Position numbers and translations under genes: made by a program
Assembly: GCA_010356995.1 (NCBI GenBank)
Contig: ML996706.1
Coordinates: forward strand, 501,789-565,788
DNA length: 64,000 nt
Reading direction: 5' to 3'
DNA from: Trichodelitschia bisporula
Lineage: Eukaryota
Part shown: one piece after another, positions 1-64,000 of the stretch
How positions within the stretch are numbered: position 1 is the first letter of the stretch
How the letters are laid out: each line of letters opens with the position of its first letter
The notes under the pieces: model-generated
The model's database searches: none
Seen by the model: the letters and a program-made list of their open reading frames with translations, nothing else
What the model was told of the DNA's origin: nothing

Positions 1-27
1 TGTCTAGCTAACCATCTCTGCCGCCAG

Positions 28-1606
28 CGTCCAATTTCTCGGTCATCACGACTACGCAAGGGGTCATTGCCGCCGATCTCGGTGTGTTTGAGGGGACGAG
101 TTGGTTTACGTCGGCGTATCTGGTGGGTTCTCTTCCACATCATTTGCCATCGATGTCGAAATCCTGTCCGACGGTTTCTTGGTATCACTGACAGCCTTGC
201 AGGTATCATTGTCAAGCATTGCACCTCTGAACGGCAAACTCAGCCATATATTTGCTCCCAAGCACTGCATATTCTGCTCCTCCCTGATCATGGGTGTTGG
301 TGCCATTATCACAGGCCTCGCTCCATCATTTTCATGGTTCATCTTCGGTCGTGTCGTAACCGGGATCGGCTCTGCGGGAATCTACACGATTGCAATTGTC
401 TTGGCCATTCAACTCACCCCTCCAAAGCGACGAGGGCTTTTCCAGGGCTTGTTAAATTCTGGCTACACCTTCGGTGTGGCCATGGGAGCGGTTGCTGCCG
501 GTGCCCTGGAGGGAAGATTCGGCTGGAGAGTGATGTTTTGGCTTCAAGCGCCTATTGCCACCATTGCCGCAATTTGTCTGCTGTTATCGGTACCCGACAC
601 TGAACCGGCTCACTCGGCGGACGAAAGCGAAGATGAACTCGACGTGGTCGCGAGGCTATCGCGGCTCGACTACGCTGGGGCTTCCCTTCTCGTCGTCACC
701 ATTGTGCTTCTGCTTTACAGCGTTTCAACTCCCCACATTTCCTGGATACCCTTGTGTATATCCCTGCTACTTTTTCTCCCGCTGTTCATTCTTCAAGAGG
801 CTTACAGAGCACTCGACCCTATCGTCCCCATCGACGTGCTCTGCTCCAGGGCCGTACTGCTCACCTGCCTCGCGACTCTCGGCTTCATGATGTCGCGTTG
901 GTCCGTCCTATTCTTCACACCAATCTACGCTATCGCCGTCCGCGGCTGGTCTCCTGCCACTGCTGGAAGCATTCTGGTGCCAACCAACGCTGGATTTGCC
1001 CTCGGTGGCATCGTGTCGGGAGCCGTGCATATCCGGCGAGCAGGTTCCTTCTACGCCTCATGTCTGGTAGTGATGGCATTTTTTCCTGCTACACTCATCA
1101 TTCTTGCTGCAAATTCTGTCGCCGACAGTGGAGCTGTCCTCGTCGTTCTCATCGTGTTTTGCAATGGGCTTTGCGCCGGCGCGACTCTCAACTACACCCT
1201 TTCCCATGTACTTCACCTCGCACCTCACAACGTTCGATTCATCGTTACTTCCCTCATGGCGACCTTCCGCGGGTTCGCCGGAACATTCGGGTCAGCCATC
1301 GGTGGTGGTATCTTCGAGCGCGCCCTGCGAGGTTCGTTGGAGCGTGGCTTTGCTGAAGAAGGATTGAAGAACCGGACTGAACTCATACGGCGGCTTGTCG
1401 CAACTCCAGGGCTAACACAGCAGCTCCAAGGGCTTGAGAAGGAGGTGGCGGTGGGCGCATACGTCGATGCTCTTCAGTCGCTGTTCTGGTCCGCAGCCGC
1501 CCTGGGCGTTATCGTACTGTTTGCTCAGGCGGGTACGGGATGGACCGGGCCGCAGGAGGAGAAGGTCAGCCTTGATGAAGGAGGTGATGTTGATTTCGAA
1601 GACTGA
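28..1606 (+). CDS. MFS transporter, DHA2/Vba-like (5' end outside window)
   Basis: Acceptor at 27; exon 28-122 (SNFSVITTTQGVIAADL..SWFTSAYL); intron 123-202; long exon with many TM helices and MFS motifs GRVVTGIG, RRGLFQG, GWRVMFWLQ, RLDYAGA. Confidence 0.85.
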
Positions 1607-1834
1607 ATGTTTGGGATCTCTGCTTATATTAGAACCGGTGTTTTATAGACAGCATGGCGTTGGCGGGCACGCATTGATTTAGTTATACTCAAATTGGACG
1701 ATCTAGAGTGGGAACCAAAGATTGCTATACTGGCGTCTAGTGTCTACACCGGGTTTCGTGCTCATTTCAGAACGTTCGCTGATTCGAGAGGTGCTTTTAT
1801 GCGTCGATGAGTGCATTGAATCCTTGCTCTTCCC

Positions 1835-2641
1835 CTAAGGACTCAACCTCTCCAACTTCCACCCCTCCTCCGTCTTCGTATACCTCAACCGATCATGCAA
1901 CCGACTCTCCCTCCCCTGCCAAAACTCCATCATCTCCGGCACAACCCTCACCCCCCCCCAAAATTCCGGCACCGGGATCTTCTCTTGCCCCTCAAACTTT
2001 TCCTCCGCCTCCTTAACCCACCCCTCCAGCACACTCCTATCCGCAATAACCTCACTCTGCCGACTCGCCCACGCCCCAATCCTACTCCCCCGTATCCTTG
2101 TATCAAAATAAACCTGACTCTCCTCCCTACTCAACCTCTCCGTCCCCCCCTCAACCCGGACCTGCCTCTCCATCTCAGACCACCAGAACGTAATAGCAGC
2201 ACGGGGATTACTCCGCACATCGCTCGCTTTCCGGCTGGTGTCCCAATTACTATACACCACGAACCCGCGCGCATCCAGCTCCTTCATGTACACGATCCGC
2301 GCTGACACCTTGCCGGAAGGCAACTCCGCCGTCGCAAAAGTACATGTCTCCGGCGCTTTGACGCCGGATTCTTTCGCTGCGTTGTACCAGGCGTCGAATT
2401 GCACCAGCGGGTCGCTGTTCAGGTCTTCGGGGCTCAGGACGCCTTTTTTGAATTGTGGGGCTGTGGCGGGGGCGTCGGGGGCGCCGGGCGCGAAGATGAG
2501 TTTTTGGGGGTGGAGCATTGTGTGTCGAGTTGTGGAGAGGGTGCGGGGTAGCGGGGTGCGGAGCGGGGTGAGGTGTTGTTTGCGGGGGCGGAGGAGAGGG
2601 GTGAGATGCTGCTTGCGGAGGACGGTTTGGTGTAGGCGCAT
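1835..2641 (-). CDS. PDX3: Pyridoxamine 5'-phosphate oxidase with Arg-rich mitochondrial-type presequence
   Basis: Motifs SARIVYMKE, RQVRVEG, SRIGAWASRQS, EFWQGRESRLHDRLRY, W..ERLSP. A second in-frame Met (MLHPQ) follows the presequence. Confidence 0.95.
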   Translation of the reverse strand: MRLHQTVLRKQHLTPLLRPRKQHLTPLRTPLPRTLSTTRHTMLHPQKLIFAPGAPDAPATAPQFKKGVLSPEDLNSDPLVQFDAWYNAAKESGVKAPETCTFATAELPSGKVSARIVYMKELDARGFVVYSNWDTSRKASDVRSNPRAAITFWWSEMERQVRVEGGTERLSREESQVYFDTRIRGSRIGAWASRQSEVIADRSVLEGWVKEAEEKFEGQEKIPVPEFWGGVRVVPEMMEFWQGRESRLHDRLRYTKTEEGWKLERLSP

Positions 2642-3307
2642 GGAGCGAGGGCGGATTGCAATGGACTTCGTTTATGTACTTAGGTTCTTGTCGGGTGTTG
2701 GGTAGATGGTACGTTCCGGGTCGGGGCGGCCGGGGGTGGTCATTCCACCAGGGCGGGCGCGGGGAGCTGACGTTTGTTAACTGCGACTGGGTTGTGGGGA
2801 TGGTGCCACTGGGGTGTGTGGAGCGTTTGGCAGATCCCGGACAGCCGTTGGACTTGGGGGCGCATCGATATCACGATGCCCTCTGGTTGTAAGCTATGTT
2901 GACAAACCAATGACATGTCACGAAGAAGCGAGGTTTCAGGCTAAACTCTCTCTGTTTTCCAGCATAGCATTCATCATATCACAGTCAAGGCACAAGGGTT
3001 TTATGGAATTTTTTGATTGGGGTATGAACTCCCTAAGATGCCTCGCCAGTGTTTACACCATGGCGCCGCATAAACCCAGAGACTAAACAACGCAGTAAGA
3101 AAAAACGCTGGAATGAAACAGATGTTTCATTACCCAGCTAGACATCCATTACGCCACGATGCTCCCAGCCATATGCAGCCCATAAACACCTTGAGAGACT
3201 TTCGAGTACAAAACCTATGCGCACTGAAATCGTTCCGGAGTTCTTCCCACCGTCAGAAAAAACCATTCCGACATCGATAAAAAGAACGCGAGAAGTTAAC
3301 GGTATGC

Positions 3308-6300
3308 CTAAGAGCTACCGGAGACGGTAGTAGTGCTGCCGGACCCGTAGAACGAGCTGCTACTAGCCCGGTCGCGATCCCCACCACGGTTGTTCTCCCC
3401 ACCACGGTTGTTGAAGGCCCTACCAGCAATGAAAGCTGCAGCACCATTGCCGCGAGAACCACGGAAGTTGTCATTGCGCCCCTGACGGGGGTTGGAGTTC
3501 GTACGGGTCTGGCTCCCCTCACGCCGGTTGCCATAAGAGTTCGAACGGGATTGACTGCTGTCGCGCCGGTTGGCATCGGAATCGGTACGGGAAGGACCGC
3601 CCTCCTGTCGGTTCTGATAGCCATGATTGCTGTTGCCATTGTTGCGGCCCTGAGCGTTGTCCTGGCGGCTGCTGTAGCCACCACGACCACGGCTCGAGTT
3701 CCACCGATTGTTTTGGCGATAGCCGCCGCGAGCGCTACGGTAACCGCCGCGCTCGGGCTTCACCTTGATGTAACACTTGGCGAACCGCTCTTGTCCAGGA
3801 AACTTGACGACCACTTCCACACTTCCATCCATGATCGTGGGAGAAAAGAGATGATCAGACGTAGCAACCGACTGAGTCTGAAGCTCGTCATCGATATCCG
3901 CATTCGCGTTGTCAGTTGCATTGGCGGGAAGGTGCGCGTTCTTGTGAGGAGTCGTTGGGAGATGGATCTTCGGAGTCGACGCGAATTCGCGATCCTCAAA
4001 GAGTTCCTCGCCCGTAGTCTTCGATTCCGCTGCTTGGGCGGCCTGAGCGGCAAGCTCAATACGGACATCCTGGGCCCCAAATGCGAAGCGAGAGGGACGG
4101 CGTGCCTGGACAATTCCGGAGTTGGAGCCCTTGTTGCTCTTATTGCCGAACAACGAGTTGATTTTGGCTTGCCAATCAGGCTTGCCCGTCTCATCGGGTG
4201 AGGTAGGCGGTGTATCATTCTTGGGCGGAAGACGAACCGTCGGCTTCGGATTGGGAAGGTTTACCTTCGGGTGCTGTTGAGAGCCGTCGTAGACAGGATG
4301 GTTTTCTAGCTCAGGAGGTGGAGGAGACTCTGAGGAAGCCTTGGTTCCAGCTGCCTCGCCGCGCGGGAAGAAGCGCGAGTTCTTCGTACTCTGTTGAGAA
4401 TGCGAAGCAGCCATGTTGGGTGCAACAATAGCTGTGAGAACACGGGCATCCTGCACTGAAACATGCGCAGTAGCGTCCGACTTGCCAGTGGCCATCTTGG
4501 TGACCGTAGAAGCACCACTCTCGGGAGGATTATTGGTGGTGTTGACAACCGAACCAACATTCGTCTTGGAAGGAGCATTGGCGTTAGGCTCGATCGTGAC
4601 AGTGACCCCAGCGTGCTCAAAGGTTTCCGATTTGACAACCTTGCGGTTCAGTGCAGACGTGCCGCCTGCCGTCGTCTTGTGCATATGGCCGACATCTGCG
4701 GTCTTTACCGAGACTGGCATGTTTTTCAGCATCTGTTCTTCAAAAGCCCGTCTGTTGGCCTCGTCTGCCTCCTGGAGCATCTTCGGCGCGTTTGTCCAAT
4801 CGTCGAGTGTGCTCACTTGAGCCATCTTGTGAAGTGAAGTGGGCATTGCTACCCGAGTGGTAGAAGATGGATGCGTTGTACGTGTGTGGGGGGGAGGAAT
4901 TGGAGGGAGTTGTGCAGAGGAGAGTTGTTGTGAAGTGGAAATGTTTGGGAGAACTCGAGGATGGTGGGTATTGAGAGGAGGATGACGGCCTTGGCCTGTG
5001 CTTTGGGTGTTGCGTTGCTGCTGCGTAGTAAATGTGTTGTTGCCTTCGTTCGCAGGGTTCACGTGACCAGCAACTGGCTCAAGCGTTGTAGGTGGCGGTG
5101 GCCCATGCGCAGCAGCAATACTCCGATTGTAGGCCGTGGTGTTGTACCTATTGTGCTCGAATGTTCCGTTGCCCAAGGCGCGCTCGTTGCTAGGCGGAGG
5201 CGCCCAAACGTTGGACACCGCATTGCTGCTGATAGCATTGTTGCCCCAGTTGTAGGAATCCGAGGGTAACTTCGGCTTCCAACTCGCAGACGGGGTTTCC
5301 GTCCCAACATCTCCCAGCCTCTTGTTTTCCATCGGGCCTCGAATGTTCGCATTTCCCGTTGGCTCAACTTTTGCTACGGGTTTGAATGGCTGGGGAGGCC
5401 CATGTGACTGAACTTCTGCACCAAGCCCGGGATCCGCTGCATGCCGACCCGTGAGCGAAGCCTCCGTCACAATTGACTTCTTGACGGGATGCGGCTGGTG
5501 CACTTTGATCATGCCGTACTGTGCCACCTCTCCCTCTGACGTCGGGATCGGCGGCTTCGGCGGCGATGCCACAGGAGCAGGCTTCTGAGACGGCGACTTG
5601 ACGGGCAATCGAGGCGTCTCCTTTGGCTTCTCATCGGCCAATTTCGGTGAAGGCGTCGCAGCCAATGCCGCTACCTTTAGCGCCAGACGCGCCTTGCGCT
5701 CCGTTTCTTCCTGAGCTTCCGCCTCCATCTGAAGCTGCTTCGCCAACTTCGCGCGTTCAATTTTCTCGCGCATCAAGCGGTTTTGCATGGCCACCGGATC
5801 TTCGACAGAGAGCGCAGGCGATTGGACGGGATGAGCCTCTTGCTGCGGCGTGCCGTTAGCAGCCGTTCCGGGAGGCTGGACAGCGCCTGCGGCCGAATGA
5901 CCTGTGTTGATGGCGATCGGAGCGTTCGCTATCGACGATGTGCGCGAAAACGACTTCGACGCACGATCGGTAACAGACTCTGCCTGCTCCACGCTGATGG
6001 GAGACATGCCCTCGGGCTGCACACCAAAGTCCACCGGTCGACTGACAGAGAGCCGCCGGCCAGCACTACCACCGCTGACGTTCGACGACGTGCGACGACG
6101 CGCCCACACCTCTCCGCCGCCGGAACGAGACGTTTGGAAAGCGAGAGACGGCTCCGCTGGACCTGCGGACGGCTGTGACGGGCGCTGGAGGACAGCAGGT
6201 TGACGAGGTCCGTGATCACGAACGGGAGCGCGACGCGTGTCATTGACCGGCTCGTACCGCCCAGACTGCGAATTGAACAACTCTTTGTTCCCGCGATCCT

Positions 6301-7622
6301 CCCGCCAGGTTCGGTTAAAATCATCGGCCGCAATCTCCTTCGCCGGGAGTGGAGGGAGAGAGTCGAAGCTATGCGGATCGCGCTGAAACTTTGGAACACT
6401 CGCTGGCTGCGGAGGGTTCACAACGACCGGCGAAACCTTGTCGATAGGCGGCAATGAAGCCCAGGGAGACTTGGCCGGGACAGCTGTGGAAGCCTTTGCG
6501 ACGAGAGTCGGCCGCTCCGAGGCGCCCTTGAGCACCAGACTGCCAGGCTTCGTGGCCGGAGCTGGGACGCTCGGCTTTAGAATGGTCTTAGATGTGCCTA
6601 CAGCACCGATCTGAGGGGTTGTGGCCGGGATGGGGACGCTGGCTTCCACCGGCTTATCCGCTTTGACTGGAGATGGCGATTTCTTGCCGTCGCTGGGAGG
6701 CGCCGCGTGTGTATCGGCGGTGACGATGTTGGACTTGGTCCCGTCCATCCACTCTACAGTTTCCGGGGCCCAGTCATCCTCGTCATCATCGATGTCGGCC
6801 CATTTCGGATCTTTGCCGGACTCGTCGGATTGCAGGCGCGTCGCGAGGTGGATGCCGTAACGAGTTTGCAGCTCTTCGTCTGTGAACTGCCTAGGCGGAG
6901 CTGGGGGAATAGCTTGATTCAGTTAGCATGACCACTACCTGTAAGGGGCGCAACTTACGTCGATTCTTGTTCCAGACCTTGCTGGCATCAGGGCCCGTAC
7001 CGGCACCACTCATGCTGGCTACACCCGCGCGCGATGCACCACCACCCAGCGCAGATTTCGCAACAAGACGAGGTTTCGCGGTCTGTTGCGCAAGCGTATT
7101 TGTCTGAGCGGTGCTCGGACCTTCAACGGGTAAGTGCGGAACGTCAAGATCGGATTCATACCAACCTTTGTCAGTCGGCTTCGCATTCGGCGCGCCAACC
7201 GCAGCCTTCGCCAAGAAGTTCTTGGTTACAGAAACCGACTTGAAGGTGGTAGGTTTCTTGAGCGAATTGCTCCGAGCATGTCCGCCGTCCTTGAGACCTT
7301 CCGGCTTGCTAGTGTCGGTGTCAGAGCCAGCACTCATGTCGCCGGTGAAGTGGCCCGCGTGACCGTCGCTGTGTGAAGAATCGGCCGGCTCGTGAAGCGC
7401 GGATTCCCGGACAATGTGTGTTTCCGAGGGATAATTCGCCACGGCGCTGTCCGAATCTCCACCGTGATTGATCAAGTTGCTCTTTGATGATGCATCGATT
7501 TGTTGCGCCTTGCCGTTGCCGGCGGCGGTAGATGAGGTGGTTGACGCGATAACGTCGGCGGACGAGGCGTCGCCCGCCGACTGTGCTTCCTTTACCACAT
7601 CGCGAACGTCCTGCTCTGCCAT
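3308..7622 (-). CDS. Large, mostly disordered fungal protein with acidic W-motif, short coiled coil and RG-rich C-terminus (function unknown)
   Basis: ORFs 6891..7781 and 3308..6748 join through a GTAAGT..GCTAAC..AAG intron (~6913-6958), giving VWNKNRPIPPAPPRQFTDEELQTRYGIHLATRLQSDE..KWADIDDDEDDWAPETVEW. Probable 45-nt intron at ~7121-7165. Confidence 0.75.
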
Positions 7623-8783
7623 AACAAATGTGGGGACTGTTTCGGCAGCGGGGAGTTGAATGTTAGAACTAGTTCGTTGACCATGCGCGGTGGCGGTCAT
7701 GACTGCGAGTCTGCAACGAAGTGCCGACAGGATCACGAAGCGCCACCGGAAATGGAGGTTGGAAGATGTACCTGATGTCAAGTGTTTGCTTCGAAGGTCG
7801 CCACGAGATTCGCGATGTTTGGTGAATGTGTGGGAATGGAAGCGTCGTCAGCGCAGTTGCTGGAGGAGTCTTGACGTGTACAAGGCGCGGGCGCAGTTAG
7901 GTGCGTGTACCAGGTTTGTGGGGAGGGGGGAGCTGTTGGGTGCTGCGGTGCTTGCAGGCAGGCTCTGAGAAGAAATGCGACAATCCGGTCTATGCGCTCA
8001 CTGCACAGACGATTAGAACCCGGTTGGGCAGTATTAGGGAAGGTGGGGGGGGATATGCGAGAGGGGGGAAGAGAGAATGTTAGGAGGGGAAGGAGAGGAA
8101 CAATGTTCGATGATGGTGGTGGAAAGGAGAGTGTTCGGCGGATTCGGTCAAGGATGGTCATACGTTGCAGCTGCCAAGGCGGGAGGTGAGTTACGCCTCC
8201 AACAACACCAGTCGGTCTCATTAACCTTTGGTGTTTCTTCGCCTACGGAATGGTAACACGCTTGACGTGTCGGAGGCTCTGAGAGAAAGAAACAATTTGT
8301 ATCAAGTACTGTACCTTTGCAGGAGCTGAATGGTGAAATTGCCGAGTATCGTGAGAGTTATGAGAAAGGTGTGGGATTTGGTGAGGGTTTTCGGTGGGTT
8401 TTCAGTTGGTTGTTGTGGATTGAAATGTTTTGCTGATGGCTGCAACACTTCACCATCAACAACTGCTGTGACAGTCTTGCCAAGAGCGTCACTCTGTCAA
8501 TGAATTGCGGCAGCTGGCAGATGCAGAACATAACAAGGAAGGTACGAGGGTCACGGCAGAACTCATCCATCTCGTCCCAACACTCAAGTTACTCCTATCA
8601 CTTGCACCATCCGAACCGAGTAGCGACAAAACAGCGGCCGCTCGTACAATTCTGGCTTCACAGTTTCAACGAGGTCTTGAGCAAGTGGCATTGAGCACCG
8701 GTGTCTATTCAGTTACGCCATATACATACACCATCCACTCGCCACATTCATGCGACAGACGAAAAGGTACTTGAAAAGGTCGT

Positions 8784-9388
8784 CTAGTGAGCATTGTTCT
8801 TGTGATGCCCTGGGTTCGGTCAGAATTGTCTCCTCTGATCTCCATGATCGGGCGGAACTCACGCAGGTGGAAGTAGTAGTTTTGCGCATAGCCGAAGAGG
8901 GTCAGAGCGGCAATCGCGTGTACCAGAGCTAGTCACAATTTTCAGTTCCTCTTCCAACACCGGCAAAGATGGTACTCACGCATGGCCGACGGCTTGGCCC
9001 CAAAGTAGCGAGCCTTGTACCGGCCGAACAGACCCCGCGCTTTCGGCTCAGGAGCAGGACCGCGAGGCAGCTTCTCGTAGAAGCTCACGACACGCTGCAT
9101 GCGCACGGCATCCTGAGCAGCACCAATTCCCTTGAATCAATCAGCTCTCGTCCCATTTCCGCTTCTGATCGCAACTCGGTATGCAATCGATCCGAAAAGT
9201 CGCCAATACAAGTGGGAATGCTAGGAGTTGGGCCATAAAGGCAAGAGATCGGCTAAGAGTTCCGGAAACTTACGGAAGGCGATGCAATCTTGAGGAGGAA
9301 CTGTCAGCACACAGTCTAAAAACGCAATTGGAGACGTTACCTTGGGCGGAATCAGGGTCGAAAGACCACGCCTCTGGATGAAGCTCAT
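8784..9388 (-). CDS. ATP17: Mitochondrial ATP synthase subunit f
   Basis: Five exons read manually: MSFIQRRGLSTLIPPK / IASPS (15-nt micro-exon) / GIGAAQDAVRMQRVVSFYEKLPRGPAP..RYKARYFG / LVHAIAALTLFGYAQNYYFHLR / HHKNNAH*. Confidence 0.93.
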
Positions 9389-9687
9389 CACGGCAGATCT
9401 GTCGCAATCAGCAATACGCTCAATTGAAGCCGGCCAGTATAGCGGAGTCCTACGTAGCAAAGTTGTGATGGCGGGAGGGTAGGTGGGTTTGGTGGGGAAG
9501 AGTCGTGAGCGATGACCTCTGTGAAAGGTTCGCTCTCGGGAGTCGTTGCTCGGCTGCGCTTTGCGTTGCCAAGACCGGCTTCCGACGCAACCGCCAGGGT
9601 CATCACGTCGACCTGCCCGTGCTGCCATTACGACGTCCCCAGCGCCAACCATCACCACAACATCGCTCCTTGCAGCACAACACAGCC

Positions 9688-10439
9688 ATGCCGCCAGTTC
9701 AACGGGTAATTGGCGTCAGAGTCGCCGGCTGTGTGGCCCGGCGCCCAGTCGCCTTCTCGCAAATGCGCTTCAGCTCCAACACCCCACCCACCCAGGGCTC
9801 CGACGAAGCTCCAGGCCCAAAAGCTGGGGAATCAAGCTTGGCTAGGACAGAAAGCGCATCGGAGGGGATGGCAAAGCATCAGCCTAACTACCACGCTGCG
9901 CTCGACTTCCGGACCTCGTACGCTGCATCGATCCTTATCGTACCTTGCAGCTAACAGGCGAACCAGGACCTTCTCTCCCGTTCCCAAGCACGTCATGGAT
10001 GGGAGCGAGTCTGACGTCTCCGTGCCCGCCGCCGTTACCTCTGGGGCTCCCATTGATTTGCAGGCACGTACGGTTCGGTAGGTCTATTCCCGGCAAACAC
10101 GACATGGCTGGCCCGCTAATCCTCAACAGCATCTACCAGCAAGCGAAGAATGCGATGCAGTCTGGGGCATGGCATGGCAATCACTGGTTGATGGACTGGG
10201 ATGTGCTTTCCAAAGGCCACCGGTGGGAGAACCCGTTAATCGGCTGGCAGTCAACGGCCGATGTAATGCAGGGTGAACGCATGGAGTTCAAAAGCAAGGA
10301 GGACGCCATAAACTTTGCCAATAAGCAAGGCTATGAGTACTTTGTACAGGAGCCGAACGAGCGGCGGTTTATTCCTAAGGCCTACGCCAACAACTTCATG
10401 TACAGCCCGAAGAAGCTCAAGATCGTACGGACGAAGTAG
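9688..10439 (+). CDS. NDUFS4: Complex I accessory subunit, NDUFS4 family
   Basis: SGAP.DLQARTVRIYQQAKNAMQSG, RWENPLIGWQS, F.SKEDAINFA.KQGY; two introns; N-terminal presequence. Confidence 0.92.
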
Positions 10440-10949
10440 ATTTCGGCTTTCTGTACATAGCACACTCGGCGTTCTGCGGTTTAGTTCCAGAGCCTTGAGC
10501 TTTGCGCCGAAAGGTCATTGAAGCCAGTGCTCAATGCCACCTGCTGTAGGCTCCAAGGGCGCTAGTTTTCACAAACGGAGTATCTGAAAGCCAACTTTCT
10601 CCCATTCCCCGGATCTCGTGAAGTTCCAGACAGCCCCAACTGCGATCCGATATGGCTATCATAGAGCAAGAAAGCGTCCATGGGCTATCCGAAAAAGGTC
10701 ATGGCACACCCGCCGATAGTTGCTGCCGTGTATTAAGCAAAGATCTGGGCAAGAGGCGGCCTTGATTTCTTTTTGGGTGTGCCATGACTTTTTCTGGATG
10801 GCTGTTGGTCTGTGCCTCGAGCATCGAACTCCGCCAATGGTAAAATCACGGGCAACGGGATCAGTGCGTCGCGTCCACTGCCGTCATCTGCAGCTCCAGC
10901 CTCGACACCTCTCTCGTGCCCCTCACCTTCCCTCTCGCGTTTGACAGCC

Positions 10950-12111
10950 ATGAGCTCTAGTAAGACGAGCGCTCCTCTTGTCCTACACGTCCTAATCTTC
11001 GCTAGGCCAATTTGAACTCACGGACCCGCCGCGCGATGCCATCTCGGCGCTCAAGTTCGCGCCAAACGACGCGAACAAGCTGCTAGTCTCTTCATGGGAC
11101 AGGAATGTGTATCTGTATGATACGCACGATGGCGAGAGTGGGCGACTGACCCGGACGTTCGAGCATCCCGCCCCGGTGCTGGACGTGTGCTTCGGGCAGG
11201 ATGACAACGAGGCCTTCACCGCTGGGCTGGATTGGAATGTGCGCCGGTATGTCTCACTTCGCGAATATTCCGTTAGTGTGTTGCTAATACCACTTGCAAT
11301 CAGTATCAACCTCGAAACCGGGGAGCTCGAGTTCCTCAGTTCTCACACCGCTGGCGTCAAGTCCGTGGCATACTCCTCAACGACCAAGCTTCTCATCTCT
11401 GGCTCCTGGGACTGCACTCTCCATGTGCACAGCTTGTCGGACGACCGCTCCGCACACACAACATGCACCGTTCCCCTCCCGAGCAAACCCTTTTCCATCT
11501 CGATGACTCCCACCAAGGTCGTCGTAGCAATGGCCAACCGCGCCGTATACATTTACGACCTGAAGTCCCTGGCCCTTCTCTGCAGCCACGCCAACTCCAC
11601 GGATAACACCCAGAACATAGTCGAGATTGAGCCGCTGCAGCGCCGCGAGTCGGCTATGAAGTTCATGACGCGGGCCATCGCATGCATGCCGAACGACTCC
11701 GGCTGGGCGGCATCCACCATCGAGGGCCGCATCGCAGTGGAGTGGTTCGATCCCTCGGAGACCAGTCAGGCGCGCAAATACGCGTTCAAGTGCCATCGAC
11801 AGACAGTGGACGGCGTAGACGTGGTGTACCCGGTGAACGCACTTGCCTTCCACCCCATACACGGCACCTTCGTCTCAGGGGGTGGGGACGGCGTCGTCGC
11901 GGTGTGGGACGGCGTGGCTAAGCGGAGAATTCGACAATACCAGCGCTTCCCGACCAGCGTTGCGGCGCTGGCCTTCTCTGCAAACGGCAAGTATCTGGCC
12001 GTTGCGGTGAGCCCTGGGTTTGAGGACGGTAAGGAAGACCCGGAAGGCGTGGTCAAAGTTTTCATCCGGGAGCTTGGGGAGTCGGAGACGAAGGGCAAGG
12101 CATCGAAGTAG
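10950..12111 (+). CDS. BUB3: Spindle checkpoint WD40 protein (Bub3/Rae1 family)
   Basis: PPRDAISALKF..LLVSSWD, QRRESAMKFMTRAI, STIEGRIAVEWFD, KYAFKCHR, VYPVNALAFHP, WDGVAKRRIRQY; short first exon, intron 10960-11005, second intron ~11247-11302. Confidence 0.88.
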
Positions 12112-12631
12112 AGCGGGGTGCGGTGCATGGCGTTGGCCGTTGGGTCGGCTGGTTGAAGAAATGTATGGTAGCAGCGCATTTCGGCGTATGGCGTCATCAG
12201 GTCCGCAACAATCTCAGTGGCTCTCGCGTGGAGAGGTTCTTTGAGTATCATGAGACACTCGGACTTCTTGACTGAGGATTCGTACTATGCTTGATGTAAT
12301 TCTTGCAGGCTAATATGCTCCCTAAGCCGACGCAACTTAGAATCCCGACGCAGGACCGTCTTTCTCGCAATGACCTGCTCACGGAGAGAGGCCATACTCT
12401 TCCAGCTGCAGAAGCCCTCCACTCCGACCTCAAAGGGAACCGGCTGGTTTGATTTCCATGCGAGCCACCGGCCAACGCAATGACCATATATCTGAAGAGC
12501 TGTGCCTCCCGAGCAAGATCAAGTGGAGCGCCGATTTCACGGCCTCAACAGGCATTGTGCCCGAAGGTCCTTGCTTCCGTGCGCATAATATCCTCAATCC
12601 AGTCCAAAATCCGCAGGACTCCTTCTCACCC

Positions 12632-12674
12632 TCACCCCTCACTACCACCCCCCCCCGAATCAACCTCCCTCCTC

Positions 12675-12721
<47 letters not shown>

Positions 12722-12963
12722 ACCCCCCACCCCCCTCGCCCTCAGCACCCCAATCTTCGCCCGCCTCACCGCCTCCTCCTCCGCCTTCCGTATCGTCCCA
12801 CTACACCTTACAACCTGAATAACACACTCGGCACCAATCGGCTTCGGCAAAGAAGTCACCAGCGTAAGCGCCGCCCAGACAAGCCGGTAGTAGTCGCGTG
12901 AGACGCGGATTATGGCCGTGGAGGTGGGGGGGGAGATGTAGATTACTAGGCGGGTTAGCTGGT

Positions 12964-12998
<35 letters not shown>

Positions 12999-13227
12999 TG
13001 GAGGTACTTTTGAGGCTTCCGGCGATCAGGCCCGCGCCGCAGTCGCCGAAGGAGGAGGCTACGGTGTCTCGGATTAGCCGGGCGAGGTAGGCGGGTGTGC
13101 ACCTGTCGGAGGTGGGGTGGTGGAAGGCGAGTGTGTCTGGCACCGGGGTGGAGCTGGGGAGGGTATTGGGGGGTGGCGTCGGGTAGAGGATGTGGAGGAG
13201 GAGGTAGCGGTGCTTAAGGCGGACCAT
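12632..13227 (-). CDS. POP5: RNase P/MRP subunit Pop5 (Rpp14/Pop5 family)
   Basis: MVRLKHRYLL, FGDCGAG, YISPPTSTAIIRVSRDYYRLVWAAL, VVRCSGTIRKAEEEAVRRA; one intron. Stop position uncertain because of the homopolymer run. Confidence 0.88.
12676..12721. repeat. Poly(C) homopolymer, 46 nt
   Basis: Seen directly; reads as poly-Gly in the last POP5 exon. Confidence 0.9.
12966..12997. repeat. Poly(G) homopolymer, 32 nt
   Basis: Seen directly; lies inside the POP5 intron. Confidence 0.9.
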
Positions 13228-13670
13228 TGTGAGGCGGTGATGGTGTATGAGACGTGGTCTGAAGTTGCGGGGAGGCTTCCGATTCTACATGGTTGATGGA
13301 GAGTGTTGAACGTCAAAGCATGTGCCAAAATTAGTTCGTGAGCGGAGACTTGGCAGGACAGAGCTCTCTCTACGAGGTAGACCGAATATGAATTTGAAGT
13401 CTACGGTAAGGGCCAGTCAATTCACTACAGCGATCCTAGCTTCAAGCAGTACCTATTTCCTTGTAACCACAGTGTAGTGATGCTATTCGCGAAATTCTCC
13501 ACGTCCGCCGCACGTCAGCATCCCATCCCACGCCCGATCACGTGCGCGGCGCTACCCCGTCAACCCATGTTTTGTTTGCGCCCATCAACAACACCACCCC
13601 CCGCCAGCACGCGATACGATATCTCCAACCCACCCCCCCCCTCCACCACCTCAAAACCCACATACGCACA

Positions 13671-15176
13671 ATGGACTTCAACGGCCGCTACAGCATGGCG
13701 CGCGCGCAACAACCCCCAGGAACCTCACGCAAACAAGCCCCCGAAGAAGTCGACGCCTTCATGATGGTACTTCCCTCCCCCCCCCATCAAAAAACCCCCC
13801 AACTCAACTAACTCCCCCTCCCAGCCGGACACCGAGATAGCAACCTGCATAACCGAAATCGGCATCCCCTGCACCGTCCCCGACCTCCAAAAACCCGTCC
13901 CGCAACACATCCAGAAAATCTTCGAATACTTCGCCTACATCCTCATGAACACGAGCCGCGATGTCGTGTCGCCCGCCATGTCCGCCGCGGCAGCTGACAT
14001 CGCCGGCGCCGACGCGGATAGGCTGTATTCCGCCGATACGCGCGATCTCATGGGGCTCTTCGTCATGCTGCGCGGCTTGCTCGAGAAGTGTTCAATCGAT
14101 GATTTTGCGTTCTCAGACCTGTACCGCCCGACGCACGCCCGCCTGCAGAAGATCCTGAGTTATGTGATCAACTTCGTGCGTTTCCGCGAGAGCCAGACTT
14201 CCGTCATAGACACGCATTTCGACGAGGCAGAGCGCACGAAAGCGCGCGTCGCGCACCTCTATGCCGAAAAATCGGACCTGGAAGCGCGGCTCGCGGCTCT
14301 CCAACGTGCGCGCCCAGGGGTAGATAAGAGCGTCAAGGACAAGGAGGCCCGGCTTGCGGAGTTGAAGCCCCGTTTGCGGGCGCTGGATCAGACGAAGGAT
14401 AAATTGGCTGCTGAGTGGCACCGGTGCGAGGTGGAGACCGAGCGTTTGAAGGGTACGTACGAAGAGCGTGCGACGCAGCTGGATGGCCTGCGGGCGGAGG
14501 CGGCGCGTTTGAGGCCGTATACGGCGCATAAGCCGGATGCGCTTGAAGCCGGGGTGCGGGATTTGAATGCGGCGCTTGCGGGGGAGAGGGCGCTTATTGA
14601 AGCGCTTGAGCGGCGGACGAGGGCGCTTGGTAGCTCGGTGGAGGGATTCAGCGCTGTGTCTGGGGATGTCCAGGCTGTTACGCGGCTGCTGGCCGACCTT
14701 GCGGGGGAATTGGGGAAGGAAGAGGAGGAACGGGCGAAGGCGGCGCGGCATAGGGAGGCGTTGAGTGAGCGGGTTAGTTGTGTTGAGGATGTGGAGAGGC
14801 AGGAGCGGTTGCTGGTTAAGCAGCTTGATAGTATGAATGCCCGCACCGAGAAGTTGCGCAGGGGGGCGGAGGAGAAGAGTGAGGCTGCGCGGGTGAGGAT
14901 GGAGGAGCTTAAGGCTGTGCATGGGAAGTTGGTTAGGGAGAGGGGGGAGAAGGCGAGGGAGGTGGAGAGGAGGAGGGTGAGGATTGAGCAGACGGAGAAG
15001 AAGGTATGTCTTTCTGGCTCGTTTTGGAGTGTGTGTCTGGGTAAAGGCTAACGGGACAGATGGCCGATCTCAAGGAGAACATCGAGAACGAGGTTCACGC
15101 CGCACGGGAAGAGTATCTCAAGATGGAGAGCCATATCAAGCTCTACATCCACGAGATGGAGCAGAGCATCTCCTAG
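13671..15176 (+). CDS. NUF2: Kinetochore protein Nuf2
   Basis: [14 protein letters not shown] / [51 protein letters not shown], long coiled coil, last exon [32 protein letters not shown]. Confidence 0.92.
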
Positions 15177-15597
15177 TCTGCATGTTTGGGAATTTGAGCA
15201 ACGGGCGGCAACGACAGGTGGGAGGAGTCTGGTGTTTTGTTGGGCGGGTGTGCTTTGGAGGACGATGTGACGGACACGCAAGATACCAGGACAGATAATG
15301 GACGGAGTCTTAGTTTGGAATTCAATACTTTCCGCTGCGAGCGAATTTGCTGACACTGAAGACCTATTACAGAAGACTGAGTCGTCCAAATAGAGCTACT
15401 AAATGTGTGCTCGTAATGGATATAAAGCGCTATCAACCGCCAAAACGCCCTGTCGTACCATCATAATCAGCCATCAAACCTCCTGCCCACCAACGCCAAA
15501 GGTAAGCCAAACCAGTGTCCGAGCTGCAAGAAATTAAGGTTCTAAACACTTTAGCCCTAGCTGCAAAAGATCAAGAGTCTAAACGCTTTAGCCCACA

Positions 15598-16757
15598 TCA
15601 CAGCATGTCGGTATCCTCGCCATTACCATTCATAACCTCATCATCATCTTCCTCAACCTCTTCGCCGTCCAGTCCTAACCTCATCCGCGCAGGAATGTCC
15701 TTCTTGCTCCGCCGCGCCTCTTGCTCTGACCACTTCCGCGCACGCACCCACTCCTTGATCTTGGCCTCGCGATGTGCACCTTGGCTGCGCAGGATGGCCG
15801 AGTTGACGCGGTCAGCGACCTTGAGGCGCAGATCCGGGTTGAGCAGCTCGGAAAGCTGTGGCATCAAGGTCTCGGTCGAAAAGACGAGGAGAGCCATAGT
15901 TTTCTCAAGGTCGTCGAGGAACTCCCTGTTGGTCGAGGCACGCGGCGCCAGCTGCGTAGTGGCAAAGTTGAGCGCAGGCATGATGTCCGTCGACGGAGGA
16001 GCGAGCGTGGTGCGGATGAGCTCAATGAGTTGCAAACGCAGAAGTGCAAAATGCAGCGCGCCGTCACGCTCGAGGATCTAACTCTTGTCAGCCGCATCGC
16101 GAAGAAGCGTTAAGCAAAAAGAGTAAAGTATTGCGTTCATACTCTAAAATGAAGTTGAGTTATCTTCAGCACAGCCCGAAGGCTAAGAGTGGTGCATGTA
16201 TACTCATCTAATCATACGGCAAGGGGGAGACATGACGGGGAAAAATCGACTAACCTCTGGGTTCAACTCGTTGATACGCTCAATCGCCGTCTGGATGTTG
16301 CCTGCGTTGATAGCATTGCGAATCTCAACGCGTGCCTGCATCGACTCCTCATCCGGCGCCGGCTTGACGTTGGCTTCGACGGCAAACTTGCGCGCCGAGT
16401 TAGGGTAGCCCTCCTTGATGAGGTAGTCCATGATGACGGCGTTGATATCCCTATGCGCCATATTAGCAGCTGTCGGTTGGGATATGCGACAAGCAAACAG
16501 GTGAAACAGTCAATCAGATACAAGTTAACATGTTCTCCACACGGAATTTTCGGAGAGATTCCCAACTTGATGGTTCATCATGCGAGACAGGGAAGAGGAA
16601 GCACAAAGAGATACTCACATCTTGGATGGCTTGTGCTCCTCAACACGCCGCTCAAAACTGTGGCGAGTGGGAGTTGAAGGTGAGACGGTAGAGAAGCTCT
16701 GGCTTCATGTGAGCTGGAGGAATAGCAGCAGCAGAACCACTAGGGCCGCTGTACCAT
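15598..16757 (-). CDS. GID8: GID/CTLH E3 ligase subunit with LisH-CTLH-CRA domains (Gid8-like)
   Basis: STPTRHSFERRVEEHKPSK / DINAVIMDYLIKEGY (LisH), RVEIRNAINAGNIQTAIERINELNPE (CTLH) / LHFALLRLQLIELIR, FLDDLEKTMALL (CRA). The first coding exon appears to be ATG only. Confidence 0.85.
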
Positions 16758-17308
16758 GGTGAACAGCAGTCACCGCTGTTCCATGTGAAGCCTGGCGCGC
16801 AGAGCACAGCACAGGAGAGCTCGGCGTAGAGCAAGCGATGGGTGATGTTGCCGATAGAGAAGAATGGAGAGATTGGGGGAGTGAAGAGCTTTTTGTAGCT
16901 AGCGGGGAGGTCGGGGGGAGAAGGAAAGGAAGCGAAGAGGTTGAAGAGGGCTAGGAGCCGCAAGAGAAACTCGTAGCCGTCGTGCGCATGAATATTTGCG
17001 GACAGAAGCGGCAACGACTTTCTCATGTGGCCCCAAGAGAGGAGAGTGAAAGTGGGACCGGAAGCTTATGTCATACATGCACGGACCGCACGTGATATGC
17101 TAGCAATATGCCGAGCTTAGACTCGACCTAATTGGCCAGATGTTGAAGCTCGGAGCTCGGGGCAACAGCTCAACCTCGAATTCGAGACGACGCCGGTGAT
17201 ACGAGTAGAGCTCGTGAGGCTGCTGCGGGACAGTTGCCCACGACTTCATCGCATATGGACGTGGATTGAGGACTCTTTTCTCCTTTTATCTCGTGAATCT
17301 ACCGAAGC

Positions 17309-18818
17309 AATGGCGCATTTAGGAAGTCCTCCGCCGTCCCCATCACCATCCCCATCTCCACTCTCCGCTCCACAATCCTCCCCACCCTCCCCCGTGACAT
17401 CTGCCACAATGGCGACCGACGAACCGCCCTCCCTCTCCCAGCGCGCGCACTACTCGCCGCCATGGGCAAATACGAGCATAATTGGCATCGCCGGAAGCTC
17501 CGGCTCGGGGAAGACGTCGCTCGCGCTGGCGATAATCGCCTCGCTGAACCTGCCGTGGGTGGTGATTCTGTCCATGGTATGCCCAGATATACATCTATCC
17601 AGTCTCCAGTCCCAGCTAACAGCACGACTTCAGGACTCCTACTACAAGCCCCTAACCCCCGCCCAATCCCGCCTCGCCTTCGCCAACGAATTCGACTTCG
17701 ACTCCCCCGACGCAATCGACTTCGACATCCTCGTCTGCAACCTACGCGCCATCCAGGCGGGCAAAAAAGCCGAAGTCCCCGTGTACTCCTTCGAGAAACA
17801 CGCCCGCCTCCCTAAGACCACAAGCATCTACTCCCCCCACGTCCTGATTCTAGAAGGCATCTTCGCCCTCCACGACCCGCGCGTGCTGTCCATGCTCGAC
17901 CTCAAAGTCTTCGCCGAAGCAGACGCCGACCTCTGCCTCTCCCGGCGCCTCCTCCGCGACGTCCAATCCCGCGGCCGCGACGTGTCGGGGTGCATAAAGC
18001 AATGGTTCAAATTCGTCAAGCCCAACTTCAGAAAATACGTCGAACCCCAGCGCGACCTCGCCGACATCATCGTCCCCCGCGGCATCGAGAACAAAGTCGC
18101 AATCGACATGATAACATCCCTAATCCGTCGCACCCTCCTGCAAAAATCCCACCTCCACACAAGCCACCTAGCTTCCCTCTCGCGTCTGACCCGCCCCCAC
18201 CCCTTGCCGGATAGTATATCCACCCTGCCACGCACACCGCAAACCCGCGCCCTGACGCACACGCTCACCCTCCCGACTACTTCGCGAGAAACATTTATCC
18301 ACACGTTCGACCGCCTGGCCACACTGCTCATTGAGCAGGCCCTCACATATGCGCCTTTCGTGCCCCACACCGTAACAACGCCCACAGGCCACTCGTACGC
18401 CGGGCTCACGGAGGAAGGCGAAGTCAGCACGGTCCTGCTCCTGCGTGGCGGATCCTGTCTCGACACCGCGCTGCGCCGTTCACTCCCCGATTGCCGCGAG
18501 GGCCGCCTGCTCATCCAAACCGACCACCGCACCGGGGAACCAGCTCTACATTTCCGCGCTCTACCCAAGGACATCGCCTCCCATAGCCTGGTCCTTTTGT
18601 TGGATGCGCAGATGAGCTCCGGGGGCGCGGCGTTGATGGCCGTACGCGTGCTTGTTGATCACGGTGTTGCGGAGGAGAGGATCGTGCTTGTTGCGTTTGA
18701 GGCTGGACGGGACGGGGTGGCGAGGCTGGTGGGTGTTTTTCCTGGTGTTCGGGTTGTGGTTGCTAGACTGGGGGGTGGGGAGGGGAGGTGGGTTGAGGGA
18801 AGGTATTTGGGGTGTTGA
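17309..18818 (+). CDS. URK1: Uridine kinase with C-terminal UPRT-like domain
   Basis: P-loop IGIAGSSGSGKT, DFDSPDAID, LILEGIFAL, RDVQSRGRD, ADIIVPRG; C-terminal LLDAQMSSGGAALMAV; in-frame intron ~17577-17633. Confidence 0.92.
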
Positions 18819-18922
18819 TATCAGTGGGCGCGACGTATATACACCTGCATACATCTGGGATGGGAAGCGGTTTAATGACTACGGGCTATGTCTACTGAGC
18901 TTCACTGCCACCGTCCACCAGC

Positions 18923-19950
18923 CTAGCCCTGCATCTCGATCCCCCCAGCGCCATGCAGCGTCTCTCCCGTGAAATACGATCCCAGCGGCGAAGCTAGGAA
19001 CACATACGCCGTAGCCACCTCGACAGGCATACCGGGGCGGTTCAGCGGTTCTTCGCCGTGCGTGCCCAGACCCTCCATCGCCTCGGGCGGATTTCCCTTG
19101 GTCGCGGACTGGAGGGGCGTCCAGCTGGGATGACGTCAGCAAGAAATAGACATGGAAGTGGGAAAGGAGGGAAGACGCACATAATCCCCGGCGCAACAGC
19201 ATTGACCCGAATACCCTTGCCCGCTAGCTGCTGCGCCAGCGAGCGTGTAAATGTGGTTATCGCCCCCTTGGTGCTGGAGTAGTCGACTAGTTGCGGGTTG
19301 CCCATGTAGCCCGCCACGGACGCTGAATTCACGATCACAGACCCGCGCTTCATGTGCGGGACGGCGTACTTTGTGAGCGCGAACATGGAGAGGATGTTCG
19401 TGCGGTACGTCTTTTCAACCACGGAGAGATCGATTTGCGTGATGTCTTCTGAAATCTCCTGCATCGCGGCTGCGTCGCGTCAGCCTTGCCCAGCATCCAC
19501 CCAAAACCGCAACTCACCGTTATTAACCAGCACATCCACCCTCCCAAACTTCTCCACATGCTTCTCTACAAACTGTTTGCACTGGTTCTCATCTTTCACA
19601 TCCCCCGGCATGAGATTCACCCTCCTCCCCTCCTTCTCAATCCGCTCCGCCGTCCACTTCGCATCCTCCTCTTCCTCCGGCAGATACACAATGGACAAGT
19701 CCGCGCCCTCGCGCGCCATCAGCAGCGCCACCGCGCGCCCGATCCCCGAATCGCCGCCCGTGATCAGCACCGCTTTGTCCTTCAATAGCCCGCGCCCCTC
19801 GTATTCTTTCAGGTAGGGCTTGCCGTCGGAGGACCAGTGCTCGAGTTGCGTCCATGCGGCGGGAGGGTCGAGGTTTGCGTCGAGCCCTGGGCCGCCGGTT
19901 TGGGATTGCGGCTTTATGCTTGTGGAGGGGTAGGCTGTGGGGGTCGGCAT
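18923..19950 (-). CDS. Short-chain dehydrogenase/reductase (YghA/YhdF-like)
   Basis: TGGDSGIGRA, VLVNN, YSSTK catalytic motif, IRVNAVAPG.IWTPL; two introns; ends GGIEMQG*. Confidence 0.92.
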
Positions 19951-20764
19951 TGTGTGTTGCGAGTATGTAGGTATTTGTGGTTAGGTCTTGGTTTGGTAGT
20001 TTGGGGTCAATGTGCGGGAGATTGGAGGATTGGAGAGGAATTGGTGAGGGAATTGAAGATGAGGGGTTTCATGACGGATCGTCGGGGGATTTATGTTGGA
20101 CGGGCAGATCGCGATTGCCATGTTTGCCTTATGGGGAGTGTTTATGTGCCGCAGTATGAAGTCAATGGGACGTCATCGCCGAGGGGTCGGGATTGGTGGG
20201 GTGGTGGGGTTGCCTTGCACCGTGGGAGGGAGCAGCTCCTCGCTTCAATTGAGCTCTTTTCGCAGAGCCTTCTATAGATGGCTTCTCGAACAGGCTGCTC
20301 TGCATCTAATGCAGCTTACAGATTGTGGTGATAATAGCTCCTTGACACGGCGTGCTTCCGTGCTGCATCTAACGCGGCTATCAAATTGGAGCGAGGATGC
20401 TTGCTTGAGGCTGAGATTTCGGGAGGCGACACAGAGCTGATGCGAGACGACGCAGTCCTTGATTGTCACCTCGATCCTGCAATTCATCCCTACCAACCTC
20501 GCAAGATTGCTGCTTAATGACGGAGATGACTGTCTCGCATCTGGTCCGTGAAAACAGCCTCCACCTCCTCATCTCAGCGTCAGTGGCACGTAAACTCGAC
20601 AAGACGGCATAGTACACGCTCTGCCTGGCTGTCAAGCACATGTGAGGTTGAAAGAAGTTACTGCCGTTACAAGGCAAGGTTCAAAATAACCGAGCCATCA
20701 CTAACTGCCCATCCATCCCTCATTGCAACGAAGCAGCCGTCTCTACGCAACCAGATTCCGAAAT

Positions 20765-21195
20765 TTACGCTTCAATGTACTTCTTGATAGCCGTCTCAAT
20801 AGCCGGTGGGTTCGCACCCACCACCTCGCCCAGCTTCTCGCCGTTCTTGAAGAAATAGAACGTGGGCATGGCACGCACACCCAGCTCGGCAGCGGCGTCG
20901 GCCACGTCGTCGACGTCGAGCTTGTAGAACTTGGCGTCGGGGTACCTTTTGGAGAATCTGCCATGTGTCAGTCCATATCCTCTCTTTTTCTCCGGTATTC
21001 GGGGGACGTACTCGACGATCTTGGGCGCGACGACCTTGCAGGGACCGCACCACGTCGCGAAGCAGTCGATCACGACGAGCTTGTCGCTCTGGATGAGCTC
21101 ATTGAGAGCCTGCTTGCTGCGCGGGGGTCAGCGCGTTTTCATCGCAGGAGGCGCAGAGCTTACCTTTGAAGGTTGTGGACGCCGCCTTCGCTCAT
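20765..21195 (-). CDS. Thioredoxin
   Basis: MSEGGVHNLQ / VVIDCFATWCGPCK / FYKLDVD..VRAMPTF; two introns. Confidence 0.96.
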
Positions 21196-22166
21196 TTTGC
21201 TGGTGGTGCTGAATCTGAAGGCTTGGGGATAGAAGATGGGTTGTGGGCGGTAGGGGGCTCTTGTGACAGAGGTAAGTATGGATCTGCGGAGAGGTTGAGC
21301 GGCGAACATGGAGAGGAAGGGGAGTTAGATATATACACGGACGAGGGGCAGGCGGGGAGGTTTGGCGGCTTGTTTCTTTGCGGGGCGGACAGGGCTTTAG
21401 CGATGGGTGGCGCCAAGTGCCCGGGATATGTTGGGAGGGGTGACAAATGGGGGATGACGAAAGCGATGTGATATGATATTTTCACGACGTACCTCGATTC
21501 TAGCAGTGGGAATACTGTAGGAAGGCGGAGTTGGGAAGGCGGAAATAGTGATCACAAAAACTGACAGAGGGTGGCGCGAGTAGATATCAAATGATGGAGG
21601 TGGTTATAAAGCGCATGACTTCAGCCCTTCAGCCCGACTGATCTGCTTAGATATCCAGACATTCCAGGCTCTCGTTCCCTTGCCTTCGCTCCTGATCGAT
21701 ATTTGCTACTGGTCAATGAAGGGATAGTAGGGCAGGCACGTCATCACTAGCCTTCCACGTTCGATGCACGAGTACACGCTATTCGCTCCCTTCTCTCCCT
21801 TCGCTGCCCTTCGCTTATTCACCCTCAAGGCCCAAAGTGTCGTCATGCATCTACCCCTCACCTCAACCCCGCACCGTCCGCATGCGAAAGGCACGAACAA
21901 CCGCCTCGTCGGAATGCTGGGCGCTGCCTTTGCGCGCAGAAAGTGGCTGTGCGATAAGCTTCAAGCCTTATAGGCACCAGCATGCCACAGGCGCCACAAT
22001 CGCGCGGAATTGAGCCACGTATATACGCCTGTGCCACAACGGGGTCAACTTCTGCGACGCATCACATCTTGGCATTTGATGCCGCTCCCTATCTTTAACT
22101 CCCACGTTCTCTCCGATCTACGTCTGGCCCTGCCTCAAACAATCTTTTACTCGAGATAGTCTCACC

Positions 22167-23005
22167 ATGGCGCGTATGAATTCATTGTCTGCCGCTCGGG
22201 GCCGCGCTATCCCCCGCTCCACTACTCGCTCAGTCACCGTCGATGACTCGTTCTTTACCTCGTCCAACCCGGGCCATGCGTATGGCACACGTCGGGCTGA
22301 TCCTGGGGAACCTTCGACCGGCTCCCGCGCGGCTGCTGAGGCTCGCGCCGCCCGCGCCCGTGCCGTGTTTCAGCAGAGTGGTGGGAAGGGTTCTAGAGGT
22401 CTAGGCGTCTCTGGTCTTAAGCGTCACCGGTAGGACTCATGTTGGCCTTTCTCATATCAAGCTGATTACTTGTAGCAAGGTGCTACGCGACAACATAAAT
22501 GGCATCACCAAGGGTGACGTTCGGTGCACATTATGGTGCTCTTGTTGTATAATTCGACGGGTTACTGACACTCTGTAGTCGCATGGCTCGTCGTGGCGGG
22601 GTCAAGCGCATCTCTTCAGATATCTACTCTGCTGCTCGCCTTGCGTTGAGGGAGCGGCTGAGTCTTGTATGCTGCTATCTAACGGGAGACATGGAGCTTG
22701 TTTGCTGATATATCATAGCTACTGAAGCAGATCGTTCTCATGGTTGGTACGTACTGGCATGTGCAGTATGTATCTGAGACTACGCTAACTATCACAGAGG
22801 TGTGCAACCGGAAGACAGTCACTGTCATGGACGTAGTTTGGGTGCTCAACAGGGTATGGTCCTCCAAGCCCTAGGAAGAAAGTCATGCTAACAGTAGTCC
22901 ACAGAACGGCGCCCCGATTTACGTGAGTGACATTGTCGACGCGTATCGTCCTCCTACTGACAGTTGCAGGGCTTCGGTGAGCCTGAGTTTGGCCGCCACA
23001 AGTAG
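22167..23005 (+). CDS. Divergent histone H4 variant with ~70-aa N-terminal extension (hH4v/H4E-like)
   Basis: Six GT-AG introns splice to [81 protein letters not shown]. Confidence 0.9.
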
Positions 23006-23848
23006 TTTCTGTTGGGATTTCTGCATCTCGCTTATGATACCCACGGTCTGTCCGGTCTTCGGCGTTATGGGACACTCTTTCGGACATTATCTAGCGGAGT
23101 TCAGCGGGGCGACGGGTCACAAATTCTCAACATAGTCGGGTTGTGTACGGCAGATAGCGCAATGAACCAGGCTTTTCCACGGAGTTTCTCCCCTTCTTTT
23201 CCGGACATGCATAGATGGTGATTTGCCCACCGCAGCGCGACGCGCATAGCGTAAGCCCGGACCCGGCGATGGTTACACGGCGTCTTTTGACGCTTTGTAG
23301 CACCCGATTCCATTCACGTCCGATATCTGACAGCGCGCCCCAAGCAGGCAACCCAGTTCGCTCTTTCGTTGCGGTGGCCCGGACGTTTCGGAGGATTCAA
23401 ATCCACAATGACCTGCAGGAACAGGATCATTCGCTTGTTCCGGTGCCACACCCTACTGCACTCACCCCGTTACAGAGTGTCTGCGGCTGAGATGTCCACA
23501 CCGTCGGGTCTTGGACAAGCGTTTCATGTTTTATTTGCCCGCATCCTGGTGCTCGGGATGAATCTCGGAGGCGTGGTTGTGCAGCGTTAAGCCACCGGAA
23601 TATCGGCGATTTCATGGGTTTGAAAGCCCGGTTTCTGGGAATGCGAGGCTGAGAGTGGGATGAAGGAGCTTGTGGTGTTGGGTGTCTTTTTTCTGGTGAG
23701 TATATATGGACTGGAGAGGGTTGGCATTTCTGGTTCTTCGTCAAGCATCGTCCTTCCCATTCTGCCCTTTTCACGGCTCACTCGCTCGCTAGCCGTACTC
23801 TAACTCTTCGCCATTCGTTCAGTGTCCACGGGTGGTCATTCTTTCACG

Positions 23849-25303
23849 ATGATTTTCCCTCTTCTCGCGTTGGCTCTGCCCGGCCTGGTCATCGCTAGCT
23901 CGGAGGCGCCTTGCTCGACTAGCAGCTTCACTGCGGTCGTGGATCCGACTCTGACGGCTTCCATCTCGGGACATGCGAGCTCCGGGCGTGTCAAGCCCGC
24001 TCATTCATCTCGCCGCCCCGCGCTATCAAATACGACCACGCGTGCCCCATCCCCTGTGGACGACGAACCGACCACGCCTCTCCTCGCCTCAACCTCCACA
24101 GAGACCCCAACCATCTTCAACGTCTCAAGCAAATTTCCCTTCTCCCTCTCCGGCTCCACCCTCATCCACCTCACTACCGCCTCCCTCCTCCCCCGCTCCG
24201 AACCCTGCACAACCCACACCACCTCCACCACCGTCACAGTCACCGTGGACCCAACCACCACCTCCATGGCCGCATTCATAACCCCCTGGTCCGCCGGCAT
24301 CTCAGACGCGCAGTATGAGACGGCGGCCGCCCCCCCTCCGGTTGTGTTCGTAGCTCAGGCTCAGGCAGGGGTGAGCGGGACGAACACCACGCTCACGCGG
24401 ACGGAGGCGAGGACTAGGACCGCCACCCTGGTACTCACCGACCCGCGCACCTCGCTCACATTCACGGATGCCAGCACCAGCGCTACGGCGACGCTGACGA
24501 TCACCGAGCCGCTCACAGACACGGCTGATGCGGACATGGCTGATGCCGAGCTGGCGTCTACGAGTTATGATCTGCTGAGCAAATACCCCTTCAGTCTGTC
24601 CGGGAGCACGATCATCCACCTCTCCACCGTGACGGGCCTGGGTAAGCGCAGGCGCGCATATGCGACTGGGCATGCGGGGAGTGTGAACCCGGAGGCTACG
24701 GGGCGTCCGGAGGCGAAGAATGAGACGGGGCATCATCACGAGCACGGGGCTAACTCGACGGCCGAGAATCCAGCACCTACCTCCACGGACCTGACCATCG
24801 CCTCGGCAGCCGCGCTTGCCGTTCCCGCTGCCGCTCCCGCTGCCGCTACGACGCAGGCTCCGGCCGAAGCTCCGGCAACCACGGAGGAAGCGGCGACGAG
24901 TTATAACTTACTGAGCAAATATCCCTTCTCGCTGTCTGGGAGTACGATCATTCACCTCTCCACCGTGACGGAGCTGGGTAAGCGCGAGGAGCCGTGCACA
25001 ACCCACGCCTCGCCCTCCCCCTCGGGCACGGACAAGAGCGTATCCTTCGGACATCCGCCCTCGGGTGTGCCGGCAAGGTCAACGCTTTTGACGGTTGCGT
25101 CGGGGGTGGGTAATGGTTTTGGCGATACTGTGCGCTCGAGTCTTGAGACGGGTGGGTTCCCGAGTGCGTCGGACGCTGGGCATGAGAGGCGGTATCAGTC
25201 GCCGGACTGGCGCCGGCGGGATCAACCGCCGACATGGCGCCGTCGGGATCAACCGCCGGCCTGGCGCCGGCGTCGTGGGGTTGCGGTGCTGCCGGCGGTT
25301 TGA
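23849..25303 (+). CDS. Secreted Ser/Thr/Ala-rich repeat protein with basic processing sites
   Basis: Signal-like MIFPLLALALPGLVIAS; three copies of SK(F/Y)PFSLSGST(L/I)IHL(T/S)T; tail RR-YQSPDW-RRR-DQPPTW-RRR-DQPPAW-RRRR. Confidence 0.75.
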   Translation: MIFPLLALALPGLVIASSEAPCSTSSFTAVVDPTLTASISGHASSGRVKPAHSSRRPALSNTTTRAPSPVDDEPTTPLLASTSTETPTIFNVSSKFPFSLSGSTLIHLTTASLLPRSEPCTTHTTSTTVTVTVDPTTTSMAAFITPWSAGISDAQYETAAAPPPVVFVAQAQAGVSGTNTTLTRTEARTRTATLVLTDPRTSLTFTDASTSATATLTITEPLTDTADADMADAELASTSYDLLSKYPFSLSGSTIIHLSTVTGLGKRRRAYATGHAGSVNPEATGRPEAKNETGHHHEHGANSTAENPAPTSTDLTIASAAALAVPAAAPAAATTQAPAEAPATTEEAATSYNLLSKYPFSLSGSTIIHLSTVTELGKREEPCTTHASPSPSGTDKSVSFGHPPSGVPARSTLLTVASGVGNGFGDTVRSSLETGGFPSASDAGHERRYQSPDWRRRDQPPTWRRRDQPPAWRRRRGVAVLPAV

Positions 25304-25784
25304 GTGGATGTGGTGAGTGGGCGGCGGTAGAGTCGAGGCTTCCGCGTTCTTGAGTCTGTGGCTGTGTCCTTTTGGGTTGTCGAGTCCGATACGGGAAATC
25401 GGCAGGCCGGGTGCGAGAGCGGGCTCATGCGCGTTCACTTCATTTCGTTACTCCTTTGGGTTCTTTGGGTTCTTTGGGGGAAGAGATGGTTGGCGGATAT
25501 ACAAATGCTTCGGGGCAGAGATGCTGTTGGAGGATATATAAGTGGAATTTGAATGGATTGGGCATGGATATGGCGACTGAACCTCAACCTCGTGATAGCG
25601 AACCAATCTCAAAGCTTTTATGGATAGCTCTACTTGCCTTATCGAGCCGGAGTTCCTACGTCATAGGTTAAGCGAATGCGGGGCTTGGGCTTGGTGCCCC
25701 TCATCAACCTCTCTATAAGCAAACACTCACGAACGTGTGTTCACTTCGTCCAATTCCACACTTTCGACAATCCCCACAGCCATC

Positions 25785-27295
25785 ATGTCCCTCGAACAGC
25801 TCATAACCATCTCCCCCTCAACCAACAAGCCTGTCACAACCCGCACCGGCCTCTCAGACTCAGCCCTCGCCACTCTCCCCTCCACCGCCACCGCCGCCTT
25901 CGCCTCCTTCCGCCAGACCACCCTCAAAAAGCGGCAGGCCATAATCCACAAAGCCCTCAAACTCCTCACCCAGCGCAAAGATGTCCTCGCGCGCGAACTC
26001 ACCGAGCAAATGGGCCGGCCAATAGCGTATACGGCTAAGGAGATTACCACCGCCGTCGCTCGCGCAGAGTACCTGCTTAAGATCAGCGACGACGCGCTCG
26101 CGGACACGGACGGCGAGGCGGAGAGCGGGTTTAAGCGGTATATACGGAAGGTGCCTGTCGGGCCGGTGCTCATCCTCTTTGCGTGGAACGTGAGTTCCCC
26201 CCCATAGGTGCCGCGGCGTGCAGGGCTGACCAGCAGTACCCATACCTCATCCTCGTGAACTCGCTAATTCCCGCGCTCCTGGCTGGTAACACGGTGATTC
26301 TGAAGCCTTCGCCGCAGACACCGAGTATTGTCGAGCATATCCACGAGATCTTCACCGAGGCCGGGCTCCCGGAGAATGTTATGCAGTATTTCCACTGCGG
26401 CTCGTATTTCCAGCTCGAGACGCTGGTGCGCGCGCCGGAGATACAGCTCGTGTGCTTCACCGGCTCCGTGGCAGGCGGGCTGTCCGTGCAGCGCGCGGCG
26501 AGTGACCGCGTTGCCGTGCGGGTGGGGCTGGAGCTCGGCGGGAAGGATCCTGCGTATGTGAGGGGCGATGTGGATGTTAAGTGGGCGGCGGAGGAGATTG
26601 TCGACGGGGCGGTGTTTAACTCTGGGCAGAGCTGCTGCAGTATCGAGCGCGTGTATGTCGCGGCGGAGATTCATGATGAGTTCGTTGCGGCGGTGCAGGA
26701 GGTGCTCAAGGGGTATGTGCTCGGCGATCCGAGCGATCCGAAGACGCATCTCGGGCCGGTGGTGTCGAAGCGGTCGGCGGAGACTATTCGGGCGCATATC
26801 AAGGACGCGTTGGAGAAGGGCGCGGTCGATGCTACGCCTGCGAACGAGAGCTTTGAGCACCCGCCGCCGGATGGGAATTATGTCGCGCCGACGCTGCTCA
26901 CGGGTGTCGATCATGACATGGCGGTTATGAAGGAGGAGACCTTCGGCCCTATCATCCCGGTCATGAAGGTGGCAGATGACGCCGAGGCCATCCGGCTCAT
27001 GAACGACAGTAACTTCGGCCTGACGGCGAGTATCTGGACCAAGGACGTTGAGAAGGGCCATGAGCTTGTGGACGAGGTCGAGGCGGGCACGGTATTTGTC
27101 AATCGCTGCGACTTTCCTAGTCCCGTGAGTGTTCGCCCCGTGCGCGGTTTTTTGCAACTTACTTACCCCCTTGTGTTATAGGACTTAGCCTGGATAGGCT
27201 GGAAGGACTCTGGAAAGGGCCAGACACTGAGCAAGTTCGGCTTCGATCAGTTCGTCAAGCTTAAGAGTTATCACATCAAGGACTATCCCAAATGA
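25785..27295 (+). CDS. Aldehyde dehydrogenase
   Basis: AWN/YP, KPSPQTP, FTGS, LELGGKDP, FNSGQSCC (catalytic Cys), EETFGP; introns ~26190-26236 and ~27125-27181. Confidence 0.95.
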
Positions 27296-28167
27296 AGCGG
27301 TTATGTGAGACAGCGGAGACCGAGGCTGAGACTGGTAGCATCGGGGATACGCGGACGCGAACACGACGCGCCCGGTTGTTTTGCACATGTCTCCAATTTT
27401 GAACTCTGGTAACCATATCGCGTCGTCACGCGTGGGGTGGAATGTGCCAGCTTTCGTCACGCAAGGGCCGTTGCACAAGGCTGGCCCTAGGGCGGGGGAT
27501 AACTTGTCCGAACGGGTAGATGATTGCGGCGCCCTAGCAACGGCAACATCTCTCAATAGAGTGAAAGAAAGTTTAAAGATTTATATCATCTCTGTAGACT
27601 TCAGTTATGTCTCTCCCCGTCTCGTGCGGTGTGTCTTCAGCCTTGAGCCTAGCCTAGCCTCCCAGCCCCTCCGCTTCGCGTCACTCCCTCTCGTCTGTTC
27701 TTCCAACCCTTCTCCCCCGCAACGACATTCCTGTCTCAACCTCCCCCCAACCAAAGATCACCGCGTTCCCCTTCCCTTCGCCGCCCTCACTCACAGAATG
27801 CAGCAAAGGAGACCTCTCCGCCCTCGCGCCGAGCAGGTGTTCAAAGCAAGGGCTAGACCAGCGCAGTTCCGTTGCCTGGCGCACAAAATTTCACTGGCGA
27901 AGGGGAGCTCATTGTCTGCCTTTGTTAGGGTTCGTATATAGACCGTTCTTTGCCCCGCCATAGTAGGGTATACCCCGCGCAGACATTCCTTCCAGTCGCT
28001 TTCTTGTGAAAGGGTCGAGGTGCGGACGGCTACGCTTATTGTCGGAAATAGAACTAGTCGTTATACGTTTGATTGGCTATTTGTCCACTCTGACTTCTAT
28101 TGTCATTGTTGTATACCACGCCGAGGGCCAGCCAAGGCTCACGATCTTCCGCATATACTCACTGTTC

Positions 28168-28266
28168 GAGCAACTTTCCTTCACCTTTGCCAGCGCGAGC
28201 AACTATCTTTCACTTCTGCCACCGCGAGCAACTCTCCTTCACTTCTGCATCCGTGAGCAACTCTCC
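28168..28266 (+). repeat. ~30-bp tandem repeat (GAGCAACT.TC.TTCAC.T.TGC), 3-4 copies
   Basis: Seen directly upstream of the ATG at 28314. Confidence 0.8.
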
Positions 28267-28313
28267 ACCTCTCCACTCCCTCATCCTCACCACCACCACA
28301 ACGCAAACGCAAA

Positions 28314-28856
28314 ATGCCAGCCCTTACCGCGCTCGCGTCCTTCGTGCGCTCCCTCCTCTGCGGCACAGAGCAGCCCACATCACCGACGAAGCTGGAGATC
28401 GTACGTCCCCTGCCCCCTCCTTTCCCCTCACTTCCTCCCTTCCCCCCACTGTCGAAGATACCCCAAGCTAACCAACCCCAGTCCGCCCCCACCGACTTCC
28501 GCCGCGAAGAAGTCATCCTCCCCGGCCTCACTGACGAAGAGTAAGCTCCCTTCCCCTCCCTCCTCCATAAACGTACTAACCCTACCCCCAGCCGCGCCTT
28601 CCTCGCCGCCAAAACAGCCGAGAATCCGCGCTCGCCTGTGGTGCCCCTGATCGTCGCGGCGCAGGAACTCCCCTCTACGGGCGGGGCCGATCCTGTTCCG
28701 ACAGCTCCTGCGGCGCTGCGTACTGAGCATCGGGGTCGGCTTGCGCGTTTCCTGGGCCGGCTCAAGCCAGCCCGTGGGCGGGGGATGGTCCGCGGGGCTG
28801 TGGGGGCGAGTCGGGCGAGTAGTCTTACGCTTAGGGGAGATGAGAAGCGTGATTAG
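28314..28856 (+). CDS. Small (~136 aa) three-exon protein with partial CRIB-like motif
   Basis: Introns 28401-28481 (GTACGT..GCTAAC..CAG) and 28541-28591 (GTAAGC..ACTAAC..CAG) keep the frame: MPALTALASFVRSLLCG..LEISAPTDFRREE..RAFLAAK..GDEKRD*. Confidence 0.7.
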
Positions 28857-29112
28857 GCTTCAGGGGGAGAGTGGAGGATACTAGGGGAGACGGCGGCGGT
28901 TAGATTTCTTCTGCATGGCGCGGTTGCTAGTTGGGTGATACATGTTCTTTGACATGGCTGATACTGTGTGGCGAAGAGAATGGGAGATTGGTATCGCGGT
29001 CTATGTGTGTCCTATCTACAGTAAAACCTGATGGGTGTGAAGACCTAGAGTACAATGTTATACACACCTTCTTTCCCTCATCACCTCCCAAAGCCGTCCA
29101 AAACACCCTCTT

Positions 29113-30626
29113 CTACCGCGGCCTAAACACAAACAGCACCACCCCCGCCACCGCCGCGCCAACGCCAACACCACTCAGCGCCGCAGCTGTGATATCCACC
29201 TTACGCACCGTAACCGGGTCTTCGCTGAACAGCGCTACCGCTTCGTCCTTGACACGTCCCAGGTCCCACGACCGGGGCTCCGAGGGTTCCACAGGCTCCG
29301 TGGGCACTGCAGATTCCGACTCCGGAACAACGGGAGCGGGGAGCGGGGTCTCGGGTGCAGGCACGGGTTCCTTAGGCACTTCCGGCATCGCGGCCACCGG
29401 CGCCTCCTTTCCAACCTCCGGCTCCGCCGCCGCAGGCAGCGGCACAGCCTCCGCAATCGCCGCCGAAAGCGCCGCCGCTGCCGTACTCGCAACATGCTCA
29501 TCCAGCGCGGCTCTCACCTCGCGGACCAACCTCTTCCTCCTCCACGGCTCAATAAGCACAAGACTAAACAACAACAAAAAAATATTAACCCCCATGAGCC
29601 CAAACGTAACCCACGTCGAATTGCGCCTTATCGTATCACTCCAAATCTGCTCCTCGTGGTATTGAGCTCTTTCGCGTTTTTCCAGCCGCGAGCGCGCTTC
29701 TTCGAGCGCCCGCTCTGCAGCTGCGACGGCGTCTTTGGCGCCTTGTACGGCTTGGTCGTTGATGTGCTCGGAGCGGATGAGGGACATGTACCGTTCTAGG
29801 TCTGTTGCCGACCAGGAGTGTTTGCGTTCGAGGAGGCCGACGACTTCTTTCTGTGAGGAGGCTTGTTGGGCGTGGGCGGCGTCGAGGGCGAGTTTGGCGG
29901 TTGAGACGGCGGCGGAGTGGGATTTTACTAGTTGCTCTGCTGGGGGTTAGATGAGGGTCAAGGGAGGGGTTGAGGGGCAGGAGGGGAAGGGGGGGGCGAG
30001 AGCGGACCTTGTTCCTTGATTTCCCGCCGCAAAGCCTCGATCCCACTGTAGTCGGTACCGGTGAATTGGTTTATGCGCTGGCCCGCCATTATGAGTTTTG
30101 GCATCAGGTTGTCCATGAAGTGGTTTAGGCGCTTGGATAGGGACCAGCGGTTGCGTTCGGTGTGGGAGGGGAGGTCTTCGTCGGCGGCTTGTTGGACAGG
30201 GGAGGGTGGTGGTGGTGGTGATGGTGAGATAGGCGGCGTAGGGGGAGGGACGGGTTGCGACGGAGGTGGAGCTTGAGGCCGAAGTGGAGTATTTCGTAGG
30301 CCATCTGCTTCTGATATCGTGCTCGAGCTGGACGCTGGAAGACTGCTCCTGGAGCTTTGTTCTCCGGGTGCGCCAGTTGGCGGTACGTGTATCGTCGTCC
30401 CGTCGCTCCGCCCACTGTCTTCTCTCCACGCTCGCGCACTGCTCGACCACATCCGAAGACCAATTGACCCTCTCTCCCCCTCATTCACTCCATTAAACGC
30501 GCCCCATCTCCCCCAACATCCCCGCACCTCGGCCGCAATCCGCGCGGTTGTTCGTACCGGGCCGGGACCGGGCCCCGAAGTCAAGGCTCGTAGTGAAGTG
30601 CGTAGGAGCCGCGGGCGGAACGTCAT
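29113..30626 (-). CDS. SHE9: Mitochondrial inner-membrane protein She9/Mdm33
   Basis: INQFTGTDYSGIEALR, SQKEVVGLLERKHSWSATDLERYMSLIRSEHIND, YHEEQIWSDTIRRNSTWVTFGLMGVN, EPWRRKRLV; one intron. Confidence 0.93.
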
Positions 30627-31109
30627 TGCAAGGCCGGGGCCTGCGTGTTGCCCCCGAGTGGGATCGTGGAATAAGTGAGTGTGGTGTTGAGGTTGAAGTG
30701 GGGTGGGGAGGTGAGGTTGGTGTTGTGCGCCGGCTCGGCGGTCGGGCGGGGCGCGGGTCCGGGGTGCGGAGAGTCGGCCGCAGAGAAATTTCGCCGGAAA
30801 TTCTGCCGAAAAGGAAGATTATGCGATGCTTCGTGAGAATTGGTATTCAAACTATAAGTTGTTGAAGAAATTGACTACTGCTTACTGAGGTTCGTGTCCC
30901 TGGTGAAGAGAATGGCACATATTCGTTCATTCCCGCTTCCGGCGTTCATAGCCGATCTTTCTCCCCGCCGATTGCCCCGTTTAGCGTCCGCTCGACCACC
31001 CGTTGTCCGATCAGTAGGCCGATACCGTTAGAATATCTGAACTTTTTTTCTCTGTACATCTTCAGCCTTCTCGTATCACCCCGCCCAAAGCCCAGCCTCG
31101 CCTATCAAA

Positions 31110-32102
31110 ATGACGTCTCCGCCCTCTGACCTCCCGGCTATGGCCACAAACCCCAAGTTCATATTCTTCACCGACTTCGACGGGACCATCACGCTGCAAG
31201 ACAGTCCGTATCACATACCCCCCATCCATCCCCTCACTAACTCCCCAGGCAATGACTACCTCGTACCTCCCGCCTGCTTCTCCTCCTTCACCCTAACCCT
31301 AACCCGCGTAGACAGACACTTATGGCATGGGCCGCTCGCGCCGTCTAGAGCTCGGCGCCGCAGTCCTTGATGGAAGTCTAACCTTCCGCAGCGCCTTTGC
31401 ACAGATGCTCGGCTCCGTCCCTCTGCCTTTCAGCGCGTGTACAGCAGCACTGGCCCAACAAGCCCGCTTCGACGCCGGCTTCGTCCCATTCCTACGCTAC
31501 GCCGCGGACAACAACATCCCCGTCGTAATCCTAAGCGGCGGAATGGCGCCCATCATCTCCTCCATGCTGCACGCCGAACTCGGGTCCGAAATGGCGGAGA
31601 AGTTACAGGTCGTCGCGAACGGAGTGCGGGTTAGAGATGGCAAGAAGGACCTGGACGAAGAGGGCGGGTGGGAGATTGAGTTTCGGGATGAGAGTGGGTT
31701 TGGACATGATAAGGCGCGGACGATAAGGCCTTATGCGCAGCTGGGGGAGGGGAGGCCGGTGATGTTTTATGCGGGGGATGGGGTTAGTGATCTTAGTGCG
31801 GCGAGGGAGACGGATTTGTTGTTTGCGAAGAAGGGGAAGGGTGAGTTTGGGATGTGTTTTTTGGGATGGGGCTGATAGGGGGCAGATTTGGTGACGTATT
31901 GTGTGAGGGAGGAGGTGCCGTTTACGGTGTTTGGGGATTGGGGGGAGATTTTGGAGAAGGTGAAGGCGGTTGTGTAAGTTACTCCTGTGGTTTGGGAGGC
32001 GAGGCTAATGGATGTAGGGAGGGTAGGACGACGGTTCAGGAGGAGGCTAAGGAGGGACTGAAGACGTATCATAAGGGTGAGGCTGGAGTGCCGGTGGTGT
32101 AG
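31110..32102 (+). CDS. HAD-superfamily phosphatase (MtnX/Pyp1-like)
   Basis: FFTDFDGTITLQDS-NDYL, VVILSGGM, SGFGHDK, YAGDGVSDLSAARETDLLFAK; four introns including a micro-exon. Confidence 0.9.
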
Positions 32103-32374
32103 AGGACTGGGTCGTACTGGGCAATATATACACGTAGACGGTCGGATGGCAATAGACGGGACGGGGAAACGGAATGGACAACATAGACGTAATAGGCAAA
32201 GGGTGATCACACTCCACATATACCATCACTCTCACCCTTGTCAGCCGCTTGGAGAGACCACATATCCAACTTTTGAACCTGCCATATCCGGCCATTAACC
32301 CCTAGCGAGAAACGGCTTCTAAACCGTCTACTATCTACAGTCGCAGGATAGAACCATATCCTTTATCTACCCCA

Positions 32375-33411
32375 TTATTGATAGATCTTGATCGAGTTTA
32401 TAACCCAATACGCCTCCGAAAACGTCCCCGGATTCCTGGCCACATACTCATTGCACGTCGGCGCCCTCCCCGCACAACTCCCCTTATCCCACAACTGTCC
32501 CGCCCACCCGCCACAAAACGTCGTCTGCACAATCTAGCATCCCAGTCAGCCTCACCTACAGCCTTCTCCGCAGTACTCACCACACTCATATCCCGCAGGT
32601 AATTATTAAACGCACACCCAACCCAATTCGCCACCGGCTGTCCCCACCCCGCCGGATTCGGATTCCCCATAAGCACATCAAACGGCACATTCCCCTTCGT
32701 CCACTGCCACGTCTTCACCCCCTCATTCGTCCACTGCGTCGCATAAACACCCCCCCCTACGCCATTAAACCCATCCCCCATGCCCGATCCCGCCGTATTA
32801 AACACCCCACACCCCACATCTCCATTCCCCGCCCCACAATCCGTCTGCCCAGTCCTCGCCCCACTCTGTCCCTCCGGTCCAACCCCCGGCACGCAACCGG
32901 GCGACGTGTGAAGCGTGATCTGGTTCTGCGGCATTTCGTTCACAGCTTCTATGATATCAATCTCCCCGTCCTGCGGCCACTTCGGCCCGACCATCCAGAA
33001 GGCGGGCCACACGCCGCAGGTCATTTTGGGCATGTGGTCGAAATCGCCTATCACAAGCACGTTGTTGTACGTCGCCTTGGTCCTCAAGCGGACGCTGTGG
33101 CGCCCGGGGGCGGAGGGGTCGAGGGAGATCCGGGAGTCGGCGCGGAGGATGAGTTTGCCGTTTTGCGTTTCGAGGAGCCCGGCGAATTGGGCTTGGGCTT
33201 CGCTGAGGTAGTCGACGAATTCGTAGTTGTTGCGGACGCCCTAGTGGGGGGGGTTAGTAGGGTGCGAGAGTAGTGGATGGTATCTTACGGATTCGATGAA
33301 CATGCCATCGCGCCAGTTGTTGCCGTCCCAGGAACCGACTAGTTGGTAGGCCATGGCGGGCTGTAGAACGGCGGACGCCAAAAAGACATTACGAGGAGAT
33401 AGAAGCAGCAT
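32375..33411 (-). CDS. Secreted GH16 endo-1,3(4)-beta-glucanase
   Basis: Signal peptide; GRHSVRL, HMP..CGVWPAFW, WPQDGEIDIIE (catalytic ExDxxE), TTFCGGWAG, AYWVINSIKIYQ*; two introns. Confidence 0.92.
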
Positions 33412-34496
33412 GATGTCAGGGAGTGTGTAGAGAAAACGAGGGCTCCTTCAACGAGGGCTCCTTCAACAAAGGATCTAGAGAGTCAGTGTCTAGAGCGTCA
33501 ATGTCTACACCGTCAAGATCTCAGAGAATCAAGCCGACGCCAGAGCATTGCACTTATCAACACCATCCACGCCGCACGTAGTCCATCTCCAAGATAATGG
33601 CTGTGCCGCTTTAAAGGATCAGATACAGGAACATGTCGGATCAGGGCGTATACAAGCTTCGATAATGATCCAATCTCGGAGCAGCAAGCTTTCAGCGGCA
33701 AAGTCATCTATCAGAACTGCTGAGCACTATCCGATACCCAGACCACTGTTGGCCAGCGACACCCCGGATCCTAGGGATAATCGCATTTGGGGATCGGTTT
33801 GCGACTTTCAAGGCAGAGCCGTAGAGCAGGGCCGCCGGCGAAGAGATGAGGTGGGTGAGAACTTGCTGGCACGTCGGAAGGGGCCAACCTAGATCCACAA
33901 GCTTCTTGGAGTGAAGGAACATGTTTCATCGTAAAAATAGAGTCCTGCCTTCCGCGGCTCATTGGTCAGGAGGGGGCATCCAGAGATCGAAATTAATTTC
34001 CGAGGCATGTATATTGCCCTTCAACATAATCAGCAACCAAGTATCAGAATCCCGTCACCGCACTACGATTGACGGAAAGGGGGACGCGGGAACGTATGGG
34101 GAAAAGTGTGGGAGCGATAGCAGTCGACAGAATCCGGAATTGAGCACCTCCCACACGTCATAGGCGAGCTCTTGCGGCTGAATATCAAGACTAGCAAGCT
34201 TGCCAGGGATTCGTAAAGTAGTGGTTCATTGCGGCGGCGAGGGTGCCTTGAGCCATCCATGGGTATATGATACCGTTAGGGCGAATAGGAAGCGCGGGAG
34301 ATTGCGATTCGAAGCTCTGACCAGCCTGTCAGTACATTAAGTCCACAGGCAAATCTTAGCGACGGACAAGCAAGAGGTGAAGAACACATGCACATTATCA
34401 ATTTGCACCCAGACCCAGCACCCGCCAGCTGAGTGGGCTGACCATTATCCAAATCGCACCGTTTCGCTTCCGAGAAGGTATGCATTACGGACCATC

Positions 34497-35489
34497 TTAG
34501 ACCAGGCCCGGCGGCGGCCGTGGAGGATCGGTCCCGCTCCGTCGCCTCCGTTCGCGCTCATGAACACCCGACTGGTCGGCATTCTTGCGGAACTTGGTCC
34601 CCATGCTCTTCATCCACGCCTCATCCTCCTCGTCCCGTCCGAGCCAGTACGTCCGGCCGAGTCCAACCATGAACCGACCAACCTTGCCCTTCCAGCCCCA
34701 GCCCTCTTCTTTCCCTTCTTCGAACGGACTCTCGGCCAGCTCCGAGGACTTGCTTCCGGAGTGGAGATCGTAGTTGCGCGTGCTGCTGACCTGGATGGAT
34801 TGGTGCAGAACTTGGCGCGCGTATGCCATGACGACGAGCACGGCATATACGCGAAGCGCCCAGAAAAAGCAAACGATGATGATGCTCATCACGCCGCCGG
34901 GGCTTAGAACGACGTTCGCAAGGCCCTGGCCGCCCGATGCGGTCCCCGATCCCACGGCAACCGCATCCTGGCCAGGCCGCAGGCCCGAGGCAGGTGCGGC
35001 TACAACATCAACCTGGCTGACGTTGTACTGAGGGTTTGTGAAGCCGCTGGTGTTGTCGATCGTCTTCCCACCCGGGATCTTGGTTGCAACATCTTTGGAA
35101 GCGACGACCATGAACCAGGTGAAGGCGAAGACGGCCGTGTAGAGAGAGTTGATGATCGTGTCGAGCACATACAGCTGCGCGAATGCGAGACAGTGCCATG
35201 GAGTCTGGCTGCGAATGTGCGGCGCAAGGTAGACGGTAAGGGCGAGTGCGATGAGAGAGTAGAGGTACATGGAGAGTTGGAAGGAGGAGATGGAGTAGCC
35301 CGTCAACAGGGCGAGGATGCCGTAGACGCCCGTGGCCTTGTTTATGACATGTGCGAGAAGTATAGTAGACGTGCCCGTCCTAAGTGACATGAAGTGAAGG
35401 AATTTCTGCTATCGTGAGCCTCGAAGCGCGCTTAGTCGTTGCCTACTTACGGTCGGGCGCGGCACCTTCAACAGCGAAAGGCGCCCCAT
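34497..35489 (-). CDS. KEI1: IPC synthase regulatory subunit Kei1
   Basis: MGRLSLLKVPRPT / KFLHFMSLRTG..INKATGVYGILALLTG, QLSMYLYS, LDTIINSLYT, RVYAVLVVMAYARQVL. Confidence 0.88.
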
Positions 35490-35926
35490 TTTGAGTCGCG
35501 GGATCCTTATGCAGGCGGTTTGTAGGACATGCAGGTTAAGTCGCGCGGTCGGAAGAGGTCCACAGTGTAAGAAGAGGCCGTGGTGGAGGTTGGAAGTTTG
35601 ATGGAGCGACGGGTTGCTTGAGGGCGGGAACGGGCACGGGGGCAACGAGCGAAGCACTTGGCGTAACGGGTCCGGGCGATCCGGCAACCCGCTAACCGGC
35701 TAACGACTCGTTAGTCAGCCCTTGGCCGACGAGCACAATTATAAGTGACCAACCATTCAGGCCTTGAGGATGATCATTCTGCCTTTCACTGCAGCGATGA
35801 TGAGATAGGAAGGTGTCTAGTTGGTCGCGAATCCCGGGCATTATTGGACAGTTGAGAGCACCATGCGTGCACCGCTGCGAAAATCATTCCGAACCTTAAC
35901 GATGTAATTGCAACAACGCTACGGCT

Positions 35927-37165
35927 CTAGGAGGGCGGCTTTCGCACAATCTTGATGCCACTGTCCCTGCCCATCATGCCACGCCCTTCTCCGACAAGCC
36001 CATCAAGCCCTTCAATACCCTCCATTGGATCCGTGTGATTACCTCTCTCAGGACCCCTCTTCCACTCATCACCCTCGGCCTTCCACTTCTCTCGCTCAGC
36101 TTCGTCGTATTCCTCTCGTCGATCAATCCACCGCTCCTGGACGTCCCTGATATCCATCGTCACCGCATCATCGCGCATGGCCACTTGCCACACAGTGTCA
36201 TTTGCCCCATTCGCACTCCCAAACACGTAACCGCTGGCGCGGTCAATAGCGCGCAGCAGCATCGCCATGGACTCCTTGTCTTCTACCGCCAGAGTCTCAA
36301 AGCCTACCAGTGAAAAGTCCTGGACAAGGTCCACGATGGCACTGTTTAGGGCGGCGAACTTGGAAGGTGGCTCTTCAGGAGGCTCCGTCTCAGAGTCATT
36401 ATCGCCGTCTTCATGGCCGGGCGGTGCCTCGCCGCTGCGCTCCGCGTCGAGAAGGGGGAGCAAGTATTGTAGGTCATGGACTTCTGTGTAGAAGTCTAGG
36501 TTGAATGGTAGAGAAGGGTAGTTTATCAGGTTGTCTATCTTCGTAAGGACGTTGAGGTGCGGTAGTTCCATCTGGAGCATGCTACGCAGCGCAAGAAGGA
36601 GAGCCGAGATGTAGAGTGACGGTTGCGTCAAGACGAAAGAATCTGTAAGATGCAACACTATGAGCTAGAGAACTAGACGTTAGCTGCTACCAAGGAGAAG
36701 GTGTGCGTTGATCAACAAACTCTGTACCCCAGTTTCTGCAGCCGGAAGAAGATATTGCGCAGCGAGGAGTGGTGCGTGAACACCTCGACTTGTCCCGGGC
36801 AATCGAAGATGACGTATTCGTCATCTACGGCTCAAGTCAGCCATCCGCACGGCATCCAGCGTCTTGCGCGGCTCACCTCCGAGCTCCTTCAGCCCTTTTT
36901 CTAACCATTCGAAGTTGTGCTCCAACTCTTCGAGTGCATACAGCACACCGCCGTTCGGCCCCAGCTCCTCCGCCTCCATTATCTCGTCGAGGGTAACCAG
37001 GTCGCGGACATCGACGGCGGCGGGGTAGGAGGTTTTGTCGTTGGCGGGGTCGAGGTTCACGACGGAGACCGGGCGGCCGATGGCGGACATGAACTGGTGC
37101 ATGCCATCGCAGTATGTTGACTTCCCGGACCCGGGAGGGCCGATCACTAATTGTGCGAAAGGCAT
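35927..37165 (-). CDS. GPN2: GPN-loop GTPase 2
   Basis: MPFAQLVIGPPGSGKSTYC, VVNLDPAND, LGPNGG, FDCPGQVEVFTHH, MLQMELPHLNVLTKID; two introns. Confidence 0.93.
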
Positions 37166-37576
37166 ATGGGCGGCGCGTTGGTTGCGATCGTTTGAACGGT
37201 GGAGAAGGTGGCTTGTCCGTCGAGCTGCAGAGACGCGTCGCGTAAAGTGTGGGGGTGAAAGCGCGGCTTGTGAGCTTGCTGACGTCAAAGTTGATGCCTT
37301 ATCGTCGTTTCTCTGCCTTATATCCTCACGCCAGACAGCAGTCCATTCTGTCGAGGTTGAGATGTATGAGAATGGACGTTGATGATCTCTCTTTAGAGGA
37401 ATAAGGCGTGGAACATGTCTGTAATGCACAATCTTGCCTCTTTCATGTTGCAGCCCAGACCGTTGCTTTCCCAGTTGCACGACACATCAGCTCATGATGC
37501 TCCTGTTCAGTGGCAGATGAATGATCAAGACACTTTGAATATAGAAAGAAATCAGACGCCATGTCCCCCAGATATC

Positions 37577-38107
37577 TCAGTCCCCCTTCGCCTTCGGACT
37601 CCCTGTCTGCCTCCCAATGATGACACTCCCCGTAATAAGCAGCGCAGCTCCCAACCACCACTGAGGAGGCAGCCGCTCTCCAAACACCGCGACCCCAAGC
37701 AGCGCTGCGATGATAAAGTTAGACGACGTGTTAACAACATTTGCATGCACCGCTGACGGCGCCAGGGACAGGGCCCGAGTAAATAAGCCCCACATCACGC
37801 TGGAAAACAGAAAGGAGAGAGCAAAGACGACCTGAACCGGTTAGCTTGACCAAAAGTCCCCACATTAGAGTCTTACGCAGCGGATGCCATAGTCTATGGA
37901 TGCATTAGAGGGCGTGGTTCCCAGAGCTTCGGCGATGGATGCTGCCCATGACGATGTGAGCTCATCCGTAGTCCTGAGACGAATGAGTAAAGATGAACCA
38001 GAGGCTTGGGAGACGAACAATTTTGCAAAGACACCGTTAAATGCGGCGCAGGCCCCGCTTGCAAGGGCGATTACTTGCCAGGGGGTTTTTGTTGATGAAT
38101 CGGCCAT
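37577..38107 (-). CDS. Small DMT-like membrane protein (TMEM42-like)
   Basis: ASGACAAFNGVFAKL, MWGLFTRAL, VVNTSSNFIIAALLG..FGE.LP..WWLGA; two introns. Confidence 0.82.
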
Positions 38108-38454
38108 CTTTTGCTTCCTATTTATCGGTGTTCATGAGCAACGATTTGCGAACATAGGGTCAGCCACTCGGGCCGGTGAAACTCCGTTCACATCGATGAG
38201 CAGTAAGGCACGATGACGAAGTTCAAAATATATACAATTTCATTCAATTTCATCTAGCGGGCTCCTCTGGTATCCATAAAGCCATCGGCTTTCTTGCCCA
38301 CAAAACAAGGTATCTCGCGCCCATAACGCCATACACTTTTACACTCCCCATGCCTTTCGCTCCAGTCTGGGCCGCATGATAAATCGACGCCGGTTTGCCC
38401 TAAACGCCATAAAAAAACTGGAAGAGCAAAAGACCGCAGAAGAACTGCGGTTCC

Positions 38455-38914
38455 TTACGTCTCCCCAGGCTTCTTGCTGTTCATAGCGACGATTTTGATA
38501 CGATCCGAATGCAGCATATTGTTGTTGTCCAACTTGAAGTTGATGTCCTTGATGATGAACGTCCACACCTCGTCACAGAACCGGTATGTGTCAAGGTGGC
38601 CCTACGAAGCAGCCCATTAGCAATTCCAACGATGACGTACACCGGCGCACTTCGCGCGCACCTTGAAGCTCATTCGCGCCTTGACACGCTCATTCAGCAC
38701 CTCCGACACAATCCGATCGAAGTGCTGAAGCATCTTAATAGCGATCTGGGGATCGATACGGTCCTCTGTGATGTATAGATCAAGCGCATCGGTGAGAGCG
38801 GAACCGATACTGTGCCCGTTAGTCCTCGCGGTCTGCCCGCCGTTTCACATCATAGTACCTGCTGCGGCGGTAGAGCTCATAGAAGTGCTGCTGCGGCGGC
38901 GGTTGACCGGACAT
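38455..38914 (-). CDS. TOA2: Transcription initiation factor IIA gamma subunit
   Basis: Spliced manually: FYELYRRS / [29 protein letters not shown] / [26 protein letters not shown]. Confidence 0.95.
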
Positions 38915-39152
38915 GATGAAGTGAAAGTGGGGTAGAGAGGTTGGCGTTTGAAGGTAGTTCCAGACGACAGTGTTGCCGCCTCTGGCGACGTCGGAGATGC
39001 CAAGACACGTGAGCCACCCGTGTCTTTCGCCGGAGCAATCGCACCGCGCCCCCGAACCCTTGCAGGCATCAGAGGGGAGAGCAACACCAGCATCGGCGAC
39101 AGCAACTGTTCATCTTTCCCACCCACTGCTTCACGAGATATCTACGTCCAGG

Positions 39153-39941
39153 ATGGGTCTCATATATCCTGCTGGCGGCGCCACAGCTGCTTTGACTGTC
39201 ATCGGCCTGTGTATGTCCCTGCGCCTTTTGTCCCGCGGGCGGCGAGCTAACAGCTTCAGACATGCTCTTCAATGGCGAGGGCGAGCAGTTCAACGTACGG
39301 ACCTACTTTCACGCGCATTGTCAGTAGCTGACGTCTTCCCAGGTCGGCGCCTTCCTAGAGAGCATATCGCCCTACGCGTGGGCCGACATGGGCATCGGTC
39401 TGTGCATCGGTCTATCCGTCGTAGGAGCAGCATGGTACGCAGCACGCGCTCGCCATTACCGGACCAATCTGACAATATACAAGGGGAATCATGATTACTG
39501 GCGTGTCGATTCTAGGCGGCGGCGTCAAGGCCCCGCGCATACGAACCAAGAACCTGATCTCCATTATCTTCTGTGAAGTCGTCGCCATCTACGGCGTCAT
39601 CATGTCCATCGTTTTCTCGGCTAAGATCGACGCGGTGCCCGCCGATCACGTACACTCGGCGAATAACTACTACACGGGGTTTGCGCTGTTTTGGGCGGGA
39701 ATTACGGTGGGCATGTGTAACTTGATTTGCGGCGTGTCGGTTGGTATCAATGGGAGCAGTGCGGCGCTGGCGGATGCGGCTGATCCTACGCTGTGAGTGT
39801 GGAGAGTATGTTTGCGGTTCTACGCTAACGCTGTATAGCTTCGTCAAGATCCTGGTTATTGAAATCTTCAGCTCCGTGCTGGGTCTGTTTGGGCTTATCA
39901 TCGGGCTCCTCGTGTCGGGCAAGGCGCCAGACTTCGCATGA
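39153..39941 (+). CDS. VMA16: V-ATPase proteolipid subunit c''
   Basis: [65 protein letters not shown]; four introns. Confidence 0.95.
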
Positions 39942-40336
39942 GACAGAAGGCAGAGGAAAATACAGGACAGCGGATATGTTGGAATGGGAGATCAGCCCTG
40001 GGGGCGCGAGTTGAGTAAGCGTTCATCAGCCGCGGGTGTAAGTCCAATTTCAAGGCGTTGGGAGCTACAAAGTCTCGGCCACCGCCGCGACTGGATTTGG
40101 GATTGGGCACGCGTAGAGCGTGAGGCAAGTGTACATATGTAGACCCGATAGCCGCTGTAACTTTACTGTTGGTAATTGAAGGCCAGGCACGGTTTCTTTG
40201 CACGGTTTGGCGGTTGCTTGCCCCACTGTTGCAATCCCGAGTTGTTCTACCCCGCAACCGGGGGTGGAGCATCACTCAGCGTTGGAGCTCTCGAGACCAG
40301 TCAACTCCCGACTGTGGATAATCACATCGAAGCAAC

Positions 40337-42585
40337 ATGACGTCTAACACTCTCAAAGCTGCAATCCTGATCATTTCAGATACAGCGTCGGCCGATGCAT
40401 CGACGGACAAGACCGCCCCCGTCTTGCGCGATGTCTTCAGCGAGCAAGAGCAAGGCGGGGCTACGTGGGAAGTCACCGACACAAAAATTGTCCCCGACGA
40501 TGTCGACGAAATTCAACGGGCTATTAAACTCTGGGCCGATTTTGAGTCCCCGGTAAACTGTATCATCACGAGTGGCGGCACGGGGTTTGCGGTTAAGGAC
40601 AGGACACCTGAAGTATGTCTTCTGCGGAGTTGATAATAGATACTAATGGTGCTAGGCGATCGAACCATTGATTCACAAACAAGCCAGTGGATTAGTGTAC
40701 ATCTTTCAGTCCCTATATAACCCAGCTAATTGTTCTCCAGCCACGCCATGCTCTCCTCCTCCCTCACCGTCACGCCCTGTAACCCCCCCCCAGTCTCAGT
40801 ATCAAGAGCTCATCCTAACACCCAACCCAGTCGCCATGATGTCCCGCCCCGTAGCAGGCGTTCGGTACAAGACCCTAATCATCACCCTCCCCGGCTCACC
40901 CAAAGGCGCGAAGGAGAACCTCGAGTCCATCGTCAAGCTCCTGCCCCACGCGTGTATACAAGCCGCCGGCACGGATTCGAGGCAGATTCATGCTGGGGGG
41001 GTGAGGAAATTGGAGAAGGAGGCTGGTGTTGGAGATGGAGCGAGCTCAGCAGGTGCGTATCTCCTGAAAGGAGAGATTGAAACGCTTTTGAGCCAGTCTA
41101 ACAGCCGCAGAACCCCGGCCTTCTCACGATCACTCCCACCATCACCACCACCACGGCCCTGGCGGCTTTCATCATGGTCCTAAGCCGCACACGAAACCGG
41201 AGTCCAATGACCCGTCTGCTGGTCCAACGCGCCGCGCCCGCATCTCGCCTTACCCCATGCTCTCCGTCTCCGACGCCCTGGCGCTAATCAACCAGCACAC
41301 GCCGCCCCCAACCATTGCGACTTTCCCAGTGGACGAAGAGCTTGTCGGCCACGTCCTATCCGGAGACGTCCGCGCAAACGAGGCCGTCCCCGCATTTCGC
41401 GCCAGCATCGTCGATGGCTACGCCGTGCGCATCCCAGCATCAGGAGTGTTTGAGAAGGGTGTTTACCCGGTGGCGATGGTGAGCCATGCGCGGGGGGGTC
41501 AGGTGGGGGAGCTACAGGAGGGAAGTATAGCAAGGATAACGACGGGCGCTCCCCTACCGCCGGGCGCGAGTGCGGTGGTTATGGTTGAGGATACGGCGTT
41601 GAAGAGTGTAACGGGGGACGGGGGTGAGGAAGCAGAGGTTGAGATTTTAACGTCTGATATTAAGCCCGGGGAGAATGTGCGCGAGGTAGGCAGTGATGTC
41701 AAGGAAGGCGAGGTGATTATGCGTAAGGGGGAAGGCATATCAGCAGTAGGGGGCGAACTCGGACTGCTTACTTCCGTGGGCCTGATGCAGGTGGTCGTGT
41801 ACAAGAAACCTGTTGTTGGGATCTTGAGCACGGGGGATGAGATCGTAGGCGCACGCTATGTACCCCTCCAGTACGGCGAAGTCCGCGACACGAATCGCCC
41901 GACGCTGCTCACCGCCGTCCGAGGGAGCGGCTTCGAGGCCATCGACCTCGGGATCGTATCTGACAAGTAAGTCTATCTCATTAGCACACCCACACCACTA
42001 ACCGGCAGACCCGGCGCCCTCGAAAGCGTGCTGAGAGCCGCCCTCCGCCAAACCGACGTCCTGATCACGACCGGCGGCGTCTCAATGGGCGAGCTCGACC
42101 TACTCAAGCCGACGATCGAGCGTCAACTCGGCGGGACCATCCATTTTGGGCGCGTGGCCATGAAGCCTGGTAAGCCGACCACGTTCGCGAGCGTGGTGAC
42201 GAAGAACGATCACGGCGACGATGTCACCAAGCTTATTTTCAGCCTGCCGGGGAATCCGGCGAGCGCGATGGTTACGTTTCACCTGTTTGTGCTCCCAGCT
42301 TTGCATCAGATGAGTGGGATTGAGCCTGCGGGTCTGCCGCGAGCGAAAGTCGTGCTTGATGAGAGGGTGCGGTGTGATAAGGAGAGAGCGGAGTATGTAA
42401 GGGTTGTTGCGTCGTGGGGTGCGGATGGGCGGTTGCATGTGCAGAGTACAGGGGGGCAGCGGAGTTCGCGGATTGGGAGCTTTAAGGGAGCGAATGCGTT
42501 GCTGTGTTTGCCGGCGAAGGAGGGGGTGTTGAGTAAGGGAGCTTTGGTTGATGCGCTTATCATGGGGAGGATTCATGGCTTGTAG
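40337..42585 (+). CDS. cnxE: Gephyrin-like MogA-MoeA fusion (molybdenum cofactor biosynthesis)
   Basis: LKAAILIISD, ITSGGTGFAVKDRTPE, TLPGSPKGAKENL, His-rich linker, PAFRASIVDGYA, LSTGDE, TTGGVSMGELD, MKPGKP, LPGNPAS; about five introns. Confidence 0.95.
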
Positions 42586-42859
42586 CATGGTCGATTTGTG
42601 CTATCGACGTTAAGTATGGAGAACTTGCCATCCTAACGATGTCCCGATCTCAGCCTTCCGAACGTTCGTCGAGAACCTTGCCGCTCTGATCATGGCGACG
42701 ATGGCATCTTGTCTGGTTAGCAGCCCCTCCCCCCCCCCCATCGACGTGGTTTGGCTTTGCGTACCAAGTGTTTGTCAACTCGTTCCTTAGGCGCAGACGC
42801 CTCCCAGAACGTCAGAGCGGGCCGACTTGGTACTTCTGCGAATGCCGGTGGTCAGAACT

Positions 42860-43108
42860 CTACGTGTGGCTGGGTAACAAACTAACATGATTTTCGGACA
42901 CGGGAACGTATACGTTCACCAGCGCCCTTATCATCTCCGCCGCCATCTCGCAGTTGCAGGATTCGGTGGTAAGGAGGGTGTCAAGCTCGAAGGTGCGAAG
43001 ACACCTGTTGAGGTAGTTCCACCATCTCTCCCAGTCTGACCCGTGCCTGGGCTGGGGCATGTCATTGACGCCTAATGGCTCGTCTTGATGCGAATCACGA
43101 AAGGGCAT
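42860..43108 (-). pseudogene. Gag-N-like repeat copy 1 (open frame but large internal in-frame deletion)
   Basis: NDMPQ..SDWERWW..LDTLL is fused directly to NCEMAAEMIRALVNVY; the middle ~35-40 codons present in copy 3 are missing. Confidence 0.6.
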
Positions 43109-43487
43109 GATGGACAGTGTTGCGGGCAGTCGATCAGTGGAACTGAGATGCAGACTTGGTGTGGGTGTTCTGGTTGGAGGTGGTGGTGGGAGTGTGCAAA
43201 CTGCAGATTGAAGTGAAGACGAAGAGAGGAAGAGACTTTCAAGAATAAATACACGATGATGACAAGTATCTTCCTATGCTTCTTCCTCCCATCATGCTCA
43301 CATTACATCATGCCCTTCCCAAGAGTAAGATGCTCCTTCCTGACATAACATTGTCCTGATCTCAGCCTTCCTCATATGCGTCGAGAAGTTTGCCGCACTG
43401 GCATCGTGGCGACGGCATCTTGTCTGGTTAGCAGTCCCCCGATCATTGACTTGGTTTTGTGTACCAAGTGTCAGTCGACTCATCTCT

Positions 43488-43830
43488 TCAGTCCATGTAT
43501 GCGGACTCCAGCTCCTTCATCATCTCAGCCGCCGTCTCGCAGTTAACGACTATGTACTTTCCGAGGCCAGTAAGACTCTCAGTAATCACGCACATAGCTT
43601 GGTTTTGATGGCAGTTCCAGTTTTTAAGCCGGTCCTCGTAGGGCGGTATTTTCTTCATTGGGTCGCTTTTCAGGTTTATAAGGCTTCGGTCTTGAGGAGC
43701 GTAGTGAGGTCTAAGGTGTCAAGACATATGTAGAGAAAATTCTCCCACAGTCCCAGTTTGAAGGGGACTGGAGCTTGGGTATATCATTTATGCCGTTCGG
43801 GGGGTAGTCCCAGAGGTGGCGAAGGGACAT
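43488..43830 (-). pseudogene. Gag-N-like repeat copy 2 (frameshifted)
   Basis: MSLRHLWDYPPNGINDIPKLQSPSNW, then frameshifts, then YEDRLKNWNCHQNQAMCVITESL..VVNCETAAEMMKELESAY. Confidence 0.7.
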
Positions 43831-44143
43831 GATGGACAGCTTTGAGCAGTCGATCTTTGGAACTGAGAATGTGGATTGAGGTAATGACGAGGAGAAGAAG
43901 AGAGTCAGAGACTCTCAAGACTTAAATACATGACGCCAAGTATCCTCGTTTGCTCCTGCCTCCCATCATGCTCACATTACATCATGCCGCTTCCCAAGAG
44001 TGATATGCTCCTTCACGACATAACAACGCCCCTGCCTTATGTCTACATCATCGAGGAGCTTGCCGCTCTGACTATCGCGGCGATGACATGTCGTCCAGTT
44101 AAGCACCCTCCATACCGGCGTGATTTAGCTTTGTGTATGACAA

Positions 44144-44509
44144 CTAAGTGCTCATCCACACCTCTGGTGGGGGTTCGTATACGGACTTCAGCTCCTCCAT
44201 CATCTGAGCCGCCGTCTCGCAATTAGCAACCAATTGACGACCTCTTTCATTAAGACCCCAGGTAATCGCCGCCCTTGCGAGTTCCTGTTTTTTGTTCCAG
44301 TAGTCAAGCCGCTTTTCATAGGACCTGCTCCCTTCTCGGATTTCTCTTTCAGGTTTGCGGTATTTGATCTCGAGGACGTTGTCGAGGCGGTGGTCCCAAA
44401 ATAACCGGCGGATGGAAATGTACCACTGAACCCAGTCTGCCTGGGATTCGAGCCTGGGAATATCGTCGATTTCGAATGGAGTGGGGCTTCTTGCGTTGGG
44501 ATGGGACAT
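44144..44509 (-). CDS. Intact 121-aa protein resembling the Ty1/Copia Gag N-terminal (UBN2/Retrotran_gag_2-like) domain; copy 3
   Basis: IPRLESQADWVQWYISIR..L..P..Y..W..KQELARAAITWGL..GRQLVANCETAAQMMEELKSVY matches the Copia gag pattern as recalled; not verified by search. Confidence 0.6.
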   Translation of the reverse strand: MSHPNARSPTPFEIDDIPRLESQADWVQWYISIRRLFWDHRLDNVLEIKYRKPEREIREGSRSYEKRLDYWNKKQELARAAITWGLNERGRQLVANCETAAQMMEELKSVYEPPPEVWMST

Positions 44510-44779
44510 GAGGGGCAGTCGATCTTTGAAACTGAGATGTAGACTTGGTGTGCGTGTTTAGGTTGGACGTGGTGGTGGGAGTCTCCCAGGGGCCTCTAAC
44601 AGGTGCAAAGGCAACTGGGCAAACTGAAGATTGAGTGTAATGGCGAGGAGAAGAAGAAAGTCAGAGACTCTCAAGAATAAATACATGATGCCAAGTATCC
44701 TCGTTTGCTCCTTCCTCCTATCATGCGCACATTACATCATGTTCAGCCTGTTCCTTCCTAACAGAACCATGCCCCTGCC

Positions 44780-45305
44780 TCATGTCCACATCATCGAGAA
44801 CTTTGCCGCGCTGATTATCGCGGCGCTGGGATCTCGTCTGCTCGAGCGCTCCCTATCAGCGCGTCTCGGATTTGTGTACGAAGACCAAGTGCTCGTTGAT
44901 ACTTTCGGGGGCTTATACACGGACTCTAGCTGATCCATCATCTCAGCCGCCGTCTTACATTTAGCAACTAATTGACGACCCCTTTCAGTGAGACCCTAGG
45001 TAATCGCTGCCATTCTGAGTTCCTGTTTTTGGTTCCACCTGTCAAGCCGGGCCTGGTAGGCCTTGTCATCTTCGTCGGGTCGCTTCACAGGTTTGTGGGC
45101 TTCGCCATAGGATTGTCTGGTATCGAGGAGGGGGTAGAGGGGAGTTCGCGCGAAAATATCTTTTCAACCAGTACTGCCATGTATTCCAGTCTTCTTGGGA
45201 CATGAGCGCGGGAATTTCATCGACCCGGACTGGGAATTCGCCTCTTGCATTGAGCCTTTCAGGGGCCGAGATCGGGGGTTTATCCCTCGGATTGAAAAAG
45301 GATAA
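44780..45305 (-). pseudogene. Gag-N-like repeat copy 4 (start lost, frameshift, nonsense codon)
   Basis: GTCCATC-TTA replaces GTCCATC-ATG; DEIPALMSQEDWNTWQ; frameshift; YQARLDRWNQKQELRMAAIT*GLTERGRQLVAKCKTAAEMM with TGG>TAG at 44996-44998. Confidence 0.75.
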
Positions 45306-45501
45306 GATGGACAGCTTTGTGTACAGTCGGTCTTTGGAACTGAGATGTAGAACTCGCTCGGAGCTGGCCTGTCGTCCCTCGCATTGAAAGCCCATGGCGT
45401 CACAGTGTACCCCTACGGGAAGTTTTAGCTGTGATCGGGATGTCCCATATTTTGACGTGTAATCAGTCACCTCTACGGAAATCTGCTACCAAAAAGTGCC
45501 T

Positions 45502-45572
45502 GATTGCAGTCGGAACCGTGCGATTGCAGTGAGAAACCGTTCGATTGCAGTGAGAAACCGTTCGATTGCAGT
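45502..45572. repeat. 21-bp tandem repeat GATTGCAGTGAGAAACCGTTC, ~3.5 copies
   Basis: Seen directly. Confidence 0.9.
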
Positions 45573-46173
45573 GCGTGCCACGAGGACGTCGAAAAACAGG
45601 GGAATTACAGCTAAAATGTACCGTATCGAACATGATAGGCAGTTCTGTGTACAGTCGGTCTCTGGAACTGAGAGGTGGATTTGGTTGGGGTTGGAGTGGG
45701 TGCTGAGAATCTCCCATTTAACACCTCACCAGCGAACGCATCGTTTGAAGGCCACCTGGAAAAAGTCATGGCGGGCTCCGTTTGCATACATCACCCGGCA
45801 GGGCAGCCATGACTTTGTCACGGGGTCCTGGGTTACCGCCGCGATCGGAGGATACGTCACTTGATGCAGGGACGCGACGAGGTCTCGCGTTGGAGCTGCA
45901 AATTCTTCTTCACGGGCAAACGGCCATCTTTAGACCTTGCCATTTCTTCTAACGGGATCCTACCTGGACGGATACCGGACTCATTCAGCTGCTTCTATCC
46001 GTCATTCAGCTGCGGCTGCGCGCTTCGGGACCGGATGGAAGCGCGGCGTCCGTGGAGAGCTTAACCACAGTATTTCGTTAGCGGCCACGAAGACAGGTAG
46101 GGTGTAGAGACAGAGCCAGTTCTCATCATTTGCTTAGAGCCTCAACTCAAGCCAAAGGGGAGGCTACTCCGCC

Positions 46174-48967
46174 ATGGACGGCCTCAAACCCGAGAAACCC
46201 TCCATGGTTGCCTTCGCTCGGTTCCACGGGCTTACCGTAGACTACTTTTCCCAGGATCCACTGGGTTCGCTCATCCTACCGGAGAAGATAAACAATGGCC
46301 CAGAACCACTTAATCCGCTGGAGGGCGTCTTCACGATCCCAATCTCGGCTGGCGGTTTGTTGTCGGCGCGACTGGAGGCTCCTCGCGAGGCGGCCTTGTT
46401 CCTGAGATCGGTTATTGTCCCCCCGGAGCCGGCGCCGTGGCTTGAAGACGACCTGCCGAAGGGTCTTGAGATTGTAAAACTCAAGCTGGAGGAGCCGATC
46501 CTGCGGACGGACAATGAACTCGATGTGCTGCATTTCGGGCGTAGAGCCGTGCCTGATTTTGCGAGTATGCCATTCCAAAAGGTTCGCGTGGATGAGGAGA
46601 ACGACGAAGGACTCTCGTGGCCTAGTGGGTATGTTCGACTGGAACAGCAATGTCAAAAGGTGGCGCGCTTGGAACGTCTCGCTATTCCCAAGGAGGCGTT
46701 CTTGTTTCTCCAGAGTGTGTTGGTGGATGATGTCTCCGCGAGTGATGAAGAGGCTTTCTTCGCTGTAGAGTCCGAGTACCAGGTCTGTTCATTGACTGAG
46801 AGTGCCATGTGCTTATGCGGCTAGGATCGAGCGTCAGCGGTTGCGATACCGGTTACGCCACCATTGCTCCCCTTGAGTCCCAAGCTGTCTCCATTCGAGC
46901 CGGAACCTGCAGCGTACGATCTCGAGCTCTCAGACGAGCCAGAAGACCCATTCGCCAATGAACTGGAAGTCATCGAGGCGTATCTAGCAAAAGAGGACGC
47001 AATCATGCCACCTGGCCTCGGAAGCGATGACCTGTCCTCCATCAACAGTTCCAACATCGGCGTCTTCTATCCACCCCTCGACCCTCGCTCCGAACCCGGC
47101 ATCCAATCCCCACCAAAACGCAAGCTCAGCGACCTTAAAATCGACGTCCCACTCACCCCACCCATTCCCTCCACCCCCACAAAGCGCGCCAAAACAGTCC
47201 ACTTCCCCGAGCTGCTGCACGAGATTATCGGCGAATCCGCGCCCGAGCGCTCAACTCCCGAGCCCTCATCCGAAGACCCGGTCTTTCAAGCCCTCGCTCC
47301 CCTTGCCGCATCCGCTGAGCAGGATATCGCGAATGAGCGCCTCCACGACGCAGACTCGCTGCTACGAGTCGATGTAGCGGTGCTGGACTTCACGCCGCCG
47401 ATTCCGCCATGGAAGCGTCTCGGTCGTAGAGCGCGTGGCAAGCACCCCGAGGGCGCGACGGAGATGGACTGTCAGCGGCGCTTGCTGCAGGAAGTTAAGA
47501 GCCGGGAGCTCAAGGACGCGGAGCGCTGGCACGGTATATCTAAGGTGGAGCGCCAGCTGACGTGGAGTCCCTTTCCGGCGGATTTGGCGCGGGGCGCCGC
47601 GGAGGAGAGGATTGAGGAGGAGAGGTACCTCGCGGTTGTGATGGATGATATGACGCTCGAGGGCGTGGTTACGAGTGAGGATCTTACGTGGAAGTTGGAG
47701 GGGTTGAGGGTGTTGGATGAAGATGAGGAGGAGAGTGATATCGAGATTGACGAAGAGCTGGAGAAGCAAGGGTTTGAGGCCTTGATCAAGAAGAGGAAAA
47801 GGGAGATGGAAGAGGAGGGGGAGGTTCATGCGGCGCAGGAGAAGAGGCGGCCGAGAGAGCTGGAGAGACGTCTTGATGAACCGAGACGCCTTGATGAATC
47901 GGCAAGACCGTCAACTGAAGCGCAAAGGACCGGCCAACGACAGTGTGCGGCCACGGTACAACCCCGCCTCCAAAGACTAGGAACCTTCTCAACCTCGACC
48001 GCCCTCGCCAGCTTTCTCCAAAGCATGGGCGCGCCCGTCCCAGCACCAGCACCACCTCCGCCTCCGCCTCCAAAACCAGTATCGAAGCCAAAACCAGCCG
48101 TCGAACCACGCCCTCCCTCTCCACCCCCAGCACCCTCCCTCTCCCTCCCTCCCCTCCCCTCCCCCGTCCCAACCGCATCATTCATAATCTCCACCCACCT
48201 CTACCGCACCCACCGCCCCCTCCTCCGGCACATATCCTCCCTGTACCCCACCGCCACCCTCATCGAACGCGACTTCGCAGCCGACGACCCGCTCGACCCC
48301 CCAGACGCAGATATCCTCCTCTCCCCTGCTTGTGGACTGGTGCTTACGTCCATCGCGCACTTGAAGCAGCGCCCGCTGCCCGGGCAGGCGCGGACGAGGA
48401 CGCGGACGGTGCTCGGGCGGATCGCCCGGCTGGTGGGAAGGTGGGAGCGGCTCATCGTGCTTGTGAACGGGGAGACGGGGATGGCTGATGCAGGGGACGT
48501 GGATGCGCTGAACGAGTTGAGCGTTTTTGCGAACGGCTTGGAGGGTGATGTTCAAGTTGTGTACGTCCCTGGTGCGGAGGTCGAGGCCGCGGGTGTAGTG
48601 GTTAGGTTTATGGCGGTGTATGGCAAGGGGGAGAGGGCGGATTTGCTTGAGGTTGAGACGCAGGTATGTGCCCCTTTATCGTTGGGATGGTAAGCTGATG
48701 AAGGAGTGGGAGCGGTTCCTCCGAAGAGTCGGGCTTAATGCGTGCGCGGCGCAGGCGGTGCTTTTTGCGCTTCGGGTGCCGAGGGAGGATGAGAAGGTGG
48801 AGGGGAGTGGTAATGCGGAGATGCGGAGTGGAGGGGTGTATGGCCTTAGGGCGTTCCTGGCGATGGAGCCTTGGGAAAGGGTGAGGCAGTTTTGCGGGAT
48901 GATGGGGGGGGAGAGGGTGTTGCGATGCGTGAGCAGGTGTCTCGAGGGAGAGATTGACGGGATATAG
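46174..48967 (+). CDS. Protein with C-terminal XPF-like/HhH-like region; probable Zip2/SHOC1 meiotic crossover factor
   Basis: Three exons; C-terminal LIERD..DADILLSP..GLVL..RWERLIVLV and ETQ/WERFLRRVGLNACAAQAVL. The gene is well supported; the Zip2 identity is inference. Confidence 0.55.
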
Positions 48968-49026
48968 AGCGTGATCTAGCTCGGATAGTGTTGAGGTTGA
49001 ATCGAAGCGCCGAAGTAGGTGATGTA

Positions 49027-49863
49027 TCAACGTGTATCAGCGCCGGCTTCTTCGAGTGTACGAAACACACAATACCGCCCAAAAACCTTCCTCACTTCCA
49101 CCGTCCTGCCGACCCACCCCTCCCTCCCCACACCCCAGCTCTTCGTGGAGGCATTCAATATCCCCACGCTCTCGGCCCAGATATCATCCCCCGGCGCCAG
49201 CCGGCCTTCCTCCCTAACAGGACCCAACCACCCATCCCTCTCATCCTCCTCGTCCTCCATTTTAACCTCATCGAGCAACATCTCCCCTTCGTCAGTCTGC
49301 ATCGCCGCCCGCAACGCCTCCCATTCCTCGTCGTCTGGCGACGGATTCGGAGAGGGGCATTCGCCGATGAGAAGGGCTTGACCGGAGCGGGCGGAAGCTT
49401 CGACGCAGGAGGAGAGGGTCCTGGTTAGGCCTTGTGCTGAGAAGGAGGGGGTGGAGCGGTGGAGGGTTAGGGGGGAGAGGAGGGCGAGGAGGGGGGTGCG
49501 GCGCGGATCTGAGGCGCGGGGCGGGACCTCTGCGTCCGCTTCACCTGGCGCATTTACTTCGGCTACAGCCTCGGGTAGCCCGTGTGCGGCGAGGAAGGCC
49601 TGGAGGTGCGGCAGTGTAGGACAGAATGCCACTTTCAGCGTGGCCGAGGCGGCGAGGGTTGCGAGGGTGGGAGGTGCCAGTGGGGAGGCGGTGGTGGTAG
49701 AGGCGGTAGAGGAGGTGGAGACGAGGAGTTGAGATATAAATGTCGCCTGCGAGGAGCAGATTATGAGGAGAGAGGGCGGCGCATGGACGGCTAGGAGGTG
49801 CGATATGAATGATTCGAGGGTGATGGGATGGAGGATTGTTGGCTGTGGTATCGGTGGGGGCAT
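49027..49863 (-). CDS. Uncharacterised fungal protein (possible degenerate RecA/Rad51-paralog fold)
   Basis: 278-aa ORF from ATG 49863 with alternating beta/alpha blocks LKVAFCPTLPHLQAFL, LLALLSPLTLH..FSAQGLTRTL, WVGRTVEV..VFGRYC. Confidence 0.6.
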   Translation of the reverse strand: MPPPIPQPTILHPITLESFISHLLAVHAPPSLLIICSSQATFISQLLVSTSSTASTTTASPLAPPTLATLAASATLKVAFCPTLPHLQAFLAAHGLPEAVAEVNAPGEADAEVPPRASDPRRTPLLALLSPLTLHRSTPSFSAQGLTRTLSSCVEASARSGQALLIGECPSPNPSPDDEEWEALRAAMQTDEGEMLLDEVKMEDEEDERDGWLGPVREEGRLAPGDDIWAESVGILNASTKSWGVGREGWVGRTVEVRKVFGRYCVFRTLEEAGADTR

Positions 49864-50132
49864 GGTTTGGTTGCCGGTGGACGGTGGTTTGAACAGATGG
49901 AGGGAGCTGAAGGGAGGTGCATTGTAGCCATTGAAAGGGGTGGAATGAAGCTGTACAGACTGGCGTTCGTGATGATGTTTGCTGAACCGAGAGCTGACGT
50001 CGCGATCGCGGCTGTGGCGCACACCATGGCTTGTGGCTTGCCCTCCCATCCCACCAACGTCAACCCCACCACCAACACCAAGCTATCGAGCTTCATCATC
50101 ACCACTCCGCCTAATCCCCCTCCGCCACCACC

Positions 50133-52549
50133 ATGGAGTCCATATCGCGCATCTCCAGCATGCTGGAAGCAGGTCCGTCTCCCCCACCACCTCTTGATAC
50201 GTACTAACCTCCCCAACAGCCCGCGACCTCACCCTCGAAGCCGCCCGCGACGCCAGCACGCGCAAACCCACCACCCGGCCCCTCCCCGCCCTCGCACTCA
50301 AAAAACTCCTCGACAGCCGGCGCGAAACCGACATCCTCGAAGGCCTGCGCAAAGTCATCTCGCTCTCCTACCAAAAAGCCCCCACCCTGCAATTCTTCTC
50401 CCACATCGTCAAGAACATCGCGTCCCCGAACCTCGAGGTTAAGAAACTAGTCTATGCGTACCTGGTCCAACATGCAGAGGAGGCGCCGGATACGGCGTTG
50501 TTGAGTATTAATACGATTCAAAAGAGTTTGAGTGATGCGGATCCGCGGTTGAGGGCCCTGGCGCTGAGGACGATGAGTAGTATCCGTGTGCCGGTTATTA
50601 GTCAGATTGTGGCACTTGGGATTAAGCGCGGGGTGGGGGATATGAGTCCGTATGTGAGGCGGGCGGCGGCGCTGGCGATTCCGAAGTGTTATCGTTTGGA
50701 TCCGGGGATGGGGCCGGAGTTGGTAAGACTGATTGCGGTGCTGCTGGGGGATAAACAGTACTATGTTGCGGGGGCGGCGGTGGTTGCGTTCCTCGAGGTG
50801 TGCCCTGAGCGGATCGAGCTTGTGCATCCGCATTACAAGGCGCTGGTGCGGAAGCTGGTGGATATGGATGAGTGGGGGCAGTTGGCGACCATGCAGATGA
50901 TGCTGGGCTATGCGCGGGCTTGTTTTCCAAGGAAGACGAGGTGGGTCAAGACTGCGAAAACCAGAGACGCGGCCAACCCGACCAAAGGCTTCTACGACTC
51001 GGAATCCTCAGACAACGACGAAGACGAGGGTGAGGAAGTTACTATTCTCGATCCGGACCTAGACTTTTTCCTCCGCGCCGCAACCCCGCTCCTCCACTCC
51101 CGCAACCCCGCCGTCATCCTCGCCGTCGCCCGCTGCTACATCTACCTCGGCGACTCCGCCTACACATCCCAGATCCCAGGGCCGCTCATCAGTCTCCTCC
51201 GCGCCCCGGCGGACATCCAACACATCGCCCTCCACAACATAACCCAGATCGCGCTCTCCCACGCCGCGCTCTTCGCGCCGTATACCAGCCACTTCCTGCT
51301 GCGCTCTACCGACCCCATTGCCATCAAGACGCTAAAACTGGATCTCCTGACGCTGTTGTTTCCCCCTTCGCCACCGACTACGCGCTCCCTGATCCTGGCT
51401 GAAATTAGCCATTTCACCGCCGCCCCGGATCCCGTGCTCGTCCGCGCCGCGGTGCGCGCGCTGGGTGCGTGCGCGACCGCCGCGCCCACACCCGCGCTTC
51501 AAAACCACTGCCTCCGCCTCCTGCTCAAGCAACTCGCGAGTCCGGACCCGCATCTCGTCGCCGCGGCGCTGGAAGTCGTGCGGCATCTCATTCAGCGGGC
51601 CCCCGAGAAACACGCTAGGACCATTGTGCGCCTGGCCAAGCATTTGGATGTGTTAAGCGCCCCCCGCGCCAGGGCGGCGATTGTCTGGCTGGTGGGGGAG
51701 TATGCGGCGCGTGCGGGGAAGGGGGGAGTTGCGCCGGATGTGTTGAGGTTGCTGGTGAGGGGGTGGGGGGGGGAGGGGGATGAGGTGAGGCGGGAGGTGC
51801 TGGGGTTGGGGGGGAAGGTTTATTTGGCTTGGTTGGGGAGTGAGGAGGGGAAGAAAGCTCTGGAGGGCGAGAAGAAGGAGGGAGGGGAGGGGGATGAGGC
51901 CGGCTGGGGCGGCGAGAGGGATGGGGAGGGGAAGGAAGAGAAGGATCCGATTCCGGCGCTGTTCGCGCATGTGTTGTTATTGGCGCGGTATACGCCCAGC
52001 TATGATCTCCGGGACAGAGCGAGGTTACTGCGCGCGTTGTTGGCCAATCCGCAAGAGGGCGCGCAACTTGCGTCTCTCCTTATGCTGGCGCCGAAACCGG
52101 CTCCACTTGCGGAGTCGAGAGCGGCGGGACGGGCGGGGTTCACGCTGGGGAGTGCGAGCTTGGTGGTTGCGGATTTGGTGGGGGAGGGGGGGGTGNNNNN
52201 NNNNNNNNNNNNNNNNNNNNNNNNNNNNNNNNNNNNNNNNNNNNNNNNNNNNNNNNNNNNNNNNNNNNNNNNNNNNNNNNNNNNNNNNGCTGGGGTTGCT
52301 GGGGGGGAGAGGAGTGCGGGGAGTGTGTTGGATGAGAGGGCGGGGGTTAAGGAGGTTGGGGTTGGGAATAAGGGGAAGACGTTGGATGATTGGCTTGCTA
52401 GTGAGGAGGAGGAGGAGGAGGAGGAGGAGGAGGAGAGTGAGGAGAGTGGGGAGGAGGATGAAGAAGAGGAGAGCGAGGAGGAGAGTGAGGACGAAAGCGA
52501 TAGCGAGGAGGATGAGGATGCGGCGCAGAGGGAGGGGCTCATGCGGTAG
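50133..52549 (+). CDS. APL6: AP-3 adaptor complex beta subunit (contains assembly gap 52196-52288)
   Basis: MESISRISSMLE / ARDLTLEAA, VKNIASPNLEVKKLVYAYL, LLSINTIQKSLSD..RALALRTMSSIRVPVI, LVDMDEWGQ, YDLRDRAR, acidic tail. Confidence 0.93.
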
Positions 52550-52585
52550 ATGTTTACGGGATGTAGATCAATCAAATACACCGGT

Positions 52586-52668
52586 ATCCCGTCAGTACTG
52601 CTAGCAATGCTTCATCGTACAGGTGGTGGTTCCCGTTGGATGTTGCTAGCATTCTCATCATTCGGGAT
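52586..52668 (-). ncRNA. Candidate box C/D RNA, copy A
   Basis: Minus strand: ATCCCG-A-ATGATGA (C) .. CCAA (D'-like) CGGG..CCTG-T-ACGATGA (C'-like) .. CTGA (D)-CGGGAT; perfect 6-bp terminal stem in k-turn register. Confidence 0.5.
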
Positions 52669-52701
52669 GGTGTTTGATCTACCGGACGCCCGCGATGATA
52701 A

Positions 52702-52880
52702 GGAAAATGAACTCTAAGCTAAAGAAAGTAGTATAGAAATGAACTCTGATTTAACGAGAGTAGATCTAACACGGAAATGAACTCTGCGTTAGCGAGAGTA
52801 GAACTAGCACGGAAATGAACTCTAAGTTAAGAGTAGTACGGAAATAAACTCTAAGTTAAAGAGTAGTACGAAAAAACTTC
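52702..52880. repeat. Degenerate minisatellite GAAAT(G/A)AACTCT-n-AGAGTAG, ~6 units
   Basis: Seen directly; ACTCT/AGAGT inverted arms in most units. Confidence 0.85.
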
Positions 52881-53028
52881 ATGTTAACGCCCGGCTCACC
52901 TACCAGCCCACCGGCCGGGACGCTTAACTTTACGAAGTACTTAAACGCGGCACATAGAAGGCAATCGCGTGGATACTAAAGTACTGTACAGTACAGTAAG
53001 AGAGAGAACCTACTATGGAAGCTAGCCG

Positions 53029-53125
53029 GTAGATATTACGGGATATAGGTTAATCGCACAATATCCTGTCAGAATTGCTAGCGTTGCTTTATCGTATGGG
53101 TGGTAGTCCCGTTTGAGCTACTGGA
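53029..53125. repeat. Truncated copy B of the ~100-bp unit (retains D box, lacks C box)
   Basis: Aligns with 52546-52668 and 53229-53348. Confidence 0.75.
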
Positions 53126-53264
53126 AGTATAAGTTGATAATGGAAATAAACTTTCAGTTAATGAAAGAAGTATGGAAAAACTTCCCTGTTAACTTCACGA
53201 AGTACACGGACATAGTAAACTGAAAGCAGTAGATATTACGGGATACAGATCAACCACAGCGGTA

Positions 53265-53348
53265 TCCCGTCAGAATTGCCAGCGGTGCTTCATCGTGCGG
53301 GTGGTATTCCCGTTAGATGGGGCCGCTGGCGTTAATCATCATTCCGGA
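53265..53348 (-). ncRNA. Candidate box C/D RNA, copy C
   Basis: Minus strand: TCCG-GA-ATGATGA .. CTAA-CGGG-AATACCA-CCCG-C-ACGATGA .. CTGA-CGGG; lies ~70 nt downstream of a minus-strand AG/GTAAGT donor at 53418. Confidence 0.5.
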
Positions 53349-53536
53349 GTTGCTGCGGAAGGTAAGGCCTCCTAGATAAAGGTAGAGAAAGCGGACACGG
53401 GCGCGTTGGCGAACTTACCTGGCTGGTCTTTTTGGACTGCGGTTGCTGGAGGGTGGGGTGTTGTGGTGGCCTCAGGGGCGGAGGAGATGGGGACCTAGAT
53501 CGATGTAAGCGTGTTTGGGATGAATTTGAGAAGATG

Positions 53537-54730
53537 TACGAGAGATCTGCCTCGTGAGAGGACAAGAAGGGATCCGGGAAGAGTACGAAAGAAATCTGCC
53601 CTATGGGAAAGGCGAGAGTGAGGTAAGACTACGAAAGAGGTCTGCCTGGAAGGAGAGTGAAGGAGGATTGCGAAGGAACTCTGCCTCGAAGGAGAGTGAA
53701 GGGGGATTAGGAAAGAACTCTGCCTCGAAGGAGAGTGAAGGAGGATTACGAAAGAACTCTGTCTCGAAGGAGAGTAAAGGAGGATTATGAAGGGACTCTG
53801 CCTCACGGAACAGCGAGAGTGAAAGCAGACTACCAAAGAACTCTGCCTCACGGGAACAGCGAGAGTGGAAGCATACTACGAAAGAGGGCGACGAAAGATG
53901 GCACGACAGAACCCTGTCTCTGGGGACGAGAGTGGATACAAGGAGATACGAAAAAAGTCTGTCCTCAAGGATCAGAGTGGGAAAAGAGATACGAAAGAGG
54001 TCTGTCCCTAAGGACAAGACTAGATCCAGAAAGGTTACAAAAGCGTCGGTCTAAAAGGGATACGAAAGAACTCTATCCCTAAGGACTAGGGTGGATAAAT
54101 GGTACGAAAGAGTCTATCTAAAAGGGATACGAAGGAACTCGGTCCCATGGACTAGAGTAGATCCAAAAAGGTTACGAAAGAGTCGGTCCACAAAGGACAA
54201 GAGTAGCTACAAAGATACGAAAGAGTCTATCAAACGGGATACTAACGAACTCTATCTCAAGGACTAGAGTGGATATAATGTCGGCATACCCAATGTCGGG
54301 ATACCCGAAAAGCAGGCTTGGCAAGGCAAACACCGAAGTGGCGAAGATGGACGACGCCGAAGTCCGATGAAATTCAGGAACGTCCTGAAGGACCCTCACG
54401 GACATATACTGTTCCTTCTGTAAAGTAGAGAAAAAAAAAAGCTGGGCAATCAATCCTTTCTCACACAATTCTTTGAGCACTTCCGCCAGGATATAACGAC
54501 ACAAGAGTCTAGCAAAAGGGATACGAAAGAACTCTATCCTAAGGACTAGAGTGGATGCAATGATATAAGAGTCTATCAAACGGGATACGAAAGAACTCTG
54601 TCCCAGGGACTAGAGTAGATAAAAGATACGAAAGAGTCCATCCAAGGGAGACATGAAAGAACTCTGTCCCAAGGACTAGAGTGAATAAAAAACTACGGAA
54701 GAGGTCTGTCTCCAAGGACTAGACCGGATC
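53537..54730. repeat. Complex minisatellite of ~26 TACGAAAGA-led units, many with ACTCT-n-AGAGT hairpins; unique ~220-bp insert at ~54275-54495
   Basis: 39-bp units at 53630-53785, then alternating long (hairpin) and short units; counted manually. Confidence 0.88.
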
Positions 54731-55693
54731 TAAGAAGAATACGAGATACCTTGCCAACCTCTAAAGACATGGAGAAAGTGGAGGGGGTGGAGGAGGTGGA
54801 GGAGATGGAGGAGGTGGACGGGGTGGAGGAGGTAGAGGAGTTGGTCGAGTGGAGGAGTTGGGTGAGGGAGTTGGTTGAGTGAATGTGTTGTTCCGGAGGA
54901 GTTTTTCCAGTGGCGGAGCTGTGTGGGGGGTTGGTTGGATGGAGGAGCTGTGTAGGTGGAGGAGGTGAGTGGGTGAATGAGATGTGTGGAGGAAGGAGCT
55001 GTGTGCTGGAAGGGGCTGTGTGGGTTGAATGAGTTATTCAAGTGAATGGGATTGGGGGAAATGGAAGGCATGGCGGACGAGACAGCAGCTACGGGATGGA
55101 GGGTTGCTGAAGGCGCCCAGGGGCTGAATGGAAAGTACTGCTGCTGTCAGGTCTCTAAGAAAGGGCTGCAGGCAAACGCTGGACTTGAGCTACAGAAATG
55201 GAAGGCCATGTGCTACGAGACCGAGTCTACGGGAGGGAGGTCTACAACGGGAGGGAGGTCTGCTAAAGGCGCCGGAGGCTGGAGTGGAAGCTGCGGTTGC
55301 TGTGTTGGTCAGTAAAAAAGGGTGACTTGGCTAGGCTGGACACTGGTTAGGAAAATGGAAGGCCCAGCTCTAGTCACAATGGCAGTGTTTGCACTCAGCC
55401 GCACATGACGCCGAGGGGAGCGGCTCAAGGCCGAGACGACAGGAAGGACATTCTATCGGAAATGGGTCTAAAGAAACAGCTGCCAGCTCAGAGCGCCGGT
55501 TTGAACAAATGAAATGTCTTCCCCATTCCTTTCCAATCCATCTGCAGAGCTACGAGGTTTCTTTAGGGATTTTGTGAACAGGCGCATGCCAAAGCATGGC
55601 ATCACCTACCCACGGTCAACCTCGTCTAAACCGGTGCCGCGATCTATTGGGTGTTAGTATTATTCAGCTGAAAGGTAAGGGATACATACCGCT

Positions 55694-57168
55694 TTAAGCA
55701 GCCGCGGCAGAGTCGGCGCCGCCAGCGGAGGGGTCGCGCTTAAAGCGCTTCCCGTCTCCACTGCGCTCACCCTCATCCTCGTCCTCACGAGGACGCTTCA
55801 GGTCATCCGTGAGGTTACCACCTTCCTGTGCATTCTTCAGGGCGGACTTCTTGGCCTTGGCCGAAGAAGTGCCCGAAGTGCCGGTGGCATTCGAGGTTTG
55901 GGTGGCGACGACGCCGTGCCCGGTGGGAAGCTGGTCACCAGCGGAGGAGGAGGAGGGAGAAAATCCCTCAACGTCGCCGGAATCTCCCGTGCCCCCCGCT
56001 CCCGAGCTTGTCGTGGCCTTCGCCTGAGCAGCCAGTTTGGCTGTCAGCTCGGCATGGACCGCTCGGAACTCCTCATTAGAATTCGTGGTGCTAGAGAGGT
56101 TAGTGATGTTTGAGATGGGAGCTTTAAACTTACACTGGAGCGGGCATCTGATGGGGGGCCACACCGACTTGCCCGAAAGCAAACGCCTGGTTGACTGCCT
56201 CCTGCCCCTGATAAGTCAGGGGCTGAGTTGCCTGGCCAAGATACCGAGACATCTCGAAGGCAGCCAAGTTGAGCACCTGGTCAACAGTGAGATTCCCCGA
56301 TCTCATCACGTTGACCAGCTGCGGGCCAACCATCGTATCCGAGAAGGTGTTTACGATGTGGCGCCGCAGCTCCGGATCCTCCAACTGAGGCGGCGGCTCG
56401 TCACGAACGCGCTGCGCCAGGAAGGAAGAGCCGGCGATGCTCAAGTAGTTGAAGGCGTTAGCCAGGGAGTCTGTTCAAAGTGTTAGTGATACATAAGTCA
56501 ATGATGAAGGTATATAGCCGTGATTCGATGAGAGAGAAGATTCATCGTATAGATCAGGATGTTGTGAGCCAAAAGTTTGTTCGTTTAATCTCTTACCGCC
56601 GTGGCTCGCATCATACTGCCTATCAAGGCCAGGGACATTGCCAGTTGGAAGGGGAGCGTGGACGCGCTCAATTGCATCCGGACCGCGCAACTGATCGCCC
56701 GTCAAGGCCGGACGGATCGCAGCATGATCGCGACGGATCCTCGAACCGATGGGGACAAACCGACCAGAAGTCATAACACTAAAAGTGTCAGCGAAACTAG
56801 AAAGTTGAGGAAGGGACTTACAGAGACGTCTCCGCAACAGGAGGAGTGTACTGGGCCGGTGGAGGAGGAGGCCGCGGAGGTGGATTCCTCCCCCCCTGGC
56901 CAGGCTGACCACGGCCACCGTAACCACCGTCACGGCCACCACCCAAACCTTGGCGGGAGTTGTCGTGCTGGGAGCGGTCCCAACTGTCGCGATCATCGCG
57001 GCGGGAATAGTCTTCGCCATAGTTTCTGTTGCGAGCGCCGACCTTTGGCTTCATCAAACGTCCCTTTTCGTCCTTGCGGACGAGACGATTCTCGGAACCC
57101 TTGCGATCATCGCCATTGCCGCCAGAACCAGAACCCATAGCACCACCACCAGAGATACCGGACGACAT
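55694..57168 (-). CDS. Orphan four-exon protein (420 aa) with Gly/Arg-rich N-terminus and bipartite-NLS-like C-terminus
   Basis: Introns 56779-56821, 56471-56596 and 56091-56133 (GTAAG donors, CTRAC branch points, YAG acceptors) join four ORFs in frame (1263 nt). C-terminal LKRPRE..GKRFKR. Confidence 0.8.
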
Positions 57169-58291
57169 TGTTGAAGGTCCGAAAGACTTGACTGAGAAGT
57201 CTGAGGTGAGGAGTCTTAAAGGCAGTGGGGAGTATGAAGAGGTGCTGAGTTTGATCAGGTCAGTAGGTCTTGCGACAATGGAAGGAGAAACTTACACAAT
57301 GAAGGCCTTGGGTGAAATGAACCGCACACAGGAGGATGCAGTGAGTGCAGGTGGATGCAGAGGCAATGAGAGTTGATGTGAGGTAAAGACAGCAAAAGCT
57401 GGCGAAAAGTAGAAGGGACACAGTGAAGCTGGTAAAAATTCAAACAATGCTGACTGAAAGACAGGATTTGATATTGGAAGTCAGACTTTGAAATCAGACT
57501 TTGAATCGCTGTGGTTGACGAGGAGAAGAAGAGGATGGCTGCAGAGGCCCGGCTTTTAAAGAAACCTGTGGGGAAATAAATCAACTAGCGAGTGAATATT
57601 AATTGGTCCTGAGAACACTGGCAGCAACTTACACGCAAACCCACACGTTTTGTTGGTGTTGGCCTGCAACTATATATCTATCAGTGAGCGTGATTGCCTA
57701 TTCGGGAAAGGCAGCGTTCGATGGGCCCGTGCGCGTCACTGGAAATCGTAGCAAAGCTGCACCCGGAAAAACTTTGGGCCGGCATTCGGCCGTGCTAAGC
57801 CAAAAAGGGTAAACACAATGCATCATATACAATTATATCGATGAGTGGGAGTATATGGAGGAAGGAGCTCATCATCGTGGTCGTGCCTGCGCGATATGTA
57901 CCCGCGACTCCAGACATGAAGTCAAGCACCGCCCCTTGGCGCGGGTGAACATTCCGCCGAAGATTGTAGACATTGGCGCCGGGTTTCCCCAACTTCACAT
58001 CGCGCCTCGCATCCGCCACCATCAAACCGCTGCAATCACTCCCACGAACGCAGTGCGCAGCTCCTTTTCCCGTCCCATGACCCGCGTGCGATCGCGCTGT
58101 CAACTCATATAATCGCCCACCGGTGTAGTCCCATGATAGCTCCGTTCTCCGCACGCGCCGCCGCAAAGCTTGCCACCCACAGCCGCAGTATGCGCCTTTG
58201 CCCTGCCCCTCCCGCGCCGCAGACCAAGACCATGCCCGTTCGGCTCCACCTCCACCCTTAAGTTTGTACCGCGTTTGCAGACTGTAGAAAG

Positions 58292-59362
58292 ATGCCTGGA
58301 CTCCCGGGTTTGTAGCCACTGTATGTCGGTGGAAGGGCGCTTGGCTGACGTTAGCAGCGACGGTCGATCTCGACGAGTGCATTTCGCGGCTGTACAAGAA
58401 GGAGTTGCTGGCGGACTCGGTGATCGAGGCGATATGTGCGAAGACGAAGGAGTTGCTCATGAAGGAGAGCAATGTGGTGCATATTGCGGCGCCGGTTACT
58501 GTGGTGGGCGATATTCATGGACAGTTCTTTGATATGCTGGAGATTTTTCGCATTGGGGGGTTTTGTCCGAATACGAACTACCTCTTCCTAGGTGAGTGGC
58601 GACTACCGCTGGGCCTCCCGCTGGTCTCCTACCATTCAGTGCTAACGCCTCCCAGGTGACTACGTCGACCGGGGCCTCTTCAGCGTCGAAACCATCTCCC
58701 TCCTCGTGTGCCTCAAACTCCGCTACCCCCACCGCGTGCACCTAATCCGAGGCAACCACGAATCGCGCGGCGTAACCCAATCCTACGGCTTCTACACCGA
58801 ATGCAACCGTAAATACGGGTCCGCGAACGTGTGGAACTACTTTACGGACATGTTCGACTACCTCACGCTCTCCGTCGTTATCAACGACCAGATCTTCTGC
58901 GTGCATGGCGGGTTGTCGCCTTCCATACATTCTATTGATCAGATTAAGGTCATTGATCGGTTTAGGGAGATTCCGCATGAGGGCCCGATGGCGGATTTGG
59001 TTTGGAGCGATCCGGATGCGGAGAGGGATGAGTTTTCGCTGAGTCCCCGCGGGGCGGGGTATACGTTTGGGGCGCAGGTGGTGAAGAAGTTCCTTGAGGT
59101 TAATAGCATGACGCATATCCTCCGCGCGCATCAGCTTTGTCAAGAGGGATATCAGGTGCTCTACGATGATCGGCTGAGCACTGTCTGGTCGGCGCCGAAT
59201 TATTGCTACAGATGTGGGAATATGGCGAGTGTGCTGGAGGTCAGCGATACTGGGGAACGCTTCTTTAATGTGTTTGATGCAGCGCCGGAGAATGAGCAGC
59301 ATCGGCAGGAGCAGCAGCAGCAGCAGCAGGGGCAGGTTGGGCCGCCGGATTACTTTTTGTAG
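58292..59362 (+). CDS. PPG1: PP2A-like Ser/Thr phosphatase, Ppg1-type
   Basis: MPGLP / [54 protein letters not shown]-terminal DYFL; two introns. Confidence 0.88.
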
Positions 59363-59947
59363 GGGGTGGGCTGGAGGGACATGGACACGGGGACATGGCA
59401 TGAGGCATGGGAGATGGCATGGTAGATACACCGGTGTTTCGGGGTGTATAATAGGTTGAATTTGATGCATTGACGATTGTTTCGCGGTTGTTGCTGGTGT
59501 GAGATGGCATTGAGGGTGGGTGATTCTACGGTGGAAGGCGCGATCGGGGTTGCAACGCGATTTTGTCATATCACAAGTACGTAACCCACTCCATGGAGAG
59601 CTTGAAGCTGCGATTGATAGTAGCCGCAGGATGACCTGGGGTATTGCTCGACGTACAGCCGCCAGGAAAGGCATGACAGCACCTACGAAAAGCATAGGGT
59701 CTTCAAACAGCTGACAACGCCGAATCCGCAATCGTAGCTGATATCCCAGACGCTAAACGGACGTAGTTGGCTACGTTATCGGCTGGCAAAATGATCATGC
59801 GTACATATTCAGAGGTGGTGATGGCATCAATCACTCAACATGACCACCTGGACATAGAGCGTATCAAACGCTCGACACAGCACTCGCATTGCTCATAAAC
59901 AGCCAGGGATATCCCCCCAGCAGCCCCAAACCCCAAATGCCCTCAAA

Positions 59948-60707
59948 TCACCAGTCCTTTTTTACCTCAAAGCTCCACTCAAACATCAAATGCTGGACCT
60001 TATCATCATCCACGAACTTAGCCGTAGCATTATACTTCCCCCGCCCCATGAGTCCGCCCGGCGCATCCTGCTCCGCAAAGCTAACCTCGTAAAAGGGCTT
60101 ATCCGCCGTGTTGGGCGCGTAGGAGCCGATCATCTCCTGCTGCCCGTGGCTGAGGCCCATTCGTGTAAACTTTTGGATGAGTTTCAGGCCTGAGAGGATT
60201 TGGTGCTGGACCTTGAATTTGATTTTCAGGTGGAATTGGGCGTTTTCTTTGATTGTAAAGGGTTCGGAGCGCAGTTTTTCGACTTGGCCTGGTTGGCTTA
60301 GGTCGATGACGATGGGGGGGCGGTCGGCGGTCTGTGGGTTGGGTTAGGTTAGTTTTCGGTTGTGGTGTGTGGGGGATGGACTTGGGGTCACGTACCTCGA
60401 GTGTCAGCGCGAGAATGATGCACGTCCGTGGGTCGCTTGGGTCGGAGAGGTCCTTGCCCGTCGCCAGGCCGAGCGACTCCTTCCACTTGCGCAGCGACTC
60501 GTCCTGGGCATCTAGGGTAAAACTTTTATTAGCCATAGATTGTGCGGTGAGTGAGGACAGGCACACGGCGAGTCAGACGCCCGTATGCCTTGTGTGGGGA
60601 GGCTGCTTACCCAGCTGCTGGTACTCGTCGATGGTCTTCTTCTCGCCGACTTTGAAGCCTGGGGTCTGCTCGGGGTTAAGATCGTCGTCTTTCACTGGCT
60701 CAGCCAT
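59948..60707 (-). CDS. RDI1: Rho GDP-dissociation inhibitor
   Basis: TPGFKVGEKKTIDEYQQL / DAQDESLRKWKESLGL, FKVQHQILSGLK, EMIGSYAPN, APGGLMGRGKY, FVDDDK, WSFEVKKDW*. Confidence 0.95.
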
Positions 60708-62214
60708 GGTGGTGGTTATGAGAGTTGTGAGGAGAGAGAGTGTGTGTACGGAGAGAAGTGAAAGGTATAGAGGAGGAAGGGACGGCTGCGGGGTGCGGTG
60801 TCGTTGGCGAAGTCGCGGTGGTGGGCGCGGGGTTGTGCAGGTGGGGCTTGTGCGGCGTTTCACTGGGTTGGAGCTTGTGTTGGTTTTCTTTGATTGGATG
60901 GGGTGGGGAGCTTTCACCGCTTGGGGTCACGTGGTGTGAGAGGGGGATTGAGGGGTAGATGTGAGTGGAGATGGGAATCGAGAGGGAGAGAGAAGAACTG
61001 AGCTCGAGGCCTCAATAATTGAAGCTACGGATGCAGACTCATATAGCTTACACCAAGCCCAGGCGTAGAGGCGAGCAGCATGTCCTCGCCGTGCTTGCTG
61101 TGATATCGCGACTTCTAATTTACTGCGATCGAGTGGTTGCCATCCGTCAGTCTCGATACAATTTTGCTCGAGGAAAGGGAATGTGCGTGCGAAGATCTTC
61201 ATCAACGATATGGCGCCTGATGCATTGCCTTGTGGCTAGCGTCCAACGGCATTGTCGAGGCGAGGTGAGCGGACGGCAACAAAGGCAATTCTAAGCAACA
61301 GCTCACTTTCTGTATTGTGTTTTCACAAAGAGGGAGAATCCCAATCTGCGAAACAATCTGTGATGCAAGAGTGTTTGGAGATCCAGCAAGCGAGCGCTTG
61401 TCTGAAAGGACAGGTGTACTTTCGCTGGAGTTGAAACGACATCGCTGCAGAGTGACTTCCTTGCCAATGCATACACTATATCTCAGGGGCTGGAATGGCT
61501 TCCACAGTAGTTGTGAGTGCTGCAGAGATGTGGATGAATTGTGACCATTTTATCGTTGTCATCGTGGGCTGAATTTCGGTCCCGAAACTGGGCGGAATGG
61601 ACAAAACCTTCAACCACAAGATAGTCATCTCAAACTCCAGATTCCCCAATCTCGTGATAGCATTATGCCTTCAGGCGGAGTTGATAAAAGGTATCTAGAC
61701 AATCAATCCTTCCTCTATCGCATTTATCGTGAGGTCAGCGGACGACATCTCAAGTTTTGCCATGATGATTATCTCGCGTTTGCATCATGAAGGCAACTCC
61801 GCAGCACTACCGGCCTCAGTTATATCACTTGGGTCCTCCGGCTCAACGATTCTAATCCGGCAAAAACGACACCGTACGTGGTCACATTCAGAACAGCTTG
61901 GATTCATCGAGCACAGCTTTGGGCCGTCGCTGCATCCGCACTAGGATCCTCATCAGCACAAGTCTCCCCCAAGGACAAGTCAAAACGTACGCAGTACCAC
62001 CTCAAACATATCATTGACACATTATCCTCCGTCTTCTTCAGCTCAGCGGCCCTGGCCTGTTGATGTGTAGAGTACTAGACGCAGAGATGGTGTACGGAAG
62101 GTACGAAGAGAACAGAGTCTTGAATTCAGTATTTGTGATCTGGATGAAGAGAAGAGAACGCAAGGCTAAGCTAAGGTACGATATATAAAGTCTGCTCTTC
62201 TTTCTGTGTAACCT

Positions 62215-62302
62215 ACCTTCGCCCCTCCTCGTGGAGACCTCCGCCCCTCTTCGTGGAAACCTTCGCCCCTCTTCGTGGAAACCTTCGCCCCTCTTCGTGG
62301 AG
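62215..62302. repeat. 22-bp tandem repeat ACCTTCGCCCCTCTTCGTGGA(A/G), 4 copies
   Basis: Seen directly in the intergenic region upstream of the APSES gene. Confidence 0.9.
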
Positions 62303-63049
62303 ACTGCGGTCGCGATATGCAGGCCTCCCGCCTCCGAAATCCCGACTGGCGGCACTATATCGTCGTTAGCCGATTGGAAGATTCCGCGTACCTGGATTGG
62401 ACCATGTGCTCTCCCGCAGCTGCAACCCTGGCCGAAGACGGAGGTGGGGTAGATTGACGGGGTGATAGAGAGAGAGAGATAGAGAGAGAAGGAGGGGAAC
62501 AGTGACCACCTCTCTTCACTCTCCACATTCCACAAGCACTAGAACACTCCCACAGGTCCTCCACCCTCTACATTCCGCTTGCGGAAGCTTAAGCAGTTTC
62601 ATCTTGAGCGTTGTCTCCTCAAAGCGTCCTTAACAAGCATCCGCTACAGACGCGCTTCGCTGGCTTCTCCTGCAGCTATTGGCGGATCCCCAGTCGAGGT
62701 GGAGTACAACGCATCATTCGCAGTCACGCCGGCAGAAACTACCCACCACTTGCTTTCTTCATCGTCGCAAAGCTGCTTGCTACTCACCAGTCGCAGTATT
62801 CACTTTATTGAATAACCGTACAAACGAAGCTCTTCGGCAGCCAGCACTCGAACGAACCTCGACGCCCTTGCACCAGCCACACACCAGCCACGCAAAAAAG
62901 CAAGGTACACCGAGGAGCGCGTCCGCCGAACTAAGCGCTATTGGCGCGCCAGAACCCCCCGAACCCCCCGAACCCCCCAAGCCCTTCCCCAGATCTTGCT
63001 CCACTCCAACACCCATCAACCCTCCCATCCCCCATCGCAAACCATCACC

Positions 63050-64000
63050 ATGGTGTCGGCCACGCGATCCCTGCCCGAAGCGCACAATCCGCTGCTCGAT
63101 CCAGAGCACACTCCGCCGCGTACGTTCCTCTTTCCTGCGCCGCGTCGGCGCGCGTGCGCCGCGCAATCGCGTCTTCCAGCCACCTTGCCAACGTCAAACT
63201 AACGCGCCGTCGCAGTCGAGATCCTCGTTGAGCGCCGTCGCCTCGGCCAGACGGATCTGTCCGTCAAGCATATGCAGCTGGGCCTGGTGAACGCAGCGAA
63301 GCCGGAGAATTTGGGCTTGTTCGACTATGCCCACTTGCGCGTGCCGCTGCCCAAGGATCTCAATGGGTCGGGCATCTTTTCGCTGCAGAAGACCCATACG
63401 TATCCCGAAAGCTACTTTCTGATGGTGCGCGCGCTCTTTTTTTGTCGTTTGGTTTTGTGACTGACGATGCGACAGCGCCGCTCGACGGATGGGTACATCT
63501 CCGCAACCGGCATGTTCAAGGCGGCCTACCCGTGGGCCACGGTCGAAGAGGAGCAGGTCGAGCGCAAGTACCACAAGGAGCTGCCGAGCGCCGGTCCAGA
63601 AGAGATCGCAGGCAACGTGTGGATCTCCCCCGAGCAAGGTCCGTTTCTCCAGCGCAACCAAACCCGCACAAACTAACATCACCAGCCCTGACCCTTGCCG
63701 ATGAGTACCGCATGCGCCCCTGGATCGTAGCCCTCCTCGACTCCTCCCCCATCGAAAAGGGCGCCAAGGACAAATCCGCCACGCAAATCTCTACCCCGCC
63801 CAAGTTCGTCGTCCCGGACAAGGACAAGCTGTTCACCGGCCCGCGCCTCGACGCGAGCACCATGCGCCGCCGTCTGCGGTCTGCGTCGCCCAGCAAGGCG
63901 CCCTCGCTCGCTGCGACCCCCACGCAGGCGGCGCGCAAGATCGCGTCCCCGCGCAAGCGTGGCCGGCCTAAGAAGGCGCCTGTCTCGGATACGGACGAGA
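63050..64000 (+). CDS. APSES/KilA-N domain protein, Bqt4-like (3' end outside window)
   Basis: [11 protein letters not shown] / [27 protein letters not shown] / [34 protein letters not shown] / [19 protein letters not shown]. Confidence 0.85.

Follow-up and report, generated by a model that had tools for sequence, protein, structure and literature searches.

Candidate box C/D-type RNAs with mutually paired guide positions in a RIP-marked repeat array of Trichodelitschia bisporula

The locus and its three hairpin copies

The DNA analysed here is a 64-kb stretch (the window) from a fungus, the Dothideomycete Trichodelitschia bisporula, in which a gene for the AP-3 complex beta subunit faces a non-coding array of degenerate repeats that embeds the features described below. 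The AP-3 beta ORF is 99% identical to a Trichodelitschia bisporula protein at NCBI; the next best matches, from Tothia and Venturia, are only 62-63% identical, so that there is no close relative with which to compare the locus. Farther along the window, at 55.6-57.6 kb, the sequencing runs contain five joints with CT..AC ends, each skipping 43-51 nt, which are short GT..AG introns of minus-strand genes. No ATG-initiated ORF in the region 52720-54170 reaches 50 aa, and a Pfam search of the locus gave no match at curated score; a mobile-element or coding origin of the units was rejected on these grounds.

On the minus strand, the window contains two full copies (A and C) and one broken copy (B) of a box C/D-like hairpin, and no further copy was found (Table 1). 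Copies A and C carry a box C (RUGAUGA) near the 5′ end, a box D (CUGA) near the 3′ end and, between the D′-like and C′-like boxes, a CGGG/CC(C/T)G hairpin; order and spacing of the boxes are those of a C/D RNA in both, and every box that a preliminary description of this DNA had listed for them lies on the minus strand at the coordinates given in the table. The same description held that copy B had lost its C box; we confirmed this and found that the 5′ arm is gone as well, which leaves copy B with box D only and with its 3′ tail. A conserved 3′ tail of about 40 nt, consisting of a CGGGAT..ATCCCG hairpin and ending in ATCTAC, follows all copies. The tail hairpin and the terminal stem compete for one strand, the 3′ strand of the latter; in copy A, the tail and that strand have CGGGA in common. 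Because an inverted copy of its own tail lies upstream, copy C can form a rod of approximately 140 nt (-52 kcal/mol in the predicted fold), and copy A, which lacks such a segment, cannot. The stop codon of the AP-3 beta gene (TAG, 52547-52549) falls inside the tail of copy C, as the complement of the last bases of the tail.

Table 1. Features of the locus, in window coordinates; features of the minus-strand copies are listed 5′ to 3′.
Feature	Position	Strand	Sequence or remark
AP-3 complex beta subunit gene	50198-52549	+	acidic tail; convergent to the copies; from protein comparison
Array of degenerate repeats	52700-54750		non-coding; periods ~29-64 nt; RIP-type indices
Copy A, box C/D-like hairpin	53265-53348	-	84 nt
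Copy A, C box	53342-53336	-	ATGATGA
Copy A, 5′ arm	53330-53323	-	GCCAGCGG
Copy A, D′-like box	53316-53313	-	CTAA
Copy A, apical stem	53312-53309 and 53301-53298	-	CGGG/CCCG; stem-loop 53312-53298
Copy A, C′-like box	53296-53290	-	ACGATGA
Copy A, 3′ arm	53285-53278	-	CCGCTGGC
Copy A, D box	53273-53270	-	CTGA
Copy A, 3′ tail	53229-53269	-	hairpin CGGGATAC..GTATCCCG at 53269-53239, then TAATATCTAC
Copy B, 5′-truncated	53029-53118	-	starts at the D′-like position (CAAA)
Copy B, mutated C′ box	53095-53089	-	ACGATAA
Copy B, arm	53084-53077	-	ACGCTAGC
Copy B, D box	53072-53069	-	CTGA
Copy C, upstream segment	52663-52684	-	CGGTAGATCAAACACCATCCCG; inverted copy of the copy C tail
Copy C, box C/D-like hairpin	52586-52668	-	83 nt
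Copy C, terminal stem	ends of 52586-52668	-	ATCCCG/CGGGAT, 6 bp
Copy C, C box	52661-52655	-	ATGATGA
Copy C, 5′ arm	52650-52643	-	GCTAGCAA
Copy C, D′-like box	52639-52636	-	CCAA
Copy C, C′-like box	52618-52612	-	ACGATGA
Copy C, 3′ arm	52607-52600	-	TTGCTAGC
Copy C, D box	52595-52592	-	CTGA
Copy C, 3′ tail	52546-52591	-	hairpin 52591-52557, then TAAACATCTAC

The frequency of this layout was assessed by a scan of both strands of the whole window for RTGATGA followed, 50-125 nt on, by CTGA, and for a terminal stem of 4 or more pairs. The scan returned copies A and C only. In 200 Markov shuffles, the layout arose 0.31 times per window on average, and 0.015 times when a C′-like box was required in addition. 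The layout by itself is weak evidence, because the C′ criterion was picked after the data had been seen and because copies A and C count as one event. At 0.31 per window by chance, the layout without C′ is not rare across many windows.

Folding, divergence and the imprint of RIP

Read from the sequence and its fold, the terminal motif of copy C is in the exact register of a C/D k-turn, with a 6-bp C-stem, an A-A-U bulge, G.A/A.G, U.U and G-C. Copy A has the same loop, but a G.G mismatch leaves its terminal stem with 4 of 5 pairs, and RNAfold of a 128-nt segment containing copy A gives the 3′ strand of that stem to the tail hairpin. A second, internal C′/D′ k-turn or k-loop did not emerge: the C′ box reads CGAUGA and the D′ position CUAA (A), CCAA (C) or CAAA (B), and in the RNAfold structures the GAUG of C′ pairs instead with a conserved CAUC just 5′ of D′. 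The double k-turn proposed earlier is thus half supported and was overstated, since the terminal C/D pair fits the consensus but the D′ of the internal pair lacks the GA from which sheared pairs would form. Among eukaryotes, D′ boxes are often degenerate. The minus-strand RNAfold z-scores were -3.09 for copy A and -4.59 for copy C. Folding does not fix the strand, because the fold of copy A is more stable on the plus strand (-37.1 kcal/mol) than on the minus strand (-28.0 kcal/mol); of the G.U pairs, a single one is minus-strand-specific.

The two "guide" arms pair with each other, GCCAGCGG with CCGCTGGC in copy A and GCTAGCAA with TTGCTAGC in copy C, in a helix of 8-9 bp in which one pair (C.A in copy A) is unpaired. 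The alignment count bears out the earlier claim that the guide segments are mutually complementary and differ by three compensatory pairs: between A and C, both bases have changed in 3 of 9 pairs, and in no pair has only one base changed. The helix has 14 G/C sites, of which 6 have changed; if changes are independent, the probability that these 6 make up three complete pairs is 35/3003 = 0.012. Over 117 aligned positions the two copies are 82% identical, and the differences are unevenly spread. None of the 18 box positions differs, and the guide segments differ at 14 of 28 columns as against 7 of 59 for the other RNA columns (Fisher p = 0.00027); in the tail, 15 of 55 columns differ. As a pointer to a functional RNA, we regard this uneven divergence, seen in the alignment of two copies, as stronger evidence than the box layout.

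The main rival to a functional RNA is that the units are a non-functional palindromic repeat, possibly the relic of a dead snoRNA, that was duplicated in a minisatellite-like array and is decaying by RIP, with boxes that are inherited or due to chance. On this account, the seemingly compensatory pairs would stem from RIP acting on symmetric contexts together with template-switch (quasi-palindrome) correction, and the RNA cover described below would be incidental. We consider it a serious possibility, though one that falls well short of being probable. RIP is indicated by TpA/ApT above 0.89 and (CpA+TpG)/(ApC+GpT) below 1.03. The 2.2-kb array around the copies has values of 1.21 and 0.79, the flanking genes about 0.6 and about 1.2, and RIP-type indices are confined to 52.5-54.8 kb. 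A and C differ by 17 transitions, of which 8 are CpA/TpA, and by 4 transversions, a pattern typical of repeats under genome defence; in both indices and transition bias, the locus resembles a RIP-affected repeat. Copy B is plainly decayed. The neighbouring repeat units are also hairpin-prone and have GTATCCC/GGGATAC in common with the tails, and copy C is a long hairpin whose ends (CGGTAGAT..ATCTACCG) are inverted. Template switching is reported (PMC8794818, PMC3820800) to create and maintain perfect hairpin stems, and would offer a neutral way to restore perfect arms. The decay account also sits well with the absence of homologues in a pattern scan of metagenome contigs and of an Rfam family.

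Other observations fit decay less well. Uniform decay does not predict that boxes and core are far better conserved than tail and guides, and both full copies have kept the asymmetric internal loop of an exact C/D k-turn. Neither a mobile-element ORF nor a Pfam domain accompanies the units, of which the window holds three copies; the inverted ends that a MITE or foldback transposon would have belong to copy C only, and no target-site duplication was seen flanking it. None of the four RIP-susceptible TpG sites within the boxes is mutated, as against 8 of the 15 susceptible sites that lie outside them; the sparing of the box sites (0.47^4 = 0.05) is only mildly significant.

RIP had been named at the outset as a possible source of the covariation. 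That caveat was justified, given the RIP-type composition and the transition bias with 8 of 17 changes at CpA/TpA, and it stands for one pair, the change from C-G to U-A, which has a CpA context in one arm and a TpG context in the opposite one. CpA is the preferred RIP context in this class of fungi. The remaining two of the three pairs (GG/CC to AA/UU) lie in CpG and CpC contexts, and RIP therefore explains them poorly.

Transcript cover, target search and competing readings

RNA-derived contigs were available from two sequencing runs of one sample in one study, the kind of which is our guess; the runs also carry spliced forms of neighbouring genes. Contigs with no differences and no joints span 52475-52757, 52804-53220, 53205-53977 and 53226-53740, so that all three copies lie on unspliced RNA-derived contigs, which show cover only and not strand, ends or level, and in which there is no sign of a discrete small RNA. 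The contig across copy C may derive from the AP-3 beta 3′ UTR. Bins 54913-55313 have no contig cover, from which we conclude nothing. An intron around copy A, from GTAAGT at 53417 to CAG at 53222-53220, was considered and found unsupported: two contigs bridge 53417 unspliced and no joint was seen, although contigs can drop rarer forms. The copies look like a young snoRNA-like family without a target, of which a stable RNA would be a candidate product.

The hairpins might serve another purpose, as a Dicer-type small-RNA precursor or as a structural or regulatory module of a lncRNA or of the antisense of the AP-3 beta mRNA 3′ end. The long rod of copy C, the chain of hairpin-prone repeats under RNA-derived contigs and the overlap of the copy C tail with the AP-3 beta stop codon would suit such a role. 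Copy A, however, has no long rod, stems of at most 9 bp with interruptions make a poor Dicer substrate, and the upkeep of exact C and D boxes would be left unexplained; we judge such a function to be quite improbable.

A canonical role in 2′-O-methylation would require the arm helix to open and the D and/or D′ guide to pair with rRNA, snRNA or another RNA. The inter-box lengths of 15-19 nt are compatible with antisense elements. As surrogates for the fungus's own rRNA, we used 110 rDNA loci (255,780 bases) taken from metagenome contigs by means of a universal rDNA primer site, which gave no matches in viral contigs; according to Rfam, three of the loci are complete 18S-5.8S-28S units and 107 are partial. 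Under the box+5 rule, by which the target pairs with the fifth nucleotide upstream of D or D′, the four guides scored at best 8.5, 9.5, 9.0 and 10.5 on the three complete units, and these were equalled by 97%, 73%, 85% and 33%, respectively, of 60 shuffled guides. Over all 110 loci the only recurrent site was a 16-nt stretch of 18S, present in 11 loci, with which copy A's D guide pairs (12 Watson-Crick pairs, 1 G.U and 1 mismatch, with the box+5 position paired). However, when this guide was shuffled, 3 of 10 versions had sites that recurred in 24, 11 and 26 loci, and copy C does not share the 18S stretch. No guide thus pairs with eukaryotic rDNA, in the 3 complete and 107 partial surrogate loci, better than shuffled guides do. 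The guides, moreover, are held within a GC-rich helix of 8 bp, the D′ box is degenerate, and no similarity to any curated snoRNA family was found in Rfam. Methylation guiding is accordingly a very unlikely reading of these RNAs. The search of the guide segments against rRNA that the preliminary description had suggested was in this way carried out on surrogate rDNA, and its outcome, together with the absence of an Rfam family, agrees with the earlier suggestion of an orphan or structural RNA rather than an rRNA guide.

Two further relations to rDNA were tried and rejected. The units do not appear to be derived from, or antisense to, rDNA: the sense alignment of copy A was equalled by 1 of 100 shuffles and the other three tests of A and C by 10-13, and a blastn comparison of the locus with the 110 fetched rDNA loci gave no match. 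The antisense comparison of copy B scored 30, above the maximum of 29 in 100 shuffles, which is borderline given six tests. The idea that the arms mimic or target the variable 18S hairpin upstream of TTCTTAGRGGGAC was likewise abandoned, as 24 such hairpins, inspected by eye, share at most 6-8 nt with the arms and lie out of the box+5 register.

No known family emerged from an Rfam scan, which gave no match at gathering score over the whole window. In E-value mode over 52300-53700 and 53900-55000, only nuoG, U3, snoTBR5 and Giardia U2 appeared, all far below threshold, the best being U3 (E = 0.74) and nuoG (E = 1.1). A scan of metagenome contigs for the pattern of boxes and core gave no matches either, an absence that says little, as the nearest sequenced relative is only 63% identical in its AP-3 beta protein. 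The U3 model (RF00012) aligns to 52753-52587, placing its terminal C′/D stem over the copy C boxes and arm helix, and the order C...D′...C′...D mirrors the C′...B...C...D order of U3. That the copies are degenerate, heavily RIP-mutated U3 pseudogenes (C′/D plus B/C domains) is nevertheless a remote possibility, since the match reaches 15.8 bits against a gathering score of 34, copy A has no U3 match and no box A/A′ region was recognized. The weak alignment reflects architecture, not membership.

Against these alternatives, the reading that we tentatively favour, although we would not put it at quite an even chance, is that the copies represent an orphan box C/D-type RNA, specific to this lineage, whose guide positions are closed and which is present as tandem duplicates within a transcribed repeat array. 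Such an RNA could have arisen by local duplication of a hairpin unit of about 125 nt, which would have given two full copies and a truncated one. The repeat-rich non-coding locus would be transcribed on the minus strand as a long precursor, in which terminal stem, C box and D box would fold into a canonical k-turn (3-nt bulge, tandem G.A, U.U and G-C). This k-turn might recruit Snu13 and then Nop58, Nop56 and fibrillarin, whereupon exonucleases would trim the precursor back to the particle and leave an ~84-nt RNA; endonucleases may gain entry at the hairpin that immediately follows each D box on its 3′ side. Both antisense positions would be locked in the 8-9-bp helix, kept through three compensatory changes, giving a closed C/D RNP like the 3′ domain of U3. 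Because the antisense positions are locked together and their helix is kept by compensatory changes, the RNA most likely guides no rRNA methylation; its role might be structural, for example capping or stabilizing part of the host transcript, or there may be none yet.

A bolder form of this reading, which we think improbable, is that these are genuine, stably expressed closed C/D particles whose guides were kept paired by compensatory evolution, forming a guide-less scaffold like the U3 3′ domain, with boxes that survived RIP under selection. Such particles could act as a snoRNP cap that stabilizes or localizes part of a repeat-rich lncRNA, or as a clamp whose arms invade both strands of a target helix.

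Should the RNAs prove real, they would offer from fungi a clear example of orphan C/D RNAs that have their antisense positions closed on each other and maintained in that state by compensatory change, bearing on the birth of snoRNAs (hairpin first, guides later) and on the role of target-less C/D particles. They would also show that snoRNA paralogues can persist in a RIP-marked region; in Neurospora, passages of PMC2780460 propose that RIP stands in the way of new snoRNA isoforms. Should they prove not to be real, the locus serves as a useful warning that a palindromic repeat under RIP can mimic a covarying structured RNA.

Comparison with known systems

Canonical fungal box C/D snoRNAs, which assemble with Snu13, Nop56, Nop58 and fibrillarin, have in common with the copies the AUGAUGA and CUGA boxes, a terminal stem in k-turn register, a length of about 84 nt and an internal C′-like box. 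According to passages of a Neurospora survey, most C/D snoRNAs there are intronic or reside in UHG-like non-coding host genes or clusters (PMC2780460), and the transcribed non-coding locus described here resembles such hosts. The copies differ from canonical snoRNAs in that their antisense positions are self-paired, complementarity to rRNA does not exceed chance, no Rfam family includes them and D′ lacks GA. They are, moreover, tandem paralogues in RIP-marked DNA, and no intron was seen on the contigs, whereas the same passages describe most N. crassa snoRNA genes as singletons, with paralogues rare and RIP proposed as the reason (PMC2780460). 'The fungal snoRNAome' (PMC5824354) lists orphan families, and its supplementary fungal snoRNA sequences could include a relative.

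The 3′ domain of U3, which has no guide function, consists of a terminal C′/D k-turn, a helix and an internal B/C k-turn. The copies share with it a rod whose terminal k-turn is of C/D type, with a closed helix immediately above and another C-like box higher up. They differ in having no 5′ domain with boxes A′/A and an internal motif that lacks the G.A pairs of box B/C, besides the sub-threshold score given above.

In mammals, SNORD115 and SNORD116 exemplify tandem orphan C/D arrays in non-coding hosts, and sno-lncRNAs offer a related comparison. As in these, the C/D units here are locally repeated, have no rRNA target and lie in a repetitive non-coding transcript; two units 680 nt apart could in principle cap the intervening RNA. 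The present case, by contrast, comprises 2-3 copies in a fungus, no one-unit-per-intron layout was seen, and the contigs run past both copies.

RIP-mutated repeats and template-switched quasi-palindromes, finally, resemble the copies in their RIP-type indices, their transition bias and their perfect arms despite divergence. What sets the copies apart from them is that boxes and core were spared while the guide segments diverged, and that two of the three double changes lie outside CpA.

An abundantly covered stretch within the array

The RNA-derived contigs that cover the locus, apparently from two runs of one sample in one study (X1 and X2), pile up on a short stretch inside the repeat array, where the summed contig depth reached 19,406 in X1 and 8,029 in X2, compared with roughly 20–125 for most of the neighbouring genes at 55.3–58.1 kb. 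All contigs over position 54324 carry C there, where the window has A, and a further difference, A-to-G, lies at position 54311. The contigs also contain a non-canonical joint from 54360 to 54456 (AG..TC) and have loose ends at 54279 and 54359. The signal looks like the abundant RNA of a paralogous, slightly different locus. A second copy of the stretch was sought within the window and none was seen; comparison with the fetched rDNA revealed no similarity, comparison with Rfam gave no match (the best being Giardia U2, E = 0.064) and folding gave no signal (z from -0.44 to 0.70).

The repeat array and its surroundings

The repeats of the 2-kb non-coding array are degenerate, with periods of approximately 29, 38, 39, 46 and 64 nt, and many units can fold into a short ACTCT..AGAGT hairpin. 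Only within this array are the dinucleotide indices of RIP type. At its upstream edge lies a block of 9-nt and 17-nt repeats, pyrimidine-rich on the minus strand, which could be a candidate CT-rich promoter-proximal tract of a minus-strand transcript. On one side of the array, the coding region of the AP-3 beta gene contains an assembly gap, a stretch that the NCBI-named AP-3 beta protein skips; on the other, two well-expressed minus-strand genes contain five very short introns (43–51 nt, GT..AG), confirmed by contig joints.

Coordinates of the features discussed (window positions unless a locus is named)
Feature	Position	Strand
Assembly gap (93 N)	52196-52288	
Repeat array	52700-54750	
Copy B antisense segment	53040-53081	plus
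High-depth stretch	54279-54510	
GAGG(A/T)G-type repeat block	54766-54992	plus
Five short introns	55643-57633	minus
Group I intron, locus L029	5748-6103	

Possible likeness to ribosomal RNA

Among the 110 metagenome rDNA loci fetched by a universal primer site, one rDNA unit (L029) carries a group I intron within its 18S gene, and on a 174-kb contig (L031) the primer site matched, yet Rfam reported no rRNA. The antisense of copy B, the 5′-truncated member of the three box C/D-like hairpins, aligned over 42 nt to a conserved 18S segment of another locus (L069); the alignment scored 30, and the best of 100 shuffles reached 29. In copy C, a second of these hairpins, the apical loop (ACCACCACC) would complement the same 18S region. 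This relation to 18S is borderline and probably due to chance.
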